A DNA stretch of 64,000 nucleotides from an uncultured Verrucomicrobiae bacterium (GTDB taxonomy: Bacteria; Verrucomicrobiota; Verrucomicrobiia; Chthoniobacterales; UBA10450), in NCBI GenBank assembly GCA_963815455.1, contig CAWFGO010000001.1:693258-757257 (forward strand), given 5' to 3'. Of the stretch, positions 1 to 64,000 are shown one piece after another. How positions within the stretch are numbered: position 1 is the first letter of the stretch; each line of letters begins with the position of its first letter. The notes beneath the pieces are model-generated. The model was not told the DNA's origin, ran no database searches, and saw only the letters and a program-made list of their open reading frames with translations. Position numbers and translations under genes: made by a program.

Positions 1-55
1 CTCCTATCCGCCGGAAGCCAGTTGGAGAAGCAACCGGAGCTGGGCAATGTGAGGT

Positions 56-745
56 TCAACCGAACAGGTTGTATCGCAAAATGGCGTAAACGGCACGGAT
101 GCCGTCTTTCCAGTTCACTTTCTTCCCCTCTGCGTAAGTGCGCCCGCTATAGGAAATACCGACCTCATAAATTCGACACCGCGCTTTGGCCAGCCTGGCT
201 GCGATTTCCACTTCGAATCCGAAACGATTCTCTCGAAGATCGAGATTCTTGACCAGCGACGCGCGGAAAGCTTTGTAGCCGGTCTCGACGTCGGTCAGGT
301 TCAGGTTTGTCAGCATGTTCGAAAGCAGCGTCAGAAACTTGTTCCCGAGCATGTGCCAGAAATAAAGGACGCGATGCGGCCGGCCACTTACGAAACGAGA
401 ACCAAAAACAGCGTCGGCTTCGCCGGAAAAAATCGGGTCGAGCAGAGCCGAATAATCGGCCGGATCGTATTCGAGGTCGGCATCCTGGATCAGGATCACC
501 TCGCCGGTGGCGGCAGCGAAACCGGCGCGAAGGGCTGCGCCTTTGCCGGAATTGTGCGGCTGGTAAATAACTCGATCGACAAGTGGCGCGATTTTTTCTT
601 TTAACACGGCAGTCGTTCCATCGGTGGAGCCATCGTCGACCACAATGATTTCCCGATCCTCCAGCGGCGAAGAGCGAATCGCTGCGACGATTTGCTCGAT
701 CGTCTCGCGCTCGTTAAAGCAAGGAACAATGACAGAGACCTTCAT
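56..745 (-). CDS. Family 2 glycosyltransferase (polyprenol-phosphate sugar transferase-like)
   Basis: ORF 56..820 trimmed to the ATG at 745 (MKVSVIVPCFNE...). GT2 signatures: VIVPCFNE, VVDDGSTDGT, IQDADLEYDP (DxD). Confidence 0.85.
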   Translation of the reverse strand: MKVSVIVPCFNERETIEQIVAAIRSSPLEDREIIVVDDGSTDGTTAVLKEKIAPLVDRVIYQPHNSGKGAALRAGFAAATGEVILIQDADLEYDPADYSALLDPIFSGEADAVFGSRFVSGRPHRVLYFWHMLGNKFLTLLSNMLTNLNLTDVETGYKAFRASLVKNLDLRENRFGFEVEIAARLAKARCRIYEVGISYSGRTYAEGKKVNWKDGIRAVYAILRYNLFG

Positions 746-815
746 GGTGATTCGATTCCGCACACACCGATCCCAGATTGAATTGTCGATCTTGAGCCCG
801 GCAAGCAGGAACTTT

Positions 816-888
816 TGCACCGTGGAGGAATCGAACCTCCAACCCAGTGATTAAGAGTCACTTGCTCTGCCAATTGAGCTAACGGTGC
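816..888 (-). tRNA. tRNA-Lys (anticodon CTT)
   Basis: The reverse complement folds as a cloverleaf by hand. Acceptor GCACCGT/ACGGTGC, D arm GCTC..GAGC, anticodon stem AGTGA/TCACT with loop CTCTTAA (CTT), T arm GGAGG-TTCGATT-CCTCC. No encoded CCA. Confidence 0.85.
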
Positions 889-1570
889 TAATTGCCTTTT
901 TCCCAAATAAATGCCGCATAAACGTGTCCGTCTGCAATCCAAAATCGGCAACGAACCGGCAGCACGAAGGATCGTTCTGTTACGCATCTATCCATCTTAG
1001 GGACCGGAAATTACTCATACCAACACGATGCACAATGCGGAAGTTTTCCAGTTTCCCGCTGGTCGAAGTATCAACGCAAAGAGACGCTGCGCCTCATCGC
1101 GAGTTTCCTTGAGAAGGATCCCGAGACATCGGGGCGTTTCGGCCATAGGTTGAACTCCAGTTGCCGCGGCCGCGGTTGCCTTTTGCGGGGTCGATTACCG
1201 AGTAGATGGCGCAATCGTATCTTCATGTTCGAGTGAACATAATGAAACACGGAACGTTCGTCCATCTTAAAAAATGCAGACTGCACATCCGGGGACATCC
1301 CTTCTTAACAAGGCCGAGCAGTTTGTCCGATTCGGTGGTCCCGCCTGCTTAAAATCGCGGGGAGCTTCGCCGCGAGCGCACTCCGGGAGCCCGGGTTCCG
1401 TCGCTTTTAGATCTGGCCGATAGACTCATTTCTTGTAAAATTTCAGCAGACCTAGTTGGTGCGATCTTACCATGGACGCGCACGGTAATCCGACATCTCA
1501 GCGACCGGCCGGTGGAAACCACCGCGAGCCCGACACGATCGCGCAAACGCCAACTCACATCGACGCCGGG

Positions 1571-4003
1571 ATGTCAAAAACGCCGCTGCATCGAGATGTA
1601 CACCCGGCGGGAAAGGATCCCACTCCAGGAGCTCAGCCGCCGGAAGAAACCAGACGCGCGAAACTGCGAAAGCCGCATCGTGTTGCCGCTGGAATGCTGG
1701 CGTTAACCGAGAGCTTGCGCTTCACCATCCGCGAGACCGGCTTGATCCGCGGAATTGGTGATTGGCTCAAGGTGAATAAGAAGGATGGCTTCGATTGCCA
1801 GAGCTGCGCCTGGCCGAGCCCGGATGATCACCGGCACGTGTTCGAGTTTTGCGAAAACGGCGTCAAAGCGTTAACGAGCGAGGCGACAACTAAAAGGATC
1901 GGGCCCGAATTATTCCGCGAGCACTCTATCGCTGATCTCCAAAAACAGAGCGACCACTGGCTTGAGCTGCAAGGACGACTTGTCCATCCGATGGTGAAAT
2001 GCGCAGGCGCGACGCATTATGAGGCGATTGGGTGGGACGAAGCGTTCGCGTTGATGGCGGAGGAATTGAACGCGTTGCCAACGTCGAACGCGGCGGCTTT
2101 TTATACGAGCGGTCGGACGAGCAATGAGGCCGCATTTCTCTATCAGCTTTTTGCGCGGCAATTCGGCACCAACAACCTGCCCGATTGTTCGAACATGTGT
2201 CACGAATCGAGCGGCGCGGCGTTAACTGAAACCATCGGCATCGGCAAGGGCTGTGTAACTCTGGAGGACTTCGAAAAAACCGACGGGATTTTCATTCTCG
2301 GCCAAAATCCGGGGACAAATCATCCGCGCATGATGACCTTCCTCGAACGCGCGAAGGAAAACGGGGCGAAGATCGTGGCGCTCAATCCGATGCCCGAGCC
2401 GGGCTTGATGGAAGGGGTCAATCCAAATCCGCAGGAATACCGGAACCCGGTAAAATTCGCTGCGAAAATGCTGTTCAACATCGGCACTCCAATCAGCGAT
2501 CTCTGGTTGCCGGTAAGGGTGAACGGCGATATGGCGGCGATGCGCGGTATCATGAAAGAGATGCTGGCCGAAGAGGAGCGCAATCCCGGATCGATTTTTG
2601 ATCGCGAGTTCATCGAGCAATACACTGTCGGCTTCGAGCCATTCGTCGAACATCTGCGCGCCACGCCTTGGGCCGATATCCTCGAAAGCGCTGGCTTAAC
2701 GCGCGAGCAAATCCGCGACGCGGCCAAAATCGCCATGGGATGCAAGCGCATCATCACCTGCTGGGCGATGGGATTGACGCAACACAAAAATGCCGTCGCT
2801 ACTATTCAAGAGGTGATGAATTTCCATCTCCTCGGCGGAAATATCGGTCGACCGGGGGCCGGACCTTGCCCGGTGCGCGGACACTCCAATGTGCAGGGCG
2901 ATCGCACGATGGGCATTTGGGAGCACATGAACGAAAGGTTCATGGAAAAACTGGGACTCGAATTCCAGTTCACGCCGCCGAAAGAGCATGGAACCGACGT
3001 CGTCGAAACAATCAAGCAGATGCACGATGGCAAGATCAGGTTCTTCCTCGGAATGGGCGGTAACTTCCTGGCCGCGGCCCCCGACACGGAATACACCGCG
3101 AAGGCGATGCAGAAATGCCGGCTGACGGCGCACGTCTCAACGAAACTGAATCGCTCTCATCTGATCACTGGCGAGATCGCGCTCATCCTGCCCTGCCTCG
3201 GCCGATCGGAACTTGATGTGCAGGAAACGGGCGAGCAATTCGTGACGGTGGAAGACTCAATGGGGATCATCAATCCCTCGCGCGGCCACGCGCAGCCCGC
3301 CAGCGAATATCTGAAAAGCGAACCGGCCATTATTGGTCGATTAGCGGAAGCGACATTAGGAAGCCGGAGCACGGTTGATTGGAAAGGCCTGGTCGCGAAC
3401 TATGACCGCGTCCGAGATCACATTGAGCATGTCATTGCAGGTTTCGAAGACTTCAACAGCCGAATTCGAAGGGACGTTTTCTATTTGCCTAACGATGCAC
3501 GCGATAAACGGGAGTTTCATACCCGCGTCGGTAAAGCGGTATTCATCGTCTCCGAATTAACCAAGCCCACGGTTGGGCCCGGACAGTATTTAATGATGAC
3601 GATCCGCAGCCATGATCAGTTTAATACGACCATTTACGGGCTAGATGATCGTTATCGTGGAGTCTACAATGGTCGCCGCGTTATTTTCATGAACCCTGAG
3701 GACGTGAAGGCTGCGGGGTTGAAGCAAGGAGAGTTTGTCGATCTAACAAGTCATTATGAAGGTGAAGAACGTGTCGCGCGCCACTTCATGGTTGCGCCGC
3801 ATCCGATCGCACGCGGCTGCACCGCCACCTACTTTCCCGAGACCAACGTCCTCGTTCCGATCAATAGCACGGCCGAGCGAAGCAACACACCAACAAGCAA
3901 AAGCGTGGTGATTTCGATCAAGCCATCGCTGGATCCTGAAGCGGCGATCGATGACCTTCTCCGGAACGCGAGGGCCACGTCACGCAAGCACTCAAAGATG
4001 TAA
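1571..4003 (+). CDS. FdhF/YdeP-family molybdopterin oxidoreductase
   Basis: ORF 1472..4003. It matches my memory of E. coli YdeP closely along its length (GFDCQSCAWP, YTSGRTSNEAAFLYQLFAR, PDCSNMCHE, GQNPGTNHPRM, RGHSNVQGDRTMG, RSHDQFNTTIYGLDDRYRG). Start uncertain (ATG 1472 or 1571). Confidence 0.85.
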   Translation: MSKTPLHRDVHPAGKDPTPGAQPPEETRRAKLRKPHRVAAGMLALTESLRFTIRETGLIRGIGDWLKVNKKDGFDCQSCAWPSPDDHRHVFEFCENGVKALTSEATTKRIGPELFREHSIADLQKQSDHWLELQGRLVHPMVKCAGATHYEAIGWDEAFALMAEELNALPTSNAAAFYTSGRTSNEAAFLYQLFARQFGTNNLPDCSNMCHESSGAALTETIGIGKGCVTLEDFEKTDGIFILGQNPGTNHPRMMTFLERAKENGAKIVALNPMPEPGLMEGVNPNPQEYRNPVKFAAKMLFNIGTPISDLWLPVRVNGDMAAMRGIMKEMLAEEERNPGSIFDREFIEQYTVGFEPFVEHLRATPWADILESAGLTREQIRDAAKIAMGCKRIITCWAMGLTQHKNAVATIQEVMNFHLLGGNIGRPGAGPCPVRGHSNVQGDRTMGIWEHMNERFMEKLGLEFQFTPPKEHGTDVVETIKQMHDGKIRFFLGMGGNFLAAAPDTEYTAKAMQKCRLTAHVSTKLNRSHLITGEIALILPCLGRSELDVQETGEQFVTVEDSMGIINPSRGHAQPASEYLKSEPAIIGRLAEATLGSRSTVDWKGLVANYDRVRDHIEHVIAGFEDFNSRIRRDVFYLPNDARDKREFHTRVGKAVFIVSELTKPTVGPGQYLMMTIRSHDQFNTTIYGLDDRYRGVYNGRRVIFMNPEDVKAAGLKQGEFVDLTSHYEGEERVARHFMVAPHPIARGCTATYFPETNVLVPINSTAERSNTPTSKSVVISIKPSLDPEAAIDDLLRNARATSRKHSKM

Positions 4004-4306
4004 CCAGAAATCTGTGGGGCTGTACTCGACTGAGCGCATCGCAGTCGCCTAATTCACCGCGAGTGACACCAAGAAATCCCGCGCCAGCGCGGGCGACAAG
4101 TCTGCAGCGTGAGATACGCAACGGGAAAACTGTCGGGATCTACGGATCACGTTCCCGGCGCGGCCCGCCAAGCCCATTATCAATAAGTCAGATCTGGTCG
4201 ACTTTTTGCGCCTCCGCGAACGGGGGTACCGTCCCGTTCGAAAAGGATCTTCGCAATCACACAGATGCGATGGCTGCCATCAAAAAAATGGCAGCGAACG
4301 AAAGAT

Positions 4307-4480
4307 CTACGCCTGGGTGTGGCGGGCGAAGTGTCTTTCCACGCCTTTTGGAAGCAACCGTTTGCGCCCTCGTTGGCGCCTACGCGCGAGCGTGGCGCGC
4401 CCCGCCTTCGTTTTCATGCGCGCGCGGAAACCGTGCTGCTGTTTTCGCGTGCGTTTGGATCGCTGTAACGTGCGTTTCAT
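4307..4480 (-). CDS. rpmH: 50S ribosomal protein L34
   Basis: Not in the ORF track (57 aa). My hand translation of the minus strand gives [57 protein letters not shown]. It carries the L34 hallmark (K/R)RxxxHGFRxRMxTxxGRxxLxRRRxKGRKRL. Confidence 0.8.
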
Positions 4481-4560
4481 AAAACCGCCGAATTGTTCCG
4501 GCGCAATTCAAGAGCGGTTACAGTAAGAATGAGCGCGGGATTGTCAATCCTCGTATCTCA

Positions 4561-4654
4561 GTCATTCTGAGCGCAGCGCAGCGGAGTCGAAGAACCCCGT
4601 GTTTCGCACGTTTAAACGAAATCATCGGGATCCCTCGACTGCGCTCGGGATGAC
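4561..4654. repeat. Family-A palindromic intergenic repeat, full copy (~94 bp)
   Basis: gtcattctgagcgcagcgcagcggagtcgaagaaccccgt...cgggatccctcgactgcgctcgggatgac. The ends are imperfect inverted repeats. Near-identical arms recur at 37601..37692. Lies in the divergent rpmH/GNAT spacer. Confidence 0.75.
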
Positions 4655-4702
4655 AGTTGTCGATTGCCAGCGCCTCGGGTTTCGAGGATAATCGAGCCGA
4701 CG

Positions 4703-5182
4703 ATGAGCGCAAAGGTCGTGATTGAGCCGGCGACGGAAGCGGACTTGGACGAACTGTCCGAGATGCTAGGGGGATTGTTCTCTCAGGAGAGCGACTTTCG
4801 GCCGGACAAAGACAAGCAACTGCGCGGCTTGCGTTTGATTTTCGAACAACCAAATCGCGGCCGCGTTTTTGTTCTCCGGCGCGATGGAGCGATCGTTGGA
4901 ATGATCAATCTGCTTTTCACCATTAGCACGGCGGAAGGCGGCTTTGTGATCCTGCTGGAGGACCTGGTCGTCCACCAGAAATATCAGGGGCACGGCTACG
5001 GCGCGAAGCTTCTGAATCACGCCATCGACTTTGCCAAACAAAAGAATTTTCTGCGCATCACGCTGTTGACCGATCGCCCTGAGAACGTCGCCCAGGAGTT
5101 TTTCCGGCGACACGGCTTCGTGGAATCATCCATGATCCCGATGCGGTTGTTGATCAATCCGGGAAACGAGCAAACGCCGTAA
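4703..5182 (+). CDS. GNAT family N-acetyltransferase
   Basis: ORF 4664..5182 trimmed to the ATG at 4703 (MSAKVVIEP). Acetyl-CoA binding motif region: VHQKYQGHGYGAKLLNHAIDFAK. Confidence 0.8.
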   Translation: MSAKVVIEPATEADLDELSEMLGGLFSQESDFRPDKDKQLRGLRLIFEQPNRGRVFVLRRDGAIVGMINLLFTISTAEGGFVILLEDLVVHQKYQGHGYGAKLLNHAIDFAKQKNFLRITLLTDRPENVAQEFFRRHGFVESSMIPMRLLINPGNEQTP

Positions 5183-5195
5183 GACCGGCGCTCGA

Positions 5196-7871
5196 CTACT
5201 TCGGGCCGCCAGGAATTTGCGCGCCTAGCCGTTGGCGAAGCTCAGTTCGAAATTCGATTTCATCGATGGCTTTGGCGACCTCCTTGGCGCTTGCCGCCGG
5301 CAACTGCGCCTTGGCATAGCTCCGCAGGTCGGTCACGCGGGCAAGATCGGAAAAGAACGTAAACAAACTTGGCGCATAGCTGTTTGCGCCGAGCGCGTCA
5401 GTCTTGGCCAGCAACGCTTTCATGTTCGCTTTGGCAAACTCCCAGGCCAGCTCCGGACGCTCGCTTTGGCGTGCCACCTTAATCACGAGAAACACGGCGC
5501 GACTCGTGGACAGCTCATCGGTAAGGGCGATCGGAAGCGTTTTTTCCACCAGCTTGGGGTCAATCGCCGCGGCCAACGCGCTGTAATAATTCTGTTTTTC
5601 CTCGGTACTGGTTGTCTTCAGGCCGAGCTCATGAAGTTTGTTCCAAGTCTTTTCGTCGGCATAACGCCCGATTACAGCCAGGACAGGCGGACGCAAGTCG
5701 GGCGGAACCGACGCTGGATCCATAACGTATTTTTCAAAACGTTCGCGACAACCCGCGATGATTTGCGGATCGTTCAAATCGCCGAGTGCAGCAATCAAGC
5801 CGGCCCGCAAGTTTGAAAATTTCACTGGCTCCCCCGTTTTCGGCTCCCAGCCGAGCGCGTCAAAACTTGGGCGCAGAATCGACCGCGCATACTGCTGAAA
5901 CTTCTCGCGCTCGGGCGTGCCGACAAGGAGCCGGTTTACAAAATCGAAAACGGTGATGATCTGCTCGCGCTCTGCCAGCTCGGTCGCAGATGGCAGCTTT
6001 TCGATGAGACCCAGGTAAAGCGAGAACTGCGCGCGATTTGCCTGCACTAGCGCCCAGGCGTCGCTCATCAGGTTGACGCGATCCTGCACATCCAGTTGGG
6101 GCAGGACGCCGAGGAGCAGCTCCCACGAGACATCGTCATATTCGACTCGATAATTTCCGGCGCCGTCGGCATTCAATTTCAGGGCGCGATCGACTGGAAT
6201 GTCTTGAAGCTGGTCGGTCTTCGCGGTCATCAAGAGGCTCTTGGACTCGTCACCGCCGACGACGAAATAGGTAAGCGGAATCTTCCACTGCAACGGCGGC
6301 GCGTCCTTAAAGTTCAATGTGAATCTATCCTGCCTGAGGGAAACTTTGCCGTCTTCCCCACGCGTTACCGTCACCAGGGGAAATCCCGGTTGCTCCGTCC
6401 AGCCGGCGGCGATTTTGACGACCGACTTACCCGACGCATCCGCAAGTGCTTTCCAAAGGTCCGCGGTAGTCGAATTGGAGAGTCGGTGGGCGGCAATGTA
6501 TCGGCGAATGCCGTCACGAAAAACATTTTCACCGAGAAAACTCTCCAGCATTCGAATGAGTGACTGGCCTTTCTTGTAAGTAATATCGTCAAAAGCGCTG
6601 TTCGCTTCGGCCTCGGTTGCGATCGGTTGCTGGACGGGATGCGTTGTCGATCTTGCGTCGCCTTCCATGGCCTGTTCCTTGGCGATGCCGACGCGCCGGG
6701 CCGGATTGCGCGGCTGATTTCTGCGGAGCCAGACTTCCCATTGAGGATTAAAATGGGCGCTGCATTTCGTTCCCATCCACGAAGCGAAACCTTCGTTGAG
6801 CCAGAGATTGTCCCACCACGCCATCGTCACCAGATCGCCGAACCACATGTGCGCCATCTCATGCGCAATCACTTCAAAAATGTTCTGCTTTGTGTCTTCG
6901 GAAGATTTTTGCGGATCAAATAACAAAACCGACTCGTAGTAGGTAATGCCGCCCCAGTTCTCCATGGCCCCGCCGAACCCGCCGGGAAGCGCGATCTGGT
7001 CGAGCTTCGGCAATGGATACGGTTCGCCGAAGTAATCGTTGTAATACTGGAGAATCTTGGCCGTGCTTTCGAGCGCGTAACGTCCCCATTCCGCTTTACC
7101 CTTGGTTGCGATCACCCGAATTCGCGTGCCGGCTGCCTTCGTTTCGATGAAGTCCAGCTCGCCCGCGACGAAAACATTCAGATAACTCGCCATCGCCGGA
7201 GTCATGGCAAAGCGAACTTCTTTTTCAGTGCGCGCCGCGCCGGAGCCATGCGAAGGCGGGTCGATCTTGCTTTCGGATTCGACCGGCATATTCGAAACCG
7301 CTAGCCAATTCTCGGGAACCACTACGGTGAGTTGAAAACGCGATCGGAAACTTGGTTCGTCCCAGCACGGAAAAAATCGGCGAGCGTCGGTGGCTTCGAA
7401 CTGGGTTCCAAGCAAGATTTTCTTCGCCCCGGTTCCCTGCTCCTGATAATTCGCGTAGAAAAGGCCCTGGCCTTGTTGATTGATTTTCCCGGCAAAGCTG
7501 AGACCCAGCGTGTGATATACAAAGGGCAGCGCGGATGGCAGAGCAATTCGAACCAGCTCGTTCTTACTGTCGATCTTAATTGCTGATTTCGGCAGCGCTT
7601 TGCCATCAAGGGTTGCGTCGGTCACATCTATTTCGAGCGCATTTAGCATCAGCTCGCGAACCGGGGCACGCACGTTGAGCTTGATCGTCTCCGTGCCGGT
7701 AAAGGTCAGTTTGGCGATATCGGGGACGATCCGGACGGCGTATTCGAGCGGGACAACGTTCTTCGGCAATTTTCCCGGTGTATTTTCGAATTTGAACGGC
7801 TTTTCTGCATTCATGCTCGCGCAAAAGATAAAGAAAACGAACCAAAGAGAGAAAAGTCTAGCGGGGCGCAT
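5196..7871 (-). CDS. pepN: M1-family zinc aminopeptidase (aminopeptidase N-like), secreted
   Basis: ORF 5196..8132 trimmed to the ATG at 7871 (MRPARLFSLWFVFFIFCASMNA, signal peptide). Motifs GAMENWG and HEMAHMWFGDLVT...WLNEGFA (HExxH-18-E). Confidence 0.9.
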   Translation of the reverse strand: MRPARLFSLWFVFFIFCASMNAEKPFKFENTPGKLPKNVVPLEYAVRIVPDIAKLTFTGTETIKLNVRAPVRELMLNALEIDVTDATLDGKALPKSAIKIDSKNELVRIALPSALPFVYHTLGLSFAGKINQQGQGLFYANYQEQGTGAKKILLGTQFEATDARRFFPCWDEPSFRSRFQLTVVVPENWLAVSNMPVESESKIDPPSHGSGAARTEKEVRFAMTPAMASYLNVFVAGELDFIETKAAGTRIRVIATKGKAEWGRYALESTAKILQYYNDYFGEPYPLPKLDQIALPGGFGGAMENWGGITYYESVLLFDPQKSSEDTKQNIFEVIAHEMAHMWFGDLVTMAWWDNLWLNEGFASWMGTKCSAHFNPQWEVWLRRNQPRNPARRVGIAKEQAMEGDARSTTHPVQQPIATEAEANSAFDDITYKKGQSLIRMLESFLGENVFRDGIRRYIAAHRLSNSTTADLWKALADASGKSVVKIAAGWTEQPGFPLVTVTRGEDGKVSLRQDRFTLNFKDAPPLQWKIPLTYFVVGGDESKSLLMTAKTDQLQDIPVDRALKLNADGAGNYRVEYDDVSWELLLGVLPQLDVQDRVNLMSDAWALVQANRAQFSLYLGLIEKLPSATELAEREQIITVFDFVNRLLVGTPEREKFQQYARSILRPSFDALGWEPKTGEPVKFSNLRAGLIAALGDLNDPQIIAGCRERFEKYVMDPASVPPDLRPPVLAVIGRYADEKTWNKLHELGLKTTSTEEKQNYYSALAAAIDPKLVEKTLPIALTDELSTSRAVFLVIKVARQSERPELAWEFAKANMKALLAKTDALGANSYAPSLFTFFSDLARVTDLRSYAKAQLPAASAKEVAKAIDEIEFRTELRQRLGAQIPGGPK

Positions 7872-7927
7872 GGTGCCACTAAACAACTTGCGCGAACCTT
7901 TGCATCTGCAAATAAGCTGGTCCGGAA

Positions 7928-8368
7928 CTACCGCACAAACAGGACGAGCAACAATTGCCCGCTGCCCACTTGCGGCCCTTTGATCACGAGCGGGCTGCGC
8001 TTGCTTAATTTGGCCTCGGTCTCGAGGAGCAGTTCTTTTTCCCGGTAGAGTTTCAAATCCAGCACGTAGCCGCCCTTGCCTTGGCCGTGGGCATCGACCA
8101 GCAGTGAGAAATACCTGCTCCAGGCCAGCCAATTCTCATTCCCATTTTGCAGCGTCTTGCTGGATTGGCCGATAATCTGAAACTGATTATAGCCGAAAAG
8201 ATCCTTCAACGTCTGTTCGATCCGGGTTAGTTCAGCCGGAATGGCTGCCGGCTGGGGCGAATTTTCGGCAATAACCAGTCCGCTCCAGACAGTCTCGGCG
8301 CCCTGCGCCCCGGCCGCGCTCAGCATCGCAGCGAGAACAACTGCGAGGTATGAGAGCCGGGATTTCAT
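7928..8368 (-). CDS. Hypothetical secreted protein, last small gene of the ECF sigma operon
   Basis: ORF with an N-terminal signal peptide (MKSRLSYLAVVLAAMLSAAGAQGA). Starts 7 nt after the anti-sigma stop. No family recognised. Confidence 0.6.
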   Translation of the reverse strand: MKSRLSYLAVVLAAMLSAAGAQGAETVWSGLVIAENSPQPAAIPAELTRIEQTLKDLFGYNQFQIIGQSSKTLQNGNENWLAWSRYFSLLVDAHGQGKGGYVLDLKLYREKELLLETEAKLSKRSPLVIKGPQVGSGQLLLVLFVR

Positions 8369-8374
8369 GGATGA

Positions 8375-8899
8375 TTATTTGGCGGCGTATTCCGCGGGGA
8401 ACGATTGCAGCCCCTCCGTCCAGAGCACTGTGACCTTATGTTCTTTGGCCTCGAACATCGAGACAGTGGCGTTGGGGCTTACCGTGGGATCGACCCGCGA
8501 ATTCAGAATCTGGGTAAGATATTGCGATTGCTCGGCCGGTTTCCTGTCGCGCAGGATGAACACAGCACAGATGGCGAACAGCGCGAGCGCGGTCGCCCCC
8601 ACCCCGAACAGCCGCCGAATCGTCCACCCAGTCGAAATGCCACCTGCGGCCTGGTGAGCAGGCTCATCTTCATCGCGCGCGATCCGCTCCCGAAGTTGAT
8701 GATTGAAAAAGTCTTCGTTGCCCAACACGCGCGATCCAACGTGCTCTTTCAACAACGCACCGACCCTGAGCGCATCGCGCTTCTCGACTTCAGCCGCCGC
8801 TTTGTCCGGCAGCGAAGCCTCGAACTCGGCAAGTTCTCGTCCGCTCAACTGGCCATCGAGCCAGGCGGTCCATTTTTCTTCAAACGTTTTCATAAACAT
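8375..8899 (-). CDS. Putative anti-sigma factor (single-pass membrane protein)
   Basis: Its start overlaps the sigma gene 3' end (ATG 8899 or 8893 versus sigma stop 8880). N-terminal WLDGQLSGRELAEFE-type anti-sigma motif. One TM helix (FGVGATALALFAICAVFIL). Confidence 0.6.
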   Translation of the reverse strand: MFMKTFEEKWTAWLDGQLSGRELAEFEASLPDKAAAEVEKRDALRVGALLKEHVGSRVLGNEDFFNHQLRERIARDEDEPAHQAAGGISTGWTIRRLFGVGATALALFAICAVFILRDRKPAEQSQYLTQILNSRVDPTVSPNATVSMFEAKEHKVTVLWTEGLQSFPAEYAAK

Positions 8900-9491
8900 C
8901 TCTCAGCATGTTTTGCAGCTTCTTGCGCGCGTAAAACAGGCGCGACATCACCGTGCCGATCGAACACTCCAGGGCCTCGGCGATTTCGTGATATTGCATC
9001 CCTTCGGTTTCCTTCATCAAAATCACGGCCCGATGTTCGGGCGAAAGTTGGGCGATGGCCGCGTCGATCCTGGCGCGAATCTCGGCCTGTTCCATTCTCT
9101 GGTGCGGCAATGGCTCCGCTCTCGGCGCCGTCTTGGCGGCAGGATCGATTTCCCCTAGTTGAATCGCGTCATCAAATTCCGCACCAGCGCCTTTGATCTG
9201 CTTTTTCCGCAGCCAATCGATCGTCACGTTCATCACGATCCGGTAAATCCAGGTGTAAAAGGAGGACTGACCGCGGAAGCGTTTGATCGACTTCCAGGCT
9301 TTGACAAAACTGTCCTGGGCCAAATCCCAGGCGTCTTGCTCGTTGTGGACCATATTGTAGATCATGGCGAAAATTCGGGTGCGGTAACGTGTCACCAGCT
9401 GGTCGAATGCCTCGGTCTGCCCGGCCTGACATTGCTTGATCAGGTCCGCGTCCGACACATCGACTTGGGCCAGAGTCGCTTCCGTTTGCAT
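8880..9491 (-). CDS. ECF-type RNA polymerase sigma-70 family factor
   Basis: ORF 8880..9506 (TTG); the first ATG is at 9491. Region 2 (FDQLVTRYRTRIFAMIYNMV..DAWDLAQDSFVKAW) and region 4 (EGMQYHEIAEALECSIGTVMSRLFYARKKL). Confidence 0.85.
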   Translation of the reverse strand: MQTEATLAQVDVSDADLIKQCQAGQTEAFDQLVTRYRTRIFAMIYNMVHNEQDAWDLAQDSFVKAWKSIKRFRGQSSFYTWIYRIVMNVTIDWLRKKQIKGAGAEFDDAIQLGEIDPAAKTAPRAEPLPHQRMEQAEIRARIDAAIAQLSPEHRAVILMKETEGMQYHEIAEALECSIGTVMSRLFYARKKLQNMLRDVYENV

Positions 9492-9518
9492 AGTTGGACG
9501 GGCCAACGGCTACTTCAT

Positions 9519-10187
9519 TCAACCCCTGGAATCTTCGGAGCCGTAGCGGCGACGCCACTCGCCCCGGTACTCGCCCATCAGGTCGATGATCCCATCACGG
9601 ACCTGAAAAAGGCGTTGCTCCAGGACGGAATGTTCCGTGGCGGTGATAAGCTTGCCCGCAAAAAGCTGCGTGGCCGCCTCCATCGACATCGTAATCGCCT
9701 TTAACGCTCGCTTCAGATACGCGATCGTCATTCCCAGTTCGTCGCCATCGTCGTCGCTCAAGGCCGCCGCCAGTTTTGCGCTGGCCAGCGCGGAATGGGT
9801 AGCCAGTTTCACCGCCGCCGGATCGTTCTGGAGCGAACTATTTTCATCGAAGAGCTGGTCGATCCAGATGGTCAATCCAAAGGCGGCGCGATAAAGCGCG
9901 TGGTCTTCGAAAGTCTCACAGAGAAAAGCCTCCTGGTCCTCATCGGTCAACGAGTCGTCGCTCGACTTCCAATCTTCGCTCACGGCATCGGCATCTTCGT
10001 CGTCGTTGTCCTCGAGCAGGTGCGACCAGCCCATTTCGCGCGCGATGATCTCGTCCCGGTCCGGATCGTCGATGTACTTCTCCAGCAGCTCCATATACTT
10101 CTCAGTTTTCTGATCCTGCTGCTGAAGGAACCGCTCCCACTCGTATTCGTCCCATACTTTTTCGGGTCCGCCCTCGTAGCCAGCCAT
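9519..10187 (-). CDS. Hypothetical highly acidic protein
   Basis: ORF 9519..10205 (GTG); ATG at 10187 (MAGYEGG...). D/E-rich centre. Sits between rlmN and the sigma gene on the same strand. No family recognised. Confidence 0.55.
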   Translation of the reverse strand: MAGYEGGPEKVWDEYEWERFLQQQDQKTEKYMELLEKYIDDPDRDEIIAREMGWSHLLEDNDDEDADAVSEDWKSSDDSLTDEDQEAFLCETFEDHALYRAAFGLTIWIDQLFDENSSLQNDPAAVKLATHSALASAKLAAALSDDDGDELGMTIAYLKRALKAITMSMEAATQLFAGKLITATEHSVLEQRLFQVRDGIIDLMGEYRGEWRRRYGSEDSRG

Positions 10188-10231
10188 GCTTCGACTAAAC
10201 GCCACCTTTACGGCGCGCGCAAAAGGTTTTG

Positions 10232-11321
10232 CTATGACGCTTTCGCCGATTCGCTGCGTTTGGTTTGCAGTCTCAACTGGCCGCAGGCGGCCTCGATATC
10301 GTGGCCTTTCTCGCGGCGTAATGTCGCGGCGATTTTATGCCCGCGCAGGATCGACAAAAATTTCTCCTGGCGATTCCTGGACGGCCGCGACCACGGCAAA
10401 TCTTCGACCGTATTGTAGGGAATCAGGTTCACTTTGGCCGAAAGCCGGCGGGCATGACGCGCCAGAGAGATGCGCTTGATCGTCGGAGTCATTCACGTCC
10501 GCGATCAAAATGTATTCGAATGTGATCCGCTGCTTTTTGGAGGAAGCATAGTAATCGCAGGCCGCGAGCAACGTCTCGATGTTGTACCGGCGATTAATCG
10601 GCATGATCTGATCGCGCACGTGATCGGTTGCGCCATGCAACGAGACGGCGAGGCGGATTTGCATGGGTTCATCGGCCAGCTTCCTGATCTGCGGCGCGAG
10701 GCCGCTGGTCGAGACGGTGATGTGCCGCGCGCCGATGCCGAGGCCCCATGGCGCGTTGATGATGCGGATCGCGGCCATGACGTTCTCCAGATTCGCCAGC
10801 GGTTCGCCCATGCCCATGAAGACGATATTGTCGATCTTCTCGCCGCTCTCCCTTTCGATCGCGATGATTTGATCCACAATTTCACCCGGGCGCAGATTAC
10901 GGGTAAATCCGTCCAAACCGCTCGCGCAAAATTTGCAGCCGTACGCGCAACCAACCTGGGTCGAGATACAAATCGTTCGGCGATCGGATTTTTGGCCGTA
11001 AAGCGCCGGCGAGGCCGGGATCAATACGGATTCGATCAAATTTCCGTCCTCGAGCCGGAAAAGAAATTTCTGCGTCGTGTCGCTCGATCCCAGCACACGG
11101 ACGATGTCGATCCTGCCGAAGGAGAATTTGTCCGCCAGCTGCGTCCGCAATGGTTGCGACAGATCGGTCATCTTGTCGAATGCATCCACTCGCTTCTGGT
11201 AAAGCCAGCTGACGATCTGGCTGGCGCGATAGGAAGGCTCATCCAGTTTGCGCAGCTCTTCCTCGAGCTCATCCGCTTGAAGGGACTTGATGTCGATCCT
11301 GGCCGCTTTCGTCACGGGCAA
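10232..11321 (-). pseudogene. rlmN: 23S rRNA/tRNA (adenine-C2)-methyltransferase RlmN, radical SAM, with one apparent +1 frame break
   Basis: ORF 10335..11321 carries CAYGCKFCASG (CxxxCxxC) and GEPL. The conserved C-terminus (KVNLIPYN...GHDIEAACGQL) is in ORF 10232..10492, in another frame. The break lies near 10463-10472 (ctctct on the coding strand). Dropping one base gives the E. coli-like spacing. Confidence 0.85.
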
Positions 11322-11595
11322 ACTTACCGGACGGCGGAGCTTGCATCAAACATCGCCACAGTTAGGTTCGTTCCTGTGAACAAACGCTTCGCAATTTACG
11401 CTGTAATCCTTTCGGCAATCACTTCACTTCTGGGTGGTTGCGCTTCCGATTCCGGCGGGGAAACCACTTCACAACCTGCGGCGGCGGTTCCTGGCCAAAA
11501 CCGCGGCGGTGAAGAGGTGACACCTGGGATGGGCCCCAGCGGCCCGAGCGCAAACGTTCGTTGGTAGCGCAAAAGACGCCGCTACGAGTTCTGGC

Positions 11596-11940
11596 TCAAT
11601 CGGTCAACGTGATCGTTCCCGTCACGCTCCGGGTCTGGACCCCCCAACTGCCATAGGGCACGCTCTCGTTGTCGTGCACGACTAACGAGGAAGCCTTAAA
11701 TTTCTTACCGTTCGCGACGAGAAGAGCCTTCTTGCGCCACGCTTCCTTGAGCTCTTCGACGCCGGAATGCCCATAAACAGAGCGATAACTCACGGCGGTG
11801 ATCTCGAAACTCCTCGGGTAGAATGGCGAAACCGTGAACGAAATGAATCGTGAAATGCCGGCGGGACGCGGCTCGGGCGCGGCGCATCCGGCAAGAAGAA
11901 TTACCGCCGTGGTTGCGATGGCGCAGAAACACAAACGCAT
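11596..11940 (-). CDS. Hypothetical lipoprotein
   Basis: ORF 11596..11946 (TTG); ATG at 11940. MRLCFCAIATTAVILLAGCAAPE is a lipobox LAGC. Confidence 0.55.
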   Translation of the reverse strand: MRLCFCAIATTAVILLAGCAAPEPRPAGISRFISFTVSPFYPRSFEITAVSYRSVYGHSGVEELKEAWRKKALLVANGKKFKASSLVVHDNESVPYGSWGVQTRSVTGTITLTD

Positions 11941-11956
11941 CTCCAAGCCGTTCGTC

Positions 11957-12620
11957 CTACATCAGGGGTTCGACAGCAGTCCGCTTGCTCTCTTGCGTGA
12001 AGAGAATCAGCTTTCGAGCCAGGGATTCCGCTGCCTCGTTGGCCATTCGCGGCCAAAGACCGGGATTTGCTTCCAGGTTTTCCAGCGATGTCGTCGTATT
12101 GCTCGTAGCCCATTCGTCCTTCTTCCAAATGACTTTGCCGTCGCGGCCCAGTAACGTTAGCTTGGCGGTTATTACCGCGCCAAGTTGACGATTGTTGACC
12201 GGCCCTATCCCGTAGGCTCCGATTTCAATCTTTAAGGTTGTGTCGGCATTCGCCGTTACCAGCTTCATCGGCGACGTTTTCAGCGCCGCTTCCATGTGGC
12301 GACGCACCAAATCGCGAATGTCCACCGGATGCTTCGACGCAGCTGCATCGAATCTCTTGAATCCAGGGCCCTCCGAACCTGCCCCGATCATCGCTCCAAT
12401 TAACGCGCCCGCCAGCCCGCCACTCGCCCCGATTCCGCGGGCCCGCTTGCCGGTGATGTCCCGGTAAACGTAATGATCCGGAGCTTTGATGTCGGGGCTG
12501 AGCGCAACAGTTCGGGTACTTGCTCCGGTCCACGGAACTGAACGGCTGCTGGGCACAACTCGCCAACGCGACGAGGGCGGGCACCGACAGGAGACGAAGA
12601 TATCTGGTTCTTAAAATCAT
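11957..12620 (-). pseudogene. Hypothetical lipoprotein with a glycine-zipper segment, apparent +1 frame break near the N-terminus
   Basis: ORF 12225..12620 begins with a good lipoprotein signal (MILRTRYLRLLSVPALVALASC) and then turns into Arg/Gly-rich nonsense. ORF 11957..12556 carries the protein-like body (GASGGLAGALIGAMIGAG...). The junction is somewhere in 12490-12560. Confidence 0.5.
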
Positions 12621-12714
12621 CGTGGGATGTTGTTAGGAAGCCTGCGAAATGTCAATCCGAGACTTCCCCAAAAAACAGCTTGAAGAACGACAGCGCACGT
12701 AGATAAGAGCGACG

Positions 12715-13483
12715 ATGCAGAAACCGCGGACGCCGCTCACAATTGGATGGGAAGCGGCCCGGGCCAACGCGGTTCCGGCGCTCGTTATTCAGGCAATCAT
12801 GATGGGATTGCTGGTCGCCTATTACTGCAACAACACTGTCTTTTCAGCATTGAATCAGTTGGCCAATTACAAGCGCACCCATGGACTTGCCCTTTGTTAT
12901 CATCGCTTCAATCGTCGCAGGCGCGCTAATTCCGGAAGCTTTCCTGATCCTGTTCTTTCAGCGTGGCCGGCCGAATCGCCGCAACTTGCGCAACCTGCTG
13001 TTCACGATTCCGGTCTGGGGTTTCGACGGGTCACTGGTCGATCTTCTCTATCGGAGTGAAGCCGCCTGGTTCGGCGATGTCGTGACATTGCCAGTCGTGC
13101 TGGCCAAGATTTGTGTCGATCAATTCGGTTACAACCCGTTGTTTGCCGCGCCGTTCGGGGTCCTGACCTACGAATGGAAAAACAACGGCGTTTCCATGGG
13201 ACCCGTTCGTGATCTTTTCACGTGGCAACATTATCGCGACAAAATCATTCCGACATTGCTCGCCACGTGGGTTGTCTGGATTCCGTTGATGGCAATCATT
13301 TATTCGTTGCCGCTGGCTCTTCAGTTTCCGCTGTTCGGACTGGCGCTTTCGTTCTGGGTCCTGCTCCTGACCTACATGACGAATCGTTTTGCCGGAAAAA
13401 TCGAAGCCGATGCGCCGATGGCGCTCGCGACTAGCGGAAAATTGAACCGCCGATTACGCGGATTCAAACGGATCGGGTCTTAA
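12715..13483 (+). pseudogene. Mpv17/PMP22-like integral membrane protein, apparent +1 frame break
   Basis: ORFs 12715..13059 and 12881..13483 join at GCCCTTTG (12889-12896). Removing one C gives ...KRTHGLAFVIIASIV.... The pattern VDQFGYNPLFAAPF...WVVWIPLMAIIYSLP resembles the Mpv17/PMP22 family (from memory). Confidence 0.5.
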
Positions 13484-14255
13484 GAAGATTCTGTGAAATG
13501 GCGGAGCGCTTCATGAACGCCAGCGCCGTGGTTACGCTGGGCAACGTAACCGCTCGCGCCACGCACGGTCTCCTTAACTTCTGGAATTGCGTTTGCCGGA
13601 CAGGAAGCGAGCAGCGCGACTTTCCCGTCCAGCATCGAGATATCGTTGTGATGATCGCCGGCGGCGAAAATATTTTCGCGCGGGATGTCGATCAGGCGCG
13701 CCAGTTCGGCCAGGGCTGCGCCTTTGTGATAGTCGGCATGACAAAAACGCAGAAAAACCGTGTTGCGCTGGTAATGAAACTTCGGCTCGTTCGCCCGGGC
13801 CCGATCGATAAATTCGACGATGCGGTCCAATTCAGCGTCGCTCGCCGCGACCAATCCTTCCAGACCTTCGGAATGATAAATGAGACGCGCCTTGGTCTTC
13901 TGGGTCACGAAATCGACCACCTCGGCCAGGATCGAGTGGGCGGACGTAAATAGCTCCGCGTGATCCTGGGCCACTCGCTTGTTCCAATCGCCCAACGGCT
14001 CCCATTTCTCGCCATTCGTCCCCGGCTGGAAAATGTCGCGCTCACTGGTGAGAATAAAATCCGGGCGGATCGGGACGGCGAAATCGGCCAGGCCGGATTC
14101 GAGCAAATCGACCGAGCGGCCGGTATTGATCGCCCAAACGCGCCGGCGTCTTGCAAATTGCGGATCAACTCCATGCATGGCTGATCCAGGACCGGCTCGC
14201 TCACGCGCGAAACGAGGGTGCCGTCAAAATCGGTGCTGATAAGCCGGATGTTCAT
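13480..14255 (-). pseudogene. HAD-superfamily (Cof-type) hydrolase, apparent -1 frame break
   Basis: ORF 13905..14255 gives HAD motif I (MNIRLISTDFDGTLV). ORF 13480..14178 gives the remainder, including GDHHNDISML (motif IV). The break is near 14134-14147. Confidence 0.7.
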
Positions 14256-14291
14256 GTAGATATTCTACCTTGGCCGTGCCGATGTTGTCGC

Positions 14292-14392
14292 GCCGTAGCG
14301 CACGGAGGCGGATGGCGAAGGCGGGTCGATCTTACAATTGATTCGATTATGAGCAGGAGCAACCCGCCTTCGCAAAAAGCTACGGCGTGGCA
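14292..14392. repeat. Family-B GC-rich inverted repeat (~100 bp)
   Basis: The left arm gccgtagcgcacggaggcggatggcgaaggcgggt pairs with the right arm acccgccttcgcaaaaagctacggcgtggca. The motifs gaaggcggg and ccacgccgtag recur at 35428..35498. Confidence 0.6.
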
Positions 14393-14417
14393 TAGAGTAA
14401 GAGCAAGAGTCTAAACG

Positions 14418-14708
14418 ATGAAATCAGCTTACGAATTGGCGATGGAACGGCTCCAAAAAGGCGCGCCCTCGGTCTCGCTAACCGATGATCAAAAGAAGGA
14501 GCTCGCTGAAATCGATTCGAAATTTAAGGCGAAAATTGCGGAAAAGGAACTTTTCCTGAAGGACCAGATTCGCAATGCTCAAACAGCGGGCAAGTTCGAC
14601 GAAGTGGAATCGCTGGAAAAGCAGCTCGTTACTGAAATTCGCCGGTTGCAAGAAGATTGCGAGGCGAAGAAGGAGAAATTGCGGGCGAGTTTCGGCGCCG
14701 GTTGTTAG
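14418..14708 (+). CDS. Hypothetical small coiled-coil protein
   Basis: ATG-started 96-aa ORF with K/E-rich heptad-like sequence. No family recognised. Confidence 0.5.
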   Translation: MKSAYELAMERLQKGAPSVSLTDDQKKELAEIDSKFKAKIAEKELFLKDQIRNAQTAGKFDEVESLEKQLVTEIRRLQEDCEAKKEKLRASFGAGC

Positions 14709-14723
14709 ATCGACATCGGGTGG

Positions 14724-14744
14724 ATCGAGCGCTCCGCGCTCGAT
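14724..14744. terminator. Candidate bidirectional terminator hairpin between convergent genes
   Basis: atcgagcgc-tcc-gcgctcgat (9-bp stem) lies between the stop at 14708 (+) and the stop at 14746 (-). Only a weak T tract (gttaaattt) follows. Confidence 0.35.
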
Positions 14745-14745
14745 G

Positions 14746-15714
14746 TTAAATTTGAGGCGGCAAAGCCGCCACTTTTTCTGCCATCGCCCGCGGAGCGGCC
14801 GATCCACCCTGGCCGCGTCTGGGCAAATCGGGATCGAGGAAGCCGAGCATATGCGCTCGTTTGATGGTGCGGACCCCTTCCCGTTTTTGCAGTTCTTCGA
14901 TGCTCTGACGGAACCCTTCCATCTTAATCCAGTGAACCTTTGGGCGGAAATGATGCTCGGCGTGATAGCCGTTGTAGAAAAACAGCCAATTGTAGATCTT
15001 GCCGTAGCTGCTTACGCCCCAGGCAATCGGTTTGTCGGGATTCGCGCCGTAATGACGGTAGTAGCCGTTCAGATAACTGAAGCAATGGCCGAGATAAAAG
15101 AACGGTAGAAAATAGAAAATGACGTAGCGCCAATTCAACAAGGCCATCACCGCCAGCGTAGTGGCGAATGCGGCCAGCTCGATGTTGCCCCAAAACAGAT
15201 CGCCGTTGCTCCGCTTGCGCAGTTCCCGCCGGATTGCGCCGATGTCGTCGCGAAAGAGACTGAGAAACACGTAGCTCCAGGGATTTTCCGCCTCGCCGTC
15301 GTGGCCGTGTTTGTAGATCGAGAGCCAGTCGATCGTCTCGCCATTCTCATCCTGCCGATCCGAATTGCCCTTATGATGCTGCATGTGGACGGCATCGTAA
15401 TAGGTCTGGGAGAAGCAACAAGCGACCGATTGGGTGATTCCGAAAAAGCGGTTCAGCAGTTTCGAGCGAAAGAACGGGTTATGGATAAAATTGTGGCCGA
15501 TCCCATTGATGTTGGCATTGACCATCAACGCGTAGATGAAGCCGAGAACCAGCATCACCCAGAGCGGGGCGTGCGGATAAAGGAAAAAGAGGCCGACAAA
15601 GTAAGCGAGATGAAAAAGGCCGGCCAAGGCGGGGACGGCGTCCCAGCGCGTATGGGCGAAGAGTTTTGAATTCGTCGTCGGGCGTTCAACTCGAATGGGG
15701 TCAGCGGTAGTCAT
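14746..15714 (-). CDS. Membrane fatty-acid desaturase family protein
   Basis: Three histidine boxes (HNFIHN, HMQHHKGNS, HAEHH) plus several hydrophobic segments. Confidence 0.85.
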   Translation of the reverse strand: MTTADPIRVERPTTNSKLFAHTRWDAVPALAGLFHLAYFVGLFFLYPHAPLWVMLVLGFIYALMVNANINGIGHNFIHNPFFRSKLLNRFFGITQSVACCFSQTYYDAVHMQHHKGNSDRQDENGETIDWLSIYKHGHDGEAENPWSYVFLSLFRDDIGAIRRELRKRSNGDLFWGNIELAAFATTLAVMALLNWRYVIFYFLPFFYLGHCFSYLNGYYRHYGANPDKPIAWGVSSYGKIYNWLFFYNGYHAEHHFRPKVHWIKMEGFRQSIEELQKREGVRTIKRAHMLGFLDPDLPRRGQGGSAAPRAMAEKVAALPPQI

Positions 15715-15936
15715 CGCGCTTCGGTAAATCCGAGAGATTGTATATCTTTGGCGGGGGTTCGAGTTTTAGCAAGCTCGGCCAAGGCCGCGAAAATACATTG
15801 GCCTAAGGGCGATTCGCCGCAGGCATCCCTCTCGACGGAGACGCAATAGCCTCTCGACGTGAGTCAGATGCCTTACGGCTAGCCCGCGGACCAACGACCC
15901 TTCGCCGACACCGCGGGATCGGCGGATCGCCCCGCG

Positions 15937-16122
15937 CTACAACTGCTCGATTTCCTCTCGGATCGCTTGCTTTGTTTTCCCCAGTTTCGACTGGAGCCGG
16001 CCGAGGAGTTCATCGTCTTTGCCATTGGCAAATGCGAGGTCGTCGTCCGTCAATTGGCCGTACTTCTGTTTCAGCTTACCCTTAATTTCGTTCCAATTCC
16101 CTTTTAGCTCTAGATTCGTCAT
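15937..16122 (-). CDS. CsbD-family general stress protein
   Basis: A 61-aa ORF. LKGNWNEIKGKLKQKYGQLTDDDL is the typical CsbD motif. Confidence 0.8.
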   Translation of the reverse strand: MTNLELKGNWNEIKGKLKQKYGQLTDDDLAFANGKDDELLGRLQSKLGKTKQAIREEIEQL

Positions 16123-16260
16123 AGTATTTAAGAATTCGTTTTTCAGGCGTAAATTGGTTCCCTTTTCGCGATCTGATAATTCACGCAGTTGGGATTTGCC
16201 AATGTCGATCTTGCCAGCCTAATTTAGCGCCCCTTCCCGATGTTTGCCCGTCAGCCAGAG

Positions 16261-17226
16261 ATGAAGATTTTCAGCGGTTCGGCGAACCGCGAACTGGCGG
16301 AGCGTATCTGCAAATACATCGGCACCCCACTCGGGCAGGCTTCGGTGAAATCGTTTCCGGACGGGGAAACTTACGTGCGGATCGAGGAGAATATCCGGGG
16401 ACACGACGTGTTCATCATTCAACCGACTTGTCCGCCGACGAACCAGCATCTGATGGAATTGCTCATCATGGTGGATGCGGCTCGGCGAGCGAGCGCAGAC
16501 CGAATTACCGCGGTGATTCCATTTTTCGGCTACGCGCGCCAGGACCGCAAAGACCAGCCGCGGGTGCCGATCACGGCCAAACTGGTGGCGAATCTTCTTT
16601 ACGCTTCGGGGGTAAACCGGGTCTTGACGATGGATCTGCACGCGCAACAAGTGCAGGGCTTTTTCGATATTCCGGTGGACCATCTCTATTCGCTCCCGGT
16701 GTTGATCAAATATCTCCGTGGGCGCTTGACCGCCGGGAAGACGGTGGTGGTTTCGCCCGACTTGGGCGGGTTGAAAATGGCTTCGGCTTATGCAGACGCG
16801 CTGGGAACAAATCTGGCCATTGTAGCCAAGGAACGGAAGACCGCGACGGAGACCGAGGCGCTCTATCTCATTGGCGATGTGAAGGATCGGGACGTGCTCC
16901 TGGTCGATGATCTCACCGAAACGGCGGGCACACTGACTTCGGCCACCAATCTCCTGAAAAAGAACGGCGCGCTGGACGTTTACGCCGGGGTGGCCCACGC
17001 GGTCCTGGTAGATGTTGCAATTCCCCGGTTGCAAAAGTCTGGGATTGCGGAATTAATAACGACCAACAGCACGCCAGTGCGCACCGTCGAAGGGTTTTCG
17101 ATCAAGGTGCTGTGCGTCTCCGAGCTCCTGGGCGAAGGGATAAAGCGGATTCATAACGATGAGTCCGTGTCGTCGCTGTTTAAGATCGACAACGGCAAAA
17201 AGAAGCAAGATGGCAAAACAAGTTAA
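16261..17226 (+). CDS. prs: Ribose-phosphate pyrophosphokinase
   Basis: ORF 16240..17226 trimmed to the ATG at 16261 (MKIFSGSANRELA). YARQDRK and the PRPP-binding loop VLLVDDLTETAGT are present. Confidence 0.9.
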   Translation: MKIFSGSANRELAERICKYIGTPLGQASVKSFPDGETYVRIEENIRGHDVFIIQPTCPPTNQHLMELLIMVDAARRASADRITAVIPFFGYARQDRKDQPRVPITAKLVANLLYASGVNRVLTMDLHAQQVQGFFDIPVDHLYSLPVLIKYLRGRLTAGKTVVVSPDLGGLKMASAYADALGTNLAIVAKERKTATETEALYLIGDVKDRDVLLVDDLTETAGTLTSATNLLKKNGALDVYAGVAHAVLVDVAIPRLQKSGIAELITTNSTPVRTVEGFSIKVLCVSELLGEGIKRIHNDESVSSLFKIDNGKKKQDGKTS

Positions 17227-17920
17227 ACTTAAAGTTGAGCGGCGCGACACCACGGGCCGGTCTGCAGTGCGCAAGTTAAAGGCGCGCGGGATCGTTCCGG
17301 CGGTGATCTACGGCGCCAAGGATAAGCCCCAACCCTTACAGGTGGCGGCGCGCGATATTAACGCCATGTTCAGCCACGCTTCCGGCGAAAACATTCTGGT
17401 CGAGCTCGAAATCGCCGGCGAGAAATCCAACCGCATGGCCCTCGTCCAGGAAGTGCAACACTCCCCATTAGGCGGGAATGTTTTGCATGTCGATTTTCAT
17501 GCCATCTCGATGGATGAGAAGATTCACGCGGAAGTTCCGCTGGAACCGGTGGGCATCGCCGAAGGGGTCAAGAATTTTGGCGGCTTGCTCGAGCAGAGCT
17601 TGCGCGCGCTGCCGATCGAATGTTTGCCCAAGGATCTGCCGGATCGGATTACCGTCGATGTCTCGGCGCTGAACATCGGCGACTCGATTCACGTTCGCGA
17701 CATTCAACTTCCTTCCGGCGTCGCCGCGAAAGTGCAGCTCGATCTCACCGTGTTCTCGGTGCTTGCGCCGGTCACCGAGGAGGAGCCCGTCCCGGTTGCG
17801 GCAGAAGGCGCCGCGGCAGGCCCGGAAGTCATTACCGAGAAGAAGAAGGACGAAGGCGAAGCCGAGGCTGCTCCGGCAGGGAAAGAAAAAGCGGCTCCAA
17901 AGGACAAAGAGAAAAAGTAA
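17210..17920 (+). CDS. rplY: 50S ribosomal protein L25 / general stress protein Ctc
   Basis: ORF 17159..17920 trimmed to the ATG at 17210 (MAKQVKLKVERRDTTGRSAVRKLKARGIVPAVIYG). Long Ctc-type acidic/lysine-rich C-terminal tail. Confidence 0.9.
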   Translation: MAKQVKLKVERRDTTGRSAVRKLKARGIVPAVIYGAKDKPQPLQVAARDINAMFSHASGENILVELEIAGEKSNRMALVQEVQHSPLGGNVLHVDFHAISMDEKIHAEVPLEPVGIAEGVKNFGGLLEQSLRALPIECLPKDLPDRITVDVSALNIGDSIHVRDIQLPSGVAAKVQLDLTVFSVLAPVTEEEPVPVAAEGAAAGPEVITEKKKDEGEAEAAPAGKEKAAPKDKEKK

Positions 17921-17962
17921 TCCATTTTCGATTGTCGATCTTGGATTGCCGATTGAGCGACC

Positions 17963-18547
17963 GTGGAAGAAAAACCGATTCGGTTGGTCGCCGGTCTTGG
18001 AAATCCCGGCCCGGAATACGCGGCCACACGCCACAACATCGGGTTCATGGTAGTCGATCGGTTGGCGGCCAAACTTGGATCGACGTGGGAAAAAGCGGCC
18101 AAGAGCGAGGCGCTGTCGGCCAAGTGCGGCGGAGCGCTCCTGGTTAAGCCGATGAGCTTTATGAATCGCAGCGGGCATCCGCTTTTCGCGATCGCGCAGT
18201 TTTACAAAATCGACCCGGCAGAAATGCTCGTGGTGCTGGACGACATGGCTTTGCCGCTGGGCCGGCTCCGGTTGCGATCGGGCGGCGGAACCGGCGGTCA
18301 CAACGGGCTGGACTCGATCATCATGCAGTTCGGAACGGATGAGATTCCGCGGATGCGCATTGGAATTGGTGAAGCCCCGCCGGCGGGCTCGGTCGATTAT
18401 GTGTTGAGCAGATTTTTTGAGGAAGAAAAACCGATGATAGGATCGACAATCGATCGGGCGGTCGAGGCGGCGAAATGCGCGATTGACAACGGCCTCGTTT
18501 CCGCGATGAACACTTTCAACCGAAAGTACAAAACCGAAGAATCATGA
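17963..18547 (+). CDS. pth: Peptidyl-tRNA hydrolase
   Basis: GTG start. LVAGLGNPGPEYAATRHNIGF and GGHNGL motifs. Confidence 0.9.
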   Translation: MEEKPIRLVAGLGNPGPEYAATRHNIGFMVVDRLAAKLGSTWEKAAKSEALSAKCGGALLVKPMSFMNRSGHPLFAIAQFYKIDPAEMLVVLDDMALPLGRLRLRSGGGTGGHNGLDSIIMQFGTDEIPRMRIGIGEAPPAGSVDYVLSRFFEEEKPMIGSTIDRAVEAAKCAIDNGLVSAMNTFNRKYKTEES

Positions 18548-18882
18548 AGAATCGTTACGAAGCGTTGGTTGTGCTCAATGCCCAGGGCACGGAAGATTCC
18601 ATCAAGGATATTATCGATCGATTGGAATCCGAGTTTAAGAAGGAAGGGGCCGAGATCGAGCAGGTCCAAAAGATGGACAAACGTCAGTTTGCCTACCAGG
18701 CCGGGGCACTCGACGCCGGGTATTACGTCAACTTTGTTTTCCAATGCCAGCCGGATCTGGTCGCAAAACTGCGCGCGAAATTCAAGCTCGATCCGGAGGT
18801 TTATCGTCAAAGTTACGTGCGCCTGCCCGAGAAGAAGGAGAAAAAGGAAAGGGCGCCAAAAAAGCTGGCGAAAGCCAAGTAA
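18544..18882 (+). CDS. rpsF: 30S ribosomal protein S6
   Basis: ATGA overlap with the pth stop. MKNRYEALVVLNAQ... matches the S6 N-terminal pattern. Basic C-terminal tail. Confidence 0.85.
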   Translation: MKNRYEALVVLNAQGTEDSIKDIIDRLESEFKKEGAEIEQVQKMDKRQFAYQAGALDAGYYVNFVFQCQPDLVAKLRAKFKLDPEVYRQSYVRLPEKKEKKERAPKKLAKAK

Positions 18883-18900
18883 CCTCGTTATAACCGAGGC

Positions 18901-19362
18901 ATGGCCAGCTTTAATAAAGTTCTTCTGCTCGGAAATCTGACGCGCGACCCCGAAGTCCGCTATACTCCAAAAGGGAGCGCCGTTTGCGATCTGGGCATCG
19001 CGGTGAACCGGGTTTATACGACCGACAGCGGAGAGAAGCGCGAGGAAGCGACTTTTGTCGATGTCACCCTGTGGGGGCGGACCGCCGAGGTTGCCGGCGA
19101 ATATTTGAAAAAGGGGCGACCGGTTTTCATCGAAGGCAGGCTTCAGCTCGATTCCTGGGACGACAAACAGACAGGCCAGAAGCGGTCCAAACTCAAGGTC
19201 ATTGGCGAGGGCATGCAATTGCTCGGTGGCGGGCGACCAGGCGGCGGCGGGGCGGGCGCTCCTGCGGAAGCCGGCGGAGAAGATCGGCCGGCGAGCAAGT
19301 CAAGCGCGCCACCGAAACCAGGCGCATCGGCTGGACCCGACGAAGACGAGATTCCGTTTTAA
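18901..19362 (+). CDS. ssb: Single-stranded DNA-binding protein
   Basis: [25 protein letters not shown] (OB fold), a Gly/Pro-rich linker, and the acidic tip DEDEIPF. Confidence 0.9.
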
Positions 19363-19429
19363 CGGTGGCATCGGCATCCTGCCGATGGGTTAATGCACAC
19401 GGGCTGGAAGTCCATGCCACGATCCTAAT

Positions 19430-20531
19430 ATGAACGCGACCGAAGCCTGCATCGCGCTCAATATGCTCCCGACGATGGGGCCGGTGCGGCTACGCAAGCT
19501 GCTGGAGGTTTTCAAGGAACCGCAGCAAGTCCTCAACGCGAAACGGAGCGATCTTCGAAAAGTGGAGGGAATCGGGAACGAAGTCGTCGAGCAAATCTCA
19601 AATTGGGAATCGATTGTCGATCTTGCCGCGGAGCTAAAACGGGTTCGTGATTTTGGCGCGACGGTGATCACGCAAGAATCGCCGTCGTATCCGAAATCGT
19701 TGCGGGAGATTCATGCGCCGCCGATCGTGCTTTACGTTTGGGGCGAACTGGCAGAGCGCGATCACCACGCCATCGGTATCATCGGCTCGCGACGAACAAC
19801 CCATTACGGAACTGAATCGGCGAAAAAATTGGCCTATCAACTTGCCTACGCCGGTTTGACCGTGGTGAGCGGGCTGGCCCGCGGGATCGACACCGCCGCG
19901 CATCAGGGAGCGCTCGCTGCCAAAGGGCGCACCATCGCGGTAATCGGTTCGGGACTGTCGAAGTTGTATCCGCCCGAGAACAGCGTGTTGGCGGAGAAAA
20001 TTCGCGATGGAAACGGCGCGGTTGTTTCCGAATTTTCCATGGAAATTGAGCCGGACCGGCAAACTTTCCCGATGCGGAACCGAATCATTTCCGGGTGGAG
20101 CCACGGCATTCTGGTGGTGGAAGCGGGATTGAACAGCGGCGCGCTGATCACGGCTTCGCAGGCGCTGGAACAGGGCCGGTCCGTTTACGCGGTTCCCGGT
20201 CACATCAACGCGCCCAGTGCGGTCGGATCTAACCGTCTCATCCAGCAAGGCGCAAAGTTGGTCATGGATGCGAGCGACATCCTGGACGACCTGCAAATTC
20301 TACTGCCCGAAACGAAACCATCGCCTGAAGCCGCGGCTGCGCCCTTTGCCGCCGCTTTCGCCAGAGGAACGCCGGGTTTATGACGCGATCGAAGCCAGCG
20401 AGACGCCGATCGATCAAATTGCCGCCAAGTGCGATTTACCAAGCGCGACGGTTTCTTCCACGCTCTTGGGCCTGGAGTTGAAACGATTAATTAAACAATT
20501 GCCCGGAAAATATTTTGTAAAGCTGGGCTAA
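19430..20531 (+). pseudogene. dprA: DNA-processing protein DprA, apparent +1 frame break before the C-terminal winged-helix domain
   Basis: ORF 19430..20383 has the Rossmann-like DprA core (GSRRTTHYG, GLARGIDTAAH, NRIISG). The C-terminal domain (LSPEERRVYDAIEASETPIDQIAAK...) is in ORF 20217..20531. The break is at GCCCTTTG, 20341-20348. Confidence 0.85.
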
Positions 20532-23191
20532 TTGTTTGGCACGCCACCGGCAAGAGCATCGCGCACGGTCGTGAGCAATTTCCCTGCATCATACGGCTTG
20601 GTCAGGAAATTTGTGACGCCGAGCGCCTGCAGATCAAGAACGTGGGCATCCTCGCCTTGGCCCGTCGAGGCAATGAACACTGCATCGGGCTTGATTTTCT
20701 GGGCCGCCTGAATGAATGCCAGGCCCTCCATTTGAGGCAGTGCAAGATCTGTAAGGATGACGTCCACCGAGTTCACCTGCCGGCCGAATATTCCCAAAGC
20801 CTCCCGGCCATCGCTCGCGCAGATTACATCGTAATTGCGCTGCTGCAGAATCGCCTTCGCGACGTGCCGTATGCTCTCTTCGTCGTCCACGATAAGAATG
20901 GTTTCACCCTTCCCTTTGGGAAATTGCCCCAGCGTCTCGGCAGCGCGGCGCGAGTCATTATCGATTTTTGCTGGGAGAAGGATCCTAAAGGTCGTCCCTT
21001 GGCCAACTTCACTCTCGACAGAAATGAAGCCACCGTGGCTCTTCACAATGCCCATCGAAGTGGATAGCCCCAGTCCTGTTCCTTTGCCTATTTCCTTAGT
21101 GGTAAAAAACGGATCGAAGATCTGGTCGATCATCGCCCGGGGCATGCCTTGACCATTGTCTCTCACGCACAAAGCCACGTAAGATCCGGCTTTCGCGCCT
21201 GGGTTCGTCGAAGCATTGGGCTCATCGACTTCACAATTTTCCGCCTCGATGATGATCAAGCCGCCTCCGGGCATGGCGTCCCGCGCATTGACACAAAGGT
21301 TCAGCAATACTTGATGCATTTGAGTCGGATCGGCTTCAATCGACCAAATCTCCTGCGGATAACGGCTTCGGATTTCGATTGACTTGGGAAACGTCTTGCG
21401 GGCGATGTCGATCATCTCCTCGATGAGATGGGTCGGCTTAATCAGAACGCGTTTGCCTTCGATACCCCGAGCGAAGGTGAGCACCTGCTTTACGATATTG
21501 GCTCCGCGCCGGGTACTCTCCTCGATCAGCTTGATCGTAGATTCGTTATCCTCGCCGGGATTTCGCCGCAAGACCTCTGCACACATCAGGATCGGAGTAA
21601 GGATATTGTTGAGGTCATGGGCCACGCCGCTGGCCAGTGTGCCGATGCTCTCCAGGCGCTGAGCCCGTAGCAGTTGCACCTCCAAGTTCTTTTGCTCGGT
21701 GATGTCGGCGCAGATGATCAAGACATAACGGGGCGAGCCGTCGGGATTGCGGACAAGGGTCTCGCGCATGTCACAGATTACTTCCTTGCCGTCCTTGGTC
21801 AGGTGCTTGAGTTCGCCGTGAAATTCATCGCTCGAGACCAAGGTCTCCATTATTTTCTCGACTTGCCCGGGCTCAGCCAGCGTAGTCACATCGCTCCGTC
21901 CGACCCTTTCTTCCGCGCGCCATCCAAACAAACGTTCGGCGCCCTTATTCCAAAACACGATCCGCAAGTCGTCGAAGTTGCGGATAATAATGGCATCGTG
22001 GGCGCGGTCGATGATCTCGGCTTGTTCTCGCAACCGTTGTTCGGCGCTCTTTTGCTCGGTAACGTCGATCGCCGTCACGATGCGGGCGCCTGTTCCGTCC
22101 CACACGATCGGTCCCGAGTAGATCTCAACCAACATCGGCGATCCGTCCTTCTTGAGATAACGAAGCTGCCCGCTGAAGTGAGTCTCCGTTCGCGGCGAAG
22201 TCGCTGGCTCTAGAGCGGGGAGATCCTTCACCGGGCGCAAGTCGTTGATGGTCAAGCGCAGGAATTCGTCGCGTGAATAGGCATATTGAGAAATGGCTGC
22301 CTGGTTAACGGCCAGGATCTGCAAATTTCTGGCGTCGTAAACCCACATGGGGTTTGGATTGGTTTCGAAAAGCAGCCGATATTGTTCCGCCTGTAATTTC
22401 AGGCGCGCGTCCGAGGCAAACTGTTCGGTGATATCCTTGAACGTGACAATCGTGCCGGTAACGCGATTCCGTTCGTCCCGGATCGGCGCGCAGATGTAAT
22501 CGACCCGGAAGGAGCTGCGACCCTTTTGGTAAAAGAGATCGTTGGTCACGCGCCGCGTCGCGCCCTTGGCCATGCATTCGGAAATCGCGGTGTTCTTTTC
22601 GCCGGTGCCGGCCGCCCCAGTGACGCTGTGAATTGCCTTGCCCAGGAGTTCCTCCTGGTTCCAGCCAAGCAACTCGCCCGCTTTGGGATTAGCGAAACTG
22701 ATCTTGCCGTCGAGATCGATTCCGCAAATCCCCTCGCCTGCGGAGTTCAAGATCAGCTGATAATCGCGCCGAAGCCTTTCGAAAGTTGCCTGGGTTCGTT
22801 TGTTTTCCTCGCGAGCCCTTTTTCTTTCGAGCGCGCTTTGGGCGGCCTGGCCCAGGCGCGTCAGTCGATCTTTCAGGAGATAATCCGCCGCGCCGGCCCG
22901 CATCGCTTCGACTGCGGTTTCCTCGCCGATACTGCCCGAAACAATGATGAAGGGAATGTCCGGCTGATATTGATTTGCCAGCTCCAGCGCCCGCATTCCG
23001 CTGAATTGCGGCATGGAATAGTCCGACAAAATGATGTCGATGCTGGGATCGAGATTGGCGATAAATTCCGCCTCCGTCTCAACCCGGCGGCAGTCGGGAA
23101 CAAAACCGGCTCGGCGCAAGTCGCGCAGCATCAATTCAACGTCGGATGGGTTATCCTCGGCAATGAGGACTTTGAGCGGGCTCTTATCCAT
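20528..23191 (-). CDS. Hybrid sensor histidine kinase (REC - PAS x3-4 - HisKA - HATPase - REC)
   Basis: ORF 20528..23254 trimmed to the ATG at 23191 ([17 protein letters not shown]). H-box [12 protein letters not shown] boxes ([19 protein letters not shown]), and a C-terminal receiver (ILIVDDEE...[10 protein letters not shown]). Confidence 0.85.
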
Positions 23192-23636
23192 CGATTTTGG
23201 GCGGCTGATTGAGCAGAAGCCAATAGAGTCCCAGCTCCCTGACCGCGTCGACAAAACCCTCGAAGTTAACCGGCTTGACCGCGTAACTGTTCACACCCAG
23301 CCGATAGCTTTCGACAATGTCCTTCTGTTCTTTCGAGGAGGTGAGAACGACAACCGGAATGGTCTTGGTCCTCGGGTCGCTCTTGATCTTTTCCAGCACT
23401 TCCAGGCCATCCACCTTTGGCAGTTTTAAATCGAGGAGCACGACCTTGGGGCTGTTCTCGATCTTGCGCGCGGCATACGGTCCGGTGCAAAAAATGTAGT
23501 CGAGCGCCTCGGCGCCATCGCGGGCGACTTGAATACGATTCGCGAGGTTGCTCTTGCGCAGTGCCCGCAGGGTCAATTCGAGATCCTCCGGATTATCTTC
23601 GACGACCAGAATTTCTACGACGTTTTGCTCATTCAT
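23184..23636 (-). CDS. Single-domain response regulator (CheY-like receiver)
   Basis: [14 protein letters not shown]...[11 protein letters not shown]...VVLTSS. Overlaps both neighbouring kinase genes (ATGA at 23633-23636, 8 nt at 23184-23191). Confidence 0.85.
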
Positions 23637-26272
23637 GATTGTTTTTCATTTGCCGCCGGCACGGCCGCTTCTATACCGAGCTTGAAATAAAACTTCGCTC
23701 CGCCATCGAGTTCCGCTTCTGCCCACACCCGACCGCCATGTCGATGAACGATTCGCTGGACGATGGCCAGCCCCACACCTGTGCCCTCAAATTCTTCCGC
23801 CCGATGCAATCTTTGAAAAACGCCAAAGAGCTTGTGCGCGTATTGCATGTCGAACCCCACGCCATTGTCGGAAATGAAATAGACGGGCTCGCCGTTTTCC
23901 AAGGTCGATCCAATTTCGACGAGCGCCTTCTCCCGTTTGCGCGTGTACTTATGCGCATTCGAAATCAGATTTATCCAGACCTGCTTCAGCAGGGCGGGGT
24001 CACCATGGCATTGCGGCAGCTCGCCAACGCGCAGGTCGAGGGCCCGATCTCCCTCCTGAGCACGCAACTGGTCGAGGACCTCGCGGACAAGCGTCATCAT
24101 GCTGACCGCTTGCTTATTTAATGGCACCCGGCTCAAGCGCGAGAATGTAAGCAAATCGTCGATCAAAGCTCCCATTCGCTGGGCTCCCTGGCGGATCGTT
24201 TCCAAATATTTCCGGCCCTCCTTTGGCAGCATCTCGCCGTAATCTTCCAATAACGCCTGGGAAAAGCCGTCCACGGCGCGAAGGGGCGACCGCAAATCGT
24301 GCGAAACCGAATAGGAAAACGCTTCCAGTTCCTTGTTGGCTGCTTCCAGCTCGGCCGTGCGCCCAGCCACGCGGTTTTCCAAATCGGCGTTCAATTGATG
24401 AATTTCTTGCTCCGCGCATTTGCGCTCGGTGATGTCGTCAATCGTAACGATCACAATGAACGGTTTCCCGGCGCCATCGTGGACAAAGGTGCCGCCGTAA
24501 TTAAAAACGCGACGCCAATCGGTCCCGAGCCGATGCACCCTCAGTTCCAGGTTCCTGAGATCCTCACCGCGCAAAATCCGGGCCAGAGGCCATTCCTCAA
24601 TACCAAGAACAGTCCCATCGAGCGTGGAGAGCTCGAAGGTATCGACCAAATCCGGAAAGCGCCGGTGATCCTGGGTTTGCTCCGGATAGCCGTGCACTTT
24701 CAGGGCTGCCGGATTCCAGTGGAGCAAATTTCCGTTCAGATCGGATACCACGATTCCCTCATCGAGGTTCTCGACGATGGTTTGCAGCTGTGCCTGGCTC
24801 TCCCGCAGCGCCGTCTCGCTTTGTGCCCGCTCGGCCAAACCGGCGTTGAGTAAGAAGACGGCCAATGTCAAAACCGCCAGAGTGACGAACACGCCGAAAG
24901 GCAGGAGCAAAAATGTGGCAATGGCGGCTGCCTCCACGCCTTTTCGGTCGCTCCCAAGGAGCTTGTATTCCTCGGTTACCATTTCTTTGAGCCGCTCATG
25001 AATTCCGTCCACCAGCCGGATTCCGGCGCCGGTCGCGACCATCTCAGCGGCATTCGACAGACCTTTTTCCCGCCGTGCCTCGATCACTTTTTCCTCCCAC
25101 TCGATTCGTTCTTTCAGTAACGATTCAACTTCGTCGAGACGCCGCTGTTGATCCGGATTCGCGATTGTCGATTTGCGCACCGTATCAAGCCCTTTGGCCA
25201 AGGCCTCTTTAATTTCGGCGCGCTCGCTCAGCAAACGTTCCTCTCCCAAAATAACGTAGAGCCGCTCAGTATTAAGCAACTCCGCCACGCCGGCTTTGCC
25301 TGCTTCAAGCTCCTTCAGAGTCTCCTGGCGATGCGTTACCGAAGCATTCGCCTGCAGCATTTGCACGGCAAAATTGAATGCAACCGCGGTAGTTAACGAA
25401 GCCAACAAAATGCCCGCAATAAACGCCACAGTGGTCACCCGACCCAGCGACCATTCTAATCCTCCTCCGCTTCGGATGAGCGCCAATAGCCCGGCGCCCA
25501 GGATCAGGAAACTTGCCGCCCCGACGATCCCCGAAACCGACATCCCGAGAAAATTCCATTTGGGACCCAGCAATGCTTCCAGGCCGAGTCCCGCCAACGG
25601 CAGGATCCCGACAAGGGCTGAGGCTGCGCCCAGGCCGGCAATAAGAGGAAAGCTCAAGTGACGCGGCATCCTCCGCTCGGATGCGGTCAGGAGCGCACCG
25701 GCCACCAGGACGAAACCAAGTGCGGTGACCGGATTCATCCGTCCCGGCGCCAAGAGCCCGTTCGACGTGACGCCTGGCACCAGCCAGCGATCGATCCCAA
25801 TGTCCCAATTCAGGAAATATTCGCACAGGGTCAATGCGCCCATCGCCAGCACCAGCGCCGACGCACCCCCGGCGAACAGGCGGCCATAGCGAAGGCCACC
25901 GCTATCCTGTTTCCCGGCCGACAACAGAGTTAACGCTACCCCGCAAAGCAGAAAGCCCGCGCCCATGTTCGGCTTCAGCGGCACAACCCCCGGAATGATG
26001 CTCTTCAGGATCTCGATGTTTAGCCACCAGCCAATCAAAACGAAGCTGCCAAGGAGGATCGACAGTATCCCGGCGATCAGGGCAAAAAGTCGAGCCCGCC
26101 GGGCAGGAATAAACCGTTGCCCGGCGGGCAGGACCGACCTCATGTTAGGAGGAATTTCGCTGGGACGATTCGACCAGGGAACACCTGGGTGTAGCCCCGC
26201 TTCACCGCCTGAAAGCCGGGCGGTAAAATTTTGGTCCGGAGCAATGGTCAAACTGGAACAGAATTTGGACAT
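23633..26272 (-). CDS. Sensor histidine kinase (multi-TM N-domain - CHASE3-like - PAS - HisKA - HATPase)
   Basis: Several N-terminal TM helices, a CHASE3-like helical region ([11 protein letters not shown]...[14 protein letters not shown]), a PAS domain, H-box [13 protein letters not shown] and G-box GTGVGLAIV. Start is ATG 26272 or 26143. Confidence 0.8.
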
Positions 26273-26393
26273 GTTAGGGCTGAGTCAGGGCCCCCTTTTC
26301 GGGAACTCTTGGAGAATCTGTCTGGGTTACGAAAGCATGGCTCGTTCCAGTAGGATTTTAAAAAGGCGTTTGCCACGGTGTTGAACTCCATTT

Positions 26394-26738
26394 ATGTCAC
26401 AGCCCATGGACATATCTCTCAAAGACTTGGAACAAGCCGTCGCGATTCGCCGGCAAATTGATTCTCTCGAACAGCGGTTTCGCTCAATTATCGGTGGCCG
26501 CGCCGGCGCCGCAGCGCCGGCCCGCGTAACCCGAAGAGGCGGGAAACGAAGAGTCTCCGCGGCCACACGAGCCAAGCTCGCGGCGGCGGCGAGAGCGCGA
26601 TGGGCTCGAGCAAAAGGCGGCAAGGGCGCAGCTCGCGGTTCCAGGAAAAAGAGCGGTCTCACTGCCGCTGGCCGGCGCAGGCTTTCTCAACTGATGAAGG
26701 CGCGCTGGGCCGCGCGACGAAGAGCGAAGAGGAGTTAG
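26394..26738 (+). CDS. Hypothetical small Arg/Ala-rich basic protein with a tandem (K)ARWA motif
   Basis: ATG-started 114-aa ORF with two related segments (SAATRAKLAAAARARWARAKG and TAAGRRRLSQLMKARWAARRRAK). High-GC low complexity, so coding status is only moderate. Confidence 0.45.
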   Translation: MSQPMDISLKDLEQAVAIRRQIDSLEQRFRSIIGGRAGAAAPARVTRRGGKRRVSAATRAKLAAAARARWARAKGGKGAARGSRKKSGLTAAGRRRLSQLMKARWAARRRAKRS

Positions 26739-26760
26739 CCTAACCAGGGCCGCAACCCTT

Positions 26761-26805
26761 TTGTCATCCCGCCTGCCCGCCGTGGCGGGAGCACAGCGAT
26801 GACAA
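26761..26805. repeat. Palindromic element between convergent genes (possible terminator; related to family A by its gtcatcc start)
   Basis: ttgtcatc-ccgcctgcccgccgtggcgggagcacagc-gatgacaa. The outer 8-bp arms and inner cccgcc/ggcggg arms can pair. Lies between the stops at 26738 (+) and 26815 (-). Confidence 0.5.
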
Positions 26806-26814
26806 GTCAGGTCG

Positions 26815-29800
26815 TTACAACGCTGCGACTTTTGCCGGCGGCACGGCAATCGCCGGCTGGCCTTTGGACTTGAGCGAGCCGTTCAGGATCGACAACTCTT
26901 TGCCCAGCAGCTGGTCGAAATCCTTGGCGACATCGTCCAATTCTTTTCTCAGAGTATCGATGTAAGCAATTTGATAGTCCGCCGGTTTCCCTTCGTAACT
27001 GAGAAGAGAGCCGTAAAGCTGGTCGGTGTGCTCACGAATTCGCTCCTCGCCCGTGATCGCGCCGCCCTCCGTGGTCGCGACAATCTTCTTGCGGACGCTG
27101 TCGATCTTCTTATCGAACTCGGCAATTGTTTTCCGAAGCGGGTCAGCGTTCTTTAACGCCTTGACCCGCTTGGCCAACTCGCCGCGCACAGACAAGATCC
27201 GGTCCATCAGCGCGCTTTCATCGCCGAACAACACGTGCACTCGCATCGCGGCGTCGTACTGCGCTTTGCGATCGGCTTCGCTAAACTTGGCCCGGCTGTC
27301 CAACCCCACTGTCAATTTTGTTTCCGACGCCTTTCCGTTTTTGGTCAGGCGCACGGTGTAGTCGCCGGGAAGGAGTCGCGGCCCGACAATGCCGGCGAAG
27401 GCAATTTGTGCCGCCGGCGGGACGCGAGGCGGTTTTTCCCGCATGGCCCAGACTACACGGTTCAAACCCGGCCGCTTGCTGGCCGGAAGTTGATCAATCA
27501 CGCGGCCGGACGCGTCCAGGACCTCGAGCTTCAACTTGCCAAAGAGATGCCGGGAACGCTGGTAGTAATTAATCACCGCGCCGTCCGGTGGATTGTTGCC
27601 CACGAATACGGCCTCGCCATTGGCCCAGCCGCCGTTTGCCTCGATGCGCTGTTGCGATGGACGCGCAGAAACAAACGCGGCTTCCTGCGCCAGGAGCTCG
27701 GGGGTCAACGCGCGCCACGGCGTGATGTCGTCGATGATCCATATGCCGCGGCCGTGCGTCGCCAGAACGAGATCGTTATCCCGCGGTTGAATTGCCAGAT
27801 CGCGCACCGCGACCGCGGGAAAATGATTGCCCTTGAACTGAGCCCAGTCTTTTCCGCCGTCGATCGAAACCCAAAGCCCGAATTCGGTGCCGACAAAAAG
27901 TAAATTGGGCGAAACCAGATCTTCCTTGATCACGTGGGCATAACCGCGAACGCTTTTTGCGTCCTGCGCGGTGATCAGCGGCGTCCAGGTCTTGCCGTAA
28001 TCGTTCGTGCGGAAAACGTACGGCGCCATGTCTCCGAAGGTATGTCGATCGAACGCGGCGTAGGCAGTGCCGGCGTCGAAGTTGCTCGCCTGGACCCAGC
28101 TCAGCCAAGAATTTTTCGGCAGACCGGGCACGTTGCCGACCACGTTCGTCCAGGTTTTTCCGCCGTCCCGGGTGAGTTGCAGATTGCCGTCATCTGTCCC
28201 GACCCAGATGAGCGACTTGTCCTTGGGCGACTCGCTGATGGAATAAATCGTCGTGTGCATCTCGGCCGAGGAATTGTCGATGGTCACGCCGCCTGATTGT
28301 TCCTGCTTCTGCTTTTCCGGATCGTTGGTGGTCAGGTCGGGCGAGATTCGTTCCCAGGTCTGACCCTGATCTCGCGACCGGAAGAGAAACTGGGCGCCAA
28401 TGTAGATCGTCCCCTTTTCATTCGGTGAGAGCGCAATCGGCGCATTCCAGTTAAAGCGCAGTTTCTCTTTATAGTTAGGCGTTGGCTTGATTTCGCGCGC
28501 CTCGTGCGTGTGTCGATTGACGCGTCCGATAATTCCACCCTGGTACTCCGCGTAGATGTAGTCCGGATCGGCCGGGTCTTGAAACATCCAGAAGCCGTCG
28601 CCGTTGAACATGTTTTCCCAGCGCGAGTTGGTAATGCCGCCGGGATATTGCGAATCGCCCACCCACGAACTGTTGTCCTGCAAGCCGCCGTAAACATGAT
28701 ACGGATCGTCGTTATCCACGCTCACATGATAAAACTGCGACACCGGGAGATTTTCGGCTTTCCACCATTTGCTCCCGCCGTTGTAAGAATACCAGATCCC
28801 GCCGTCGTCGCCGGAAATGACCGTCTGCGGATTTGTCGGGTCGATCCAGACGTCGTGGACGTCGCCATGGGCGCCTTGGAATCCGCCTACTACCGCAAAG
28901 CTCTTGCCCGCATCCTCGCTCAAGATCAGCGCGCCATCGGGTTTGAACACGCGGTCCGGATTTTTAGGATCGACAGTCAGGTTCGCAAAATAAAATGGGC
29001 GCCACACCATCCAGCTACTCTTGTCGCGTTTGTCCCAGGTCGCGCCGCCGTCGTCGGAAACAAACAGCGCGCTATCGGGCGATTCGACAAAACAGTAAAC
29101 GCGCTTGGCGTTGGATGGGGCGACAGCGATCGCCAGACGGCCATATGGCTTCTTCGGGAAACCCTTGCTGTTCTCGGGAGTAATTTCCGTCCAGGTATTG
29201 CCGCCATCGCCCGAACGAAATAAGCCGCTGGCGGAAGGCTTGTCCGGCCCGTCCCCGCCGGAGCGATACCCCCAGCCTGTCCGCCGAAAATCCCACATGC
29301 AGGCAAACATCACGTCCGGGTTCGCCGGATCGAGAGCGATCGACGTGCACCCGGTGGAAAGATTGCCGCCTTTCAAAACCAGGCTCCAAGTCTTGCCGCC
29401 ATCGGTCGTCTTGTAGAGACCGCGATCGGGCGAATCGCTCCAGAGCGCGCCCGGCACGGCCGCGAATACGGTGTCGCTGTTTTTCGGGCTGACCGCGATT
29501 TTGCCGATGCGCTCCGATTTTTCCAAACCGACATGGGTCCACGTCTCGCCGCCGTCGGTTGACTTATAAATGCCGTCGCCAATCGAAATACTGTTGCGGG
29601 TCCAACATTCGCCGGTCCCGACCCAGACGTTTTTCGAATTGTTTGGATCGAGGGCGATCGCACCGATGGACTGCGCTGTTTGCTCGTCGAACACCGGCCG
29701 GTAACGCGTCCCGCTGTCTTCCGATTTCCAAACACCGCCGCTGGCTGCGCCAACGAAGAGCGTGAGTTTCCCGGAAGGCTCGCGCTTTCCTGCGAGCGCG

Positions 29801-29946
29801 GAGATGCGGCCGCTCATTGCAGCCGAGCCGATATTGCGCGCGCCCAAGCCGGAAATTGTTGAGGAACTAAACGGCGCCTGCTCGGAATGAACAGCAACCG
29901 GTGCGATACTCATTGCGACGGAAACGATCAAGAAAAGAGAGCGCAT
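26815..29946 (-). CDS. Secreted BNR/Asp-box repeat protein (VPS10/sortilin- or GH74-like double beta-propeller)
   Basis: Signal peptide (MRSLFLIVSVAMSIAPVAVHS). At least 8 Asp-boxes: STDGGETWT, TTDGGKTWS, SGDGGNTWT, SDDGGATWD, SRDQGQTWE, TRDGGKTWT, TNDYGKTWT, SIDGGKDWA. Confidence 0.85.
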   Translation of the reverse strand: MRSLFLIVSVAMSIAPVAVHSEQAPFSSSTISGLGARNIGSAAMSGRISALAGKREPSGKLTLFVGAASGGVWKSEDSGTRYRPVFDEQTAQSIGAIALDPNNSKNVWVGTGECWTRNSISIGDGIYKSTDGGETWTHVGLEKSERIGKIAVSPKNSDTVFAAVPGALWSDSPDRGLYKTTDGGKTWSLVLKGGNLSTGCTSIALDPANPDVMFACMWDFRRTGWGYRSGGDGPDKPSASGLFRSGDGGNTWTEITPENSKGFPKKPYGRLAIAVAPSNAKRVYCFVESPDSALFVSDDGGATWDKRDKSSWMVWRPFYFANLTVDPKNPDRVFKPDGALILSEDAGKSFAVVGGFQGAHGDVHDVWIDPTNPQTVISGDDGGIWYSYNGGSKWWKAENLPVSQFYHVSVDNDDPYHVYGGLQDNSSWVGDSQYPGGITNSRWENMFNGDGFWMFQDPADPDYIYAEYQGGIIGRVNRHTHEAREIKPTPNYKEKLRFNWNAPIALSPNEKGTIYIGAQFLFRSRDQGQTWERISPDLTTNDPEKQKQEQSGGVTIDNSSAEMHTTIYSISESPKDKSLIWVGTDDGNLQLTRDGGKTWTNVVGNVPGLPKNSWLSWVQASNFDAGTAYAAFDRHTFGDMAPYVFRTNDYGKTWTPLITAQDAKSVRGYAHVIKEDLVSPNLLFVGTEFGLWVSIDGGKDWAQFKGNHFPAVAVRDLAIQPRDNDLVLATHGRGIWIIDDITPWRALTPELLAQEAAFVSARPSQQRIEANGGWANGEAVFVGNNPPDGAVINYYQRSRHLFGKLKLEVLDASGRVIDQLPASKRPGLNRVVWAMREKPPRVPPAAQIAFAGIVGPRLLPGDYTVRLTKNGKASETKLTVGLDSRAKFSEADRKAQYDAAMRVHVLFGDESALMDRILSVRGELAKRVKALKNADPLRKTIAEFDKKIDSVRKKIVATTEGGAITGEERIREHTDQLYGSLLSYEGKPADYQIAYIDTLRKELDDVAKDFDQLLGKELSILNGSLKSKGQPAIAVPPAKVAAL

Positions 29947-29955
29947 GAGAATAGA

Positions 29956-30723
29956 TTACTTCGAAGACGCGGGAAACCGGAAGATGGCATCGTCAACGGG
30001 CACATTCGCCTCCGCCTTTTCGATGACTACCTTCTGTTTGTCCGTATCGCCCTTTTGGCCGGACTCAATCGAAAATGGAATAAAGACGCCGTTCACTTTT
30101 TCGTAGTCGCCCAGGTCGGTTTCATCCTCCACCTGCGCGCCATGCTTCATTCGCTGGGTCAGGATTCGAATTTCGAGGAAGTGGTCCGGATCGAGATAAA
30201 CAAAACTGACGTCGCCGTTCTTACGCACCACTTTCAATTTATGGGCAAGCGTACCATCGACATCTTCCGTCCCGAGATAGGTGACGGCACTTCCTTTGTT
30301 TTTCCAATCAACCAACGGCCCGTCTATCTCCGCTTCCTCGACCAGTTCCTTCAGATCGTCAGCCGACATTTTTTCCGGATCTCTCCGACCGCGGAACGGC
30401 GAAATGGTCCAAGCCTCCTTGCCGTCGCTGGCCACGATCTGGGTCATCCCCTGAAGAGAAAATTCGTCGCGCACTTCGTCCGGTCGTTTTTTGGTTTGTA
30501 GATAAGCAGCTTCGATCTGCCCCTGATTCAAAAGCATCTTGCCGGTGAGCCGCAGAGATTTCAGGGCGTTTAAGGCCTCGGCGCCACCTTTGGCTTCGAC
30601 ATTCTTCGCGACCAACTCGTCGACCGTGATTGATTTCTGCTCCTGGGAAAAACCGGGCGAGGCGGCGAGGGCGAAGATGGCGCTAAGAAATACGAGGCGT
30701 GAACGCATACGTGAGTTGGGCAT
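29956..30723 (-). CDS. Hypothetical secreted protein (LolA-like/outer-membrane lipoprotein-sorting-like fold suspected)
   Basis: Signal peptide (RLVFLSAIFALAASPGFSQ). Lies 9 nt upstream of the BNR gene on the same strand. The family call is from memory of similar gene pairs and has low certainty. Confidence 0.55.
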   Translation of the reverse strand: MPNSRMRSRLVFLSAIFALAASPGFSQEQKSITVDELVAKNVEAKGGAEALNALKSLRLTGKMLLNQGQIEAAYLQTKKRPDEVRDEFSLQGMTQIVASDGKEAWTISPFRGRRDPEKMSADDLKELVEEAEIDGPLVDWKNKGSAVTYLGTEDVDGTLAHKLKVVRKNGDVSFVYLDPDHFLEIRILTQRMKHGAQVEDETDLGDYEKVNGVFIPFSIESGQKGDTDKQKVVIEKAEANVPVDDAIFRFPASSK

Positions 30724-30822
30724 TACGAGTAGTGGGTCTTTAGATTCCTGTAAACCTGATTGTGTTCACAAGAATATAGATTCGATGCGGGCGCAAATGT
30801 TTTGGATTCAACTACTTTGTAG

Positions 30823-30903
30823 TGCTCGCGAGAGGAGTTGAACCTCCACGGGTTTCCCCATACGGTCCTGAGCCGTACGCGTCTGCCATTCCGCCACGCG
30901 AGC
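30823..30903 (-). tRNA. tRNA-Leu (anticodon CAG)
   Basis: Reverse complement GCTCGCGTGGCGGAATGGCAGACGCGTACGGCTCAGGACCGTATGGGGAAACCCGTGGAGGTTCAACTCCTCTCGCGAGCA. Anticodon stem TACGG/CCGTA with loop CTCAGGA, a long variable arm, and a T loop TTCAACT. Confidence 0.85.
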
Positions 30904-31049
30904 AAATAGGAGCGGCTCCTAAAATGCGCAGCGACCGAAGAGCCGCAAGGCCAAACCGGACCGCAACCTCTGCGAAGCGGCAGGCCCGCCCGAAACCGGA
31001 GCCATCGACCCCGGCCACAGCGAAAGGCAAATCGGGAAACAGCCGGCCG

Positions 31050-33092
31050 CTACCTTCGAATCTTGACTACTGCCTTCCTGAACTTCGCCTTGTTTGAAAG
31101 CACATACCCATTGCCGCTGGTCAGGTTCATCTGGGCGGTCACTTTCTTGGCGTGCGGACTGTTCGCGGTCAATGTGACCGTGCCCGTAGAGGAGCCCGCC
31201 GGAATGGTGACCTGCCCAGGCGTGCCGCTCAATGTATAATCGCTGCCCAGAATCGCGTTCCCGCTCATGGAATAGTGAACCGTGATTGAGCAATTGCCCG
31301 GTCCGTGAATCGACGAAACCGTAAAGGTCGCATTCTGTCCCGCGCTCACCGTTGCCGGCGCGGCCGTCGGGTGAACCTCCAGCGGTGGACAAGACGGCGT
31401 GGGTGAAGGGCACGGACCGAATACGATCGCATCCAGGTTATCGATCGTGGCACCGTGGTCGGTAATGACGCCGCTAGTGGTGTTAATGGTAATGAGATGC
31501 GACGATCCTATACCTTCGACCATTCCCCCGCCGGGGAGATCCGCACCGTAAAGGGTGTCGCTCGGATCAAAGGCCAGCGCGGATATTTTCTGGCTAAACC
31601 CGCCGGACATTGTTGCCACGTTCATGGGAGCCCCTGTTGTGCGATCGATCGTCCGCAGCGGCCCATTATCGCCGCTTCCGGCGAAGTAAATTACATTTGA
31701 CGAATTGGCCCCCAGGCCCGAGCCGCTCGTGCTGAGCCCTGAAGGGCCGACCTCCGTGGCAGCGCCGGTTGCCTTGTTGATCGTGTAAAGGCGGTCGCAA
31801 CCCGGCTCGGCCCAGCCATAGAGCGTCCCATCGGATGCAAACGTCAAATCGGCCATGGTCTCCGGATTGCCCTCGGGTGCTCCACCACCGCCGCCGCATG
31901 TTGCGTTATAAGGACCCACCAGCGTGCCGGCCCCGTTGACCGGATTGATCGTGATCAAATTGCTGGGATTGGAGCCCTCGCGCCCGGTCGAACCGTAGAG
32001 CACACCGGTGGTCGGATCGAAGGCCAGGCCGGTCACGGCAAAGCCGATCGGGCCGACATCCTGCACTACAGAGCCATCGGCTGGATTGAGAATGAAAAGA
32101 TGACAATTTTCATTTCCCCCGGCGCCATCGGCGGCATAGAGAACCCCGCAGTGCCCCCCGCCACCGCCGCCACCGGTAATCTCTCCCTTGAGACAAACTC
32201 CGAATAGAGTATTTCCTCCCCCGCCAGTATCGACGGTTTGAAGCTGGTTATCGGCTCCGCCGGTAGCGATGTCGAATTGGTACAGAACCCCGTTATCGAA
32301 GCTGCCTGTCCAGAATGATGTCCCGTCCGGATCGAGATTGAGCCCGAAAAAAGCGCCGGCGCCGGTGACGGAGTATGTTTGGATGACGGTGCCGCTGGCA
32401 TTCAAGCGCTTCACGTTGCCGCCGTCAGCGACGAGCAGGCCGCCGCTTCCATCAAAAGGAGGCAGCAGGCGGATGGCAAAGGCGTTGCCCGAACCGGGGA
32501 GTGTGACAAAATCGGCGAGCTGTCCCAAAACGGTGTCGTACCGTTTGATGGTGCGACCTTCGCCGGTGTAAAAGAGTGTAGTCTGATTGATCGCCAGGTC
32601 GATCCAATCCGTGCCGCCGGTAAAATCGGCGCCCGCGACCGAGTAAGTCATGACCAGGTTATCTGCGGAGTCGTACTCCAAGATGGCCGCGGCCGAGGGC
32701 CCGCCGACGAAGTAGCCCCCGTTCATCTTGAATGCAATCGACTCGGGACTTGATTGACCCGCAGTAGCAAAGCTCGAACTCATGTGCGGGTCGGCATCGT
32801 CGTATTTCACGATGCGGCCATTTGAGAAATTCGTCGTATACAGCGCGGCCTGGGTTGGGCTAAATCCGCAGCCAGTGGTGAAGCCGCCGAACCCGTCCAT
32901 GATCGTCTCCTTAAACGCTCCGGCATTGCTGTAAACCTTGTAGCTGCCGTTCCCTACCGCCCCGAACACATCGCCAATGACCCAGGCGGCCAGAGACGCC
33001 GGCCTCAGTTGGGGGGTCGAAATGATTAATCCTACAATCCCTAACGCTAACGCTGTGATGCTTAATGCGATTCTGTTTCTCATGTTTCTCAT
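31050..33092 (-). CDS. Large secreted repeat protein (beta-propeller-like body, C-terminal Calx-beta-like domain)
   Basis: ORF 31050..33344 trimmed to the ATG at 33092 (MRNMRNRIALSITALALGIVGLII). Gly/Thr-rich repeats. The C-terminus ...SGNAILGSDYTLSGTPGQVTIPAGSSTGTVTLTA resembles Calx-beta. Confidence 0.65.
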   Translation of the reverse strand: MRNMRNRIALSITALALGIVGLIISTPQLRPASLAAWVIGDVFGAVGNGSYKVYSNAGAFKETIMDGFGGFTTGCGFSPTQAALYTTNFSNGRIVKYDDADPHMSSSFATAGQSSPESIAFKMNGGYFVGGPSAAAILEYDSADNLVMTYSVAGADFTGGTDWIDLAINQTTLFYTGEGRTIKRYDTVLGQLADFVTLPGSGNAFAIRLLPPFDGSGGLLVADGGNVKRLNASGTVIQTYSVTGAGAFFGLNLDPDGTSFWTGSFDNGVLYQFDIATGGADNQLQTVDTGGGGNTLFGVCLKGEITGGGGGGGHCGVLYAADGAGGNENCHLFILNPADGSVVQDVGPIGFAVTGLAFDPTTGVLYGSTGREGSNPSNLITINPVNGAGTLVGPYNATCGGGGGAPEGNPETMADLTFASDGTLYGWAEPGCDRLYTINKATGAATEVGPSGLSTSGSGLGANSSNVIYFAGSGDNGPLRTIDRTTGAPMNVATMSGGFSQKISALAFDPSDTLYGADLPGGGMVEGIGSSHLITINTTSGVITDHGATIDNLDAIVFGPCPSPTPSCPPLEVHPTAAPATVSAGQNATFTVSSIHGPGNCSITVHYSMSGNAILGSDYTLSGTPGQVTIPAGSSTGTVTLTANSPHAKKVTAQMNLTSGNGYVLSNKAKFRKAVVKIRR

Positions 33093-33276
33093 GGCGGATC
33101 CTTTCGTTCGATGTTTGGCCGGAGCGAAATACTCCCGACGCTGCCCCCCGAATCCCCCCCCGGCGTTCGCTCGCATTCTGTTCCGGTTTAGAACGCGTTT
33201 ATCGAATCCGCCCCGATGTGACAAGCAAAATCCGCCGCCTTCGGTTATGCCAGTCTTTACGACGAACAGGGAGCTT

Positions 33277-34323
33277 TCAGGGGTGACCGGCGCTGAGCAC
33301 GGCCGCTCCCTCCAGTTTTCCGGAACGAAATCTCTCGATCGCAATGTTGGCGTCTTCGAGTCGAAACGTTTCCGCTTTTGCTTTTATCGGCACCCGCGGC
33401 GCGATCTTAAAAAATTCCTCGCCGTCTTGCCTTGTTAAATTTGCGACGGACGTGATCACGCGCTCCTCCCAGAGATCAGCATAGGGAAACGACGGGATGT
33501 CGCTCATGTGAATGCCGCCGCACACCACCACGCCACCTTTGGCCAGCGCGTGGAGCGCCGCGGGAACAAGCGGCCCGACCGATGCAAAGATGATCGCGGC
33601 ATCGAGTTTTTGCGGCGGCGTTTCATCGGAGCCGCCAGCCCACACCGCGCCTAGTTCTTTCGCCGATTCCTGCGTTGCTCTGTCGCCCGGCCGGGTAAAG
33701 GCAAAAACCTCGCGACCCTCATGCAGCGCAATCTGCGCGATCAAGTGCGCGGCATTGCCAAATCCATAGATGCCAAGCCGGCGGGCGTCACCCGTTTTTC
33801 GATACGAACGATAGCCGATCAATCCCGCACACAACAGCGGCGCAACAGCCGCCTCCGCCGAGGCTCCGGCGCCCAAGTCGACATCGAAAAGCGCGTCAGG
33901 CAAGTGAAAACAGTAGCGCGCATCAGCCACAGTGAACTCGGCATATCCGCCGTCGACGGTATAGCCCGTGAATTTCGCACGGTCGCAAAGATTCTCCCGG
34001 TTCGATCGGCAATAGACGCAGTCGCCATCAGTCCACCCAAGCCACGGAATGCCGACGCGATCTCCGATCGCGAATGTCGAAGCTCGAATGCCGAATGACG
34101 AAGGAATCTCGGGGCCAATTTCCTCAATGCGGCCGACAATTTGATGTCCGAGAATGAGCGGCAGTTTCGGTTCGGGCAATTCACCATCGACAATGTGCAA
34201 ATCGGTCCGGCAAACCGCGCACGCCGCCACCCGCACTAGCAACTGTCCCTTTCCTGGTTTCGGTTTCGGAACATCGCGCAGTTCGAGGGGTCGCCCCGGC
34301 TTCTCAAAAACCATCGCACGCAT
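33277..34323 (-). CDS. Zinc-dependent alcohol dehydrogenase family protein
   Basis: ORF 33277..34494 trimmed to the ATG at 34323 (MRAMVFEKPG...). Catalytic and structural Zn sites (CAVCRTDLH, GHQIVG, C..C..NLC) and a GxGxxA NAD fold (IYGFGNAAH). Confidence 0.85.
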   Translation of the reverse strand: MRAMVFEKPGRPLELRDVPKPKPGKGQLLVRVAACAVCRTDLHIVDGELPEPKLPLILGHQIVGRIEEIGPEIPSSFGIRASTFAIGDRVGIPWLGWTDGDCVYCRSNRENLCDRAKFTGYTVDGGYAEFTVADARYCFHLPDALFDVDLGAGASAEAAVAPLLCAGLIGYRSYRKTGDARRLGIYGFGNAAHLIAQIALHEGREVFAFTRPGDRATQESAKELGAVWAGGSDETPPQKLDAAIIFASVGPLVPAALHALAKGGVVVCGGIHMSDIPSFPYADLWEERVITSVANLTRQDGEEFFKIAPRVPIKAKAETFRLEDANIAIERFRSGKLEGAAVLSAGHP

Positions 34324-34333
34324 GTCGATCTTC

Positions 34334-35377
34334 CTAATTCGATGTTGGATGTTCGGCGTTGGACGTTCGGCGTTTTCTTTTTCGCTGCAACCCCGCTTTC
34401 TCTTCAGATGAAAGAAACGCTGCCTCCAGCGCGTTGATTTGTGCCTGCCGGATTTGTTCCCGCGAAAGCCCGGCCCCGGTCGCAGCGACTTCAAACTCGT
34501 GCCGCAAATCGATCGCGCTTACGCCCGGATCATCCGTGTTGATCGATGCCAGCAAACCGCGTTCGAGCATTTCGCGCAATGGATGACTCGCCAGGTCCGG
34601 CACGGTGCTCGTCTGCAAATTGCTGGTCAGGTTTGCTTCGATCCCGATTCGGCTCTCCCGAAGAAAATCCACCAGCGCCGCGTCTTCCATCGCCCGCACA
34701 CCGTGGCCGATTCGCTCCGCGCCGAGCAAGCGGACCGCGTCCCATACGCTTTCCGGTCCGGCGCTTTCACCCGCATGAACCGTGACCCGCCAGCCGGCGT
34801 CGCGTCCTCGCCGGAAATGTTCGGTGAAAAGTTTCGCGGGAAATTTGGCTTCGTCACCGGCAAGATCGAGAGCGATGATCTGCTCGGGCCGGGTGAGCAA
34901 GGCATCGAGTTCTTTTTGGGCAATCTCCGGACCGTATGTGCGGCTAAGAATTCCGATCAAATTTACCCGAACCCCGGTAGCCTGCGCGCCTTCGGCCGCA
35001 CCTTCAACCACCGCGGCTACTACCCGGGCGGGACCGAGCCGGTGTGGTTCGGCCATGAACCATGGGCTAAACCGCAGCTCGATGTAATCGATCCCTTCGC
35101 GTTTCGCGTCCTCCACGTTTTCGCGGGCAATTCGCCGGCAGGCGTCGGCATCGCCCAGCACCGCTGTCATCCAAAGCATTTTCCCGATAAAGGCCATCAC
35201 GCCCGGTTGACGCTCGATCACCTGCACATGTGGCCGCAATTCCTCGATCGTAGTGCCGGGCAATTTAACTCGGTGGCGTTTGCCCAACTCCAGGATCGTA
35301 GCCAATCGGACGCTCCCGTCGATGTGCCGGTGCAAATCGATCAACGGAAAATTCCTATCGATATTCGATTCGCTCAT
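34334..35377 (-). CDS. add: Adenosine deaminase
   Basis: [13 protein letters not shown] (HxH metal site), [15 protein letters not shown]. Confidence 0.9.
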
Positions 35378-35427
35378 CGCCCATGAAATTCATAACCGCA
35401 GATGACGCGGATATCACGGACTAACGT

Positions 35428-35498
35428 CAAGGCGGGCCAGCCACGCCGCGCCGACCGAAGGCGGGCCTGCCACGCCGTAGCCTCGGCGAAGGCGGGTT
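35428..35498. repeat. Family-B repeat cluster: three tandem (c/g)aaggcggg units about 29-31 bp apart
   Basis: caaggcgggccagccacgccg / cgaaggcgggcctgccacgccgtag / cgaaggcgggttgag. Shares gaaggcggg and ccacgccgtag with 14292..14392. Confidence 0.6.
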
Positions 35499-35533
35499 GA
35501 GAGGCGCAATTCCTGCGGTAGAATGTTTCCAGG

Positions 35534-35749
35534 ATGCTTGAGACGATTATCGGGTGCTTAAAATGGGCCGTCGTCGGGTTCATCGTGGCGTTCGCGCTGA
35601 TGAAACTTTACGAGGCCAGCCACATTTACGACGACATCCCGAAGCCTGAATTCAAGGTCCGGCAAGCCAAACGCGCCGCTTTGGTGCTTTCCACTTTTGC
35701 CGCCATGCTCTCGGCCCTTGTCTGGTTGCTCGTGCAGGCGTGGGACTGA
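35534..35749 (+). CDS. Hypothetical small two-TM membrane protein
   Basis: ATG-started 71-aa ORF with two hydrophobic helices (WAVVGFIVAFALM, LVLSTFAAMLSALVWLLV). Confidence 0.45.
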   Translation: MLETIIGCLKWAVVGFIVAFALMKLYEASHIYDDIPKPEFKVRQAKRAALVLSTFAAMLSALVWLLVQAWD

Positions 35750-35762
35750 GGCCAGAGGAAAC

Positions 35763-36119
35763 TCATCGGTGAGGCATTGCGATCGAGTACGTAACCAGCG
35801 CGCAAACCGCCACCATTCCGATCATGGCAAAGATGAATATTCCATCGGCGAATCGTTCCAACCGATGCATCCTCTTCGATCCGCGTGAGCGAAGTGCCCA
35901 GTAGGAAAGAAGGCAGGACATCAGAAATAGCAGCGCGTCCATTGCCAGGACATCATCGGCAAGTGTGTCGGCGCTTCCGAGTGTAATAACGACCCGGATC
36001 AGCCCGATAACAGTCAGACAGACACCGACCATGGCTGAGGAAACGGTAAAAATGTGGATGCAAATGTCCTGTTCGAGGCGGTTGTCTTGGTTCCTCCGCC
36101 GCTCTGGCCCTGATTTCAT
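35763..36119 (-). CDS. Hypothetical integral membrane protein
   Basis: ORF 35763..36317 trimmed to the ATG at 36119, because the longer form overlaps the next gene's start. Three or four TM helices. Confidence 0.5.
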   Translation of the reverse strand: MKSGPERRRNQDNRLEQDICIHIFTVSSAMVGVCLTVIGLIRVVITLGSADTLADDVLAMDALLFLMSCLLSYWALRSRGSKRMHRLERFADGIFIFAMIGMVAVCALVTYSIAMPHR

Positions 36120-36218
36120 GGATTCGGTGTTTTTGGACAACGGACGAATCCGTCCGTTCAGTGAATTGCCTGCTGCAATCTTGCTCTTGCTGATGCTCTT
36201 GCTCACTCTCCTGGAAGC

Positions 36219-37595
36219 GTGAAATTTATTAACCTGACGCGCCGCACCGAAATCGGCGCCAATTCGTATTACATCGAGCTCGGCGGACGCGGCATCGTGC
36301 TCGATAGCGGAATGCATCCGAAAGAGGCCGGGGAAGATGCGTTGCCCAATTTCAAACCGATCCGGGATCGGCAGATCGACGCAGTCCTAATCTCGCACGC
36401 GCACCAGGACCACATCGGCACGCTGCCGGTGCTGATGCAGCGCCAGCCCGATGCCCGCGTTTTTATGACCGAACCGACGGCCGAGATCGGCGACGCGCTT
36501 CTGCATAATTCGGTCAATGTGATGATGCGGCAGCGCGAAGAGCTTGGCGCAGTTTTATACCCCCTCTTCACTCATCGCGGAGTCGATCGCGCATCCGATC
36601 TTTGGCGATCGTGCCCGATGCGACAGCCGATTTCGATCACTGGCGACCGCGCTTCTGCTCGCGACCCGGACGATCTAGTGTTTGAGTTTTACGACGCGGG
36701 TCATGTTCTCGGCTCCGCTGGAATTCTGCTCCGGGCCGAGGGTCGCGCGATCTTCTACACCGGCGACGTAAACTTCGACGATCAAACGATCATGCAGGCG
36801 GCGGTTTTTCCAAAGGAGAAGATCGACATCCTGATCATGGAATGCACCCGTGGCGACCATGCTCAGGACCCGGGCTGGACGCGCGCCGGGGAGGAACGAC
36901 GTCTGGCCGAGGCGATCGGCGAAGCGTTCCAGCGCGGTGGTTGCGTGCTCATTCCGGTGTTCGCTTTGGGCAAAACCCAGGAATTGCTCGCGATGCTTTA
37001 CAAATTTCGGCGCGAAGGAGTGCTGAGCGAGTTCCCGATTTACATCGGCGGCCTCAGCTCGAAGATGACCGATATTTACGATCGCCGCGCCGCCATGAGC
37101 CGGCGGCAACTGCCCCGGTTGCAATTAATGCATGAACCCGGGCCGTTCATTCTGAATGGAGAGAGTATTCGCGACGCTCCCGCGCGCGCCGGCCGGGTTT
37201 ACGCGCTCTCCAGCGGAATGATGACTCCGAAAACGCTTTCCAATATTTTCGCGCGTCGCGTCATTGAAAACCTGCAGCACTCAGTCTTTTTTGTTGGCTA
37301 CGCCGACCCGGCATCCCCAGCCGGCCTTCTGCGCGACGCGCCGCAAGGCGGCGAAGTCGCTCTCGATCCCGACGAACCCGCGCAGCGCATCCGCTGCAAT
37401 CTCAAGCAGTTTCAATTTAGCGCCCACGCCTCGCGGGAAGCGCTGATCGATTACGCCAAAGAACTTTCCCCGAAGAAAATCGTCCTCATCCACGGCGATC
37501 CGCCCGCGGTTGAATGGATGCGATCAACGCTCAGCGCCGGCTTGCCAAACACGGAAGTGATCGTGCCGACACCTGGTATGGAATTGGAACTGTAG
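36219..37595 (+). CDS. MBL-fold / beta-CASP family hydrolase (RNA-metabolising nuclease type)
   Basis: GTG start. HAHQDHIG (HxHxDH), later D/H motifs (DAGHVLGS, ECTRGD), and LIHGDP at the C-terminus, as in beta-CASP nucleases. Confidence 0.85.
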   Translation: MKFINLTRRTEIGANSYYIELGGRGIVLDSGMHPKEAGEDALPNFKPIRDRQIDAVLISHAHQDHIGTLPVLMQRQPDARVFMTEPTAEIGDALLHNSVNVMMRQREELGAVLYPLFTHRGVDRASDLWRSCPMRQPISITGDRASARDPDDLVFEFYDAGHVLGSAGILLRAEGRAIFYTGDVNFDDQTIMQAAVFPKEKIDILIMECTRGDHAQDPGWTRAGEERRLAEAIGEAFQRGGCVLIPVFALGKTQELLAMLYKFRREGVLSEFPIYIGGLSSKMTDIYDRRAAMSRRQLPRLQLMHEPGPFILNGESIRDAPARAGRVYALSSGMMTPKTLSNIFARRVIENLQHSVFFVGYADPASPAGLLRDAPQGGEVALDPDEPAQRIRCNLKQFQFSAHASREALIDYAKELSPKKIVLIHGDPPAVEWMRSTLSAGLPNTEVIVPTPGMELEL

Positions 37596-37600
37596 TCTCG

Positions 37601-37692
37601 GTCATCCTGAGCGAAGCGCAGCGAAGTCGAAGGATCCCGTTGCCTACCTTTAAGAAAACGCCACGGGATCCCTCGGCTACGCTCGGGGTGAC
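37601..37692. repeat. Family-A palindromic intergenic repeat, full copy (~92 bp)
   Basis: gtcatcctgagcgaagcgcagcgaagtcgaaggatcccgt...cgggatccctcggctacgctcggggtgac. Fills almost the entire 99-bp spacer between convergent stops at 37595 (+) and 37695 (-). Confidence 0.75.
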
Positions 37693-37694
37693 AG

Positions 37695-38405
37695 TTACTC
37701 CCTCGCCCCGCCCGTCATCGGAACAAACCGAACAGGAAAAAGCGCGCCTTCGCGCAGCTCGCCGTTTCGTTTTTCCAGGAGATACAACTCCTGAGCGACC
37801 CGATCCCCCACCGGAATAATCATGCGCCCACCCTCTTTCAGTTGTTCGACCAGTCGCCGCGGCACATGATCCGGCGCGCAGGTTACAATAATCGCGTCGA
37901 ATGGCGCCATTTCCGGCCAGCCTTTGTAACCGTCTCCCGCTTTTGCGTGAACGTTCCTGTATCCTAGGCGCTGAAGCGTCGCCTGCGCGGTTTGCAGCAG
38001 TGGCTCGACAATTTCAATCGAGTAAACCTCGGCCACCAGCTCGGCGAGAATCGCAGCTTGATAACCGGAGCCTGTGCCAACTTCCAGAACTCGATCGTTA
38101 GGCAACAGCCGCAATTTTTCGGTCATCAAAGCAACGATGTATGGTTGCGAGATCGTCTGACCGTAACCGATCGGCAACGGCCCATCCGAGTAGCTCGCAC
38201 CGCGCATCTCTCGCGGCACAAACTCTTCCCGCGGCACCTTCGACATCGCCGCCAGCACGCGCTCGTCGCCAATATCGCGCGCCATCAATTGTTCCTGCAC
38301 CATTCGTTGCCGCTCGGCCGCGAACTCGCCGGCCGGCGTCGGATCACGGTGGCACCCCGGACAGACCAGCAACGCGAGCGCAATGCATAGCTGAACCGGT
38401 CGCAT
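37695..38405 (-). CDS. pcm: Protein-L-isoaspartate O-methyltransferase with an N-terminal signal-like hydrophobic segment
   Basis: ORF 37695..38576 trimmed to the ATG at 38405 (MRPVQLCIALALLVCPGC). TISQPYIVALM, and LEVGTGSGYQAAILA as the SAM motif. Confidence 0.9.
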   Translation of the reverse strand: MRPVQLCIALALLVCPGCHRDPTPAGEFAAERQRMVQEQLMARDIGDERVLAAMSKVPREEFVPREMRGASYSDGPLPIGYGQTISQPYIVALMTEKLRLLPNDRVLEVGTGSGYQAAILAELVAEVYSIEIVEPLLQTAQATLQRLGYRNVHAKAGDGYKGWPEMAPFDAIIVTCAPDHVPRRLVEQLKEGGRMIIPVGDRVAQELYLLEKRNGELREGALFPVRFVPMTGGARE

Positions 38406-38418
38406 GCCACACCCTCTT

Positions 38419-38447
38419 GTCATTCCGAGCGAAGTCGAGGAACCTCT
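38419..38447. repeat. Family-A repeat, solo left arm
   Basis: gtcattccgagcgaagtcgaggaacctc matches the left arm of the copies at 4561 and 37601. Lies in the divergent pcm/HTTM spacer. Confidence 0.55.
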
Positions 38448-38458
38448 AGCTGTTTTCT

Positions 38459-39934
38459 GTGAAGGAAAAACGCAGCACCCTTGAGCAATCCCGGTTCCGA
38501 GGATTGCCCGGAACGATTCTCGATCGCGCATTCGCGAAGATCGACATCGCCTCGCTCGTTTTTTTTCGAATCGCATTCGGTCTATTGATGATTTGGATGG
38601 TGGCGCGGGTGTGGAACCGCGGTCTGATTGCAGCGTGGTGGATCAACGCGCATTTCCATTTCAAATACGCCGGATTTTCCTGGGTGGAACCGTGGCCGGG
38701 GAACGGACTTTACATTCACTGGATCGTTCTCGGCGTTCTCGCTTTGTTCATCGCGGTCGGGTTTCTCTACCGCATCAGTGCCGCGCTCTTTTGTCTTAGC
38801 CACACTTATTTCTTCCTGCTCGATCAAGGCCGTTACGTAAATCACACCTACCTCATTTGCCTCTTCAGCTTTCTCCTGATCTTTGTCCCGGCCCATCGCG
38901 CATTCTCGATCGATGTCTGGCTCAATCCGAAGCTGCGCTCACAGACCGCGCCCATGTGGTCGCTCTGGCTGCTACGGATGCAAATGGCGGTGGTCTATTT
39001 TTTTGCCGGCATCGCCAAGATCACGCCCGACTGGTTCCAGGGCGAACCGATGCGATTTTGGCTGGACCGGCGCGCGCATTTTCCGGTGTTCGATCACTTC
39101 TTCCATGAGGAGTGGGCAGTCTACGCCGCGAGTTACGGCTCGCTCCTGCTCGATCTGTCTCTGGCGCCATTCCTTTTCTGGCGACGAACCCGGGTGCCGG
39201 CGTTTTTCGCCGCGGTTACTTTTCATCTCTTGAACGAATGGATTTTCCCGCTCGACATCTTTCCCTGGCTGGCGATCGCCGCGACTACGCTGTTTCTTTC
39301 GCCGAGTTGGCCGCGGCGGGTTTTCTCACGACGACAGAGCGACGAACTCCCGACCTTGATTCCCAAGTCACCCGCGTTCTGTGCCGTGGCTACAACGAGC
39401 GAGCTGCCAGCTACATGGAAGCAAAAGTTGGTGCTGAGTTTCGTGACGATCTACGTGGCAATCCAAATATTGGTCCCGCTGCGCAATTTCCTTCATCGCG
39501 GCGGGATTGAATGGACTTACATGGAACACCGTTTCAGCTGGCAGATGATGCTGCGGGTCGACGCGATGGCCACATACATTTACGTCACCGATCCCAATTC
39601 GGGACGCACGTTGGAGATTCGACCGAGAAAGTATCTCGATTCGCAACAGATGCGGCGCATGGGCTGGCGGCCCGACATGGTTTGGCAGTTTGTCCGTTTT
39701 CTCGGCCGCTCGATACCGCATCTCGGCCCCAAACCGCTTCAAATAGAAACGCGCATGCTCGTTTCCATCAACGGACGCAAGCCGCAGCTCTTTCTCGATC
39801 CCACTGTCGATCTTGTCGCCGAACCGCGCCCCTGGGCCCGGCCCCGCTGGCTTCTGCAAATCAATGACCCGCTCCCGCCTCTTGAAGAACGCCTCTCATC
39901 CAGGCCGCGCCCAGCGAGTACCGAGGACGACTAA
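38459..39934 (+). CDS. HTTM-domain membrane protein (vitamin-K-dependent gamma-carboxylase-like)
   Basis: N-terminal KIDIASLVFFRIAFGLLMIWMV is typical of HTTM, with many TM helices. The C-terminal luminal-type domain (FSWQMMLRVDAM...) matches my recollection of full-length VKGC homologues. Confidence 0.75.
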   Translation: MKEKRSTLEQSRFRGLPGTILDRAFAKIDIASLVFFRIAFGLLMIWMVARVWNRGLIAAWWINAHFHFKYAGFSWVEPWPGNGLYIHWIVLGVLALFIAVGFLYRISAALFCLSHTYFFLLDQGRYVNHTYLICLFSFLLIFVPAHRAFSIDVWLNPKLRSQTAPMWSLWLLRMQMAVVYFFAGIAKITPDWFQGEPMRFWLDRRAHFPVFDHFFHEEWAVYAASYGSLLLDLSLAPFLFWRRTRVPAFFAAVTFHLLNEWIFPLDIFPWLAIAATTLFLSPSWPRRVFSRRQSDELPTLIPKSPAFCAVATTSELPATWKQKLVLSFVTIYVAIQILVPLRNFLHRGGIEWTYMEHRFSWQMMLRVDAMATYIYVTDPNSGRTLEIRPRKYLDSQQMRRMGWRPDMVWQFVRFLGRSIPHLGPKPLQIETRMLVSINGRKPQLFLDPTVDLVAEPRPWARPRWLLQINDPLPPLEERLSSRPRPASTEDD

Positions 39935-39935
39935 A

Positions 39936-39957
39936 TTCTTCGTGTCTTTCGTGGTGG
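39936..39957. repeat. Family-C short repeat (ttcttcgtgtcYttcgtgg)
   Basis: ttcttcgtgtctttcgtggtgg sits directly after the HTTM stop. A longer version is at 44354..44383. Confidence 0.55.
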
Positions 39958-39963
39958 AAAGAA

Positions 39964-42900
39964 CTAAGGCAACCCGTGGCCGATGTTGGATTTGACTGAG
40001 GAGGCGTCGGTGCCGTTTATGGCGCCGTTGGCGTTCACGTCGGAGCGGAAGTTTGCGCTGGTGACCGCTTGGCCAATTCGCCCCTTGGTCTGCGACACAT
40101 CGGTGGAATTGACCGTTGCATTGTTGTTGGTGTCGCCCAGTAGCCGGCTCATCGGTATCACTACGTTGGCCAAAGGCTCATCCGCGGTGTTCACTCCGTT
40201 GAGCGTGACGTTGATGGTCTGCACATCGGCTACGTTGGTGAGCGGGATCGTGACCATGTTTCCGGACACGGTTACCATCCCGCCATTGCTGACGCCACCG
40301 GTCCCGATGGTTGCTGTGCCCAACGTGACCTGCGCCTGCGGGCTTCCCGTCACGGTCACATTGCCTGAGAACGTGACCACCATCGTGTAATCGTTGGTCC
40401 CGCCGCCGCTACGGCATTCGATTCCGGGCGTGCCGGTAAGCGGCAGATCGATGTCGAAGTCGCCTGCGCCGCCGTGGGTCTTTCGTGATACCGCGCCAGT
40501 CACGCTGGCCGGGCACGGCTCGTAGATGGCGGCGCTGTCCACTCGCCACCCAGCGTGCGAGACGGAGTTGTCCGAACACATCCGCCAGCGCAGCGTCACC
40601 GGCTGGCCAACAGCGGCACCCGGAAGGGTCACCGTAGAGGTTTCGAACCCACCAGAACCCCCATTGGAGATTCCGCTCCAGCCGCCGGTGGTGGTGTGGA
40701 TAGGCGCCGTTACGGTGCACGGATTGGCGAACCCGGTGCTGATCGACGTGTGGTTATAGCCCCCGCTAACAAAGCTGCCTCCTGCAGCGATGATGTCCTG
40801 ATAGGCGCCGCCGTTAATGCTGATCTCTAAGACCCCTACGTCGTAGGCAATGGCGGCGGACGACTGTTCCAAGTCGTAGTTCTGCCTGAAAGTCAGCTGC
40901 GCCGAAGCCGAGTTGACCGTAAGCGTTGGCGTGTCCAGCCGGTTATCCAGGAGATTAGCCGGATCTTGCGAGAAAACGGCGTTGGGCAGGCTATCCGCAA
41001 TCGGCGCCGGAGTTCCTGAATTGGAGGTAACCCATAATGGGAATCCACCTGAATTTACCCCCTGCGTGGCCACCCATCCCGTGGGCAGCATCGGCGGAGT
41101 GACTCCGTCAAAGTTCTGCACGAATGTCGGACAGAAATTACCGGTGTAATTGTAATTCCCCGAGAAGGCGAGGTTCGGGTTTCCAAACGAATCGGTGATT
41201 GCGCCGGCGCCAATGCTCGCTGTCACCATGCCCGAGAAAATACTCGTGAAGTTCAACGTAAACCGCGCGGTCGTGTTCCCGTTGATCAGGGTAACCATTG
41301 TCACGGTGCCGGGAATGCCGCTCAGCGTCAGATCGCTCGTTTGCACCGAGGCCGGATCGACAGCTTCGTTGAAGTTCACGTCGTACATCGACGACCCCGG
41401 CCCCGAGAAGTTGCCGCCCACCGGCGGATTAGTCGTAGTCACCTGAAGGGCCAGAGCATCGTACCGGAACGTGCACGTGAAATCCATCACCGCGTTACCC
41501 ATTGTGTCGTTAAAAGCGCCCGCGGCAATGTGCATCGTGTTGAGGCCCTGCACCACCGGCGTGCTGCTGAAGTGGAACGTAATCTGGGTATTGCCTGCGC
41601 CGAAGGTAGGCGCCAAGTTTGACGGAGTTCCGTTCACTGTGAAATCACCTGCCTGAACGGTCCTCGTATTCACCGCATCGTTCAGGTTGATGACGAAGTC
41701 CACAGGTTGCGTGGCGATCACGCTGTTGCAAGCCGGCACGTTGCTCGACACGCCAAAACCCAAGCCGGGGAGGGTGAGTGTATTCGTGTATAGGTCAAAC
41801 GCGTGCAACGTGCCATCCGCGTTTGTGCCATCGCAGTTCGCGTTGTCTGCCCAGACCGTGTAGAGCTTGCCCGCGTGCGCGGACTGACCAACATAGTCGC
41901 CAAAGTCGATACCGTTGCTCGACGCCGCCGCGTTCGAGAAGCCGCCGCTCAAGCGCGTGTTCGGCGCCCAGGTGGCGCCGCCATCGGTGCTGAAGGTGCC
42001 ATAATATTCGGCATCGTCATTGGCAATGCTATTCGTCCCGCCGGAACCGGGCACGCCATTGTCGTTGCGACAATCATGAAAGCCCACCGCCACCGTCCCG
42101 GTTGTACGGTCCAATGCGAGATATGGCAAAAACTGGCTTCGGATCGGCGACGCCGGGTCGTCGTTCACGCGCACCGGCGCGGTCCAGGTCGCGCCGTCAT
42201 CAGTCGATGTGCGCATCTCAATATCCGTGTCGTTGTTCTCGTTTACAGTCTCCTCCGTGTACACCAGGTAGATGCGATTGTTGAACGGCCCACCGGTCGT
42301 GTCCCATACCAGTCCGGCCTCGGCATCAATGGAGCGTCCGTTCTGTGCCGGGATAAAGTCGAAGCCGCCCACGTTGGTCGTCGTGACGGTGATGCGCGCG
42401 CCGAACCCCCCCGCTCCCAGGCCATCCGCATCCACATTGGCGTAGATCGTCGCTGGACCCTGCCCACCAGTCGGGCTTTGATAAGTTACGATAACCTTGC
42501 CGCCGTTCGCACCGGGTCCAACCGCGATACCGCCAAAACTGCCGCTGGCTGACGGGATTGACTGCTGGGCGCCGAATGGCCCCCAAGTACCCAGACCCGT
42601 CACTGGCGCCCCGCGCGCGACCATACTTCCGCTCGAGTTCCAGTCGACCCACACGCTGCCGTTACCCACAGCGATCGAGGGCTGATCCACGCTGCCCGTG
42701 CCCGCAGTTACCGGTGCGCTGAATGTTGCGCCGCCATCGGTACTCAAGATGACGTTGATTTGGTTGACGCTGTTGTTGATGTAGACAAGAAACAAGTTCC
42801 CGAACGTGTCCCACGCTGCCTGCCCGTCGCAGCAGGCCACACCCGTGGCTACGGTGCCACGCGTCCAGGTCGCACCGCCGTTAGTCGAGTACGCGCGGAA

Positions 42901-43224
42901 AATGCTGTTCTCGCTGGCCAGGTTCGAAAAGGCCACGAGGTTGTTTGGATTCGTCGGGTTGACGACAACGTGACTCTCAGACTCGTTGCCCGCCCGGACG
43001 CTGACGTTTACCACCGGCACCAGGCAGGCCGCCGGCTCCGCCGGTTTTAACAGTTCGGATACTATCGGGAGCCGGTTCTTGGGTTTAATGCATTTGCGTG
43101 TGCCCTCGGGCACATTCTTGTCCTGGTTCGCCGGCAGCATCACTTGGGCGTCCAACGTGCACTTGCCAGGCGTGAGGAATGTGAAAACCGCGGAAAGCGC
43201 AACGAGGGCGAGGCGTTTTTTCAT
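39964..43224 (-). CDS. Giant secreted protein: N-terminal Asp-box (sialidase-like) propeller, Ig-like repeats, C-terminal dockerin-like repeats
   Basis: Signal peptide (MKKRLALVALSAVFTFL). Asp-boxes STNGGATWT, STDGGATFS, STDDGATWT, STDGGATWA. The C-terminus DTNNNATVNSTD...DVNANGAINGTD is a dockerin type-I-like duplicated Ca-binding motif. Confidence 0.75.
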   Translation of the reverse strand: MKKRLALVALSAVFTFLTPGKCTLDAQVMLPANQDKNVPEGTRKCIKPKNRLPIVSELLKPAEPAACLVPVVNVSVRAGNESESHVVVNPTNPNNLVAFSNLASENSIFRAYSTNGGATWTRGTVATGVACCDGQAAWDTFGNLFLVYINNSVNQINVILSTDGGATFSAPVTAGTGSVDQPSIAVGNGSVWVDWNSSGSMVARGAPVTGLGTWGPFGAQQSIPSASGSFGGIAVGPGANGGKVIVTYQSPTGGQGPATIYANVDADGLGAGGFGARITVTTTNVGGFDFIPAQNGRSIDAEAGLVWDTTGGPFNNRIYLVYTEETVNENNDTDIEMRTSTDDGATWTAPVRVNDDPASPIRSQFLPYLALDRTTGTVAVGFHDCRNDNGVPGSGGTNSIANDDAEYYGTFSTDGGATWAPNTRLSGGFSNAAASSNGIDFGDYVGQSAHAGKLYTVWADNANCDGTNADGTLHAFDLYTNTLTLPGLGFGVSSNVPACNSVIATQPVDFVINLNDAVNTRTVQAGDFTVNGTPSNLAPTFGAGNTQITFHFSSTPVVQGLNTMHIAAGAFNDTMGNAVMDFTCTFRYDALALQVTTTNPPVGGNFSGPGSSMYDVNFNEAVDPASVQTSDLTLSGIPGTVTMVTLINGNTTARFTLNFTSIFSGMVTASIGAGAITDSFGNPNLAFSGNYNYTGNFCPTFVQNFDGVTPPMLPTGWVATQGVNSGGFPLWVTSNSGTPAPIADSLPNAVFSQDPANLLDNRLDTPTLTVNSASAQLTFRQNYDLEQSSAAIAYDVGVLEISINGGAYQDIIAAGGSFVSGGYNHTSISTGFANPCTVTAPIHTTTGGWSGISNGGSGGFETSTVTLPGAAVGQPVTLRWRMCSDNSVSHAGWRVDSAAIYEPCPASVTGAVSRKTHGGAGDFDIDLPLTGTPGIECRSGGGTNDYTMVVTFSGNVTVTGSPQAQVTLGTATIGTGGVSNGGMVTVSGNMVTIPLTNVADVQTINVTLNGVNTADEPLANVVIPMSRLLGDTNNNATVNSTDVSQTKGRIGQAVTSANFRSDVNANGAINGTDASSVKSNIGHGLP

Positions 43225-43369
43225 ATGGGATTTTGGCCACGAGGGCTAAATCATTTTCGAACCAATGTCGAGCCAATTCACGAAGACAGCGGAACCCCGT
43301 TGAGGTCTTTTTCCCTTGCGGCGACAAACTGTCATTGACAATTGATACCCACTCAGATGGAATGAAAAA

Positions 43370-43792
43370 ATGAAACCCCAACGATTAATTTTAGCCCTGC
43401 TTGCGCTAACATTTGTTTTGGGTCCGCAATTGCCCGGAACCGCATCGGCGAAGGATAACAAGAAATACACTGCCAGACTGATCTCGCCGAGACCGGGAGA
43501 GGTTTTGATTCCTGGAAAAGTTGTGAGGATTGAATGGGCGGCGGATTTTCCAGACGTGGACCTGTCGATGTGTGAGACGGAAGTTCTGCTTTCGCTCGAT
43601 GGTGGCCGGACGATCTACGCGCTTCTGACGGAGCAGCGTAACCCGAATGTGCATTATTTCGATTGGACCGTCCCGAATACGCCTACCAGCACAGCGGTGC
43701 TGGACATTCGCTTTGGCTGCCTGAATCTTTACCCGGAAACGTCAAGCCTTCAGGTTCAATCCGCTTTTACGATCGGCCCGGCGACGAATTGA
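43370..43792 (+). CDS. Hypothetical secreted protein
   Basis: ATG start and a signal peptide (MKPQRLILALLALTFVLGPQLPGTASA). No family recognised. Confidence 0.55.
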   Translation: MKPQRLILALLALTFVLGPQLPGTASAKDNKKYTARLISPRPGEVLIPGKVVRIEWAADFPDVDLSMCETEVLLSLDGGRTIYALLTEQRNPNVHYFDWTVPNTPTSTAVLDIRFGCLNLYPETSSLQVQSAFTIGPATN

Positions 43793-43836
43793 TTTTTTTG
43801 GTGCCTTGCCGCGGGATCAGACTATAGCCGTCTTCG

Positions 43837-44253
43837 TTGTCCCTCAGAGTGAGAATCATACTTTCGACCCTAGCAGCACTGGGCCTTCTGGCTGTTCCCG
43901 CCACGGCGCCGGCGCAAGTGACCAGTGGAGAACAGCCTCCCCATTCGGCGCACGCACCCTCAAAAGCGGATGCCGCATCACTCCAGAAAAAAGCCGCCGA
44001 TGCCCAAGCCCGGATTCAGTCCAATCAGAACGACCGCGACCAGCTAATGAAAGCGGTCAAGACGAACGAGGTGGGGTTGGCCAAACAAGTCCTCCTCAGA
44101 AACGGATTCACCCCTGTCGATTTGGAAAATGCGAAGATTACTCTACGGACGGGCGGCGGAAAGGGAGGCAAAGACGAAATAGAAATCACTGCCACCTGTT
44201 GTGATCCAAAGGAAATCACAATCCAGCGATCCCTGGAGTACTTCACCAAATAG
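43837..44253 (+). CDS. Hypothetical secreted protein
   Basis: TTG start (GTG alternative at 43848). Signal peptide (LRVRIILSTLAALGLLAVPATAPAQ). Confidence 0.5.
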   Translation: MSLRVRIILSTLAALGLLAVPATAPAQVTSGEQPPHSAHAPSKADAASLQKKAADAQARIQSNQNDRDQLMKAVKTNEVGLAKQVLLRNGFTPVDLENAKITLRTGGGKGGKDEIEITATCCDPKEITIQRSLEYFTK

Positions 44254-44353
44254 CCGTCACGGAAAATCCGGCGCACCTTGTCACTCCCGGTGGAGCGAGC
44301 CGCCTCCCTGTGCCGGGCGCAGGCCGGCGGCAGAGCGCCGCGGCTACAACAAT

Positions 44354-44383
44354 TTCTTCGTGTCCTTCGTGTCCTTCGTGGTT
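44354..44383. repeat. Family-C short repeat, duplicated unit
   Basis: ttcttcgtgtccttcgtgtccttcgtggtt in the thrS upstream region, preceded by gccgcggctacaa, which resembles family-B/A arm fragments. Confidence 0.55.
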
Positions 44384-44436
44384 AATTGCTCCCGTTTATG
44401 CAGGAAGACCGCAAAACTCTAGACCAACGCGCGACG

Positions 44437-46494
44437 ATGACGGACTTGGAACGTCTTCGCCATTCGGCATCGCATGTTCTCGCCACCGCGATTCTAAAAA
44501 TCTGGCCGGAGGCCCAATTCGCCGCCGGTCCGCCGGTCGAGAACGGTTTTTATTACGATGTCGATCTTCCCCACCGGATTTCGCCTGACGACTTCGAAAA
44601 GATCGAGGCCGAGATGAAGAAGGAAATCAAGGCCAATCATCCGTTCGAAAAGATCGAAGTCTCCCGCGACGAAGCTTTGGCCATGGCGAAACGCGGTGAA
44701 CTTGGTGCCCTTGGTGCGAGGTCCGAGCCGAGCAAGTTCAAGATCGACATCATCGAGAACATCCCGGCGGATGAGAAAATCTCGCTCTATCGCAACGGCG
44801 ATTTCCTCGATCTCTGCGCCGGCCCCCACGTGATGCGCACCGGAAACGTCGGCGCGTTCAAACTGACGCACGTCGCGAGCGCCTATTACAAAGGCGACGA
44901 AAAGAATCCGCAGCTCCAACGCATTTACGGCACCGCTTTCAAAAACAAGACGCAGCTCGACGAATATTTCGCCATGCTCGAGGAAGCGAAGAAACGCGAC
45001 CATCGCAAGCTCGGCAAAGAACTGGAGATTTACATCATCGACGACGACGTCGGCCCCGGGTTGCCGCTGTGGCTTCCGCGCGGCGCCGCCATGATCGAAG
45101 AACTGGAGAGGCTCGCCAAGGAAACCGAGTTCGCCGCCGGCTATCTACGCGTGCGCACGCCGCATATCGCGCGCGAAAGTCTCTATCTAAAAGAGCGGAC
45201 ATCTTCCTTACTACTAGGGAGTCAATGTTTCCGCCGATGCCGGTCGAGAAAACACGAAGAATATCGCATTGGGCCGCTTGTTTTGAGCGAGGGAGAAGCA
45301 AAGGGCGATTTGGACACTCACGAGAAGGCGGTAAAGGCATTCATGCCTGATTTGGATACGCCCGGACATCCGCGAGTCGATGAGCAAAATGACTCAGCGA
45401 GGAAATTGATCAGATTATTGAGGAGCGAATGTTCGAAAATGGGGCGACAGAAGTTAACAAAGCCTTTAACAGAGGTGCCATTGATAATTGGTTATCAATG
45501 GTAATGCTGACCCAAATAGCGCCGATTGAAGATCGCTATTTTCTCAAAGCGATGAACTGTCCGCATCATCACAAGTTGTTTGCGGCGGTTCCTCGGAGTT
45601 ATCGCGATCTGCCGCTGCGGCTGGCAGAGTACGGGACCTGTTATCGCTACGAGCAGAGCGGTGAATTGATCGGACTCATGCGGGTGCGCTCGATGCAGAT
45701 GAACGACGCGCACATTTATATGCACGCCGGAGCAGTTCGAAACCGAGTTCAACGCCGTGAACGAGATGTATCTGAAATATTTCAAGCTCTTCGGGATCGA
45801 GAAATATCTGATGCGTTTCTCGACCCACGATCCGGCCAAGCTCGGACAAAAATTTGTCGATGAACCGGAGCTTTGGAAACAAACCGAAGAAATGACCCGC
45901 AACGTTCTCAAGAATTCCGGGATCAATTACGTCGAGGTGCCAAACGAAGCGGCGTTTTACGGACCGAAGATCGACGTGCAAGCCTGGAGCGCGATCGGGC
46001 GGGAATTTTCCATCGCCACCAACCAGGTCGATTTCGCGCAGCCGCGCCGGTTCGAGCTCGTTTACAAAGACAAGGACAACACCGAGAAAACGCCGCTCTG
46101 CATCCATCGCGCCCCGCTCGGCACCCACGAACGATTCATCGGCTTCCTGATCGAACATTACGCCGGCAATTTCCCGCTTTGGTTATCCCCGGAACAGGTC
46201 CGCATCCTCACCATCGGCGACGACGCGAAGCTGATCGATTATTCGATGTCGATCTTAAATGAGTTGCGCGCACATCAAGTCCGCGCCGAGATCGACAAGA
46301 GCACCGATCAAATCAACGGCAAAATCCAGCGCGCCGAACAAATGAAAGTCCACACCATGTTCGTGATCGGAAAACGCGACCTCGAGGCAGACGCCGTCAG
46401 CGTCCGCGTTCACGGCAAGGGAAATCTCGGCGCCAAACCGCGCGCGGAAGCGATCGAGGACATTTTGCTGTCGATCAAGGAACGACGCAGTTAG
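44437..46494 (+). pseudogene. thrS: Threonyl-tRNA synthetase (no TGS domain), interrupted by a 288-nt insertion and three single-base frame breaks
   Basis: Pieces lie in ORFs 44386..45504, 45069..45350, 45429..45863 and 45757..46494. Motifs: HSASHVL (editing domain), [45 protein letters not shown] (motif 2), HRAPLGTHERFIG (motif 3), plus the anticodon-binding domain. Confidence 0.85.
45239..45526 (+). other. Discrete 288-nt intervening segment inside thrS (281 nt unique plus one copy of the CGCCGAT direct repeat); nature unknown
   Basis: CGCCGAT occurs at 45232-45238 and 45520-45526. Lower G+C than the flanks. In-frame stops at 45348, 45381 and 45390. Perfect hairpin at 45478-45501. Excision restores [22 protein letters not shown]. 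Confidence 0.5.
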
Positions 46495-46502
46495 ACTGGG
46501 GA

Positions 46503-49500
46503 ATGCTTCGGGCCTGGCGCTCAGTTAGCGTCACGATTGTTGCGCTCTGGACATCCGCGACATTTCTCTCCTCCGCAGACAAGCCGGGAGCGTATACCAA
46601 ACTCCCTGCAGACCAGGCCGTGGCCCAGTTGTTCGACAGTCCTGCACCGCCGGTCGATTGGCGGGAATATCTTCGCCAGCATCCGCTAAAGCGGAATATT
46701 CCGGCCAAGAACGCTCCTCTTGACGACGTTCTGGAATACTGGCGTTACGCCGCGGACGAACCCCCGCCCGACGCAGACACGCAACAACGATTGCTTGAAG
46801 TATGCGAGCGCGACCCGGACGAATTGCCCGACTTTGCGCGTTTCTTTGGCAAAGCGTCGATCGACACTCAGGAACGATTGAAGCGAATTTACGACCGAAC
46901 CTCGTCGAAACACACGGCAAAAGCTGAGGATCTCGCGCGAAATTTTCATGACTGGCTGATGAAACACACGCGTTACTTTCGCGAAGACTTTATCAAGAGA
47001 GTCTTTCCGGCCGAAGACGGATTGCGAATTGCGGCGACAGAGAACGAACTAGAAGCCTTCATCAACCTCGACCGCGAATCAGCGCGCAGCCATTTGATTG
47101 AGCAAGCAAAAAGCGCTGACGAATCGCTGCGTATCTCCGCCCTTTCATTGCTCTTCGAATATTTTGGCACCGATGCCGACGCGGAGTCATGGCGAAAGGA
47201 ACTTTGCGCGATGGCCACGGATCGGGATAAGCCTACGGATCTTCTAGAAAAGGCGATTTTCGGTGCAATGAAACGTCCCTGGCCCGGCCGGGAAAAATGG
47301 TTCACGAGACTATTCGAAGATCGGCAATTGCTTCATCCGGACAAGCCCGCGGACATGAATGCGCTGGCCAAGTGTGTCGCGCGTGAGCCCGATCGATTGA
47401 TTGCATTGGTTACGCCTTTGGTGGTCTCAGCCAACGTGACCATTCGCGACAACGCGGTCCAGTGCCTGGTCCAATTCGACAATGCAGAAAAGGCCCGGGC
47501 TGATGCACTGCGTCCATTGTTACCGTGGCTGACAAATAAACGTTGGGCTGACGACGTCGACGGTTTTGAGCGTTCCTCTTTGTTCCGCGCGTTGACTTTG
47601 ACAAATCTGCCGGAGTGCGCGCCGCTTCTCCCGAAGTGCATAGAAAGCGAAACCGGCGCGCAGCTCGAGTATGCGCTGGATGCGTCGGTGCATTATCGTG
47701 TGAGCGATGCAATTGCTCCCATGCGACGAAGAATAAAGCACGAGCGGAATGATGAATATCGCACCGCGTTAATGTCGGCGCTGTTTCACCTGAATGGCTT
47801 AAAACCGAGCGAGATCTCAGATTGCCTGAGGCCATATGTCGAGAAGGTCGCGGACAAGCTCGAAGAATGGGGTGGCTCGGATTATTATTCATGGTCGGCG
47901 GTGGATAAGCATGGAGTGGATTGGCATGCGGAAGTCGGGTACAAAATCGCGTCGAGCGTCACGGGAATTGAGGCCGCGGCGAAAGTCGTGCTCGATCTGG
48001 CCCATCAAGAGGAGGCGAAAAACCCGATTGCTTCCGAACATCTTTACTGCCTGGCGTTGAAATGGCCGACATCGATCAGAAGGCGCGTACTCACGGAGCG
48101 ATTGCAAGGCGGCGCATTTTCTCCCGCCTGGATTGGAACAGTGATTGAGCTAAGGCACGACCTTAAGCAGACACTACACGAAGTAGCCGATCTCAAAGGT
48201 TCTGGACAGGGAATTCAAGCGGCGCTGACCGAAGATCAAGGTTCGATCGAAACGGTATTGAAAGGCACCGATAGCGCGGCGCAAACTGCGGTGTTCGCGT
48301 GCGCCCGTCTGGCGCGTGTTTCGATTCCCTTGGATCTTGCGGTTCGCTTTCTCGATTCGAGCGATCAGCACCTGATGCAAGCGGCCGATAAATATTTTGC
48401 GGAAAGCGATTCGCCGAATGCCCGGGCCGAAGCTAAGAAGCGTGCAGTCAATCGGGCAAGAGTTCTGGGGACGCAACTGAACTTTTCGGCGTTTGCAATG
48501 GATCATGGCGCCATCTCGCGGACGGAAGCAGAGCTGAGGGCGTTTTTTCAGCGATCTGATCCACCACGCGAGATATTTGCTTTGCTCAGTGAAGGCAATT
48601 TTGGCAATGACGGGCAACGGGCATTGTTTGTTTACAACAAGCGGAACGTACTACGCTGCGCGGATGGCAACGGGCGCATGCGCGAACGAGAAGTCTCGCC
48701 TGCGGAACTCGATGTTCTTCGCAGTTGGATCGTGAAGAACGATGTCGGCAATCTGCCGCCGTATGACGAAGGCACAATGGATGGCATCCAATTGCAATAC
48801 GTTCACATCACTCCGGATGGAGGAGAGCGCGTCTTCATGAACAATCCACCAGGCGGACCCATGGGGGCCGCGAAAGTTCAACCCGGAATTACCGAGCGCC
48901 GGCCTGATCCGATCGTTTACTCAGAACTGACCCGCCGGATTATGAAGTTGAACGAAGTTCCAATGGCTGTCGTCTATCCAACGCTCAAAAAGCTTGAAGG
49001 ATACCGCGTTGTTCACGCGAAGGAACAAGGCGAAATTGCATCGTTGCGGTTTCGCGAAGGCGAACTGTTCGCCGGAGTGACCATTTCGTACGACAAGCCG
49101 ATTGAGTGGTGCGTCGTCGAAAACGATCATTTGTCGAGGAAGTTTCGAACGGAACCGCCCAACCCGTTGAAGCGACAGTTGTGGCCTGATTACAATGACT
49201 GGGACGACCGCGCTGCGAACGTTGAAGAAGGTCCGTATGCAGGAAAGCTCCTTTGGCCGGGAACCAGACAAAAAGATAACGTAGATGGCCTTTGGGCTTC
49301 GGGTCGGACTGGCCAACCAGACCTCATTGCGCGCGGAATATTCTACCGCCCGCTAGTTTGCCCTGCCGGTGACTGGATCGTGGTTGCCAAAACTCAAGAA
49401 GGCGAGATGTGGAATGCTCCTAATGGGGTTGTGCGAATTCACCTTCCTGCAAAGCGCATGTTTCCTGTCGATCTTCCGCCAGCTGATAACTTCGACGCTG

Positions 49501-49907
49501 TAGCCTGGATTGCCGCGCATAAGCGAGTTTTGCTTTATCGACAACGGGATTTGGAAAATTGGACTACTGGACCCGAGAAAGCGGAATTTCATCTTCTCGA
49601 TCCGGCGACTGGAGCGCACGAAAAAGTTGAGGGCGAGATGCGTCCTTTCTTCGACGCGGGCAGCCATGAGCTCCAACCAACCGGCAAGCCGAATGAATTT
49701 TGGGCCGCGCTGCACTCGAGCATTGTCGATCCTAAATTGCACACGACGACCATCGGTCGGTTCGACAGCTACAATTTTCGATTTTCGCCGGTGCTCAGTT
49801 TTCCCGATATCGAATTCGACAGCGCGAGCCTTTACGTCGATGGACCCGGCCGACAGATCTGGATCGCCGTCAACGGCGATTTGCTCCGCGTTTCGTTGCC
49901 AAACTAA
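46503..49907 (+). CDS. Large hypothetical secreted protein (N-terminal HEAT/ARM-like helical repeats, unknown C-terminal domains)
   Basis: Uninterrupted 1134-aa ORF starting 9 nt after thrS. Signal-like N-terminus (VSVTIVALWTSATFLSSA). No catalytic motif recognised. Confidence 0.65.
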   Translation: MLRAWRSVSVTIVALWTSATFLSSADKPGAYTKLPADQAVAQLFDSPAPPVDWREYLRQHPLKRNIPAKNAPLDDVLEYWRYAADEPPPDADTQQRLLEVCERDPDELPDFARFFGKASIDTQERLKRIYDRTSSKHTAKAEDLARNFHDWLMKHTRYFREDFIKRVFPAEDGLRIAATENELEAFINLDRESARSHLIEQAKSADESLRISALSLLFEYFGTDADAESWRKELCAMATDRDKPTDLLEKAIFGAMKRPWPGREKWFTRLFEDRQLLHPDKPADMNALAKCVAREPDRLIALVTPLVVSANVTIRDNAVQCLVQFDNAEKARADALRPLLPWLTNKRWADDVDGFERSSLFRALTLTNLPECAPLLPKCIESETGAQLEYALDASVHYRVSDAIAPMRRRIKHERNDEYRTALMSALFHLNGLKPSEISDCLRPYVEKVADKLEEWGGSDYYSWSAVDKHGVDWHAEVGYKIASSVTGIEAAAKVVLDLAHQEEAKNPIASEHLYCLALKWPTSIRRRVLTERLQGGAFSPAWIGTVIELRHDLKQTLHEVADLKGSGQGIQAALTEDQGSIETVLKGTDSAAQTAVFACARLARVSIPLDLAVRFLDSSDQHLMQAADKYFAESDSPNARAEAKKRAVNRARVLGTQLNFSAFAMDHGAISRTEAELRAFFQRSDPPREIFALLSEGNFGNDGQRALFVYNKRNVLRCADGNGRMREREVSPAELDVLRSWIVKNDVGNLPPYDEGTMDGIQLQYVHITPDGGERVFMNNPPGGPMGAAKVQPGITERRPDPIVYSELTRRIMKLNEVPMAVVYPTLKKLEGYRVVHAKEQGEIASLRFREGELFAGVTISYDKPIEWCVVENDHLSRKFRTEPPNPLKRQLWPDYNDWDDRAANVEEGPYAGKLLWPGTRQKDNVDGLWASGRTGQPDLIARGIFYRPLVCPAGDWIVVAKTQEGEMWNAPNGVVRIHLPAKRMFPVDLPPADNFDAVAWIAAHKRVLLYRQRDLENWTTGPEKAEFHLLDPATGAHEKVEGEMRPFFDAGSHELQPTGKPNEFWAALHSSIVDPKLHTTTIGRFDSYNFRFSPVLSFPDIEFDSASLYVDGPGRQIWIAVNGDLLRVSLPN

Positions 49908-50007
49908 TGCGTTGCAAAGCCGCGGGGGTCTGACAGTATCCGTCGCAACCCGCTCAGGAATTGGCAATTGTGGGCTGTAGCGGAAAATCTCTACCCAACC
50001 TCATCCC

Positions 50008-50382
50008 ATGAAATTCAAAATCCTATTTACTCTGTTGATCGCTTGCTCGTTCTCACAAAAAATTCGCGCGGCCGAAGACGATCCGGCCAGGCTGATGCCG
50101 CGGAGTTATCGCGTGACTTTGGATAATCGCCAAGTGCGCGTGCTGAGCGTCACGTTAAGACCAGGCCAGAAGACTCCGATGCACTCGCACCCAGACTCGG
50201 TGATTTATGTTCTCAACGGCGGCGTTGTGAAATTCACGGACGACAAAGGGAAATCGACTACGGCCCGTATGAGATCGGGACAGACGATTTTCCGCAACGA
50301 TGAGGACCATATGGTGCAGAATGTCGGAAGACATACGGTTCGCGTTCTGCAGGTCGAACTAAAAGGCGTCCGCATTTTTTAG
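50008..50382 (+). CDS. Secreted cupin-domain protein
   Basis: Signal peptide (MKFKILFTLLIACSFSQKIRA). Cupin-like motif PGQKTPMHSHPDSVIYVLNG...H.V.N.G. Confidence 0.65.
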   Translation: MKFKILFTLLIACSFSQKIRAAEDDPARLMPRSYRVTLDNRQVRVLSVTLRPGQKTPMHSHPDSVIYVLNGGVVKFTDDKGKSTTARMRSGQTIFRNDEDHMVQNVGRHTVRVLQVELKGVRIF

Positions 50383-50430
50383 TCACGACTGGTAACCGCC
50401 AGTCGTGTCTTGCAAAATTTTGTCTGACCC

Positions 50431-51231
50431 ATGAATCGGACGCTGCTCGGTTTCGTTGTCGGGCTCGGATGTTTGCCCGTTGTGGCGGCATCCGATCTCC
50501 ATCCCATCGTTGAAGTGCAGACGGGCTATTTCTTTGGCGCAACTCGGGATGGCAAATGGATCAAGGCGGCCAAGGCGGCGAAGTCTGTTCAAGATGGAAC
50601 GCCTTATCGACTCTACGATCTGACCGAAAAGCTCGGTGAAACGAAGGGCAGCAAACCGAAAGCGGACGAAGAGGTCTGCCCGGATAATTTCAGTATCGCA
50701 CTGAAGCCGAAGCCGGAAAAAGGCGCCATCGCTCTGGCCGCATCGTGGAACGCCCTCCCGCGTAAACCGCTCGTCCTCGATCCTACCCAGCAGGTTTACA
50801 TCGACGCGGTGCGCGATTTTTTGAAGGGACGCGGCATCAAGAGCCCGAAGGTGAAGATCAAACGTATTCTGCGCGTTGATTTGGAAGGGGACGGCGAAGA
50901 GGAAGTGCTTATCAACGCCACGAATTATCTCAGCGCCGAAGATTTGGAAGTGCCGGACACTGCGCCACCGGGAAGTTATTCCATCGTCCTATTGCGACGC
51001 GTCGTTGCGGGGAAAGTGAAAACTCAAGTTGTAGCAGGCGAAGTTCATGCCGACGGAAAAAACGCCAACCCGCCGAACTATTATGAGATCAGCGCGGTTC
51101 TCGATCTAAACGGTGATGGCAAACTCGAGATTATCGTGCACTCCAGCTACTACGAGGGAGGATCGACAATCATTTACCAATGCGATCCGGCCAAGATCAC
51201 GCCGCTGCTTGAAGTGGCCTGCGGAGTCTGA
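50431..51231 (+). CDS. Hypothetical secreted protein with FG-GAP/VCBS-like Ca-binding motifs
   Basis: Signal peptide, plus the motifs DLEGDGEEEVLI and DLNGDGKLEIIV. Confidence 0.55.
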   Translation: MNRTLLGFVVGLGCLPVVAASDLHPIVEVQTGYFFGATRDGKWIKAAKAAKSVQDGTPYRLYDLTEKLGETKGSKPKADEEVCPDNFSIALKPKPEKGAIALAASWNALPRKPLVLDPTQQVYIDAVRDFLKGRGIKSPKVKIKRILRVDLEGDGEEEVLINATNYLSAEDLEVPDTAPPGSYSIVLLRRVVAGKVKTQVVAGEVHADGKNANPPNYYEISAVLDLNGDGKLEIIVHSSYYEGGSTIIYQCDPAKITPLLEVACGV

Positions 51232-51240
51232 GTGAACATT

Positions 51241-51729
51241 ATGAGCGAGAATGCAAAAGTGATCCATGTCGGGCCGGGCGAAGGCGATGCCTTCTCCGCC
51301 GTGGGCGATGTCTATCGTGTGCTCGCATCCGGCGACCAAACCGCTGGTGTTTATGCGCTTTCCGAAATCCGGGTTTCGCCAAATAACGGGCCACCGCCGC
51401 ATGTTCATTCTCGTGAGGATGAGGCATTTTTCGTTCTCGAAGGCGAACTCATGTTTCAAGTTGGCGACGACCAAATCAAGGCCCGGCCCGGCGCTTTTGT
51501 TCAAGGACCGCGTGGAATTCCGCACACGTTCAAAAACATTGGCCAATCCCCGGCGCGAATACTAGTGCTGGTGATGCCGGCGGGATTTGAAAATTTTGTT
51601 AAAGAGTTCGCTCAGCGTGTTCCCTCGTTCGATTCGCCGGCGATTCCGGTGAGCCAGGCCGAGATCGACAAGTTGCTCGCAGTCGCGCCCAAATACGGAA
51701 TCCAAATCCTTCCCCCGCCTGCCGCCTAA
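51241..51729 (+). CDS. Cupin-domain protein
   Basis: ORF 51232 (GTG) / ATG 51241. PPHVHSREDEAFFVLEGEL...GIPHTFKNIG is the two-motif cupin signature. Confidence 0.75.
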   Translation: MSENAKVIHVGPGEGDAFSAVGDVYRVLASGDQTAGVYALSEIRVSPNNGPPPHVHSREDEAFFVLEGELMFQVGDDQIKARPGAFVQGPRGIPHTFKNIGQSPARILVLVMPAGFENFVKEFAQRVPSFDSPAIPVSQAEIDKLLAVAPKYGIQILPPPAA

Positions 51730-51737
51730 CGCGCTGC

Positions 51738-53117
51738 TCAGTCCTGCTTTTGCGGGCTCAAGATCATCTTGCGAGCGCCTTCCTCGCCTTTCGGGTTGGC
51801 AATGCGAAAGAGCGCAGCCATCATGGCCCGGCCGGCCGGCGTAAAAATGGGCGTGTGTCCGTTAATGATTTCCTTTGGCACCTGCATGATCCAGTAAGGA
51901 GTCCGTTGCGCGGTGTCGGGCCGGGTGATGGTCCACCAATTGAATTGGCTCGGATCATTCTTCCTCGGCGTCGCGAAAGTCATGCCGTGCGGGTGCTGAA
52001 GGTTTTCTTCGAATGCCGGATTCGGTTCCTCCAATTCCGCGCATTGGGTTTGACTGATCCGCGCGGTCATACGGGCCACCTCGGTCGCAGAAGAAGCTTC
52101 GGCCGGCGGACCGGCAGGATCGACATGGTGGGTGAAGAGGCGCTTGTTGTGTCCCGGCGTAATTGTGAGGTATTCATGCTGATCGACCTCCTGACTCAAA
52201 TTGCCGAATCGATCGTCCCAATGATATTGCCGATGAGCGAAAAGGTTTGGAAAAAACGTGCCGACTGGGAACCATCCTTGGGTCGCCGTGTCGGTTTTTG
52301 AAGTAATGGAAATGAGCAACGGCCGGTTCGGACTAACGGAATCGCGGTGTCCAATGCGGGCGAACATTTCTCTCATCTCCTTCGCGTAGATGGATTCGCC
52401 GGCGGAATTGACCAGCAGAATCAGGTCGGCCGGGGCGTTAAACGGACCGCCCCTGGCCTGCACGTCCTGGGCCAGAACACCACCGGTGAGCGCCTGGGCC
52501 ATGGCCTTTTCCAAAACGAGCGCGCCAAATGAATGTCCAATCACCACGCATTTCGATCCGGAATTTTCTCGACGCGCCTGACGTATCAACTCGAAGATCG
52601 TTTCTGTCACCGGTGTCCCGGCCACCCTGGTAGCGGCGGCTTTGCGGCTAAGAAAGGTCAGGTAATCGAGCGGACCGCTGATCAACCGGCCGCGCCAGCC
52701 CAGATAAACTCCGTGAACTTGAAAACCAGTCGTGCTCGCGGAAACCGCCAGCTCGGAAAGAAGACAACGGAATGTTTCGACATCGCCCGGATTCTTGCCG
52801 CCCGGTTTGCGATCGTTGGCGTTGTGATGCCAGCCGTGAATGTAAATCACCAACAGGACCGGCTTTTTTGTATCGCGAATTTTATTGTTCGCGCGCCCCA
52901 GTTGACGGCGATCCCAGAAGTCTCCTTTCTCATCAAATTCGATAAATGAAATCCTGTAGGTCCGGCCTTCCGAAATGCTTATTTCATCAAAGGAAGATTT
53001 TTGATTCGGGTAATTTTTGTCATCGATACCAAGGAGGCGAAACGGTTTGTTCGCGACGCACCCGAAAAGAATGGTCGAGCACGCCAGGGCAACAGCGCTC
53101 CGAAGTGGGAAATTCAT
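51738..53117 (-). CDS. Alpha/beta-hydrolase-fold lipoprotein (esterase/lipase-like)
   Basis: ORF 51738..53258 trimmed to the ATG at 53117 (MNFPLRSAVALACSTILFGCVANK, lipobox). IYIHGWHHNA and the nucleophile elbow GHSFG. Confidence 0.7.
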   Translation of the reverse strand: MNFPLRSAVALACSTILFGCVANKPFRLLGIDDKNYPNQKSSFDEISISEGRTYRISFIEFDEKGDFWDRRQLGRANNKIRDTKKPVLLVIYIHGWHHNANDRKPGGKNPGDVETFRCLLSELAVSASTTGFQVHGVYLGWRGRLISGPLDYLTFLSRKAAATRVAGTPVTETIFELIRQARRENSGSKCVVIGHSFGALVLEKAMAQALTGGVLAQDVQARGGPFNAPADLILLVNSAGESIYAKEMREMFARIGHRDSVSPNRPLLISITSKTDTATQGWFPVGTFFPNLFAHRQYHWDDRFGNLSQEVDQHEYLTITPGHNKRLFTHHVDPAGPPAEASSATEVARMTARISQTQCAELEEPNPAFEENLQHPHGMTFATPRKNDPSQFNWWTITRPDTAQRTPYWIMQVPKEIINGHTPIFTPAGRAMMAALFRIANPKGEEGARKMILSPQKQD

Positions 53118-53220
53118 CGCCAGAAAATGATCTTCGGATTTAACAATTGATAGGCAATTAACGTCAAGCTCTTGTGCGTCGTCCCCGGCACTCCGTGGGA
53201 CAAGCCTTGATCGGGGGACG

Positions 53221-55061
53221 ATGACGGGACTAAAACAGGAAATGGATTTGCGGGGCATACTGAAGAAGCACTTTGGCTATGATCAGTTTCGGCCGCTGCA
53301 AGAAGAGATCATCGCCGACGCCCTGGCGGGTCGCGATGTTTTTGTCCTGATGCCGACGGGCGGCGGGAAATCGCTTTGTTTTCAGTTGCCGGCGTTAATT
53401 CGCGATGGATTAACGATTGTAGTGTCGCCCCTCATTTCCCTGATGAAAGATCAGGTCGACGCGCTGCGGGCGAGCGGGATCGCCGCGACGTTTTTGAATT
53501 CGACGCTGGACCGCCACGAAGCGGCTGAACGATTCCGAGGTTTGAATCGTGGCGAGTATAGGATGCTCTACGTCGCGCCGGAGCGACTCATGCTGGATAG
53601 GTTCCTGGAGGGAGCGTTGAACTGGAACATCGCGCAGATCGCCATCGACGAGGCTCATTGCATCAGCGAATGGGGACACGATTTCCGGCCGGAATATCGC
53701 GAGCTCAAGAAATTGCGAACTCACCTTCCCGATGTGCCGGTGATGGCGCTTACCGCAACCGCAACCGAACGGGTCAGGATCGACATCGTCAAGCAACTCA
53801 AGCTGCGTGAGCCACGCTGCTATGTGGCCAGTTTCAATCGGCCGAATCTTACCTATCGCGTAATTCCGAAATCGGGACCTTACGATCAACTGCTCGCTTT
53901 CGTCCGGAGCCGGCCAAACGAGAGCGGCATCGTTTATTGCGCGAGCAGAAAGACGGCGGATTCGTTGCCACAGAGTTAAACACCGACGGAGTCAAAGCGA
54001 AGCCGTACCATGCCGGGCTCGACGCAAAGGAGCGAACAAGGCATCAGGACCTTTTTCTGCGCGATGATGTGCGCGTGATTACGGCAACGATCGCGTTCGG
54101 GATGGGGATCAACAAATCGAACGTCCGCTTCGTTATCCATCACGATCTGCCGAAGAATCTGGAAAGTTATTATCAGGAGACGGGGCGGGCCGGACGGGAC
54201 GGATTGCCCAGTGAGTGCGTGCTGCTTTTCAGCGCGAGCGACGTGGTCAAGCAACGGCGTTTCATCGAAGAGAAAGGCGAAAAGGAACAGCAGATCGCAA
54301 AGGAGCAGTTGCGCGACATGATTCATTACGCTGAGACCCGCCATTGCCGGCGGGCCACGCTGCTGAAATATTTCGGCGAAGAATTTCCGGTTCCCTGCAA
54401 TGGCTGCGACAATTGCCTGGAGCCGCGGGAAACGTTCGATGGGACTGTTCACGCGCAGAAATTTCTATCCTGCGTTTATCGCATCCACGAAAAACACGGT
54501 TTTGGTTTCGGGTTGAATCACGTTGTCGATGTTCTGGCCGGCGCCGAAACAGAAGCCATCAGGCAACGCAGCCACCATGAACTTTCAACATATGGGATCG
54601 GCAAGGATGTGAAACGGACCGCGTGGCTCGCGATTGGTCGTGAGTTGTTGCGGTTGGGACTCGTCGCCGCTGCGCCGGGAAAATTCGCGACGTTGCAATT
54701 AACGGAGGCCGGACTCGCAGCCTTGCGCGAGCGAAAGTCACTCACGCTGACAAAGCCGTTCGATGTCGAAACGACCAGGCGAGCCAGAAAGCATCGAGCC
54801 GGCGACATTGAATGTGACGAATCGTTGTTCGAGCAACTGCGCGTCTTGCGCCGCCAAATCGCCGATGAACGCGATGTGCCCGCCTATGTCATCTTCTCCG
54901 ACGTTGCCCTGCGCGAAATGGCGCGGGGTTATCCGACGACTTCCGCGGAGTTCGGTCGAATTCCAGGGGTCGGTCAGCAGAAGCTACGGGATTTCGCAGA
55001 GCCGTTTACTGCTGCGATCAGAGATTATCTCGCGAGCAATCCTCGCCAGTCACGAGCCTAG
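53221..55061 (+). pseudogene. recQ: ATP-dependent DNA helicase RecQ, apparent -1 frame break
   Basis: ORF 53221..53979 (FGYDQFRPLQ, PTGGGKSLCFQ, DEAHCISEWGHDFRPEY) joins ORF 53937..55061 (PYHAGL, ATIAFGMGINK, YYQETGRAGRDG, the Zn-finger CRR..C..CDNC, and HRDC). The break lies near 53955-53968. Confidence 0.9.
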
Positions 55062-55636
55062 TGCTGCTTGTCGACTGATTTCGGCTGGAGAGTGATAAAC
55101 GTTTTTAGTACTTCCTGCAGCGCTGCCAAATCCTTGCGATAATTCGACTCATCCCGGGATGAGAGAACGATGTAAGCGACGGCGTGAGACATTTGGACGT
55201 AGGCGATGCGCTCCCATTGGGAGTAAGTTTTTGTCGCCGGATATTCATTAATAAAATAGTCGTGGCCGTCCAGTGTCTTGCCGGAGGCGATCTTCTCCTT
55301 CGGCGTGCCGTGCGCCTTTTTCATTTCCTTGATCGCCATGGTGACGAACGCATTCACGTCTTCAAATTGAGTGCTGGCGATCTTCGCGTAGATGATCGTC
55401 TTCGCATCCGCCCAGGACGATCCTTTGGGATACAACACGCAGGGCAAACCTTGCGAAGCGCCGGACTCATTGTCCAGGACCCAACCCTCCGGCGCATTGA
55501 TGTTAAAGGCGCCTTTCGGTCCGTAAACAATTCCGCCACGAAAAGTTTCCTGGGCGGGACTTTGGCTACAGATGAGGAACAACGCGAGGCAAACAGCCAA
55601 AATTCGTTTCATGACCAGTTGACACAGGCGGTTCAT
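55058..55636 (-). CDS. Hypothetical secreted protein
   Basis: ORF 55058..55705 trimmed to the ATG at 55636 (or 55612) because dnaJ ends at 55639. Signal peptide MKRILAVCLALFLICSQSPAQE. Confidence 0.55.
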   Translation of the reverse strand: MNRLCQLVMKRILAVCLALFLICSQSPAQETFRGGIVYGPKGAFNINAPEGWVLDNESGASQGLPCVLYPKGSSWADAKTIIYAKIASTQFEDVNAFVTMAIKEMKKAHGTPKEKIASGKTLDGHDYFINEYPATKTYSQWERIAYVQMSHAVAYIVLSSRDESNYRKDLAALQEVLKTFITLQPKSVDKQH

Positions 55637-55638
55637 GA

Positions 55639-56778
55639 TTACCGGAAGAATTCTTTCGCCCGCTCGAAGAAACTCTTGTGCATCGGCGCGTTTTCCTCCC
55701 CGCACAGATCAGCAAACTCCTCGAGCTTACCTCGCTGCTCCGCATTCAAACGCGTCGGTACTTCGACAATGAGACGCGCGAGCAGGTCGCCGCGCTCCCT
55801 TCCATTTACATGGACGATTCCTTTGCCGCGCAGTTTGAACGTCTGACCGCTTTGCGTACCGGCGGGGACTTTCAGATTGGCCCTGCCATCGAGCGTCGGC
55901 ACGGCTACTTCGCCACCGAGCGCCGCCACCGAGAACGGAATGGGCAGTTCGCAATAAAGATTATCTTCGTCGCGCTGAAAAATTTCGTGTTCCTTAATGT
56001 GGATCACCACATAGAGATCGCCCTGCGGCCCGCCGCGAATGCCGGCCTCGCCGTTTCGCGACGAACGGAGCCGCGAACCTTCGCTGATTCCCGCCGGAAT
56101 CTTCAACTTCACTCGGCTCGCTTTCTCGAGGCGGCCTTCTCCGGCGCAGGCCCGGCACGGTTTCTCAATGACCTGACCGACCCCGCGACAACGCGGGCAC
56201 GTTTGTGAAATCTGGAAAAAACCGCGCGAGCTGATCACCTGACCACGACCGCCGCAGGCGGGACAACTGATCGTTCGTGAGCCGGACTCGGCGCCGCTGC
56301 CATTGCACTTGTCGCAGGTGTCCAGCTTGCGAATCTCAATTTCTTTTTCGACACCGAAGGCCGCTTCTTCGAGCGTGATTTGCATGTCGTACCGCAAATC
56401 GGAGCCGCGCTGTCGATCCTCGGCCTGGGTCCCGCCGCCTCCAAAAAAGGTCTCGAAAATTCCGCCGCCCATTCCGCCGCCGCCGAATACTTCGCGGAAA
56501 ATATCGAACGGATCGTGAAACCCACCGCCGGCAAATCCTCCGCCCTGGGTGAAAGCAGCATGACCGAACCGATCGTAAGCGGCGCGTTTATCGGGATCCA
56601 TCAAGACGTCGTAGGCTTCGCCGAGCTCCTTAAATTTTTCTTCGGAGTGCGGGTCGTCCGGATTTTTATCTGGATGAAATTTTACGGCCAGCTTGCGATA
56701 AGCGCGTTTGACCTCGTCGCCTGTGGCGCTGCGCTCGATCTCGAGAACCTCGTAATAATCGCGTTTGGTGGTGGCCAT
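55639..56778 (-). CDS. dnaJ: Molecular chaperone DnaJ
   Basis: ORF trimmed to the ATG at 56778 ([14 protein letters not shown]...). The J domain has HPDKNP, followed by a G/F region and four CxxCxGxG zinc motifs. Confidence 0.9.
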
Positions 56779-56859
56779 CGTAAAACAGTGACTAGTGGCG
56801 GCTGACAAGAGAAAGCATGCCGCTTGCCTATTTACTCGTCACTTACCAGTTGTCACCCG

Positions 56860-57405
56860 TCACTTCCCTGCCGGGCCGCTGGAGACCACCACGCTGGATG
56901 GCCGGAGCAAACGGTCTTTCAAAAGATAACCGCGGCGAGTCTGGCGAATGACGTTTCCTTCCGCCACTTCCTCGCTTGGCTCGTGCGCGATCGCTTCGTG
57001 AAAATTGGGATCGAATTTCTTTCCCTCGGCCTCGATCGGTCGCAATCCGTTGTCGGCCAGGAAATCGTTGAGTTGTTTGAACACGAGACTCATTCCGGAA
57101 TAAATGGGCGATTTGTCCCCCTCGGCCTGCGCCGCGGTAAGACCGAGCTCGAAATTATCGACAATCGCGATCAGCCGCTCGAGCAGCGAGCTATTGGCGT
57201 ATTTAATGGCTTCTTCTTTGTCGCGAGCGGTGCGCTTCTTGTAATTTTCGAAGTCAGCCTGGCTGCGCATGGCCAGATCGCGAAATCGATCGAGATCCGC
57301 CTGCAAGCCGGCGAGGCCGTCGTCTCCATCGGGTTCCGATGCTCTGGCAGGATCGATATCGGATTTATCCGGGTCTTTTGGTTGAGCTACAGGAATTTTT
57401 TTCAT
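56860..57405 (-). CDS. grpE: Nucleotide exchange factor GrpE
   Basis: ADFENYKKRTARDKEEAIKYA...LLERLIAIVDNFE...GYLLKDRLLRPSSVVV. Confidence 0.9.
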   Translation of the reverse strand: MKKIPVAQPKDPDKSDIDPARASEPDGDDGLAGLQADLDRFRDLAMRSQADFENYKKRTARDKEEAIKYANSSLLERLIAIVDNFELGLTAAQAEGDKSPIYSGMSLVFKQLNDFLADNGLRPIEAEGKKFDPNFHEAIAHEPSEEVAEGNVIRQTRRGYLLKDRLLRPSSVVVSSGPAGK

Positions 57406-58841
57406 GTCTTACGAATGGCGATAAGGGTGATGTCGTCGTGTTGTGGCGTTGTCCCGGCGAAGTTTCTCACGTCGTCGATTACGCTCGATATGATCGCCTG
57501 GGCGCTGCTGCCGTCGGCGCGAGCGCGGACCGATTCGGTCATACGCTCGACGCCAAATTCATCTCCCGCAGAGTCCAGCGCTTCGGTCACTCCATCTGTG
57601 TAAAGAAGCAAACAGTCACCGCGCTCGAGCGGGACGGTGAAATCGTTCGTGATCCTATCGAACACGCTTCCGCTGTCAATTCCCACGACCATTCCAGGCG
57701 GCTTCAATTTCTCCACCGTTTGCGAAGCGTGTTTGTAAAGCAACGGGGCATCGTGACCGGCCCGGGCCAGAACGACACCGCTCCGGGCGTGATCGAGTAT
57801 CAGATACGCCATGCTAATAAACATGTCTTCCTTAATATCGGGATAAAGCTGCCGATTGACCTTTTGCAAGACGTCGGCCGGAGAAGGATTCTTGGCCGCC
57901 TCACTCCGCAACACGCTGCGACAAATTGCCATGATCAGCGACGCGGGAACGCCTTTGCCCGAAACATCGGCAATGGCGATGCCGAGCCGTTCCTGATCGA
58001 CCACAATGTAATCGAAATAATCGCCGCTCACCTGTCGGGCGGGAATACTCGTCCCGCTTATTTCGAATCCATTGACCGAAGGCGGTTCGGTCGGCAAAAG
58101 CACTCGTTGAATATCTCGCGCGATCTCGAGGTCGTGATCGAGGCGCTTCTTTTCGCCAGCCTCGGAATAGATGATCGCGTTATAGAGCGCGAAGGCGGAT
58201 TGCTCGGCAATCGATTTGAACACGACAAAGTCGCTCTGGGAAAACGGCGCGCCCTTCGAGCCCTTGGCCAGCGCGAGAACACCGAGGTTTTGTTTTCCGT
58301 AAACCAACGAACCAATCATGAGCGACGAAGCGCCAAATGCGCTGTCGCGCAGGTTCGCCAGCTCCGGCGCTTCCGAGAATTCGTTCAGACTGACTGACTG
58401 CCCCGCTTGCCAGACCCGGCCGACAAGTCCCTCGCCCCGGGCGATGGAATGCAGCCGCAGATAAGTTTCGAGCGCGACCGATGTCGCAGCGGCCTGCCGC
58501 AAAATTTCCGCCGGAACATCGACAAGCGGGGGGCAACTCTTGGAGATATACGCCGGGGTGAGTTTCAGACCGGTCCGATCGACAAGGTAAAGCGCCCCGC
58601 CATGGGCATCGACGATGCGGGTGGCGCCCTCGACGATGAGCCGATGAAGATCGTTAGGCCGAATCGTTTCGGTAAAAGCCTCGCCCAGGCCGTGTAAAAA
58701 ATCGAAGACCAGTGTCTCCTCGACCTGAATTTCCTCGTTTGATCGCTCTAGCGTTCGAATCCGACTGGACTGCCGTCGGGCCGTGTAAATCCATCCGGCA
58801 ATGGACGCGACGAGCAGGACGGAGAGAAGAATCGGCCACAT
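57402..58841 (-). CDS. Membrane-anchored GAF-domain PP2C/SpoIIE-type serine phosphatase (RsbU-like)
   Basis: N-terminal TM helix, a GAF-like region, and PP2C motifs (SGDYFDY, IADVSGKGVPASL, LLLYTDGVTEA). ATGA overlap with the grpE start (57402-57405). Confidence 0.85.
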   Translation of the reverse strand: MWPILLSVLLVASIAGWIYTARRQSSRIRTLERSNEEIQVEETLVFDFLHGLGEAFTETIRPNDLHRLIVEGATRIVDAHGGALYLVDRTGLKLTPAYISKSCPPLVDVPAEILRQAAATSVALETYLRLHSIARGEGLVGRVWQAGQSVSLNEFSEAPELANLRDSAFGASSLMIGSLVYGKQNLGVLALAKGSKGAPFSQSDFVVFKSIAEQSAFALYNAIIYSEAGEKKRLDHDLEIARDIQRVLLPTEPPSVNGFEISGTSIPARQVSGDYFDYIVVDQERLGIAIADVSGKGVPASLIMAICRSVLRSEAAKNPSPADVLQKVNRQLYPDIKEDMFISMAYLILDHARSGVVLARAGHDAPLLYKHASQTVEKLKPPGMVVGIDSGSVFDRITNDFTVPLERGDCLLLYTDGVTEALDSAGDEFGVERMTESVRARADGSSAQAIISSVIDDVRNFAGTTPQHDDITLIAIRKT

Positions 58842-58855
58842 GTGGACCGGCCAGC

Positions 58856-59368
58856 TTACTTCGATACCGTCTCGTGGTGAAGGTCTTGCTTTAGGTAATC
58901 GAGAACGTCCTTAAAACGAAACAGGTTCTCCGGGGCAGCCTCGCACAACGCCTCGTGCGCCTCTAACATGGTGCGCGCCTGCTCGCGTTTTTGGTTTTCG
59001 CGCTCCCCGTCCAGCGGACTCTTGAGCGATTCGCATTCGGGCGCCTTGTCGCCGTCGGAATGAATATTGAATAACTGGTCCAGACCGAGACCGGAGAGAA
59101 GCTCGCTGCTGCGTTCTCCGCAATGAATCACATGCAGATGCCCGCGACCCAGCTCCTTCAAACGCAAAGCCACTCCCGCCATTGTGCCCATGAAAGTGGA
59201 ATCCATCATGGCGCAGTTGGCCAGGTCGATAACGAATTCTCGATAACCGCGATCCATCATTTCGCGGGCAAACTCCTTCAAGTTCCCGCTATTGAGGAAA
59301 CTCCCCTTACCCTGGACCCTGACCCAAACGGTGGGACCATTTACCCCTACTTGAATCGATGACTCCAC
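58856..59368 (-). CDS. STAS-domain protein (anti-sigma-factor-antagonist-like) with a C-terminal extension
   Basis: GTG start. STAS pattern (VWVRVQGKGSFLNSGNLKEF...EFVIDLANCAMMDSTFMGTMAG...). Lies 14 nt upstream of the PP2C gene. Confidence 0.7.
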   Translation of the reverse strand: MESSIQVGVNGPTVWVRVQGKGSFLNSGNLKEFAREMMDRGYREFVIDLANCAMMDSTFMGTMAGVALRLKELGRGHLHVIHCGERSSELLSGLGLDQLFNIHSDGDKAPECESLKSPLDGERENQKREQARTMLEAHEALCEAAPENLFRFKDVLDYLKQDLHHETVSK

Positions 59369-59480
59369 GATTAATCTTCACTAAGGATACAGGAGCCAGC
59401 GGCGGACTGTCAAACCTTGGCGCTCCGCAGAGGCAATCCCTTCGAGGAACTCGCCTTGCCACCCTCGCCGCCGCGGCGGT

Positions 59481-60077
59481 TCATTCCCACAAATACGAGC
59501 GATTCTCCGCCACAATCGCGCCGTTCTCGATCAACAAACAGCGCCACGCGATCACGCGCCCGTCGTCAAAGTAGTCGTCACCGACGACTTTGAATTCCGT
59601 CTTGTGCGTGCCCCGCGCGCCGGCGTAGGAAATTTCCTGGGCCTGGACGTGGGAATGCAGTTTCTCCTGCCGATACTCGAGGCGCACGGTGACGTCGGCC
59701 GGCCGCCTGGATCGCCAAAAAAAATCGAAGTAATGACCGAACCGCTGGTGCCGATCCAAGGCCGTGACCGCGCCAAAGAGACGATACTGCCGCTCGAACC
59801 GGATCGACGCCTCCTGCACAGTGGACGATTTCGATGAAGGTGAATTCTTTCCAAGTTTGCCGGCCTTCGCCGATGTTGCGTTGCTATTATTTCCTTGCGG
59901 GTCGGTGTGCTCATCGGTCTCGCTCAGGAAAAAGAGTTTGGCTTTTCGGAACTGGAAATCTTTGCTCAGCGCCATTGGCAGCGGCGTCACCTTCGTGAGC
60001 ACCTTCGGCTCACCCGCAGCCCGAGCCAGACTGCTGGTGAAAATGACCATGCCCAGCAATGCCGCCACAAATTTCAT
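59481..60077 (-). CDS. Hypothetical secreted protein
   Basis: ATG start and a signal peptide (MKFVAALLGMVIFTSSLARA). No family recognised. Confidence 0.55.
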   Translation of the reverse strand: MKFVAALLGMVIFTSSLARAAGEPKVLTKVTPLPMALSKDFQFRKAKLFFLSETDEHTDPQGNNSNATSAKAGKLGKNSPSSKSSTVQEASIRFERQYRLFGAVTALDRHQRFGHYFDFFWRSRRPADVTVRLEYRQEKLHSHVQAQEISYAGARGTHKTEFKVVGDDYFDDGRVIAWRCLLIENGAIVAENRSYLWE

Positions 60078-60177
60078 TCCGATAATGAAACCGGCTCAGG
60101 CCCGGCATGTCAACATGGCTCCCGTAGACCGCATGAGATCTGTTTCATTCGCTTCATTTCGCGGGTAAATTTTCGGC

Positions 60178-61209
60178 ATGATCGATGTTCGTTATGAACG
60201 CGGCGTTTATTTACCCCGGCAAGATCTCTGGCTCGATCCGCGGGAGGCAAAGCATTTCGCCTTTGTTTCGCACGCACATGGCGACCATATCGCGCGGCAT
60301 GGAGAAATCATTGTCTCGGGACGAACCGCGGGATTGATGCAAGCCCGGCTCCCCGGCGAGCGGATCGAGCACGTGCTCCCGTTTGATGAAACCCAGACCG
60401 TGCGCGATGTCGATGTTACACTCCTCCCGGCGGGTCACATTTTCGGGTCGGCCCAAATTTTTCTCGAAGCAGACGGGGACACGCTGCTTTACACCGGCGA
60501 TTTCAAGGTGCGACCCGGGAAATCGGCCGAACCGGTGGAATGGCGCCAGGCCGATACGCTCATCATGGAAACCACTTTTGGCCGGCCGCGCTACATTTTT
60601 CCGCCGGCCGAACAGGTGATCGGCCAAATCGTAGCATTCTGCCGCGAAACGCTCGATGAGGACGGGGTGCCGGTACTGCTCGGTTATTCGCTGGGCAAAG
60701 CGCAGGAAATTCTGTGCTCGCTCGATGGCGCCGGACTCACCCCGATGTTGCACGGCTCGGTTTATGAGATGACGCGCATTTACGAGCAATTCGGCCAGAC
60801 GTTTTGCAAATATCTTCGTTACAAAGCCGGCGATGTTACCGGGAAGGTTCTTATCTGCCCGCCGAGCGCAAAAGGTTCGCGCATGCTGCAAGAGATTCCG
60901 CGCAAGCGCGTGGCCATGATCAGCGGCTGGGCGATTGATCCGAGCGCCGTTTACCGTTACCAGGTGGACGCGGTGTTTCCGCTTTCCGATCACGCCGATT
61001 ACAACGATCTGCTTGCCTATGCCGATCTTGTCCGGCCTAAACGCGTATTCACACTCCACGGTTTCGCGGCCGAGTTTGCGCGGGACCTGCGCGAGCGCGG
61101 GATCGAAGCCTGGGCGTTAAATGCCGAGAACCAGATGGATCTCGGGCTTCAGTGGAATACCGAGGCAACTCGCGTTGTAGCCGCGGGCGCCGACCCCGGA
61201 CACCAATAA
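60178..61209 (+). CDS. MBL-fold exonuclease of the 'DNA-ligase-associated' type
   Basis: VSHAHGDHI, LLPAGHIFGSAQ, YTGDFK, ETTFG and GYSLGKAQE. The order and spacing match my memory of ligase-associated DNA-damage-response exonucleases (TIGR04122-like). Not verified. Confidence 0.7.
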   Translation: MIDVRYERGVYLPRQDLWLDPREAKHFAFVSHAHGDHIARHGEIIVSGRTAGLMQARLPGERIEHVLPFDETQTVRDVDVTLLPAGHIFGSAQIFLEADGDTLLYTGDFKVRPGKSAEPVEWRQADTLIMETTFGRPRYIFPPAEQVIGQIVAFCRETLDEDGVPVLLGYSLGKAQEILCSLDGAGLTPMLHGSVYEMTRIYEQFGQTFCKYLRYKAGDVTGKVLICPPSAKGSRMLQEIPRKRVAMISGWAIDPSAVYRYQVDAVFPLSDHADYNDLLAYADLVRPKRVFTLHGFAAEFARDLRERGIEAWALNAENQMDLGLQWNTEATRVVAAGADPGHQ

Positions 61210-61228
61210 TCTGATCAAACCCTAGTGC

Positions 61229-61249
61229 GCCGAGGTCAACGCCCTCGGC
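61229..61249. terminator. Hairpin between convergent genes (weak terminator candidate)
   Basis: gccgagg-tcaacgc-cctcggc (7-bp stem) lies between the stops at 61209 (+) and 61255 (-). There is no clear U-tract. Confidence 0.3.
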
Positions 61250-61254
61250 TACAA

Positions 61255-62964
61255 TTACAACTCCGCCGGCGTAGGCGTCTGCGAAGGGCTCTCGCCGGGG
61301 TGACGTCGCTCTTTTTTCTCAGCTTTTTTTTCGGCCTTTTTCTCCTTCTTCTCTGCCTTCTTGTCTTTCTTCTCGTTTTCCTTTTGGTCCCGCGGTTCCA
61401 CTGGCGCAGTCGCAGGTGAGGGCGAGCCTTCCGTGCTTGGCATCGGCTTGGTCTTTCTCGGTTCGATTTGCTGCGCAACCGATTTGCGGCCTAAATTTTT
61501 CTTTTCGCCTTTTTGAGGAAACACCGGTTTTTCGAAATTTCGTGGCGAATTTGCCGGAAGCGGCGAGGAGTCCGGAGCGACCACCTCGTTTACGGTCGGC
61601 GTCGGCGTTGCGGTTCCAAGCGGAGTCGGTGATAACGAGACGCCCGAATCAGATGTCTGAGTTGGAGCATTTCTCCGGCCTTGTCTTGCATCCGACCGAA
61701 TCGAAGCTCGCTCATCCGGGATCGGCGCACTGGTAGCGGCAGATTCGGCTGGCGACGCAATCGGAGCGGATGTCGATGCTGTTTCCAACGCATTAGGTTC
61801 GGCCGGCGCCTGGACAGGCTTAACAAAAGTCCTGGGCGGGGCATCGGGCGGCGGTGTGGATTCGGATTTGATCTTTGCCCGCGCTTTTTCGGCGGCTTGT
61901 GAATCTGTGACCGCTTGCCAGCCGCGATCCGCAGTTGCCCCGGTAACCGATTCCTTGATACGTCTTGGACGTTCCGCCGGCTGGGGTTTGTCGATCACGG
62001 GAGCAGATATCTCGATCACTTCGCCCCGGACAACCGGACCCGAATTCTCATCAGCTGCATTCACCGCCGTGCGTCGTTCGATCCGCAAGTGTTCGATCGG
62101 CTGCTGCGTGCGCTTCTGCAATTCGTAATAATCGGGACCCTGGTTAACGATCCTGGTGTTGCTGTAAGTAATGTTGGTTACGTTCGTCGTTTGGTTGACG
62201 ATGGTGACGTTGCGCTCGGACGAAACAATCGTGGGAGAAACATGCTGGGCGCCAAATTGACGGGTCTCCACGAAACAATATTGGTCCGGCCCGACGTCGT
62301 AATAATTATCGGACCAATTACGAATACCGGCGCGCCGATCGAATCGCGCTTCGGGCGGAAGCGGAGCCCAGCCGACGTAATCGTTGCCTTTGCGCCATGA
62401 GACCCATGCGGGCGCCCATTCGTCACCGGGAACCCAGACCCATCCAATATGGCGCAATCGCGTCCAGCGTCCGTAATGATACGCGGCCCAACCAAACGGC
62501 TCCTCCGAAACCCACATCCAGCCTACATCGGTGTAGACCCAGCGCCCATTGGTATAAGGGCGCCAATCGCGAGAACGCTGCGCCACGTCCGGCTGCCACA
62601 CATAACCGTAATCGGACGTTTCACGCCAGACGCCATATGGATCGAGCTTGGTGTAAAAAGTCGAATATGAAGCAGTCGGACGATTGTCAGGCAGGCCGCT
62701 AATTCGAGGGATGGTAGGCCTGGCCGGCGGGTGCGACGGTTCAGCATCGGCCGTTTCTTTCTCCGCCAAAGCTTTCTCGCGCTCGGTGAGATCAGCTTCT
62801 TTTTGCGCGAGCTCTTGCTGCTGCTGGTTCTGACGCTCGACGGCGAGGCGTTCCTCCACCCGGCGATTGATCTCGGCGGTTCGTTCTTCGTCGGTCTGCG
62901 GTTTCTGGCAAGACGAGAATGCTACCAGAGCCATCACCGCCGGAATCGCGCAAAATTTGTTCAT
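61255..62964 (-). CDS. Hypothetical secreted/lipoprotein with a Trp-rich repeat domain, a Pro/Ser/Thr-rich spacer and a Lys/Glu-rich tail
   Basis: Signal plus Cys (MNKFCAIPAVMALVAFSSC). A coiled-coil segment, then W-rich repeats (GRWVYTDVGWMWVSEEPFGWAAYHYGRWTRLRHIGWVWVPGDEWAPAWVSW). C-terminus KKDKKAEKKEKKAEKKAEKKERR. Confidence 0.7.
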   Translation of the reverse strand: MNKFCAIPAVMALVAFSSCQKPQTDEERTAEINRRVEERLAVERQNQQQQELAQKEADLTEREKALAEKETADAEPSHPPARPTIPRISGLPDNRPTASYSTFYTKLDPYGVWRETSDYGYVWQPDVAQRSRDWRPYTNGRWVYTDVGWMWVSEEPFGWAAYHYGRWTRLRHIGWVWVPGDEWAPAWVSWRKGNDYVGWAPLPPEARFDRRAGIRNWSDNYYDVGPDQYCFVETRQFGAQHVSPTIVSSERNVTIVNQTTNVTNITYSNTRIVNQGPDYYELQKRTQQPIEHLRIERRTAVNAADENSGPVVRGEVIEISAPVIDKPQPAERPRRIKESVTGATADRGWQAVTDSQAAEKARAKIKSESTPPPDAPPRTFVKPVQAPAEPNALETASTSAPIASPAESAATSAPIPDERASIRSDARQGRRNAPTQTSDSGVSLSPTPLGTATPTPTVNEVVAPDSSPLPANSPRNFEKPVFPQKGEKKNLGRKSVAQQIEPRKTKPMPSTEGSPSPATAPVEPRDQKENEKKDKKAEKKEKKAEKKAEKKERRHPGESPSQTPTPAEL

Positions 62965-63003
62965 AACTGGGTTAGACCGCGATCGCAGTGCAATATTCGA
63001 ATT

Positions 63004-63198
63004 TTACGGAACGCTCGCGGTTGGTGAAGCCGCAGGCGTTGTAGTGGTGGATTCGATCTTGTCGCGGCGGAATCGCTGCACATTCGCGTAAAGCGAAACC
63101 AGGGCAAACGCCACGACGATAACGAGCATGATCACCAGCGCGACGCGGGGAACTTGCGATGCAGGAGGTCTTTCTGCCTGCGGCTCCGACGAAATCAT
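63004..63198 (-). CDS. Hypothetical small single-TM protein
   Basis: The ATG overlaps the plsC stop (ATGA at 63195-63198). TM helix VALVIMLVIVVAFALVSLY. Confidence 0.4.
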   Translation of the reverse strand: MISSEPQAERPPASQVPRVALVIMLVIVVAFALVSLYANVQRFRRDKIESTTTTPAASPTASVP

Positions 63199-63839
63199 GA
63201 CCCAATATTGCTTCGATCCGGCGATTGTTCCAACTGCAGCGCCGCGATCGCGTCCATGACTCGCTGGCTAAGTTGCGCGTAAAGATCTTTCGCGTCGGAT
63301 TCGACATCCGCCTCGGTAAACAAAATCGGCTGGCCGACCACGATAGTAATTCTGCGCCACAAATGAATTTTTCCGTCAATGGGCCAGGCATCGAACGCAC
63401 CGAATATCCGCATCGGCACAACCGGTGCCTGCGTTTTGGCAATGACGAGACCGACTCCCGGAAGCGCAGGCTGCAAATTTCCATCGGGCGTGCGCGAACC
63501 TTCCGGAAAAACCAGAGCGCAGTCGCCCGCTCGCAGAATTCGAATCAATGCTTTCAACGCGCTCCGATCGTTTCCTCCCAGATCGACTGGGATCACGTTG
63601 AGCTTGGGCAAAAGCCAGCCGAGGATCGGCACTTTCATCAAGGATTTTTTCGCGAGAAAGTAAATGGCGCGGTTACAAGCGTTTCCGGCCAGCGGTGGAT
63701 CGAAAAAGCTTTGGTGATTCATGGCAAGAATCACCGGCCCGCCTTGAATCACGCGCTCTCGATGAACGATTCGGAAACTAAAAAACAACCGGGCAAGAAG
63801 ACGGGAGAAATGATAGCCGATCCAATAGTAGAAATTCAT
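63195..63839 (-). CDS. plsC: 1-acyl-sn-glycerol-3-phosphate acyltransferase
   Basis: Acyltransferase motifs NHQSFFDP (HxxxxD) and FPEGSRT. Confidence 0.85.
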   Translation of the reverse strand: MNFYYWIGYHFSRLLARLFFSFRIVHRERVIQGGPVILAMNHQSFFDPPLAGNACNRAIYFLAKKSLMKVPILGWLLPKLNVIPVDLGGNDRSALKALIRILRAGDCALVFPEGSRTPDGNLQPALPGVGLVIAKTQAPVVPMRIFGAFDAWPIDGKIHLWRRITIVVGQPILFTEADVESDAKDLYAQLSQRVMDAIAALQLEQSPDRSNIGS

Positions 63840-64000
63840 CCGGCCACGCCTTCCAGACCCTTGAGCTTAAGGCGGCCGATGATCTCACCCACAACGCCTT
63901 CGATCGTCAGATTGGAGCTATCGATTACATGGGCGTCTTCGGAAATGATGAGGGGCGAGGCGCGTCGCGAGGAATCGACACGGTCGCGCGCGGCAATTTC
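63836..64000 (-). CDS. cmk: Cytidylate kinase, C-terminal fragment (runs off the window)
   Basis: My hand translation of the minus strand from 64000 gives EIAARDRVDSSRRASPLIISEDAHVIDSSNLTIEGVVGEIIGRLKLKGLEGVAG*. This matches the Cmk C-terminal pattern (RD..D..R..aPL....DA..iDss.lsie.V). The stop overlaps the plsC ATG. Confidence 0.6.
   Translation of the reverse strand, partial: EIAARDRVDSSRRASPLIISEDAHVIDSSNLTIEGVVGEIIGRLKLKGLEGVAG

Follow-up and report, generated by a model that had tools for sequence, protein, structure and literature searches.

Whether the threonyl-tRNA synthetase (ThrRS) gene of a bacterium of the Chthoniobacterales (Verrucomicrobiota) is interrupted in its catalytic core by foreign or removable DNA, or carries a domain of its own blurred by frame breaks, is the question raised by the thrS locus of a 1.74-Mb MAG contig, analysed here in a 64-kb window (the whole stretch of DNA under study, 64,000 nucleotides). 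The gene (44398–46494, on the forward strand like all features given below) encodes a ThrRS without a TGS domain and is broken by eight 1-nt indels. Its product is 80–96% identical to ThrRS proteins of Chthoniobacterales, matches the solved ThrRS structures 1NYQ and 1QF6 with E-values down to 1e-155, and contains the editing (tRNA_SAD), class II catalytic (tRNA-synt_2b) and HGTP anticodon-binding domains together with the zinc-site motif MNCP. A single copy of thrS was found by tblastn of the window; the gene 3′ of it is homologous to the gene 3′ of thrS in the related locus L001, with which the window is syntenic at this site, and thrS therefore represents the orthologous locus. An earlier note on this DNA had reported that the core motif ESMFPP (45219–45236) and a second core motif (45525–45572) lie in the same frame but 97 codons apart, that TGA stops at 45348, 45381 and 45390 close this frame, and that frame +1 (45253–45392) and frame 0 (45393–45524) are both open, all of which was confirmed, as was the short loop of other enzymes, since the E. 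coli and S. aureus ThrRS have 6–9 residues at the site.

Comparison with related enzymes points to the third of the readings proposed in that note, an insertion domain of some 96 aa, specific to the lineage and obscured by indels. The segment corresponds to a variable ThrRS insertion cassette of a 94-aa type (45240–45536), predicted to be all-helical, with ESMFPPM and YFLKAMNCP as its conserved anchors on either side, in a position equivalent to the loop at residues 320–326 of E. coli ThrRS. An alignment of ThrRS orthologues had been set beforehand as the test between an element and a domain, and it tells against the element: a homologous in-frame insert of 94 aa occupies the identical loop in P0003, the P0001 group, L001 and L085–L090. 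The cassette is homologous in frame to that of P0003 (65% aa and 77% nt identity), and in the nucleotide alignment with L001 the segment is 77–80% identical and the flanks 81–86%. Frameshift-aware DNA-to-protein alignment recovers the cassette peptide, which begins PVRK and finishes IEDR|Y, once the eight 1-nt indels are removed, and the corrected translation gives 81% identity to P0003 across 197 aa. In orthologous enzymes the segment is thus read in frame, and purifying selection acts on the cassette peptide within a cassette type (dN/dS of 0.07–0.25 among intact homologues). Taken together, the segment is probably a local allele of a hypervariable cassette typical of the ThrRS of this lineage, with frame breaks that originate in long-read consensus errors, and neither a transposon nor an intron.

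The AlphaFold2 model of P0003 places four helices across the cassette stretch with pLDDT values of 69–85, within a model that is poor globally (mean pLDDT 54, from a shallow alignment). The cassette, as a helical domain with about 94 aa, would sit in a surface loop just before the strand with the zinc-ligand Cys (MNCP), would be translated as a portion of the enzyme, and would apparently stay in the mature protein; the cassette may form a helical arm with a dispensable or modulatory role. No Pfam family matched it. Of two metagenome scans for cassettes closer to that of the window, the first gave no match and the second nothing nearer than the P0001 subtype (51% identity), and none was found in the viral contigs scanned, which provides no evidence of phage carriage.

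The features from which an insertion had been deduced all exist, although they prove to be at chance level or unspecific. The heptamer CGCCGAT is present at both coordinates claimed (45232–45238 and 45520–45526); nevertheless, such a pair is at chance level, with 2,336 exact 7-mer pairs 150–450 nt apart in the 64-kb window and 67 inside thrS alone, and it is not kept in homologous cassettes, where the word shared by the junctions is only 3–5 nt in the seven cases compared and reflects no more than the codons for Pro-Pro-Met in the conserved anchor (first copy) and for Ala-Pro-Ile at the C-terminal end of the cassette (second copy). The hairpin ccattgataa-ttgg-ttatcaatgg (45478–45501), within the cassette and encoding AIDNWLSM, does have a perfect 10-bp stem, the only one observed in the window against 0.25 expected, but it is not conserved, with a free energy of −14.4 kcal/mol versus −3 to −10 kcal/mol in the seven homologous cassettes. 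The lower G+C content is also real (48% at 45239–45524 versus 56% in flanking thrS); however, both G+C and GC3 are below those of the flanks in 76% of 58 related loci, so the reduction is family-wide and no mark of a foreign copy here. Excision of the 288 nt had been expected to restore a canonical core, whereas the nearest relatives hold 15–19 residues at the site and not the 4 that would be left. The first reading of the note, a non-autonomous mobile element of small size or a relic of the IS200/IS605 type that duplicated 7 bp of its target, would gain from the existence of the repeat and the hairpin, and from the true REP/RayT elements that occupy the identical site in other genomes; it is nonetheless highly improbable, given the chance-level repeat, the unconserved hairpin and the selection on the peptide, and in the search for further copies that the note had proposed, neither the window nor 1.3 Mb of related loci contained any beyond the orthologous thrS site. 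Terminal inverted repeats are lacking at the segment, as the note had stated, and the 64-kb window contains no REP/RayT words; the cassette was also considered as a decayed RayT and rejected after an hhalign profile comparison with RayT (0.14% probability). Even less credit can be given to an intron, an intein, or a bypassed or frameshifted stretch that is removed or skipped in expression, for which nothing speaks except that the direct repeat could be imagined as take-off and landing sites. The Rfam scan suggested in the note, whose second reading was removal at the RNA level, gave nothing at the gathering threshold and only chance-level hits (E > 2) at permissive settings, frame breaks occur outside the segment too, and slippery sites are not conserved, while the relatives translate the segment in frame under purifying selection. 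Bypass and programmed +1 frameshifting were discarded in view of the in-frame relatives and of eight sites without a common motif, and transcriptional slippage at A4 runs in view of the same relatives and of A4 being too short.

The frame breaks themselves form a patch (45190–45720) with eight single-nucleotide indels, located by three-frame translation, by nucleotide alignments to L001, L082 and L084, and by frameshift-aware DNA-to-protein alignment. Seven are insertions, at ~45190 (A4 run), 45215 (T), 45246 (G, or the A-run 45249–52), 45367 (C), 45398 (C/G), 45432 (T) and 45720 (A/T/C), and one is a deletion, with a base missing at ~45452. These eight indels fall in 530 nt, with none in the remaining 1,580 nt of thrS, and three of them lie outside the insert. 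The breaks at ~45190, 45215 and 45720, beyond the segment, had been overlooked in the earlier note. P0127, derived from reads independent of these, has the sequence YYRESMFPPM, in support of a surplus T at 45215. Some 242-aa JGI proteins, considered as sharers of the frameshift at 45720, proved to be contig-edge partial genes. The source contig, with 1,735,601 bp, is typical of long-read assembly, a 1-nt deletion affects recQ in the window as well, and the frame of thrS is also troubled in other long-read MAGs (within the cassette in L009, beside it in L060, throughout in L049). Four short-read assemblies all break at 1–3 nt from one and the same thrS position. Most likely, the eight indels, confined to a 530-nt patch with the cassette at its centre, are local long-read consensus errors at a strain-variable site, one at which co-existing strains would differ structurally. 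Against this, the remainder of the window contains many long intact ORFs, so that any error process would have to act about 100-fold more strongly here than in the rest. The indels are also atypical of classic nanopore error, as 7 of 8 are insertions and most are outside homopolymers.

Two other explanations of the locus were considered. The main rival is that thrS is a genuine, very recent pseudogene, with real indels and another ThrRS gene outside the window, an interpretation favoured by the broken ORFs of the deposited assembly itself and by recQ, also in the window, which likewise carries a 1-nt deletion. This seems unlikely, since the indels form a cluster that lacks a substitution excess, as indicated by the conserved block 45534–45719 (98% aa identity with P0035), whereas natural decay gives substitutions and deletions besides insertions; moreover, similarity of the old-frame peptide is kept between compensating indels, the locus is the syntenic thrS in single copy in the window, and ThrRS is an essential enzyme. 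An assembly chimera, with the cassette or the whole patch stitched in from the reads of another strain living alongside, whose thrS differs, appears less likely still. In its favour, the flanks are nearest to P0016/P0035-type genes (91–96%) while the cassette type is otherwise seen only among the proteins with the most distant flanks, cassette and indel patch coincide, and assemblers break inside thrS. Nevertheless, many independent short-read contigs show decoupling of cassette and flanks with clean, real recombination signatures, so that a mosaic is biologically expected, and the downstream synteny fits L001, a lineage with this cassette type.

The preferred reading, a local allele of a hypervariable cassette, agrees with the turnover of the site across Verrucomicrobiota. 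In 195 Verrucomicrobiota ThrRS sequences the loop ranges from 12 to 244 aa, and the 147 cassettes of at least 40 aa fall into 67 mutually unrelated families, carried by enzymes that are 80–95% identical elsewhere. Proteins with the cassette type of the window rank only 94th–106th of 106 by flank identity, and in some pairs the cassette and ~45 nt per side are 93–100% identical between flanks of 80–90% identity, with a cassette dS far below the flank dS in such exchanged pairs. Some cassettes are thus exchanged laterally among relatives. At this rapidly changing site, cassettes evolve more quickly than the flanks, can be lost, and are sometimes replaced laterally, by recombination with breakpoints in the highly conserved flanking anchors.

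In other genomes the same loop hosts recognizable mobile DNA. In-frame RayT transposases occupy it in L063, L065, L066 and L077, and free-standing homologues of these inserts bear the name RayT; in L063, L065 and L077 the RayT-type HUH transposase lies between inverted REP words, with REP ends that covary between L065 and L077, whereas L066 has an in-frame RayT domain with an internal hairpin and no terminal REP pair detected. Against Y1_Tnp, the insert of L065 reaches 32.3 bits (cutoff 23). REP-only cassettes are found at the thrS site in P0048, P0050, P0053 and P0075, and gene fragments reveal translated in-frame RayT units also in alaS, carB and a recG-like gene. The loop can be broken as well, as in L068 and L071, where ThrRS is encoded in two ORFs whose products each end or begin with a helical tail at the cassette loop, with toxin-antitoxin and methylase genes between the halves. 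Naturally split synthetases are known, such as the Aquifex LeuRS alpha/beta and the Nanoarchaeum AlaRS, and L068 and L071 resemble them in the two-ORF arrangement but differ in that the break is inside the class II catalytic core, with the toxin-antitoxin and methylase genes intervening; the thrS of the window is merely frame-shifted, not split. A tentative, rather doubtful possibility is that the loop acts as a permissive landing pad, into which REP/RayT DNA would insert and be translated, with helical cassettes that derive from such insertions, or exist beside them, and are swapped via the anchors, a loop that can be split, and RayT nesting likewise in alaS, carB and the recG-like helicase. 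If true, IS200/RayT-type elements would have an addiction lifestyle comparable to that of inteins, of which no description was found.

Several known systems share part of these characteristics. The cassette resembles inteins in its logic, a selfish or neutral sequence inserted at a conserved position of an essential protein, from which an imprecise excision would be lethal; nevertheless, no Hint domain (Pfam) or splicing-junction residues (Cys/Ser/Thr at the N-terminus, His-Asn before Cys/Ser/Thr at the C-terminus) were found in the cassette sequence, and it is apparently kept in the mature protein. Like the idiosyncratic insertion domains of aminoacyl-tRNA synthetases, the cassette is an in-frame surface-loop module of the catalytic domain that one clade has and that the enzymes of E. 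coli, S. aureus and B. subtilis lack; unlike those domains, which usually comprise one conserved domain per clade, it shows 67 families and lateral exchange, and neither AARS Online (PMC11580382) nor the literature searched mentions a ThrRS module at this position. The RPEs, selfish palindromic repeats in frame within protein-coding genes of Rickettsia (PMC10969869), also illustrate extra peptides of foreign composition tolerated in frame in housekeeping enzymes, and the REP-only and REP-RayT cassettes at the thrS site are direct analogues of them. RPEs, however, occur in multiple copies spread over numerous genes, whereas the cassette of the window has no second copy in the window or the 1.3 Mb of related loci, lacks palindromic ends and behaves in its evolution as a protein domain under constraint. 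The RayT units flanked by inverted REP words in L063, L065 and L077 agree with the REP/REPIN/RAYT systems (PMC2817692, PMC3116915, PMC5581495), in which RAYTs are described as stand-alone, extragenic genes; in contrast, these units are translated in frame inside thrS, and the window itself lacks such features.

In annotation, the thrS of the window should not be given as a gene that a mobile element or an intron has inactivated, and its disruptions are probably errors. The site also calls for caution in metagenome assembly and polishing, as long-read consensus and short-read graphs both fail there. For the biology of the family, one loop of an essential, conserved synthetase accommodates dozens of unrelated, exchangeable in-frame cassettes, including complete RayT transposases. 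The thrS loop would therefore constitute a natural experiment in domain insertion tolerance, and it suggests a route by which selfish DNA may hide in essential genes.

The roughly 288-nt segment that lies between the two copies of CGCCGAT in the ThrRS gene of the window (thrS, 44398-46494, forward strand) belongs with the idiosyncratic insertion domains of aminoacyl-tRNA synthetases, a kind of feature that is already known. When the conceptual ThrRS was rebuilt from the window DNA and used as a search query, the matches were ThrRS of Chthoniobacterales/Verrucomicrobiota, and a homologous 94-aa in-frame insert was found at the identical position in several of them (retrieved proteins P0001-P0008, P0018, P0025, and P0028). 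The insert of P0003 (MPVRKHEEYR...MLTQIAPLEDR) is clearly homologous to the window cassette; at the DNA level, the window and L001, the locus of the P0003 gene, are 77-80% identical in the segment and 81-86% in the flanks. Downstream of the window thrS, the only copy in the window, lies a homologue of the gene that follows thrS in L001, indicating that the two loci are orthologous. These in-frame homologues in relatives bear out one suggestion of the earlier note, an insertion domain blurred by indels, and refute, by the test that the note itself had named, the mobile element that it also envisaged; its leading claim, that a foreign segment with a target duplication splits thrS, is left unsupported. 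The segment had no match in Rfam, a Pfam search of its peptide returned no family, intein, or transposase, and neither the remainder of the window nor 1.3 Mb of related loci contained a second copy. An origin as a derivative of RayT, a family of HUH/Y1-type transposases, was considered and rejected (hhalign probability 0.14%; REP words absent from the window). In an AlphaFold2 model of P0003, poor overall, the cassette forms four helices (pLDDT 69-85).

The landmarks described at the segment are present. The core motifs ESMFPP (45219-45236) and its partner (45525-45572) share one frame and are separated by three TGA stops (45348, 45381, and 45390), the heptamer CGCCGAT occurs at 45232-45238 and 45520-45526, and a perfect 10-bp hairpin occupies 45478-45501. 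Exact 7-mer pairs 150-450 nt apart number 2,336 in the window and 67 within thrS alone; the first heptamer copy falls on the codons for Pro-Pro-Met in the invariant anchor, the second on those for Ala-Pro-Ile that end the cassette, and in seven homologous cassettes the word shared by both junctions is merely 3-5 nt long. The hairpin is the single perfect 10-bp example in the window, for 0.25 expected, and is not conserved among the homologous cassettes compared. The lower G+C content of the segment also stands (48% versus 56% in flanking thrS), but it is no sign of recent foreign origin in the window copy, since 76% of the 58 related loci compared likewise have a lower G+C, and an especially low GC3, here relative to their flanks.

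The frame breaks noted within the segment were likewise recovered, although others outside it had been overlooked, as the coding path also shifts frame near 45190, 45215, and 45720. In a frameshift-aware DNA-to-protein alignment with P0003 as the reference, eight single-nucleotide events are needed, all on the forward strand: seven extra bases (at about 45190, 45215, 45246, 45367, 45398, 45432, and 45720) and one missing base (at about 45452). Three of the eight fall in conserved thrS beyond the cassette, and the remaining 1,580 nt of the gene contain none. The indel-corrected peptide is 81% identical to P0003 across 197 residues, SKMG.Q.VN included.

These eight indels are quite probably an assembly artefact, because indel-only noise focused on a strain-variable site resembles a mis-polished consensus. 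A real and very recent pseudogene is an improbable alternative, as its decay would not be expected to produce indels only, clustered at such a site; the block between two indels (45534-45719) is 98% identical at the protein level to P0035, another retrieved protein, indicating no excess of substitutions beside the indels. P0127, an ORF from an independent read set, has the sequence YYRESMFPPM, in support of there being just one extra T at 45215. Both broken thrS pieces and other window proteins are located on one 1,735,601-bp contig (NCBI/ENA), a size typical of long-read assembly. A screen combining Pfam on ten adjacent ORFs with tblastx of the window parts that have homologues in the fetched loci found one other frame break, a 1-nt deletion at 53964 in recQ (two overlapping ORFs, 53131-55061), where relatives read TCG CTG/CTT GCC. 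The thrS genes of other long-read MAGs are affected in a similar way: that of L009 is garbled inside the cassette (L009:10823-11095) with clean flanks, that of L060 has one extra T adjoining the cassette (L060:10789), and that of L049 is frame-broken along the whole gene. Contigs from four independent short-read metagenome assemblies (L091, L092, L093, and another from JGI) have an edge at the same thrS position, to within 1-3 nt; it is equivalent to about 45766 in the window, some 240 nt downstream of the cassette, and is a recurrent assembly-graph breakpoint.

Across 195 Verrucomicrobiota ThrRS, the interval from SMFPPM to RYYLKAMNCP spans 12-244 residues (median 81), and the 147 cassettes of at least 40 aa fall into 67 families without detectable mutual similarity, in a set of proteins that are 80-95% identical outside the cassette. 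The site corresponds to a short loop (E. coli ThrRS residues 320-326; S. aureus 327-330) directly preceding the strand that bears the zinc ligand Cys334. The type of cassette does not track the remainder of thrS: the ten proteins with the window cassette type have the lowest flank identity to the window thrS (82-90%, ranks 94-106 of 106), and the closest flanks (91-96%) hold unrelated inserts. The dN/dS of the 94-aa type (0.07-0.25) indicates a constrained domain. In several pairs of this type, the cassette and about 45 nt on each side are 93-100% identical versus 80-90% for the flanks, with a cassette dS far below that of the flanks (e.g., 0.075 versus 1.09), which shows that cassettes have been replaced laterally, the breakpoints falling within the conserved anchors. 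The majority of the other cassette types diverge more than their own flanks, as would fit vertical inheritance with weaker constraint. In the editing-domain region, a further and smaller variable patch (44675-44722) shows in-frame indels against close relatives (AMAKRGELGALGARSEPSKF versus DLGKKGRLAALSDRGQPSKF) and seems to be present as alternative alleles across the clade.

In four related loci, the same loop accommodates a complete in-frame HUH/Y1 transposase domain of the RayT type (L063:10877-11452; L065:10868-11524; L066, about 10835-11509; L077:10913-11526), with readable HUH and YIxxNP-type motifs; against Pfam Y1_Tnp (cutoff 23), the L065 insert scored 32.3 bits and that of L077 19.5 bits, under the cutoff. 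Inverted REP-type words flank the L065 and L063 transposases (GGGAGCGCGGGCGTCCCGC ... GCGGGACGCGCGCGCTCCC), the pair in L077 covaries relative to that of L065, and a search of the L066 insert revealed no such pair at its ends. An internal hairpin (GTTTCCGGCG-tcg-CGCCGGAAAC) is common to L063 and L065, with a related one in L066. About 1,000 homologues of these transposases were found, mostly free-standing proteins of some 200 aa named RayT by JGI, and the short cassettes of P0048, P0050, P0053, and P0075 are REP-derived linkers without a transposase. In fragmentary sequences, the same family is nested in frame in AlaRS (P0143, P0159, P0195, and P0237), CarB (P0224), and a RecG-like helicase (P0254), with REP-derived linkers (LGSAGASPAVS... 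and ...RDTAGEAPALP). In L068 (4224-5513 and 9863-10972) and L071 (902-1144 and 2083-3249), thrS consists of two ORFs with helical tails, the break between them falling at the cassette loop; HEPN/MNT and UPF0175/PIN-like (DUF3368) toxin-antitoxin pairs, a D12 DNA methylase, and a helicase fragment lie between the L068 halves, and L071 is a rearranged version of this arrangement.

Upstream of thrS, 15-25 nt from its start, are tandem 9-nt units (TTCGTGTCC TTCGTGTCC TTCGTGGTTAA, 44354-44385), without a match in Rfam, that recur ahead of thrS across Verrucomicrobiota (L001, L085-L089, and L082/83), with looser forms in L017, L027, L039, L040, L063, L066, and L068. In the window, exact TCGTGGTTAA is limited to this site, and the units may represent a thrS-specific leader or operator.

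The behavior of the ThrRS site is most closely paralleled by the Rickettsia palindromic elements, which lie within genes and are translated in frame with them (PMC10969869), and by the REP/REPIN/RAYT systems, in which RAYTs are described as extragenic, stand-alone genes (PMC2817692, PMC3116915, PMC5581495). The ThrRS cassettes differ from the former in being single-copy constrained domains, and the transposases in the thrS loop differ from the latter in being in-frame occupants of a gene. In the literature searched, neither a ThrRS module at this site nor its hypervariability was found described, and no account was found of RayT nested in frame in housekeeping genes. Among the lineage-specific insertions of synthetases, this hypervariable ThrRS site merits a dedicated study.
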